Shown piece after piece: positions 1 to 20,704 of a stretch of DNA of 20,704 nt. How positions within the stretch are numbered: the stretch's first letter is position 1; each line of letters starts with the position of its first letter. Made by a program: the position numbers and the translations under genes. This DNA comes from a virus (Duplodnaviria; Heunggongvirae; Uroviricota; Caudoviricetes), in the IMG/VR virus record IMGVR_UViG_3300027608_000017; one strand, 5' to 3'. The notes under the pieces were generated by a model, which saw only the letters and a list, made by a program, of their open reading frames with translations, was not told the origin of the DNA and searched no databases.

Positions 1-432
1 GATGTCCGCCACGCTGAAGAAGGCTCCCAGCGAATCCAGCAGTGGCGACATGAACGGTGTCACCTTGGCGTTGAGATCGCCCGGCAGAAACCCGAGGTGA
101 TCGCCACCGCACTGGATGATGGGCCGCGACAGGATTAGGCGTTGCGTCCGGCCTGATGTTAGCTCGCGTGCCGCATAGCCCGCCGCCATGAAACTCTTGC
201 CCGTGCCCGAGCAGCCCAGCCCGAAGACGATCGTGTTTTTGGCCATCGCTTCAAGGTAGGCAACCTGATTCGGCCTCGTCGCCGAGAGGCGTTGCAGCAG
301 AACTGGCTTGAAGTTTCTTTCGGATTCCGGCGCGACAGGAGCGGGAGGAATCTCGCGCGGAGCAGACTTCGTGCGCGGCTTGGCAGCCGCTTTGCGCTGT
401 CGTGAACTCGGCTTCGGCTTGGCGTGGGCCAC
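1..432 (-). CDS. phoH: PhoH-family ATPase, 3' truncated by window edge (144 codons visible; not in ORF track)
   Basis: Manual translation from GTG at 432: MAHAKPKPSSRQRKAAAKPRTK...NQVAYLEAMAKNTIVFGLGCSGTGKSFMAAGYAARELTSGRTQRLILSRPIIQCGGDHLGFLPGDLNAKVTPFMSPLLDSL. Shows a Walker A (GCSGTGKS) and the PhoH signatures LILSRP and LGFLPGDL. AAAGGA lies upstream of the start. Confidence 0.92.
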   Translation of the reverse strand, partial: MAHAKPKPSSRQRKAAAKPRTKSAPREIPPAPVAPESERNFKPVLLQRLSATRPNQVAYLEAMAKNTIVFGLGCSGTGKSFMAAGYAARELTSGRTQRLILSRPIIQCGGDHLGFLPGDLNAKVTPFMSPLLDSLGAFFSVADI

Positions 433-453
433 AGTGTTCCTTTGAGGGAGGGG
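430..453 (-). repeat. 24-nt leader repeat copy 1 (CCCCTCCCTCAAAGGAACACTGTG on minus strand), ending in the phoH start codon
   Basis: 23/24 identical to 901-924. Confidence 0.9.
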
Positions 454-459
454 TAATGT

Positions 460-903
460 CTACGAAACAGCCTGTGCAGTCAGGGTGGGCACTGATTCCG
501 CCAGCAGCGACCGGGCCTCGTCACGCTCAATCATGTCATGCCTCCATGACTCGCTCATCGCAAACGGGACCGAGACCTCAAGCGCGAGCCGAAAGGCGAC
601 TTCTCGTTCGGCTGCATTGAGTCGAGTACGAATCGCGGCGCGAGAGATCATGCAATCTCCATCTAAAACGATCTTCATCCAGAGGATCGTTCCGTGTACG
701 ACGCGAGTGCCACGGACGACCCGATCCGAGAGGAACTTTGACTGCTTCTCTAAATAATCCGATAACCATTCCGCCGACGGTTGTTTTTTTGAGTCAGAAA
801 CATCAAGACTCTCGAAAAACTGAAAAATGTTCCCGATCTTGCCGAGGGTGCAATCGGCCGGAGGCGGCAACTTGGGATCAAACTCTTCATTGGTGTTTAG
901 CAC
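460..903 (-). CDS. Hypothetical protein (147 aa)
   Basis: Co-oriented with phoH, stops 27 nt before the phoH start and has the same 24-nt leader/RBS. No family recognised. Confidence 0.7.
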   Translation of the reverse strand: MLNTNEEFDPKLPPPADCTLGKIGNIFQFFESLDVSDSKKQPSAEWLSDYLEKQSKFLSDRVVRGTRVVHGTILWMKIVLDGDCMISRAAIRTRLNAAEREVAFRLALEVSVPFAMSESWRHDMIERDEARSLLAESVPTLTAQAVS

Positions 904-924
904 AATGTTCCTTTGAGGGAGGGG
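901..924 (-). repeat. 24-nt leader repeat copy 2 (CCCCTCCCTCAAAGGAACATTGTG on minus strand), ending in the start codon of 460..903
   Basis: 23/24 identical to 430-453. Confidence 0.9.
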
Positions 925-1094
925 ACGCTTCGTCTGTCTACGGTTAGCCGTCTAACTCTGATTCGATCATTCGGAATGTGGAGAGCTGCTCCACACTAGG
1001 CCGCACTGGCACGTCCCGTTATTCGCCTGACACCGCTCCCACGGGCCTTGCGTCTTCGCCGCGTGAAGTGCGTGCAGTCGCTGGATATTTAACA

Positions 1095-1316
1095 TCAGCC
1101 TCCCCTAACTGGCAGCCGATCACCCATTCCGCGAAGGCGGCGGGCAATCTCTCGGTTCGCCGCAATCTGGCGATCGTTGTCGCGCGGCGTGTCGCCGGAC
1201 CTCCACTCGCATGATTCCAGATAATCCGCCGCATTCTCACAGGCGTGATACAGATCGGCGAACCACTGGCTGTCTCGCCTGTAGTCAGGCACAGAAGCCT
1301 CACTCGTTTTTTCCAT
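1095..1316 (-). CDS. Small hypothetical phage protein (73 aa)
   Basis: ATG preceded by GAGGTAGGA (SD-like). Protein-like composition (WFADLYHACENAADYLESCEW) and same strand as its neighbours. Confidence 0.5.
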   Translation of the reverse strand: MEKTSEASVPDYRRDSQWFADLYHACENAADYLESCEWRSGDTPRDNDRQIAANREIARRLRGMGDRLPVRGG

Positions 1317-1850
1317 GACAATCCTACCTCAATGTGAAGTTGCCGGTGACGTGTCCGGATGGCTCTTTGCATGGCCTCGACTATCCGTTCCCCATCGTCG
1401 CCGATGGTTGGCGTTTGCATACCGTCCCCTCGGTTGGGCCTGTCTAATTTTCCCGAGTGTCACCGCAGTTACGATTGCGGCTCGTCGCACCCGCTGTCGT
1501 CGCGTCTCGTGCAATCACGGAATTGGTCGCGTCCCAATTCGCCGGTTACGTTCCCACCGGTCTGCAAGCAGGTTTAGTCAGCGTCTTTCCTACGTCGTGG
1601 AGTCATGTTTGATTTAGGGTGATGCCCACTGCTTCGCGTTGTTTACCGACTGGCTCCCGGCGACCCATGTTCCAGTTTCGGTTTCCATCTAACACACTGG
1701 TCCCATCGGGTTTCCTATCCACGCATTCGAGAGCGGCACCCATCCCGCCATGCCATCTTCGCATTGCAATACATGAGTCGCCGAGTCGAACGACGCGGGG
1801 CGGTGAATGAAGCCGCTCCTACACCCACTCACGCCTGACTGTTCTCCAGA

Positions 1851-2141
1851 TCACGCATCACTATTGGCCAGCCGCTGGAAACGCTCCACGGCTTCACGGG
1901 TTGTCAGGACAGTCGCGCCATCGCGGAACCATCCCATGATCGCCAGCTTCCCTGACGACAACTGGATCCCGAACGTGCGCCAGCGGTAGAGAACTTGGCG
2001 CGAGGGACGCATCGCGAACATCCCCGCCGCGTCCTTGAACGAGATCGGGGTCTCACTGAGCGCCTGTTCGAGCGGCATGCGCCCGAGCTTGCGGGGCGGT
2101 ACGGGCTTGGTCGCCGCTGCCTTGACCTTCTTCTTCGCCAC
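1851..2141 (-). CDS. DUF1580-like HTH DNA-binding protein (96 aa; excisionase/MerR-like winged helix)
   Basis: This is the C-terminal part of track ORF 1851..2855; in-frame GTG at 2141 follows AAGGAATCGAGG. The sequence ISFKDAAGMFAMRPSRQVLYRWRTFGIQLSSGKLAIMGWFRDGATVLTTREAVERF fits the pattern I recall for the planctomycete DUF1580 family. Confidence 0.65.
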   Translation of the reverse strand: MAKKKVKAAATKPVPPRKLGRMPLEQALSETPISFKDAAGMFAMRPSRQVLYRWRTFGIQLSSGKLAIMGWFRDGATVLTTREAVERFQRLANSDA

Positions 2142-2187
2142 TCGCGCCTCGATTCCTTGTCGGTAAATAATCAGAACATCCGTGACG

Positions 2188-2216
2188 ATTCTTGCGGTCT
2201 GTCGCGATCGTGTCAA
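2188..2216 (-). promoter_or_regulatory. Candidate sigma70-type promoter for the DUF1580-like gene
   Basis: Minus strand TTGACA (2216-2211), 17-nt spacer, AAGAAT (2193-2188; 4/6 match to TATAAT). Predicted transcription start about 40 nt upstream of the GTG at 2141. Confidence 0.5.
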
Positions 2217-2342
2217 CCCTCGCCTCTCGTCAATACGGTCAACGAACCGCGTCAAGTCGCGTCGGAGTTCGGCGCGGCATCGACAAGGATGGACTTTCTG
2301 GCGGGATTGCTCTCGCCGCCAAGCCACCGAAAGCGAGACGCG

Positions 2343-3653
2343 ATGAAGCTGATCAAAGACATCCTGAAGGCCGCGACATATCGCCCGGATTCGGCTAACC
2401 CCGAGTTCACGGTCGATGTCACGACGGATGTGTTGGATCACTGGTCGCGCACGTTCAGCGACATGAAGACCGCCGAGATCGGCATCCCCGTCCCGTGGGA
2501 GCATCCGCCGCGCGGTGATGAGAACAGCGATCCCCTCGAATGGGCCAACCGCAAGCAGGGCGATCCGCGCAGTAACGCCGGGTGGGTGGACTCGATCTAC
2601 CGCGAAGGCGACACGCTGTTCGCTGTCCTCGATATCGACGACCGCTATGCCGACGACCTGCAAAAGTCCGGCTGCTACGTCTCGCCCAAGTTTGGCGGAA
2701 CGTGGACCGACTCGCTCTCGCGCAAGTGGGAAAACCCGATCCACCACATCGCGCTGACGACGAAGCCCGTGGCGGTCAATCAAAGCCGAACTTTCAGCCC
2801 CGTGGCCTCGCCGGTCTTGGCGTTCTCGCGGGCTATGTGTTTCTCGACCAGCCAATGGTCACAACCGGAGGACGAATCAGTGACACTGACTCCCGAAGAG
2901 GCCATCGACCGCATCCTGCAAAACCCCGACGTTCTGGCGCGCGCCGCTCAAAAGCTCGGCGTGCATGAATTCTCGGCCACGCCCGGCATGGGGATGCCCC
3001 CCGGTATGCCGCAAGGCGAGGACGACGGTTACGGTTACGCCCCCGCGCCAGAACCAGCACCCGAACAGAACGAAGCCCCCGACGCCGTGGCGACCTGTAT
3101 GCAGATCATGCACTCGCTCTCGCAGACGCTCCACGAGGGGATGATGGCAATGGCCAAGCTCCACGGAGTCGATGTGGGCGACAACGACGAAGACGACATG
3201 GCCCCCCCTGCTCCCCCGATGGCTCCTCCGGCTCCCGCCCCGATGGCCAGTCCCGCTGTGGTCTCGATGAGTCGCGATCAGTTGATTGGCAACCCGCTCT
3301 ACGCCGCGCTGGAACACAAGCAAACCAAGATGGAACGGCAGTCACTCGCCGAACGCATCGAGGGGCTGTTTGACACCGGCCGCGCCACGCGCGTCAAGGC
3401 GGATGAGTTGGTGGCCGCCGTCGGTCAGTACGAGTTCAGCCGCCAGAACGACCTGAAAAACGTCCTGCTCCTCGAACGCATCAAGGTCTTGGAAGAGACC
3501 CAGCCCGGCAGCGCGATCCCTTCGGGGAACGAGACCGAGTTCAGCCGTGCCGCGCAGGCCATGAACCATAACTCCGAGTTCCGATCCTCCGAAGAGATGA
3601 CCGATGAGCGGGCCGAGGAAATCCTCGCCATGCACGGCCTTGTTCGTCAGTAG
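2343..3653 (+). CDS. Prohead protease/scaffold fusion, Mu gpI-like (start probably ATG 2343, alternatively 2289)
   Basis: Motifs PVPWEH, NAGWVDSIYREGDTLFAVLDI, YVSPKF and HHIALTTKP follow the Mu-like I protein order. Pro/acidic linker and helical C-terminal scaffold. First gene of the head operon. Confidence 0.8.
   Translation: MKLIKDILKAATYRPDSANPEFTVDVTTDVLDHWSRTFSDMKTAEIGIPVPWEHPPRGDENSDPLEWANRKQGDPRSNAGWVDSIYREGDTLFAVLDIDDRYADDLQKSGCYVSPKFGGTWTDSLSRKWENPIHHIALTTKPVAVNQSRTFSPVASPVLAFSRAMCFSTSQWSQPEDESVTLTPEEAIDRILQNPDVLARAAQKLGVHEFSATPGMGMPPGMPQGEDDGYGYAPAPEPAPEQNEAPDAVATCMQIMHSLSQTLHEGMMAMAKLHGVDVGDNDEDDMAPPAPPMAPPAPAPMASPAVVSMSRDQLIGNPLYAALEHKQTKMERQSLAERIEGLFDTGRATRVKADELVAAVGQYEFSRQNDLKNVLLLERIKVLEETQPGSAIPSGNETEFSRAAQAMNHNSEFRSSEEMTDERAEEILAMHGLVRQ
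2880..3653 (+). CDS. Putative nested in-frame scaffolding protein (257 aa) from an internal GTG
   Basis: GGAGGA (2867-2872) lies 7 nt upstream of in-frame GTG 2880, at the end of the protease domain. Analogous to Mu gpZ within gpI and lambda Nu3 within C. Confidence 0.55.
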   Translation: MTLTPEEAIDRILQNPDVLARAAQKLGVHEFSATPGMGMPPGMPQGEDDGYGYAPAPEPAPEQNEAPDAVATCMQIMHSLSQTLHEGMMAMAKLHGVDVGDNDEDDMAPPAPPMAPPAPAPMASPAVVSMSRDQLIGNPLYAALEHKQTKMERQSLAERIEGLFDTGRATRVKADELVAAVGQYEFSRQNDLKNVLLLERIKVLEETQPGSAIPSGNETEFSRAAQAMNHNSEFRSSEEMTDERAEEILAMHGLVRQ

Positions 3654-3721
3654 GCAATGAAATCGCCTAGACAGTTCCACAAAAAGTCAATTGCCACCCC
3701 GCCCAATCAGGAGTCGTCACA

Positions 3722-4531
3722 ATGTCAGCCATCGGATACGGAAACAGCCTGCCAGGCATCACGGATCGTCGCAACAGCGTGGAGACCGACATTGGTTTCC
3801 AGAGTCGCTTCGGCATGTTCGCGACGTATGACGCCCTTGGCATCATCGCCTCGACCGCACGCGATCCCCTGCACGTCGGTTACGAAATGCAGCTACGTGC
3901 GGGCCTGCTCATGGCCAACATCGCTGGCTCATGGACGCAGTACGACGCGGACGCCAACGACGGCTCCCAGTTCTGTTCGGGTGTGTTGGCTCGCGAAGTC
4001 TTCGTACTCGACCCTTCGACGGGCAACGCAATCTCCAAGCCCGGCCTCATCGCCACCTCGGGCAACCTCAAGGTTTCCGAGAGCCAAGCCTACGGACTCG
4101 ACGCCCGTGCCCGAGCGCAGCTCAAGGCCCAAGGCTTCACGTTCGACGACATGGCCACGTCTCCCGCCGTGTTGGGCCACACCTACGCCGGTGCCAAGTC
4201 GGTGACGGCCGCCACGACCCTGACCTCGGCGGACTACGGTCGCTTGATCGTCTCTGTCGGTGCCGGTGCCCTGACCCACACGCTGCCTGCTCTCGTCAAC
4301 GGAGCCGTGATCGAGATCCTCAACGCCGCTGACCAGAACATGACCGTCTCCAGCGCGGCGACCAACGACATCGTGGCCGTCAACGACCTGTCGGCTTCGA
4401 CCGTCGCCGCCTCGACCACCGCAATGAAGATCGGTGCCCGGTTCCAGTTCGTCGGCACCTACATCGGAGGCACGCTCAAGTGGGTGTTTTCCGATCGGTC
4501 GGCTGGCGCAGTCACCATCACCGTCACCTGA
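3722..4531 (+). CDS. Head decoration protein (gpD/HDPD-like N-terminus) with extra C-terminal beta-rich domain (269 aa)
   Basis: AGGAG RBS. Lies between protease and capsid genes. GLLMANIAGSWTQYDADANDGSQFCSGVL resembles decoration proteins. C-terminal segment TTLTSADYGRLIV..THTLPA..G..I.ILN. Confidence 0.7.
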   Translation: MSAIGYGNSLPGITDRRNSVETDIGFQSRFGMFATYDALGIIASTARDPLHVGYEMQLRAGLLMANIAGSWTQYDADANDGSQFCSGVLAREVFVLDPSTGNAISKPGLIATSGNLKVSESQAYGLDARARAQLKAQGFTFDDMATSPAVLGHTYAGAKSVTAATTLTSADYGRLIVSVGAGALTHTLPALVNGAVIEILNAADQNMTVSSAATNDIVAVNDLSASTVAASTTAMKIGARFQFVGTYIGGTLKWVFSDRSAGAVTITVT

Positions 4532-4601
4532 TTCCCGCCCGAGTGCGACCACACGTTTTCAGAAGATTCAAAACAGTTCTACACAACAAGGAGTTTGAGT
4601 T

Positions 4602-5765
4602 ATGGCCACCGATGCTTCCATCAGCGAGTTGCTGACCACGCTGTACACCGCGAAAGCAATTTCGACGGTGGCCGCGACTTCCTCCCCGATTCTCGGGCTG
4701 TTCGGCTTCAATGGGAACGATCCCAAGTCGGATGGCAAGAACCTCTTGCGTGTCGGCAAACGCAAGAGTGGTTGGGATATCTTCGACGACACCCGCACGG
4801 CCGCGTCGTTCCGTGCGCCAGCGGCTCCCGCCGCGACGGTGGCACGCAATCCGGTCGGTCGGGTCGAGATCGTCTTCCCTCGCATGGCGGAAAAGCTCCC
4901 CCTGCTGCACGACGACCTGAACAACTTCCGCAAGATCGGTGGCGGTTACTCCGACTACGATCCACGCGGGATCGACTACATCACCAAGCAACAGCGGTAT
5001 CTCGGCCAACGGGCCGCGAACTTCCGCCTGTTGATGACCGCTGGCATGATGCGCGGCAACCTGTACGGCCACCAAGTCGGTGACACCACGTACTACGATT
5101 TCGATTCGACGGCAGCCATCAACACGATCAGTTGGCGCATCCCCACCGGGAACACGCTCCAGTTGAACATGACCGGCGACGGGAACATCATCGACGCCAG
5201 TTGGGCCACGGTCGCTTCGACGGACATCCCCCGTCACCTGAGCGCCATCAACGCCGCGTTCGAGTACACCAGCGGCTCGCGTCTCGACGTGGCCGTGATC
5301 AACTCGAAGACGTGGGATTTGATTAAGACCAACACGCTGGTGCAGCGACAAGCCGGTTCCTCGAACCGCGTCTTCAAGGTCGATAAGCGTGATGTCGGCA
5401 TGGGCTTCAACGGCAAGCCGTTGACGAACCGTGTGGGTGAGATCGACGCGGCCAACTTCGTCGAGTTCATCATCACCGATGCCGTGATGGATGTCGGCCC
5501 GCCGCACACGCTGCGACGCGAGAAGCTGATCCCTGACAACTACGCCTGGTTCGGCCCTCAGCCCGACAAAGACCTGATGGAGATGCTCATCGGTTCGGAA
5601 GTCGTCAGCGAAGGCCACGGCAAGGCCCCGAGCGAGAAGTACGGCACCTACGCCTACAGCAAAGAAAACGATGACCCTGCGGTGGTCGAGTTGTACTCCG
5701 GAGACAACGCCTGCCCAGCCCTCTACGTCCCCGCCGCCACGGCTTGGGCGCAAGTGGTGTTCTGA
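4602..5765 (+). CDS. Major capsid protein, lambda gpE-like (Phage_cap_E type; 387 aa)
   Basis: AAGGAG RBS, size and position, strongly biased codon use, gpE-like C-terminus VVELYSGDNACPALYVPAATAWAQV, and a strong terminator directly downstream. Confidence 0.85.
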   Translation: MATDASISELLTTLYTAKAISTVAATSSPILGLFGFNGNDPKSDGKNLLRVGKRKSGWDIFDDTRTAASFRAPAAPAATVARNPVGRVEIVFPRMAEKLPLLHDDLNNFRKIGGGYSDYDPRGIDYITKQQRYLGQRAANFRLLMTAGMMRGNLYGHQVGDTTYYDFDSTAAINTISWRIPTGNTLQLNMTGDGNIIDASWATVASTDIPRHLSAINAAFEYTSGSRLDVAVINSKTWDLIKTNTLVQRQAGSSNRVFKVDKRDVGMGFNGKPLTNRVGEIDAANFVEFIITDAVMDVGPPHTLRREKLIPDNYAWFGPQPDKDLMEMLIGSEVVSEGHGKAPSEKYGTYAYSKENDDPAVVELYSGDNACPALYVPAATAWAQVVF

Positions 5766-5787
5766 TCGGTTTCGCGACTGACAACCC

Positions 5788-5823
5788 CGGCGGGGCGGGT
5801 TCACTCCCGTCCCGCCGTTTTTT
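5788..5823 (+). terminator. Intrinsic terminator after the major capsid gene
   Basis: 12-bp stem CGGCGGGGCGGG / CCCGTCCCGCCG (one G-U pair), 6-nt loop TTCACT, followed by TTTTTT. Confidence 0.85.
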
Positions 5824-5845
5824 ATTACCACACGGGACATCGTTC

Positions 5846-6193
5846 ATGGCGGTCATCATTGGTTCGACGAAGACGATCGACAATCGGGACGACCGCAAGG
5901 AAATCCGGATCGCGCTGGAGAAGTTGCAGCCCGAGGCCCGCATCAAGTTTCTGAAATGGGCCTTGGCCTTGGCTCCCATCAATCTCGGTTCACGGGGTCA
6001 AAACCCCCTGCGAGCGACCGACAAGGGCGACAAGAAAACCAACCCGTTCCCGTGGGGATCGGTCGAGCAAGTCTACTTCGATTTGATGATGGCGATCTCG
6101 CAGTACGCGGTCCCATCGGATGTGGTGGTGATCGAGCTGGAGCGACGAGCCGCTAAGAAACTCGTCGGGCTGTCATCCTTTGACAGCTACTGA
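5846..6193 (+). CDS. Hypothetical protein (115 aa; start moved to ATG 5846)
   Basis: The track start (5744) overlaps the capsid gene and terminator. ATG 5846 is in frame and downstream of the terminator. Confidence 0.7.
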   Translation: MAVIIGSTKTIDNRDDRKEIRIALEKLQPEARIKFLKWALALAPINLGSRGQNPLRATDKGDKKTNPFPWGSVEQVYFDLMMAISQYAVPSDVVVIELERRAAKKLVGLSSFDSY

Positions 6194-6207
6194 AAGGACG
6201 GCCGTTC

Positions 6208-6714
6208 GTGGGGTTCTACAGCACCAACGTCGATGTCAAACGCTACATCAACCTGTGCGCGTTGCCCGCCCTGACCACCGGGGATTTGTCGTCCGTCACG
6301 GTCGATGAAGACCAGATTGAGTTCGCCCGCGAATACGCCTTTGAAGACATCAACGGCTACATCGTCAACCAGTACGACCTGACCACAGCCAACGCGGTCA
6401 AGCCGAACTGGTTGTCGCACACCGAAGCGATTTTCATTTGCGTCTGGATTTTCCGACACAGCGCCAACGGGGCCATCCCGCCGGGCTTGCAACAGTTTTA
6501 TGACGAGCGGCTGATGGCGCTCCAGCAGATATCGCAGGGCCAACGCCAGATACCCGGCCTCTCGGTGCGATCCGATCCCGGTGTCTCGATGTCGAACCTG
6601 CACGTCGATCAACGCTACGACAGCCACAAGATCCGAACCGAGCCGTGGACCAATACGGGCGATCAACGGTCGGTGGTGGTGCGCAACAACAGCACGAACA
6701 TCCCGTTTGAGTAA
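6208..6714 (+). CDS. Head-tail adaptor, Mu gp36/DUF1320-like (168 aa)
   Basis: AFEDINGYIVNQYDL..KPNWL....IF.CVWIFR....P....FYDERLMALQQISQGQRQIPGL matches the gp36-like pattern. Position after the capsid gene fits. Confidence 0.75.
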   Translation: MGFYSTNVDVKRYINLCALPALTTGDLSSVTVDEDQIEFAREYAFEDINGYIVNQYDLTTANAVKPNWLSHTEAIFICVWIFRHSANGAIPPGLQQFYDERLMALQQISQGQRQIPGLSVRSDPGVSMSNLHVDQRYDSHKIRTEPWTNTGDQRSVVVRNNSTNIPFE

Positions 6715-6723
6715 GCACACAAG

Positions 6724-7278
6724 ATGTCAGGAACGCTGGTCCGTGCCGCTGTTCGAGACCTGATTCGCTCCCACTTGGGGATTCAGGATCGGCAGTGCCT
6801 CGTGACCGACAGTCCCGGCAATGCCCCGCCCGATGCGTCTCAGTTGTTCATCGCGATCCATCCGGGCCGCTGGCGACGCTGGGGCGCGTGGAAGCTGGGT
6901 CCGACGTTCGACGAAGAGTTTGCCTGCCGGGTGACGGTGAGCGTCAAGGCGGGGTCGATTCAACCACAGTGGTGGGGCGAGAAGTTCATTCAGAAGGCTT
7001 GCGCGATCTCCAGTTGTGGAGCCGGGATTGAGGCGATCTGCCGCGAGATCGCCACGATGCTCCACGACAACAACGAGTTGGCCTGTGCCCTCAACACTCA
7101 GGTGGGGGACACCCAATTCACCGGCGGTTTGTTTTTTGCCGATGGCGGTGAGGCCGAGTCGAGAACGGCCTCGTGGTGGCGCTGCCCGACCACCAAGGAA
7201 GCCCCGGCCATCGGGTTGTCCCAGACACTGTACTTCGACGGGATACGACGGACTCAAGCATCACAAGAGGCGAACTAA
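6724..7278 (+). CDS. Putative neck/tail completion protein (184 aa)
   Basis: Tightly packed between adaptor and tail genes; function inferred from position only. Confidence 0.55.
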   Translation: MSGTLVRAAVRDLIRSHLGIQDRQCLVTDSPGNAPPDASQLFIAIHPGRWRRWGAWKLGPTFDEEFACRVTVSVKAGSIQPQWWGEKFIQKACAISSCGAGIEAICREIATMLHDNNELACALNTQVGDTQFTGGLFFADGGEAESRTASWWRCPTTKEAPAIGLSQTLYFDGIRRTQASQEAN

Positions 7279-7611
7279 ATGGCCGACGACGCACCCCGCA
7301 AGGTTTCCACACACCTCATCGTCCTCGACGCGAACGGCCCGATTTTCTCGGGCGTCAAACGCTACCGCGTGGCCTGTACCCCGGAATCCAAGCTGCCGGA
7401 ATCGGCGTCCAACGTCGCGTTCCGCAGTGTCATCACCTGTCCACTGTGCCTCGACACGGAAGAGTTCGCGATTCTCGAAGAAGAAATGGATGGCGGTTCC
7501 GCAGCAGATCGAGCCGCCGCCAAGGCGATCAAGGCCAAGGCGGCCGCGAAGGCGGCTGCTGCCAGCCCGGCTCCCGCTCCCGTCGAGAGCGACGCACCGA
7601 GTTCTACCTGA
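7279..7611 (+). CDS. Hypothetical protein with H/C/CxxC motif and Ala/Lys-rich tail (110 aa)
   Basis: ATG abuts the previous TAA. Contains THL..., VACT, ITCPLC and C-terminal AAAKAIKAKAAAKAAAA. Confidence 0.75.
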   Translation: MADDAPRKVSTHLIVLDANGPIFSGVKRYRVACTPESKLPESASNVAFRSVITCPLCLDTEEFAILEEEMDGGSAADRAAAKAIKAKAAAKAAAASPAPAPVESDAPSST

Positions 7612-7653
7612 CCACCAAACACGCCACGCACATCCTGACAAGGAGTCATCATC

Positions 7654-8142
7654 ATGGCCTTGACCACGGGTTTTCAGTCGGGTTCTTACACGGGCACCTA
7701 CAACGCAAACGACATCGGCTTGATTCAGGACGCCTTCCGGATCCAGCAGACGTTTGAAGCACAGGGCGTGCGCGCCGACTACTACGGTGACTCCGTGATC
7801 GACCTGATCCTGCGTGGCGGCAATGCGTTCTGCATCTTCGAGGGGCTGAAATGGGCCTCGATCTCGGCCATCGTCGGCGGCCCGACGAACATCGGCGTGA
7901 TGGGGATCGCCAACATGGGCGCTTTCGTTGGAAACTGCGGACTGTCGAAGGTGATGGTTCTCACGGCGCGGGCCTCGTCCTGTACGGTCGCACCCGCCTC
8001 GATCACGGCGGCCAGCACATTCTTGGCGGAAGGATTCAACGTGGAGTATTCGCTTGGCAACTCCCTGCGGACCCTGCCGATCATGCTGCGGATGCTACCA
8101 ACGCTTATCTCGTCCGAAGTCAAGTGGTACGAGATGGCCTGA
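7654..8142 (+). CDS. Probable tail tube (major tail) protein (162 aa)
   Basis: Strong AAGGAG RBS, beta-rich small-residue composition, directly upstream of the tape-measure-like gene. The call is mostly positional. Confidence 0.55.
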   Translation: MALTTGFQSGSYTGTYNANDIGLIQDAFRIQQTFEAQGVRADYYGDSVIDLILRGGNAFCIFEGLKWASISAIVGGPTNIGVMGIANMGAFVGNCGLSKVMVLTARASSCTVAPASITAASTFLAEGFNVEYSLGNSLRTLPIMLRMLPTLISSEVKWYEMA

Positions 8143-8168
8143 CGTGTTGAGTCGCTGCGGGAGCCAAC

Positions 8169-9821
8169 GTGCCCAGACCTGACCATACTGACGATGAGCT
8201 TCCGGAGTTCCCCTACGACGAGGGGAACCCGGACTCTTCGTTGCCGGACGAGGACGCTCAGCAGCCCGCCGCATCCGGGCGCGACGACCTGCACCACGCC
8301 AAGGCTCAACTCGACGACGACGGCCCCACCGTGGGCGAAGCCGCCAAGAGCATCGCCAAGTCCGCTGACCTGAACACAGACGCGATCCAGTCACTCGTCA
8401 GCGCCGTGGAACAACTCGCGTCCTCCCTGCCGGGCACAACACCCAGCCAGTCCACGACACTGGCCACGCCATCGCCCGCGACACCCGCCGACGAGACTCC
8501 ATCCAAGACGCCCCCGCTCGACCTCAGCCGCGTCACGGCAGGGCTAGACCGCATCTACTCGGCGATCGTGGACGGGAAGTCATCGTCCGCCGCGCCATCC
8601 GCATCGCCCGCGCCGTCCGCCGCATCACCATCCGCATCGCCCGCGCCGTTCGTCTCGCCCAATCTCGTCCCCGGCCAGAAGTCTGGCGTCGATAAGGTTC
8701 CCGCCGCTCTCACCGAGGGCGAGTACGTCATGCGCCCCGAAGCCGTCAAGACGCACGGCCTCGACTTCATGGAGGAGATCAACGCCGCCAAGGCTCCCGC
8801 CGCGAGCGAGCCGGTCAAGGGGCACTCGATCGGCGGGTTCATTGCCGGAGCAGCATCGAAGGCCGGTAAGGCTGTTGTCGGGGCAGCGAAGGCGACGAAA
8901 TCAGCCTATAGCGGCGTCATGGGTGCCGCTGATAGCGCCGAGAGCGCAGTGAAATCGGGGTTGAAAACCGCAGCGCCCTACGTGGCCAGCGAACAAGACA
9001 CGCAGTCCATCGTCACCGGCGGCGAAGCAGGCGGCGGCTTCTACAATTCCTACAAGGAAGCCACTCGCTCCGCACAAGCCCCGCAGAACGCCCCCAGCAT
9101 CGGCAACTCGGCCGCTTCAGCGGCGGTGTCCGGAGCGCTCACCGGCGGCCCACTCGCCGGAGCCGTCGCGGGAGTCGTCGCAGGCTTCAAAGCGGTCGGA
9201 GAATCCGCCAACGCAGCCTCGAAAAATCTGGAGTCCTACAGCGCCGAGATCGCCACGGCCAACGCGGAAGCCAATGTCGCGCAGATTACGGGAGACATGG
9301 ACCGGGCTTCGGCGGTTGGCGAGGACGTGGCAAGGCACACCAATGTCACGAGTGACATCAGCCAGTCGAACCAGAACCTCGAAGCGGGCTTAATGAAGGC
9401 GGGCTTGGCGATCATGAATCCACTGCTGGAACTCATTGAGCCACTGATCGGGTTCGTGAATCAGGTTCTCGGCGGCATGGCAGCCGAGGCACTCAAGTAC
9501 CTCGCCTACATCGGCGAGTGCATTGGGAAAATGCTGGAGTGCTGGCCGTTCAGCCAGCAGGGCACCGAAGCACAGATGAAGAAATTCGGGGACGATCTCC
9601 GGAAAGCGGCCAAGGGGATTGAAGACCTCGTGGATACCGCCAAGAAGGACGACGATGAAGGCGGTCTCGACATTGACCAATTCATGAACCAGTTCCTGCA
9701 AGGTCACGGGATGGGCGACGATCAGGACCAGCACAAGTTCAGCGCGGTCCGAAACGTCGGCCCCAAGAAAAAGCCGAAGTCGAAGAAAGACTGGAATGCC
9801 GCTGGCGGCGCGTTCGGCTAA
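8169..9821 (+). CDS. Tape-measure-like protein (550 aa)
   Basis: Contains DKVPAALTEGEYVMRPEAVKTHGLDFMEEIN, a motif common in tape measure proteins, then long Ala/Gly-rich helical stretches. Follows the tube gene. Confidence 0.6.
   Translation: MPRPDHTDDELPEFPYDEGNPDSSLPDEDAQQPAASGRDDLHHAKAQLDDDGPTVGEAAKSIAKSADLNTDAIQSLVSAVEQLASSLPGTTPSQSTTLATPSPATPADETPSKTPPLDLSRVTAGLDRIYSAIVDGKSSSAAPSASPAPSAASPSASPAPFVSPNLVPGQKSGVDKVPAALTEGEYVMRPEAVKTHGLDFMEEINAAKAPAASEPVKGHSIGGFIAGAASKAGKAVVGAAKATKSAYSGVMGAADSAESAVKSGLKTAAPYVASEQDTQSIVTGGEAGGGFYNSYKEATRSAQAPQNAPSIGNSAASAAVSGALTGGPLAGAVAGVVAGFKAVGESANAASKNLESYSAEIATANAEANVAQITGDMDRASAVGEDVARHTNVTSDISQSNQNLEAGLMKAGLAIMNPLLELIEPLIGFVNQVLGGMAAEALKYLAYIGECIGKMLECWPFSQQGTEAQMKKFGDDLRKAAKGIEDLVDTAKKDDDEGGLDIDQFMNQFLQGHGMGDDQDQHKFSAVRNVGPKKKPKSKKDWNAAGGAFG
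8595..8649 (+). repeat. Intragenic tandem duplication, 22-nt unit with 33-nt period (PSASPAP twice)
   Basis: CCATCCGCATCGCCCGCGCCGT at 8595-8616 and 8628-8649. Confidence 0.9.
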
Positions 9822-9842
9822 CTACAACGGAAGGGCATCGCT

Positions 9843-11708
9843 ATGGCACTTCCCGGCATCGGAAGAGTCTCCTACAACGGGCTGGAATTCGACGGCCCGA
9901 TGATTAGCTCCAAGGTGAGCATCGAGAACGTGCGCGGAGAAGACGACCGCGCCGTGATCTACAGCAACGTCACGATCGAGATCAAGGCGACGATCAGCCT
10001 CGGCGACTACAGCGGAGTCGCTTGCATTATCCACCCGGATGACATCGGTTCCGGCGGATACTTGACCATCACGGATCGCATTCGGCACATGCTGTCTCAG
10101 GACGGCAAGCCACTGATCTTCGAGGACAAGATCTTCCACAAGTTCCACGTCAACACGACGTTCGGAGACGGCTACGATCTCGTGGATGTGAACTATGGGC
10201 CGCGCACCAAGGTCGGCTCGATCGTCCCCATCATGGCCAATAAGGCGTTCGAGGTCGTCTGGTCCGTGACGGCTGCTGTCGGGCAATGCCCGGAAATAAT
10301 CGGAGACGGCCCGACTGGCTACGAGGTGCAGTCATGGAAACGCGACGACATCAAGCAGGTCTGCTACCGCGTGGACTGGTCGGCCGACCATCGGGGCTAC
10401 ACCTCACGCACGGTGACGGGCTTCATCGAGATCGTGTCGGCTCCGGCACTAGAACAGCCCGAGAACGTCATCACCGTCTCAGCGGACGACTACCGAGACC
10501 GACTGACGATCCACATGCCTAAGGCGTTCCGGAGAACCGAGAACAAGTGGTCCCTGAACGAGAAGCGCGACCGAATTTCCTTCACGGTTGTCGATCAGGA
10601 ATGCGACAGCCCAAACCCCTACCCTCCCGGTGTCGTGGCGATGGAGGTCATCCATAAGGTCGCGATCGGGGCGGACTCAGGTTTCACCAAAGGCGTCAGC
10701 GAGTTATCTGGTTCGTGCGAGGTCGCCAACCCGCTCCCGACATCCGAAGCATGGGAGAAGCTGTACCCGATCATCGACAAGCGGATAAAGGCAGCCCGAG
10801 ACGCTTACGGTGGCATTTTGCTGACAAATGTCAGCATCACGGAGTACCTGTTCGCGCGCAAGGTCTCGTTCTCGATCAGCTTCTATAAGCTGTCCGCCTC
10901 ACCCTACGGGTTCATCAAGTCGGCAGGCCTGTTCACCCCGGTGTCAGATGGCAACGATGGCTGGTTGGAATGGCGCAAGTCCATGTACGGCCAGAGCGAG
11001 ACCTCCAACGACGAGACCTATGAGCGGGCAATGCCGACAGGGGGGCCAGAGGAGACTCGCCTGCCGTGGGCGCGTCGCTCGATCGCGAACCTGTCCTACG
11101 AGCCGAGCGACGACAAGCTGGTGACGCCCTGTACCAGCCAGCCCTTTGAGGTCACGGTCCACAACCAGAGGATTGACCCGTTCCCGAACGACCTTCAGTC
11201 GGCACTGAAGAACGTCTGCCCGGCACCGGAAAAGAGCTACGTGAAATACGATAACGCCCTGGAGCTGGTTTCAGAGCAAGACATTAGCTGCTTTAAGGAG
11301 CAGCCGATAGAGGGTACGGCTAGTGACACCTACACAAAACCATCAACAGCAGACAAGGAGCCAATCCCCGGTTCGCAAGACCCGGATGTGAACCGTAACC
11401 GCATGTCGTATTCCGGCGAAACGATTAAAATCTGGATGATCGGCAAAGCCTGTCGGGTTGGCGTGTCTCCCGAGATGCCGGAGTTTGCTAAAGACCTGAT
11501 CGACACCAAGAAAGTCGTGATAGGGAAAGACAAAAGCAAAACATCCAGCAAGAAGTTGCTGGGGTGTACCGTCTATGTGCGGTCATGGAAGGTGGAACTC
11601 ACCGTGGCGACAGAACTCACCGCGTTGCTGCCCGACCTCGATGACCTCGCCAAGAAGCTGTTCAAGACACCTGTCGTCCCCGAAGGGATGGAGTGGGACG
11701 AGGCGTGA
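9843..11708 (+). CDS. Putative tail/baseplate structural protein (621 aa)
   Basis: Long clean ORF directly after the tape-measure-like gene, beta-rich. No family recognised with certainty. Confidence 0.6.
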   Translation: MALPGIGRVSYNGLEFDGPMISSKVSIENVRGEDDRAVIYSNVTIEIKATISLGDYSGVACIIHPDDIGSGGYLTITDRIRHMLSQDGKPLIFEDKIFHKFHVNTTFGDGYDLVDVNYGPRTKVGSIVPIMANKAFEVVWSVTAAVGQCPEIIGDGPTGYEVQSWKRDDIKQVCYRVDWSADHRGYTSRTVTGFIEIVSAPALEQPENVITVSADDYRDRLTIHMPKAFRRTENKWSLNEKRDRISFTVVDQECDSPNPYPPGVVAMEVIHKVAIGADSGFTKGVSELSGSCEVANPLPTSEAWEKLYPIIDKRIKAARDAYGGILLTNVSITEYLFARKVSFSISFYKLSASPYGFIKSAGLFTPVSDGNDGWLEWRKSMYGQSETSNDETYERAMPTGGPEETRLPWARRSIANLSYEPSDDKLVTPCTSQPFEVTVHNQRIDPFPNDLQSALKNVCPAPEKSYVKYDNALELVSEQDISCFKEQPIEGTASDTYTKPSTADKEPIPGSQDPDVNRNRMSYSGETIKIWMIGKACRVGVSPEMPEFAKDLIDTKKVVIGKDKSKTSSKKLLGCTVYVRSWKVELTVATELTALLPDLDDLAKKLFKTPVVPEGMEWDEA

Positions 11709-11809
11709 CGCCTACTTGGACGCCGGTTTCTTCTTGCTCGCGACGTAGGCCGCGCGCTGCTGTCGCACCACGGCATCGTCGATGCGCTCCACCCCGAAGT
11801 TCCTGCCGG

Positions 11810-11837
11810 AAAAGTCGCGTTTGAGCCTCGCGCCACC
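11810..11837 (+). repeat. 28-nt direct repeat, left copy (AAAAGTCGCGTTTGAGCCTCGCGCCACC)
   Basis: 27/28 identical to 13717-13744. Confidence 0.92.
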
Positions 11838-11877
11838 GCAGTTTGCTCTGCCGTTTACTGCGCAATGTTCGCGCGAC

Positions 11878-12603
11878 TCAGCCTATCTTGTCGCTCACAT
11901 GGTATTGGTGGCAGTTCGTGAGCCTCACTGGCCCGGCCTTGAAGGTGTTGGAGTGAATGTCGATGTTTTTCGATATCCATTGAAACAGCGGTCTCGTGTA
12001 GCTTTCATCAAACTCTTTGTCTGTATCGTGAATTGCGGAGCGGCAGCCGCCCTCGCTTTGGATCGCGATCGTCGTGTCTTTCATCATCGCCAGTAGAGCC
12101 ACGGAAGCCCCGAGGTTCCACAGCGATTGATGCGACCAGCCCGTGGCCAGTGAATTACGGTCGAACACGAACACATCCCGCTTGCCGGGGAGGTGCGTTC
12201 GCTCCGCCATCACAGGGCAGTACGGCATGTGTTTCCGTAGATGCTTCAGTACACCCTTGATTTCCGAGTCAGACTTCTCGGGCGATAGAGGTTCGTGGAC
12301 AACCTCCGGCTCCGGCTCCACGGCAGTCGCGTCCTTGATCGCCACCGTGAGGTTTGCCACCCGCTGCTGCAAGCGGTGTGTTTCCAGTCGCAACTCGTCC
12401 CGCTCGCGCTCAACGGCCTTGGATCGCTCAATAGACGCCTCCTTGAGTTCTATCGCCAGAGCCTCCGTGGCCTCAGCGGCAGCCAGCCGCGTTCGCAACA
12501 CGTTGACGGCTTCCTTCAGCTTCCGCAACTTCCCGAGGCCACTCACGTCGCGACTGAGATACCCCGAAAGATCCTCGAACTGCTTCTTGACTTGCGCGAT
12601 CAC
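11878..12603 (-). CDS. Hypothetical protein with N-terminal coiled coil (about 241 aa; start GTG 12603 or 12618)
   Basis: GTG at 12603 overlaps the upstream TAG (TAGTG) and follows GGAG, suggesting translational coupling. Heptad-like segment LKEAVNVLRTRLAAAE...LQQRVANL. Confidence 0.7.
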   Translation of the reverse strand: MIAQVKKQFEDLSGYLSRDVSGLGKLRKLKEAVNVLRTRLAAAEATEALAIELKEASIERSKAVERERDELRLETHRLQQRVANLTVAIKDATAVEPEPEVVHEPLSPEKSDSEIKGVLKHLRKHMPYCPVMAERTHLPGKRDVFVFDRNSLATGWSHQSLWNLGASVALLAMMKDTTIAIQSEGGCRSAIHDTDKEFDESYTRPLFQWISKNIDIHSNTFKAGPVRLTNCHQYHVSDKIG

Positions 12604-13610
12604 TATTTTGGACTCCACATATCAGCCGGGACTCGCGCCTGCTGCGGAGGCTGATTCGGGGCGAGGGATTTTATGTGCTTGGTGAGTCGGTTGAGGATGT
12701 GGAAGAACTCATCCACATTCGTCACCCGCTCCCCATGCGTGAGGATGCTCTCCAAGACGGTCTCGGCCGACTTGAGGGCGCGCAGCAAGACAACATCTTT
12801 CGGCAGCGAGGCGCATGGCCTGCCAGTCAGCCGAGACTTGATTTCCGGATCGTCATGCACAGCCGAGAGGCGATCCGAGTAGACGCTGTAGGGGTTGGCT
12901 GATTTCGGAGCCGCGTCGAAGAACGCGACCATGTAAGGCGCAGCATCAGCCACCGAGATGCGAGACTGCTTCAGCGTGTTCAGGAAGCCCACGACGGGAT
13001 TCGTGGCCTGTTCCAGAACCGAGTTGCCATGAATGTGCGGACGCAACTCCAGTAGCATCGCGTCTGGCAAGGCAGGGCCGCCCATGCGGGAGATTCGAGA
13101 CTGTAGCTCCACCGCTTCGGCAATACGCTTGAGGTCAGCCGCTTTCCAGCCTCCCATCTGAGCCACCTCGTTGTGACTCAGGCCGCGATCCACAACCAGA
13201 ACCTCAACCGCCCGGCGGCGAGTCCACTCGGCGGGTTCGGCTCGCCCCTGCATACGAGCATTGGCTAGCACGCGAATCGAAGCGAGCATGTCTCCGGAAT
13301 CGGTTTCCACGATGTACGCCGACACGCGCGTCGTTCCGTTCAAGGCGGCTGCTGACAGTCGCTGCACGCCATCCAGAACACGAAACCCGCCGTCCGACCG
13401 AGACAGGATCGGAGCGGGAGCGGGCGAACCGGATTCCATCAGCGTCGCGTACTCCATCACGGCGTCTTCGCGGATCGCGACCGGGCGGCCGATGTTCTCC
13501 CGATCCCATTCAGGACATAAGTCCTCCGGCAGACGCAGCCCGTTGGTGTAATCGAACTTGACGCCCAGCGAGGTGAGGAAGTTTTCGGTGCGACTGTCCG
13601 TCGTAAACAT
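12603..13610 (-). CDS. ParB/Srx-domain protein with HTH (335 aa; start probably ATG 13610)
   Basis: PAPILSRSDGGFRVLDGVQRLSAA carries the ParB GxxRxxA motif. DRGLSHNEVAQMGGWKAADLKRI is HTH-like. No ParA partner is adjacent. Confidence 0.75.
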   Translation of the reverse strand: MFTTDSRTENFLTSLGVKFDYTNGLRLPEDLCPEWDRENIGRPVAIREDAVMEYATLMESGSPAPAPILSRSDGGFRVLDGVQRLSAAALNGTTRVSAYIVETDSGDMLASIRVLANARMQGRAEPAEWTRRRAVEVLVVDRGLSHNEVAQMGGWKAADLKRIAEAVELQSRISRMGGPALPDAMLLELRPHIHGNSVLEQATNPVVGFLNTLKQSRISVADAAPYMVAFFDAAPKSANPYSVYSDRLSAVHDDPEIKSRLTGRPCASLPKDVVLLRALKSAETVLESILTHGERVTNVDEFFHILNRLTKHIKSLAPNQPPQQARVPADMWSPK

Positions 13611-13716
13611 GATGGAAAGGGTTCCGGAGAGATCGGCGCAAACTGAACAGTCGCTAGTACGCAAAACTCAGGGACCAAGACACAAAAAAGTGCGGTCCCG
13701 GCTCGGTTTTACTCAA

Positions 13717-13744
13717 AAAAGTCGCGTTTGAGCCGCGCGCCACC
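13717..13744 (+). repeat. 28-nt direct repeat, right copy (AAAAGTCGCGTTTGAGCCGCGCGCCACC)
   Basis: 27/28 identical to 11810-11837. Confidence 0.92.
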
Positions 13745-13755
13745 TGTGCTAGTTT
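13728..13755 (+). promoter_or_regulatory. Candidate promoter for the chaperone-portal operon
   Basis: TTGAGC (13728-13733), 16-nt spacer, TAGTTT (13750-13755) preceded by TGc (extended -10-like). Weak consensus match. Confidence 0.35.
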
Positions 13756-13757
13756 CG

Positions 13758-13781
13758 ATGGAACTGCTTAGAAAGTTCCAT
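13758..13781. promoter_or_regulatory. Perfect 8-bp inverted repeat with 8-nt spacer (ATGGAACT-gcttagaa-AGTTCCAT), operator-like
   Basis: Seen directly in the divergent intergenic region, 25 nt upstream of ATG 13807. Function is inferred. Confidence 0.55.
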
Positions 13782-13806
13782 TGTTGACCTACAGGAAGCC
13801 GCACAG

Positions 13807-14340
13807 ATGTCCGACGACGTGATTGATTTCGATGGCGATGCCGTGGTGATTTCGTTTCGCGGCAAGAAGTACGACCTGCTCGCCGCCGACGAGATCGACG
13901 AGATTCATTCCGAAATCCGCCGACTCGATTCGCTGATCAAGCCCGAGGATCGCCTCAGTGGCGAAGACGGCTCGCCCGCCAAGTGCCCCAACGGGGAAGA
14001 CGCGGACGGCGAGTCCCTGCCGTTCACGCACGGCAACGGCTTGGCATTCACCAATCTGCTCAAGGCGCACTTCAACGCCAAGCACGCGCTCATCGCCCCG
14101 ACGGCCACGGTCTACGCGATCTACCGGCAACTCCTCCTGAAAAAGGAGACCTACGAAAGTTTTTTCGTGAATGGGCCGAGTTCGCCACCACCTTTGGCTT
14201 CCCGCCCCCCCCAGGCTTCCGCCGACGCAGCGCTCGAAACGCTGCGATCCACCATGCAAGGCGTTTCCGAGCAGCTCACCGCCTTGAAGAGTTCTACGAC
14301 CGAATCCTCGACACCAAGTACCGAGAGCGTGACCTCCTAA
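13807..14340 (+). CDS. Tail assembly chaperone, gpG-like frame-0 product (177 aa)
   Basis: Contains a T TTT TTC slippery heptamer, followed by a low-complexity Ser/Thr/Pro tail as often seen in G-type chaperones. Confidence 0.7.
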   Translation: MSDDVIDFDGDAVVISFRGKKYDLLAADEIDEIHSEIRRLDSLIKPEDRLSGEDGSPAKCPNGEDADGESLPFTHGNGLAFTNLLKAHFNAKHALIAPTATVYAIYRQLLLKKETYESFFVNGPSSPPPLASRPPQASADAALETLRSTMQGVSEQLTALKSSTTESSTPSTESVTS

Positions 14341-14438
14341 TCGAGGCCACCGGTGACGTGGAACGCGCCAACAAGTTGTTCCGCAAACGTGTTGCCGACG
14401 ACATGGAGGCCCGTGTCCGTAACGGACAGGTGAAATAA
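13807..14438 (+). CDS. Tail assembly chaperone gpGT-like -1 frameshift product (210 aa)
   Basis: A -1 slip at 14160-14166 continues as REWAEFATTFGFPPPPGFRRRSARN...VRNGQVK, ending at TAA 14438, 2 nt before the portal ATG and filling an otherwise 100-nt gap. Confidence 0.7.
14160..14166 (+). other. -1 programmed frameshift slippery site T TTT TTC
   Basis: X XXY YYZ heptamer correctly phased in ORF 13807 (AGT TTT TTC). The -1 frame stays open for 90 further codons. Confidence 0.75.
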
Positions 14439-14440
14439 TC

Positions 14441-15712
14441 ATGGTTGCCGACAACAAGCCGGACAGCATGTCATCCAAAGACCTGCTGGAAATCCAGACG
14501 ACGGCCTATCTGCCCCCGCCGAATCATCGCGGCACGATGAACGACATGGGCCTGCCCATGTTCACGCTGCGGCAGGTCGAACTGATGCGGCGCGATGAGC
14601 AAGTCAAGCTGGGCGAGCGCATCCTCAAAGCCCCCTTGATGCACATCAAGTTCGAGGTCTCCGGCCGTCCCGACGTGGCGGCCTTCGCCCAACAGCAGAT
14701 GCTCCGCGCATGGGACTCGGTGATCCCCAAGCTCACGACGGCCATGTGGTACAAGGTCTGTTGCGGCGAGCCGATCTACCGCAAGAACCAGACGACGAAG
14801 CAGATGGAGATCGCCGGGCTGAACGACTTCCATCCGTCTGACTGCGATTTCCTAGAGATCGACAAGAAGCTCGTCGGCATCCGCGTCACCGATCGCGGTT
14901 CTGTCGCGTCCGAACCGCATGACCTCTACGGCATGAAGGCGTTCCACTACATCCACCGCCAGCAGTTCGGCTCGCGCGATGGCGTTTCGGAGCTGGAAGG
15001 AGCCTATCGGCCGTGGCTGACCAAGACGGGGCGCGACGGGGCGCTTGCGTGTCTCACGCTGTGGAATTATAAGAATGCCTTCAACAGTGGCATGATGTTC
15101 CATCCACCGGGCGAGTACCAGTGGACCGACGGCAACGGCATGACGCAGATTATGCCCTACCGAGACATCGCCCGGCAGGCGATGGAGCGTAACAAGACTG
15201 GAAACGTCATGGCGTTTCCATCAGTCTTCGATGAGAAGGGGAATCTCCTGTGGCGCTACGAACAGCCCAAGATCAACGGCGATGGCTCGGGACTGATCCA
15301 GTACGTCGAGCAACTCAACACCGAGATGCTGCGCGGGATGGGCATCCCCGACGACATCATCAGCCAGACGAGCGGCACGGGATCGTATGCCGGTCGGTCG
15401 ATTCCGTTCCAAGCGTTCCTCACCAGCCAGAACGACACCGTCAAGGCGATGTTTCAGGCGGTCGAGAAACAGATCGTCGCGCATCTCTGCTGGTGGAACT
15501 TCCAGTCGCGGGACTTCGAGTTCCACGGCGTCGAAGTGGATCGCGCCAAGCTGCTGCCGATCGACCAGCCCGAAGCCCCACCGGGAGCGACCCCGCCCGA
15601 CATGAGCGGCGGCGGTGAAGACCCGAACGCGGCGATGGCGGACCCCCAACAGGCCGCGATGCTCGCCGCAGCCCAACAACAGCAGATGGCCGGAGCCGCT
15701 CCGCCCGCCTGA
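14441..15712 (+). CDS. Portal protein, Mu gp29/DUF935-like (423 aa)
   Basis: Motifs MRRDEQVKLGERILKAPL, DGVSELEGAYRPWLTK and LNTEMLRGMGIP...SGTGSYA follow the DUF935 order. Low-complexity Q/A/P C-terminus. Confidence 0.75.
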   Translation: MVADNKPDSMSSKDLLEIQTTAYLPPPNHRGTMNDMGLPMFTLRQVELMRRDEQVKLGERILKAPLMHIKFEVSGRPDVAAFAQQQMLRAWDSVIPKLTTAMWYKVCCGEPIYRKNQTTKQMEIAGLNDFHPSDCDFLEIDKKLVGIRVTDRGSVASEPHDLYGMKAFHYIHRQQFGSRDGVSELEGAYRPWLTKTGRDGALACLTLWNYKNAFNSGMMFHPPGEYQWTDGNGMTQIMPYRDIARQAMERNKTGNVMAFPSVFDEKGNLLWRYEQPKINGDGSGLIQYVEQLNTEMLRGMGIPDDIISQTSGTGSYAGRSIPFQAFLTSQNDTVKAMFQAVEKQIVAHLCWWNFQSRDFEFHGVEVDRAKLLPIDQPEAPPGATPPDMSGGGEDPNAAMADPQQAAMLAAAQQQQMAGAAPPA

Positions 15713-15753
15713 ATGTTTTCAGAATAGTTGAGTAAGTTCTTGAGGCCAATCGC

Positions 15754-17493
15754 TTGACCGCCGCTGCCCCCAACTTCGGAATCGCCTACGCCTCACTTGG
15801 TGGCCAGCCCATCGTCACGGCGCGGAGCGCGATCCAGTCGTTCGACAAGCAGGACTGGGACGAGTCCGTCTTCGAGGGCCGCGCCAATTCGTTCACGTCA
15901 CCCCTCGGCGAAGAGTACGGCTATGGCAAAGTTCTGATGATACGGTCCAGTCTGGACGTGCTGGACACGACCACACGCTACAAGCTGAAGTTTGGCGTCG
16001 GGCAGGAAGGCAATGAGATCGAGCTGGACGGCATCTACATTCGCAAGGCCAAGCGAATCAGCCCCGGAGTCGCCCACGAAGACAAGGCGCTCTATCTCGT
16101 CGATCTCGTGGACACCCGGTACAAGCTGGCCAAGCTGCGCAAGAATGGCGTCTATCAGTTCAACTGCCGCCGGACGGGCGGGACGGCCGACAGCTACGAC
16201 GAGGCCACGCTCGACAACACCTATCCCCCGGCACGAGCATGGACCTGGATTCGTGTGATCGAGCATCTCTGGGGTCTACTGAACACCGAAGACCCCTCCC
16301 TGATCGGCACGTTCAGCGCCCATCCAAACGTGGACCTGCTGGAGGACTTCAATTATCCAGACGAAATCCTCCCCGAGAACCTGCGGTACGATGGCCTGTC
16401 GCTGTGGGAAGCCCTGAACGATGTGGTGCGCCGCGTCGGCTGCGCCATCGTGTTCGACAACGCCTTCGTCCACAACTTCTTTCTCGTGCGGCTGGGAAGC
16501 ATTGGTGGCGGCGTCTACCCAGAAGACGTGCCGCAGTTCCACAGCCAAGGCGGCTCGAAGGTCACGGTCACGAGCGCCAGTACGGCCTATTGGTCCGCCG
16601 GAAACACGACCCGCATACTCGGGGACGGGCTGTTTGCCGACGACGAGGTGTTGCAGGGCGAGTTAGTCGTTCCCAACATTATTGATGTCATGTTCCCGAC
16701 CTCCTTCGACGATCAGGCGTCCGGCGAACTGACGAGCGAGTACGGCCGCTGGTATCCCAAGTCCATCACCGGAGCGACGCTGCCCGCGACGGACTATTGC
16801 GACATGGGCGGCCGCGTGCCGCTCCCCTCCAATAACCCCTTCAGCCGCCACATCGTCTACGAGACCAAGCACGCCCGATTTGCTGCGGCTGCGGACACGA
16901 CGCCCAACAACGACGCGGACCTCGATCTACGGGCCAGAAAGATCGCCGAGGACGTGTACCGCACGCTCGTGGACTGTGCCGGTGCCCACGTCTCCTACGC
17001 GGGCATCCACTACGACGACGACAGCAACCCCACGATCCCCGGCAAGACGGTCTCGGAAGTGACCTGGGGCGACTTCGGCAACGGCCTGCGGACGGACATC
17101 TATCGCTCCCCGCCCGACCTGATGCCCACCAAGCGCCCCATCCGTGTCCTCGACGCTAAAGGCGGCGTCGGCGGCAAAATCTGGTTCAAGGTGATCTCCA
17201 TCTCCATCTACTACTGGGAGTTGCCGGGTTGCGAATACATCAGGGCGGAAGTGACTCAGAAGTCGTGTGACGCCAACGTAAACATTGGCGATATAGTTTA
17301 CATTTTCGACCCGTTTTTCTGCTGGTTCAACCTGCCGATTGCCATCATGATGCGAATCACCGGGACCGCCACGTTCGCGGAAAACGGCTTCTGGGACGGC
17401 GTGACCCCGCTCGTGTGTGGCGTCACTCCCGGCAAGTGCTTCTGGTCGGTGGATAGCGTCTGCTGTCTGGAGGAAGACTATGGCGCGTTCTAG
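15754..17493 (+). CDS. Putative tail hub/baseplate protein (579 aa) with Cys-bearing C-terminal segment
   Basis: TTG start with GAGG 8 nt upstream. LRYDGLSLWEALNDVVRRVGCAIVFD resembles hub/late-control-D segments. Ends with VCGVTPGKCFWSVDSVCCLEE. Confidence 0.55.
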   Translation: MTAAAPNFGIAYASLGGQPIVTARSAIQSFDKQDWDESVFEGRANSFTSPLGEEYGYGKVLMIRSSLDVLDTTTRYKLKFGVGQEGNEIELDGIYIRKAKRISPGVAHEDKALYLVDLVDTRYKLAKLRKNGVYQFNCRRTGGTADSYDEATLDNTYPPARAWTWIRVIEHLWGLLNTEDPSLIGTFSAHPNVDLLEDFNYPDEILPENLRYDGLSLWEALNDVVRRVGCAIVFDNAFVHNFFLVRLGSIGGGVYPEDVPQFHSQGGSKVTVTSASTAYWSAGNTTRILGDGLFADDEVLQGELVVPNIIDVMFPTSFDDQASGELTSEYGRWYPKSITGATLPATDYCDMGGRVPLPSNNPFSRHIVYETKHARFAAAADTTPNNDADLDLRARKIAEDVYRTLVDCAGAHVSYAGIHYDDDSNPTIPGKTVSEVTWGDFGNGLRTDIYRSPPDLMPTKRPIRVLDAKGGVGGKIWFKVISISIYYWELPGCEYIRAEVTQKSCDANVNIGDIVYIFDPFFCWFNLPIAIMMRITGTATFAENGFWDGVTPLVCGVTPGKCFWSVDSVCCLEEDYGAF

Positions 17494-19354
17494 GCCGCTG
17501 ATTTCAGATGGGTCAGACCCGATTGTCGGTGGCCCCAAGTGTCTTTCACATCACGCGGGAGTTAGCACAGGCATTGAAGATTGGTGTTGCTGCTGCAATC
17601 CCTGTCTCTATACCCGACCCATCAGCTTGCAGAACCCCTGCCGCTGTGTGCCGAAGCTGCTCTGTTTCGTGTTCCGTGGTGATGCCGGTCAGCGACCTTG
17701 CTGTGATGAAATCACGCTGCACGCATTCGCCAGCCTCCGAGGCACCATATTTACATACTACTCTGTAACATTTTCCGGGGGTGTTGATATCGTGCTGTCA
17801 ATCGGCAGCGATTGTAAACTCGCGTCTACGGCAGCAGAGATATCTGACGGTAATCCGGCGTTCTGGAAACTCCACTCCACCGCGTTAGGGATCGACGAAA
17901 CGTACAGGATTGACGGCAGCATCACGACGTGCCTAGCCCCTCCTCCTATCTCAATTGCCGGAGTCACAATAGAGACGGACACTGGCCCATGTGTAGGTAC
18001 GGTCACGCTGGAGTCATATAGATCAGTCAAGCTCCCGTTCAACCGAATAGACCGGCTTCCGAACGTAGATATTGCCATCCCGCCACGTACCGATCCACTT
18101 TGCAAGTGTGATTTTGCAGCTAAGACGCTGTGCGTCTGGGGTGTACGGAAACATAATCAGCCAGACGAAGGCGTCGAGTTTGTGTGGGACGAAGCCCTGA
18201 ACGACCGCTGGACCTACTCTCCGCCATGCGGCGGCTTGCTATCTCAAGAGCATATCTACCTCCGAGGCGATGTTGACGGGAACTGTTATTTAGAGCTTGA
18301 TTTCGTGCAGTCTGGCGACACGACCAACGACTGGGCTGTTCCGCCAAACTCATTCGACGGCAACAATCCGCACGACATTCGACCGGGGATGCTACGGGTT
18401 GAGTCCTGCGTCTGCGGGTTATTCGTCAGCGACTACAAAGGACAACTAGACGACAACAGGCGAGTCGTCATCACTGGCGGATACTGCGAAAGGTATATGT
18501 ACAGCCACTGTGATAAGTGCCGTTGCGTTCCCGAGAAGTTGTGTGCTTGGGGTAGCATCGACGGCGAAGTTTTTCAGGGCCAACTGACGTGGGACGGCGA
18601 AAAGTGGGCCAGTGCTGGCACGGCCTACATAGCCCCGTTTTCGTTGATCCTAGAGAAGGGCGACTGCTCTGGTTTGCCCTCTGGTAGACCTGATCCTAAG
18701 ACCTGCGGGCTTCGAGCTGGCGGCACATTTCTTGTGCCGTTTAACAAGGGAACAATCACCGAATGTGGGCCGCGTTTGTCGTTTGACCTGTCGGCTGGAT
18801 TTGATCCAGCACACCCCACTATTCACAACTTCTTGTTCGGGAGGGCAAGCCTCTGTGGCGGCTGCAAAGAGAACCAATGTGGACCATGCCTAATGCGGTG
18901 CGGTGGCCCGCCGCAGGTAATTTACGCAGACTTCGAGGCAGTCGTCTCACGGGGTCACTATCCCTACGATGACCCCACAATGCCGCCGGTAATGGACCCG
19001 GACGAACTCTGCACCATCCAAGTGCAACTGATGTACTATACGAGATGGATGGGCTCGTCTTTAGGGTGCGGCTACATGGGAACTGTGCTGATACCCGGTG
19101 GAGGTATATTTATCGTCGAATGGAGCTTCACTCCGCTGGACTTATGGTCACTAACTAGGATTAGCCCTACCGGAGTCACGCAGACTCAACTTGGTCTTTC
19201 TATTACATGGCCTTATCAGGTGTGCGATCCAATGGAATGGGTCAGCCCTTGGCAGACAGCCTACCTTATGGCTCGCCTTTGTGCGTGGGGACCAGAGGTT
19301 GAGGATCATCCCATCATCGCCATTAGCAAATGGCGAGTAACGGTCACGGAGTAA
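17480..19354 (+). CDS. Cys-rich modular protein, putative tail-tip/receptor-binding (624 aa; start ATG 17480)
   Basis: GGAGGA upstream of ATG 17480, overlapping the hub gene end. About 38 Cys by hand count. Repeated CxC-x(4-6)-LC-x-W/F modules. Confidence 0.75.
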   Translation: MARSRPLISDGSDPIVGGPKCLSHHAGVSTGIEDWCCCCNPCLYTRPISLQNPCRCVPKLLCFVFRGDAGQRPCCDEITLHAFASLRGTIFTYYSVTFSGGVDIVLSIGSDCKLASTAAEISDGNPAFWKLHSTALGIDETYRIDGSITTCLAPPPISIAGVTIETDTGPCVGTVTLESYRSVKLPFNRIDRLPNVDIAIPPRTDPLCKCDFAAKTLCVWGVRKHNQPDEGVEFVWDEALNDRWTYSPPCGGLLSQEHIYLRGDVDGNCYLELDFVQSGDTTNDWAVPPNSFDGNNPHDIRPGMLRVESCVCGLFVSDYKGQLDDNRRVVITGGYCERYMYSHCDKCRCVPEKLCAWGSIDGEVFQGQLTWDGEKWASAGTAYIAPFSLILEKGDCSGLPSGRPDPKTCGLRAGGTFLVPFNKGTITECGPRLSFDLSAGFDPAHPTIHNFLFGRASLCGGCKENQCGPCLMRCGGPPQVIYADFEAVVSRGHYPYDDPTMPPVMDPDELCTIQVQLMYYTRWMGSSLGCGYMGTVLIPGGGIFIVEWSFTPLDLWSLTRISPTGVTQTQLGLSITWPYQVCDPMEWVSPWQTAYLMARLCAWGPEVEDHPIIAISKWRVTVTE

Positions 19355-19357
19355 ATC

Positions 19358-20704
19358 ATGGGTGATTGCGATGAGTTTTTTCCCGGTAGCCGACGCCGAC
19401 AAATCTGCGAAGGGCAGTCCGAGTTGCCGATCGACACGGTAAACAAATTCCGCGTGATGTGGGGTAAGGAGCCGTTTGGATTAGGGGACGACGGCAAAAC
19501 GTACACCCTAAAAGAATCCAGCGGTGTGGTTGTGCGAATTGTTCCCCGAACAGCAGACGCGGCAACCGGTGCCGCCTGCTGTGGAAGAAACAACAGGACG
19601 CCCGAGCCAATCCGTAGAATGGTGGACGGGACTGGAGTTGGTGGACGATTGATCGAGATGTTCAAGGCTGCGGGTTTCGAGTCCTGCCAAGCCTGTTACG
19701 ACCTCGCCGCGAGAATGAATGCGTGGGGACCAGAAGGCTGCACCACGAATATGAGCGTGATCGTCGCTGACATCCTGCCACGGGCGTTGGCGTGGGAGAG
19801 CAGCAAGGTCGGCTGGTGGGCCAAGCTCCTCCCCGAAGCCGTTACGGAAGCCGCAATCAAGTTGATGGTCGAGCAGGCGATAGCGACCGCCAAGCCGCTG
19901 GAGTGGACAATTGACGCTCCAGCACCTACGGGACCAAGGCAACGACCACGGGTCGTCCCTACGGCACCGGTCGTGTCGCTACAGACCGACCGCAAGATCG
20001 GAACCGTCACCCAGCCAGCAGAAATCGCGAAGCAAGACGGTTGGTGGAATGATGCGGACGTGCAACAGCAACACCGTGACCGAGCGACGAGATTCATCAA
20101 GACGATCCCGCGATACCCGGACCACTTTGAGGGGCGAGGCATCGTCATCACGGGAGGCGGAAAATACTTCGTCTCGGCCTACATCACGATCCGAGTCATC
20201 CGGCACGTTGACTGCAAGCTGCCCATCGAACTCTGGTATCTCGACGGCGAGATGGACGACGAGATGGTCGGCATGGTGGCCGAGTACGGTGTCACCTGTC
20301 ACAACGCGAGCGAGCTTGCACGAGGCACGGGCTACTTCCTTGACCACTGGTGGAAGGGGTGGCAGCTTAAAGCGTTCGCGTTGCTGCACTCTTCATTCAG
20401 GGAAGTGTTGATGCTGGATGCCGACAGCTACCCGGTTCGCGATCCTTCTTTCGTCTTCGACTGGCCGGAGTACCTCAAAACGGGAGCGATTATCTGGCCG
20501 GATATTGGATCAAGTGCGAGATTGTTCCCACCACTTGCCGCTCGTGTTCTCGGTGTGCCTCAGTTCACGGAAGGGTCAGCAGAATCAGGGCAGTTGGTGT
20601 TCAACAAAGAGTTGACATGGCAGGCGTTGTGTTTGGCGAAACATTACAACGCCGATGCGGATTACATGTACCACATCGTTTACGGTGACAAGGACACTTT
20701 CCCT
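19358..20704 (+). CDS. Fusion protein: Cys-motif N-terminal domain plus GT71/Mannosyl_trans3-like glycosyltransferase; 3' truncated (449 codons visible; not in ORF track)
   Basis: ATG 19358, 3 nt after the previous TAA, open to the window end. Motifs GRGIVITGGGKY (from 20132), LPIELWY, KAFALLHSSFREVLMLDADSYP (DxD at 20417-20425), AIIWPD, ESGQLVFNK and YGDKDTF (GDKDTF at 20684-20701) are characteristic of MNN1/MNN2-type mannosyltransferases. Confidence 0.88.
   Translation, partial: MGDCDEFFPGSRRRQICEGQSELPIDTVNKFRVMWGKEPFGLGDDGKTYTLKESSGVVVRIVPRTADAATGAACCGRNNRTPEPIRRMVDGTGVGGRLIEMFKAAGFESCQACYDLAARMNAWGPEGCTTNMSVIVADILPRALAWESSKVGWWAKLLPEAVTEAAIKLMVEQAIATAKPLEWTIDAPAPTGPRQRPRVVPTAPVVSLQTDRKIGTVTQPAEIAKQDGWWNDADVQQQHRDRATRFIKTIPRYPDHFEGRGIVITGGGKYFVSAYITIRVIRHVDCKLPIELWYLDGEMDDEMVGMVAEYGVTCHNASELARGTGYFLDHWWKGWQLKAFALLHSSFREVLMLDADSYPVRDPSFVFDWPEYLKTGAIIWPDIGSSARLFPPLAARVLGVPQFTEGSAESGQLVFNKELTWQALCLAKHYNADADYMYHIVYGDKDTFP

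Follow-up and report, generated by a model that had tools for sequence, protein, structure and literature searches.

A GT71 glycosyltransferase gene paired with a cysteine-rich protein gene at the end of the tail block of an uncultured phage linked to Planctomycetota

The GT71 locus

The window analyzed here is a 20,704-nucleotide stretch of viral DNA (IMG/VR record IMGVR_UViG_3300027608_000017) that ends inside an open reading frame. The ATG of this frame lies at window position 19358, 3 nt past the TAA (19352–19354) of a gene for a cysteine-rich protein, with a GGAG 8 nt upstream, and the frame stays open through the window end for 449 codons. Its translation carries six motifs: GRGIV, LPIE, KAFALLHSSFREVLMLDAD, WPD, ESGQLVFNK, and GDKDTF. 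The initial annotation had reported both this unlisted frame, lacking a stop within the window, and the full GT71 motif series, and both were recovered as described. The source genome is a complete viral record of 112,930 bp with 100-bp direct terminal repeats, belonging to an uncultured phage linked to Planctomycetota. Extending the sequence into that record, as had been proposed, supplied the missing C terminus: the gene occupies genome positions 24753–26357, encodes 534 amino acids, and would end at position 20962 of an extended window. The features of the locus, in window coordinates, are as follows.

15754–17493, + strand: g26, a tail-module protein of 579 aa whose C-terminal domain has BLASTP matches in relatives
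17143–17487, + strand: C-terminal Cys-bearing domain of g26, about 110 aa, residues 464–578 (BLASTP)
17480–19354, + strand: Cys-rich protein of 624 aa, 38 of them Cys; final structural gene of the block and predicted docking partner
18923–19351, + strand: C-terminal domain of the Cys-rich protein, residues 482–624; predicted docking site
19358–20704, + strand: GT71 protein frame, cut by the window end and completed in the full genome
19358–19492, + strand: head peptide, residues 1–45, with invariant C4, F7, R12, C17, N29, and R32; predicted docking element
19610–19912, + strand: helical Cys-bearing domain, residues 85–185, with the signature C110-x-x-C113 ... M-N-x-W-G-P-x-G-C128
20033–20704, + strand: catalytic domain of the retaining GT-A type, GT71 (PF11051), from residue 226 and truncated at the window end (Pfam, profile alignment, and model)
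20417–20425, + strand: DXD metal-binding motif D354-A-D356, aligned to Mnt2p Asp277/Asp279

Catalytic domain

The match to PF11051 (Mannosyl_trans3; E value of 4.7e-38, 131.6 bits against a curated cut-off of 22) was restricted to residues ~226–534. A profile of 101 such domains aligned with Saccharomyces cerevisiae Mnt2p (PDB 7xjv) at an E value of 6e-20, placing K338, D354/D356, S410, and D444-K445 on Mnt2p Lys261, Asp277/279, Ser366, and Asp398-Lys399. In the yeast enzyme, Lys261, Ser366, Asp398, and Lys399 hydrogen-bond the mannose of GDP-mannose, and Asp277 and Asp279 form the Mn2+-binding DXD motif (PMC13756512). D354-A-D356, K338, D444, and K445 are invariant among the 101 sequences, at least 90% of which share S410. 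In the profile alignment H486 occupies the position of the third metal ligand of Mnt2p, Asn459; histidine is nearly invariant in this column across the prokaryotic and viral branch, and by analogy with the histidine of GT8 enzymes H486 is a plausible metal ligand, though the residue differs from the asparagine of Mnt2p. The window includes K338 and D354-A-D356 and ends at or before S410, D444-K445, and H486.

An AF2 model of the catalytic domain (pLDDT, 93.3) returned the four Mnt2p chains 7xjv A–D as its top Foldseek matches (E value of 4e-12, TM score of 0.59, ~16% identity), followed by UGGT (GT24), XXYLT1, glycogenin and LgtC (GT8), and WbbM, all retaining GT-A enzymes; this order of neighbors equals the one published for Mnt2p. 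The original assignment to GT71 and PF11051 thus holds on sequence score, on fold, with Mnt2p nearest, and on active-site residues. The two proteins part company after the GDKDTF motif, where the phage enzyme has 87 residues and Mnt2p ~158. The phage segment is modeled as a three-stranded sheet plus one helix, and the profile alignment with Mnt2p stops at the Asn459 position. In Mnt2p a GT71-specific C-terminal domain of ~140 aa with two disulfides binds the acceptor (PMC13756512). Because the region that forms this site is about half as long in the phage enzyme, the acceptor specificity of the yeast enzyme cannot be carried over to it.

No transmembrane or hydrophobic segment was found in the GT71 protein (maximum 19-residue hydropathy, 1.09). 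Judged from its sequence, it is most likely a soluble, cytoplasmic, catalytically intact retaining GT-A enzyme, and its donor is most likely GDP-mannose, as suggested by the conservation of the residues that bind mannose and by linkage to the PMI-type cupin described below. The protein matched no PHROG family and no NCBIfam model, and tblastn against 50,697 deposited phage genomes at an E value of 1e-3 gave no match; it thus falls under no named annotation family, phage or bacterial.

Distribution and phylogeny of GT71

The enzyme had been introduced as a fungal-type protein from a mainly eukaryotic family, a framing that we have abandoned. We found the GT71 domain in no fewer than 249 prokaryotic genome stretches and 149 viral contigs, and the closest named relatives of the catalytic domain are chromosomal genes of Planctomycetota, at 41–53% identity. 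In a phylogeny spanning fungal and bacterial members, as the initial annotation had advised, the phage clade groups with these chromosomal genes (support of 99 in a quick tree), and a very long branch (length, 2.99; support, 100) separates the fungal sequences from those of prokaryotes and viruses. The traits of the fungal Golgi enzymes MNN1/MNN2 were not found in the phage enzyme, which has neither a membrane anchor nor a phylogenetic grouping with fungal members; it appears to be a bacterial-type GT71 enzyme that was not derived from fungi. The quick tree placed the phage clade within the Planctomycetota. A host-to-phage direction of transfer was nevertheless set aside, as the AU test did not reject a tree constrained to unite all 21 cellular sequences to the exclusion of the phage clade (P = 0.84), and this constrained tree even scored above the free one. 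We claim only that the phage clade and Planctomycetota group together. GT71 has been treated as a fungal Golgi family, yet its prokaryotic and viral members form a large, uncharacterized branch. A conserved operon of Planctomycetota belongs to this branch, whose soluble, compact enzymes lend themselves to structural and biochemical work.

Adaptor module and its partner

Residues 1–225 form a separate module that has no Pfam match. The first 190 residues are a two-part adaptor, here called the N-module, made up of the 45-residue head peptide and the Cys-bearing helical domain (AF2 pLDDT, 84 to 91). A fold search with the N-module gave a best Z score of 6.0, on a helical bundle and below the noise level that the tool quotes for helical folds; the best match in BFVD had an E value of 0.05, and a PDB profile search found nothing below an E value of 0.1. 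The helical domain is an uncatalogued domain associated with glycosyltransferases. It stands free or fused beside GT71 genes in 10 of 80 other viral loci, and a profile search for the helical domain or adaptor returned about 900 representative clusters. Thirteen of 20 longer fusions sampled carried a Pfam domain, nearly always one of sugar chemistry. Behind the N-module lie GT71, GT2, GT4, an unknown domain, or none, and the swapped domains also include a nucleotidyltransferase and a methyltransferase. One alternative catalytic domain behind the same adaptor (alignment A5) had no Pfam or PDB match; GT71 was rejected as its identity (hhalign probability against GT71, 0.2), and its atlas look-alikes, DUF8361 clusters and RgpF, are leads only. 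Since the adaptor family is large and mostly fused to glycosyltransferases of several folds, it may mark many unrecognized phage glycosylation systems.

The gene upstream belongs to a rare family, with 21 clusters among 5.8 billion proteins and about 30 conserved cysteines. The Cys-rich protein had no Pfam, PHROG, or PDB-profile match and no usable atlas match, and it is called a tail protein from gene order only. A gene for an N-module protein directly follows a gene of this family, at a spacing of −4 to +6 nt, in 12 of 12 loci, five of which were found independently of GT71 (three through the Cys-rich protein and two through distant relatives of the N-module). A head-peptide profile retrieves every enzyme that neighbors a Cys-rich protein, including one (L002) in which the head peptide is present and the helical domain absent. 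The N-module and its Cys-rich partner are constant across related phages while the catalytic domain is exchanged.

On the other side of the Cys-rich protein, the C-terminal domain of g26 matched the gene upstream of that protein in seven relatives (BLASTP; L004, L012, L014, L015, L100, L101, and L102). In relatives the Cys-rich protein is without exception preceded by a domain of this type, sometimes fused and sometimes a small protein of its own. Atlas look-alikes of g26 are viral tail-protein clusters (DUF5048, DUF5047, and Sipho_Gp37) and are leads only. In relatives the enzyme gene lies two to four genes beyond the tape measure; the GT71 gene was thus correctly placed in the tail operon, at the distal end of the tail gene block, a position that is clearest in the relatives. 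For the window genome the term tail block rests on the relatives and on the g26 look-alikes, since an upstream 423-aa protein is only a putative portal (weak Portal_Mu match, 25.4 bits against a cut-off of 23.9).

Structure prediction of the complex of the enzyme and the Cys-rich protein scored 0.62, versus 0.00 for the best control. In the benchmark for this score, 58 of 80 solved complexes attained the mark, as did 2 of 110 mismatched pairs; these counts hold only roughly here, as the prediction used our own alignments. Runs shared at least 34% of contacts, with a partner pLDDT of at least 61. Neither chain has a solved relative, so the score does not draw on a known structure. The predicted interface joins enzyme residues 8–34, a segment containing invariant residues of the N-module (alignment A3), to residues 482–624 of the Cys-rich protein. 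The head peptide is accordingly predicted, from the model, to dock the enzyme onto the C-terminal domain of its partner.

Sugar cassette

The gene that follows encodes a cupin and overlaps the GT71 stop by 13 nt. The cupin matches only the PMI part of GMP/PMI (PF01050, 81 bits; TIGR01479 positions 352–467). Such a PMI cupin was seen with GT71 in three loci, and downstream of the non-GT71 enzymes none was called. Two methyltransferases follow the cupin in the window genome, and methyltransferases follow in most loci. The domains of the cassette are GT71, cupin, and class I methyltransferase; no transmembrane-like segment was found in any of these proteins, and no initiating protein glycosyltransferase was evident in the cassette. 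GC3 is 0.57–0.68 across the block from 22.8 to 27.3 kb and 0.77–0.83 in the structural genes. The phage encodes an integrase 40 kb from the cassette; in L101 an integrase stands directly after it. A promoter and terminator scan around the cassette returned counts at chance level, with a consensus that may not suit the host, and thus does not separate expression in a late operon from expression as a “moron.”

Tracts rich in Ser, Thr, and Pro occur in two small proteins and a 550-aa protein of the window lineage. They are not conserved across nine related loci, the only other case being one tape measure, and Ser/Thr tags were rejected as acceptor marks for the group. The acceptors first proposed, a Ser/Thr-rich decoration C-domain and the tape-measure N terminus, gain no backing from conservation, as such tracts were confined to the phage's own lineage and that single tape measure.

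Candidate roles of the enzyme

The best reading of this locus, which we hold as a leading possibility at somewhat below even odds, is that the enzyme mannosylates the tail tip during assembly. Mannosylation of the virion's own proteins had been suggested from the start and is still the preferred reading, but its grounds have changed: they are now the docking module and its pairing with the Cys-rich protein, the PMI cupin, and the methyltransferases. The enzyme would be built in three layers, a head peptide, a flexible linker to the helical domain, and the catalytic domain. The head peptide would tether it to the C-terminal domain of its Cys-rich partner, the structural protein that closes the tail block. 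Late in infection, we infer, the tethered enzyme would add mannose to the Cys-rich protein, to a neighbor, or to a glycan already present on them. The co-transcribed PMI-type cupin would raise the mannose supply, and the two adjacent SAM methyltransferases would methylate the mannosylated product. With docking module and partner held constant and the catalytic domain exchanged, the surface chemistry of the tail tip would diversify. Several observations count against this reading. Ser/Thr-rich tags, which typify other candidate glycosylation systems of phages, show no conservation in this group, and the block of lower GC3 at the operon end also fits an accessory moron. The fungal GT71 enzymes that have been characterized lengthen mannose chains already in place rather than initiating glycans on protein (PMC13756512); together with the lack of an evident initiating glycosyltransferase in the cassette, this also weighs against the reading.

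Were the cassette such a moron, it would mannosylate and methylate a glycan of the host envelope, altering a receptor in lysogenic conversion or superinfection exclusion. The integrase, the presence of one directly after the cassette in L101, the position of the cassette beyond the last structural gene, its lower GC3, and the closest named relatives, chromosomal Planctomycetota genes likewise paired with a methyltransferase, all suit such a role. We consider it unlikely, as it leaves a conserved docking module strictly paired with one structural protein without a function, and as translational coupling ties the enzyme gene to a tail gene in all 12 loci. No separate promoter was seen, though the scan was at chance level, the cassette proteins are not membrane embedded as in Gtr-type systems, and the integrase of the window genome is 40 kb distant. 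The docking module would have a role if the enzyme were instead anchored at the tail tip of the mature particle and delivered at infection, there to use host GDP-mannose on a host target. A virion-carried enzyme and host-glycan modification were both alternatives offered in the initial annotation, and each keeps some probability. Tailspikes and delivered (polymorphic) effectors are likewise built from a constant N-terminal adaptor and interchangeable C-terminal enzymes, and the modeled docking to a tail-end protein would suit delivery as well. What makes this improbable in our view is that the PMI cupin and methyltransferases have no adaptor and would be useful only where they are expressed, in the late infected cell; moreover, nearly all the fused domains build glycans and are not toxin-like, and flexible linkers with a monomeric GT-A domain are unlike the architecture of a fiber or spike. 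In the broader form of this idea, to which we likewise give only a small chance, the N-module, with about 900 clusters, would be a general tail-tip adaptor holding an anabolic enzyme on the mature virion as a delivered “warhead.” If that were true, a virion-held glycosyltransferase would use the nucleotide sugars of a new host to rewrite its target or receptor at infection, a biosynthetic counterpart of tailspike depolymerases and effector-loaded secretion spikes.

Two further roles are far less probable. The gene's place beside the distal tail genes, and the docking predicted there by the model, could suit a GT71 domain serving mainly as a sugar-binding module for receptor recognition. We consider this very unlikely, given that the residues binding metal, donor, and mannose are all invariant or almost invariant in phage, bacterial, and fungal members, which indicates that catalysis has been retained, and that donor-supply and tailoring genes are linked to the enzyme. 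Least likely of all is the glycosylation of hypermodified bases in phage DNA as a defense against restriction. A search with a working control found no gene of the thymidylate-synthase/dCMP-hydroxymethylase family in the genome (a Tet/JBP search also gave no match but was uninformative, as its control genomes were equally silent), and the enzyme gene is coupled to a tail gene rather than to nucleotide-metabolism genes, with an adaptor that pairs with a structural protein. A weak DNA-methylase-like gene does lie 4 kb downstream, and phage glycosyltransferases are known to modify bases in this way (10.1101/2023.12.21.572611 and PMC13326640).

Comparison with known systems

The phage enzyme shares its Pfam family and retaining GT-A core with Mnt2p of the S. 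cerevisiae MNN1 family (CAZy GT71, PDB 7xjv; Hira, Kadooka and Oka 2026, PMC13756512). Site by site, the phage enzyme retains the DXD motif and the contacts to the mannose moiety of GDP-mannose. The two are only ~16% identical and a very long branch apart, and the phage enzyme has no membrane anchor or Golgi lumen context. Its third metal ligand would be His where Mnt2p has Asn, its C-terminal acceptor domain is about half as long, and an N-terminal docking module has been added. Closer at hand is an uncharacterized chromosomal operon of Planctomycetota (Ser/Thr kinase, ~290-aa protein, GT71, and methyltransferase), in which GT71 is followed by a methyltransferase, as in the phage. The GT71 proteins of that operon, however, lack the head peptide and helical domain and lie among cellular genes, with no phage structural neighbors.

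The Gtr-type cassettes for O-antigen glucosylation (P22 and SfV) encode membrane proteins that act on lipid-linked sugars. Like them, the genes described here modify sugars and lie just past the tail genes of a temperate phage. In our cassette, by contrast, all proteins are soluble, and the enzyme gene is both coupled to a structural gene and paired with it; with no transmembrane-like segments, the cassette did not show the Gtr set of membrane flippase, bactoprenol glycosyltransferase, and serotype-specific glycosyltransferase. Modular tailspikes and tail fibers combine a conserved N-terminal anchor with exchangeable C-terminal enzymatic domains (depolymerases). The resemblance lies in an N-terminal attachment element, horizontally swapped C-terminal enzymes, and a gene located at the far end of the tail block. 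The domains swapped here are, unlike those of tailspikes, anabolic and dependent on nucleotide sugars, so that they cannot work outside the cell, and the tether is flexible rather than a rigid trimeric stalk.

To our knowledge, mycobacteriophages are the only phages for which experiments have shown that phage enzymes glycosylate the virion. These phages glycosylate capsid and tail-tube proteins with their own glycosyltransferases (Freeman 2023, as cited in PMC12619734 and PMC12363180). The enzymes of these systems (Che8 gp110, Corndog gp38, Myrna) are believed to modify the structural proteins of their own phage while these are still in the cytoplasm, ahead of release (Freeman et al. 2023, through PMC12363180, PMC12619734, and PMC11256854). 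Their glycans are carried on the C-terminal tails of capsid and tail-tube subunits, whereas no conserved Ser/Thr tag was found here. The enzymes also belong to a different glycosyltransferase family, in keeping with the absence of tblastn matches in the 50,697 deposited phage genomes, and the host phylum is Actinobacteria there and Planctomycetota here. Targeting in the present system appears, from the model, to proceed through a docking peptide to one tail-end protein. This logic is unlike that of the mycobacteriophages: a short docking peptide and a helical domain appear to tether exchangeable sugar enzymes. Should the tail tip prove to be glycosylated, exchange of this chemistry could matter for host recognition in a phylum about whose phages next to nothing is known.

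Gene structure and domain organization

The initial annotation described an ORF missing from the gene track, and its outline of that gene was borne out: the frame opens with an ATG at 19358, three bases past the TAA (19352-19354) of the Cys-rich gene and with GGAG 8 nt upstream, contains all six of the motifs listed for it, and stays open to the end of the window. Extension into its own genome, a complete viral record of 112,930 bp with 100-bp direct terminal repeats in which the window spans positions 5396-26099, placed the stop at genome position 26357, so that 534 residues (P0002) are encoded.

Features in and beyond the window
Window 11878-13664, minus strand: two genes within the plus-strand structural block
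Window 14441-15712: 423-aa protein
Window 15754-17493: g26, 579-aa tail-module protein
Window 17480-19354: Cys-rich gene
Window 19358 to genome 26357, plus strand: P0002
Genome 26345-26683, outside the window: 112-aa cupin
Genome 26345-28154 (L007:6345-8154): cassette of the cupin and two class I SAM methyltransferases
Genome 28504-28920 (L007:8504-8920), minus strand: 138-aa gene

Membership of P0002 in GT71 is secure: residues ~259-534 matched PF11051 (Mannosyl_trans3) at 131.6 bits (cut-off, 22). A Pfam search with residues 1-255 gave no match, and the first homology search returned two groups of hits, one to the GT71 part versus one confined to the first ~190 residues, whose members bear other C-terminal domains. 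This N-terminal module consists of a head peptide (residues 1-45; C4, F7, R12, C17, N29, and R32 invariant in the module alignment), a disordered linker, and a confidently modeled helical domain (residues 85-185; pLDDT, 84-91) with a conserved C110-x-x-C113 ... W-G-P-x-G-C128 pattern. Searches for structural or sequence relatives of the head peptide and helical domain found none that was convincing, and cellular planctomycete GT71 proteins have neither part.

An exhaustive profile search with the module recovered 900 representative clusters at E <= 1e-3, 61 of them at E <= 1e-30, whose members are free-standing proteins of ~180 aa or fusions of 400-870 aa. Domains were recognizable in 13 of 20 longer fusions sampled, and nearly all of these belong to sugar chemistry, so that the module serves enzymes of this kind as an adaptor.

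Domains in the 13 fusions with recognizable domains
GT2: 9
GT1/GT4-type: 2
TOD1/MUCI70 GT-like domain: 1
MobA-like nucleotidyltransferase: 2
Phosphoribosyltransferase: 3
Methyltransferase: 1

Behind the same adaptor, a catalytic-looking domain of ~270 aa (P0055-type) replaces GT71 at L015:6580-7410, L016:6580-7416, and L101:9627-10433; it had no Pfam or PDB match and no profile relation to GT71. In the atlas it looks most like viral DUF8361 clusters, with a weaker likeness to RgpF.

Pairing with the Cys-rich protein

The Cys-rich family is rare (21 clusters in 5.8 billion proteins), each member having 31-46 cysteines, ~30 of them conserved. At all 12 loci examined, the adaptor gene lies directly 3' of the Cys-rich family gene, its start falling between -4 and +6 nt from the preceding stop.

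Loci with the pair: enzyme behind the adaptor, and route to the locus
Own genome: GT71; the window
L004, L002: GT71; homologues of the GT71 protein
L012, L015, L016: unknown domain; adaptor homologues
L014: GT2; adaptor homologue
L100, L102: GT71; Cys-rich protein
L101: unknown domain; Cys-rich protein
L184: GT4; distant adaptor relative
L185: free-standing module; distant adaptor relative

Five of these loci carry GT71 behind the Cys-rich gene (own genome, L004, L002, L100, and L102); in 80 other viral GT71 loci, neither the head peptide nor a Cys-rich neighbor was present. The pairing is thus a property of the adaptor, not of GT71 as such. At 10 of these 80 loci, all on IMG/VR contigs (L117, L119-L122, L131, L132, L150, L159, and L169), the helical domain occurs as a separate gene (107-166 aa) upstream of GT71, several directly adjacent, or fused to GT71, as in L117. 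The viral GT71 genes neighboring the free-standing forms are otherwise unrelated.

A Cys-bearing domain of ~110 aa, the C terminus of g26 in the own genome, always lies 5' of the Cys-rich gene. In relatives this trio is found 2-4 genes past a tape-measure-like protein that is long and has almost no Cys and that in L014 matches PhageMin_Tail; in L102 the trio ends a compact capsid-to-tail operon. In the own genome, a minus-strand insert and the 423-aa protein separate the tape-measure-like genes from g26, and the label "tail" is accordingly putative there, resting on synteny and on the likeness of g26 to tail proteins, which gives no more than leads. The syntenic relative L100 lacks the two minus-strand genes, consistent with an inserted cassette bracketed by a repeat. 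The 423-aa protein, inside the apparent tail block, matches Portal_Mu marginally (25.4 bits; cut-off, 23.9), is 99% identical in L100, and shares 34% identity with a 608-aa protein of L051 over the N-terminal part of the latter.

Predicted docking of the head peptide

Co-folding of the Cys-rich protein with the adaptor, from alignments of 24 and 22 rows, respectively, scored 0.62, against 0.00 for the best control; among solved complexes 58 of 80 attain this mark, as do 2 of 110 mismatched pairs, counts that are only rough here because our own alignments were used. At least 34% of contacts agreed between runs, with partner pLDDT of at least 61. Confident model contacts join enzyme residues 8-34 to Cys-rich residues 482-486, 510-514, 581-586, and 621-624. 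The P0002 head peptide is thus predicted to dock on the Cys-rich protein, as a model and not a measurement. The prediction is consistent with two independent observations: the interface segment contains the invariant adaptor residues, and the head peptide alone is common to all enzymes neighboring Cys-rich proteins, including the L002 enzyme, which has no helical domain. Neither chain has a solved relative, so the result does not reproduce a known complex.

The 138-aa protein (GTG start; GC3, 0.88) has an N terminus resembling the head peptide (profile E, 1e-5; 21.6 bits), a Cys cluster at its C-terminal end, and an orthologue in the same place in L100; the upstream part of its long ORF is noncoding. 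It may be a second client of, or competitor for, the predicted docking site.

Origin of the GT71 domain

GT71 had been presented as fungal-type and mainly eukaryotic, a framing that our searches do not support. A single peptide pattern recovered at least 249 confirmed GT71 stretches in species-representative prokaryotic genomes, and at least 149 IMG/VR viral contigs carry the domain. The best ~20 prokaryotic matches are all Planctomycetota (41-53% identity), with Verrucomicrobiota, Acidobacteriota, Bacteroidota, and others ranking lower. In a 179-row tree, fungal members are split off by a branch of length 2.99; the query groups with metagenome-only sequences in a clade of 19 rows (99*), itself part of a larger one of 71 rows (99*) in which each of the 21 named genomes is from Planctomycetota. 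Nesting of the phage clade within Planctomycetota is drawn in this tree, but an AU test left unrejected (p 0.84) the alternative in which cellular Planctomycetota sequences stay together and exclude it. What we claim is kinship with the host phylum and no direction of transfer. P0002 relatives were sought in deposited phage genomes, PHROGs, and NCBIfam without a match.

Three close homologues on Planctomycetota MAG contigs (L097, L098, and L099) lie in an operon of Ser/Thr kinase, ~290-aa protein, GT71, and methyltransferase, an ordinary chromosomal one amid typical planctomycete genes; the likely host phylum thus has a cellular glycosylation unit that is still uncharacterised. The "fungal" surprise of GT71 dissolves, and interest shifts to the adaptor, uncatalogued yet widespread, through which sugar enzymes that can be exchanged are paired with a cysteine-rich protein at the tail end.

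The sugar cassette and its possible role

The cupin gene starts 13 nt ahead of the GT71 stop, and the match of its product to bifunctional GMP/PMI is limited to the phosphomannose-isomerase part (PF01050, 81 bits; TIGR01479 positions 352-467). Cupin and GT71 occur together in the own genome, L100, and L102, and the cupin was called downstream of no non-GT71 enzyme in the examined loci. Methyltransferases lie 3' of the enzyme in most relatives, as in the cellular operon. Together with the conserved mannose-binding residues, these genes support the view that the sugar is mannose and that methylation serves in tailoring. GC3 is 0.57-0.68 for the Cys-rich gene, P0002, the cupin, and the first methyltransferase (lower-GC3 block, window 17417 through 20704 and on to genome 27343) versus 0.77-0.83 for upstream structural genes. 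A second sugar cassette (genome 79394-81681), after a 1199-aa fibre-like gene, has a weak GT8-like match and a radical-SAM plus Methyltransf_24 fusion; the head peptide is absent from it.

We tentatively favor a role in assembly, at somewhat less than even chances, in which the head peptide would tether the enzyme and the tail tip would be mannosylated as it is built. Against this stand the lower GC3 of the block and the fact that characterised GT71 enzymes extend glycans without starting any on protein, no initiating enzyme being evident. Nor are Ser/Thr-rich tags conserved in the group: the tracts listed below also occur in L100, a close relative, but not across the wider group, and conservation gives no support to the acceptors proposed initially, a Ser/Thr-rich decoration C-domain and the tape-measure N terminus.

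Ser/Thr/Pro-rich tracts
Window 8169-9821: residues 85-170 of a 550-aa tape-measure-like protein
Window 13807-14340 and window 7279-7611: C termini of two small proteins

Lysogenic conversion by the cassette is unlikely; its position at the operon end, the cellular kin of the GT71 domain, and an integrase present in the genome (adjoining the cassette in L101) would suit it, but it explains neither why the coupling to a single structural protein is so strict nor why any membrane component is absent. An enzyme carried on the virion and delivered to the cell seems similarly doubtful: an adaptor with a swappable domain is the architecture it would have, yet the cupin and methyltransferases, all without adaptor, fit it more poorly. 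Glycosylation of DNA is very improbable, since linkage is to structural genes and a search for a hydroxymethylase-type gene, with a working control, found none.

Comparison with yeast Mnt2p

The only solved GT71 enzyme is yeast Mnt2p (7xjv), to which a profile of 101 homologous domains aligned at E 6e-20. Once the chain numbering had been shifted by the 10 residues that separate it from that of the paper, each active-site residue listed for Mnt2p (PMC13756512) had a P0002 counterpart, invariant or nearly so across the alignment, with indices checked against the sequence.

Active-site residues of Mnt2p and P0002
Lys261 (mannose binding): K338
Asp277/Asp279 (DXD motif, Mn binding): D354/D356
Ser366 (mannose binding): S410
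Asp398-Lys399 (mannose binding): D444-K445
Ser180 (nucleotide binding): T265
Asn459 (third metal ligand): H486

The enzymes also differ. At the third metal ligand P0002 has His, not Asn. The stretch after GDKDTF, from which Mnt2p builds its acceptor site, has only about half that length in P0002, and yeast acceptor specificity is therefore not transferable; and P0002, in whose sequence no hydrophobic segment was found, is cytoplasmic, unlike the fungal Golgi enzymes. In fold comparisons, a confident AlphaFold model of residues 226-534 (pLDDT, 93.3; pTM, 0.93) retrieved Mnt2p as its best structural match (E 4e-12), followed by UGGT, XXYLT1, WbbM, glycogenin, LARGE1, and LgtC, all retaining GT-A, in the same order that the authors of the Mnt2p structure give for their enzyme (PMC13756512).
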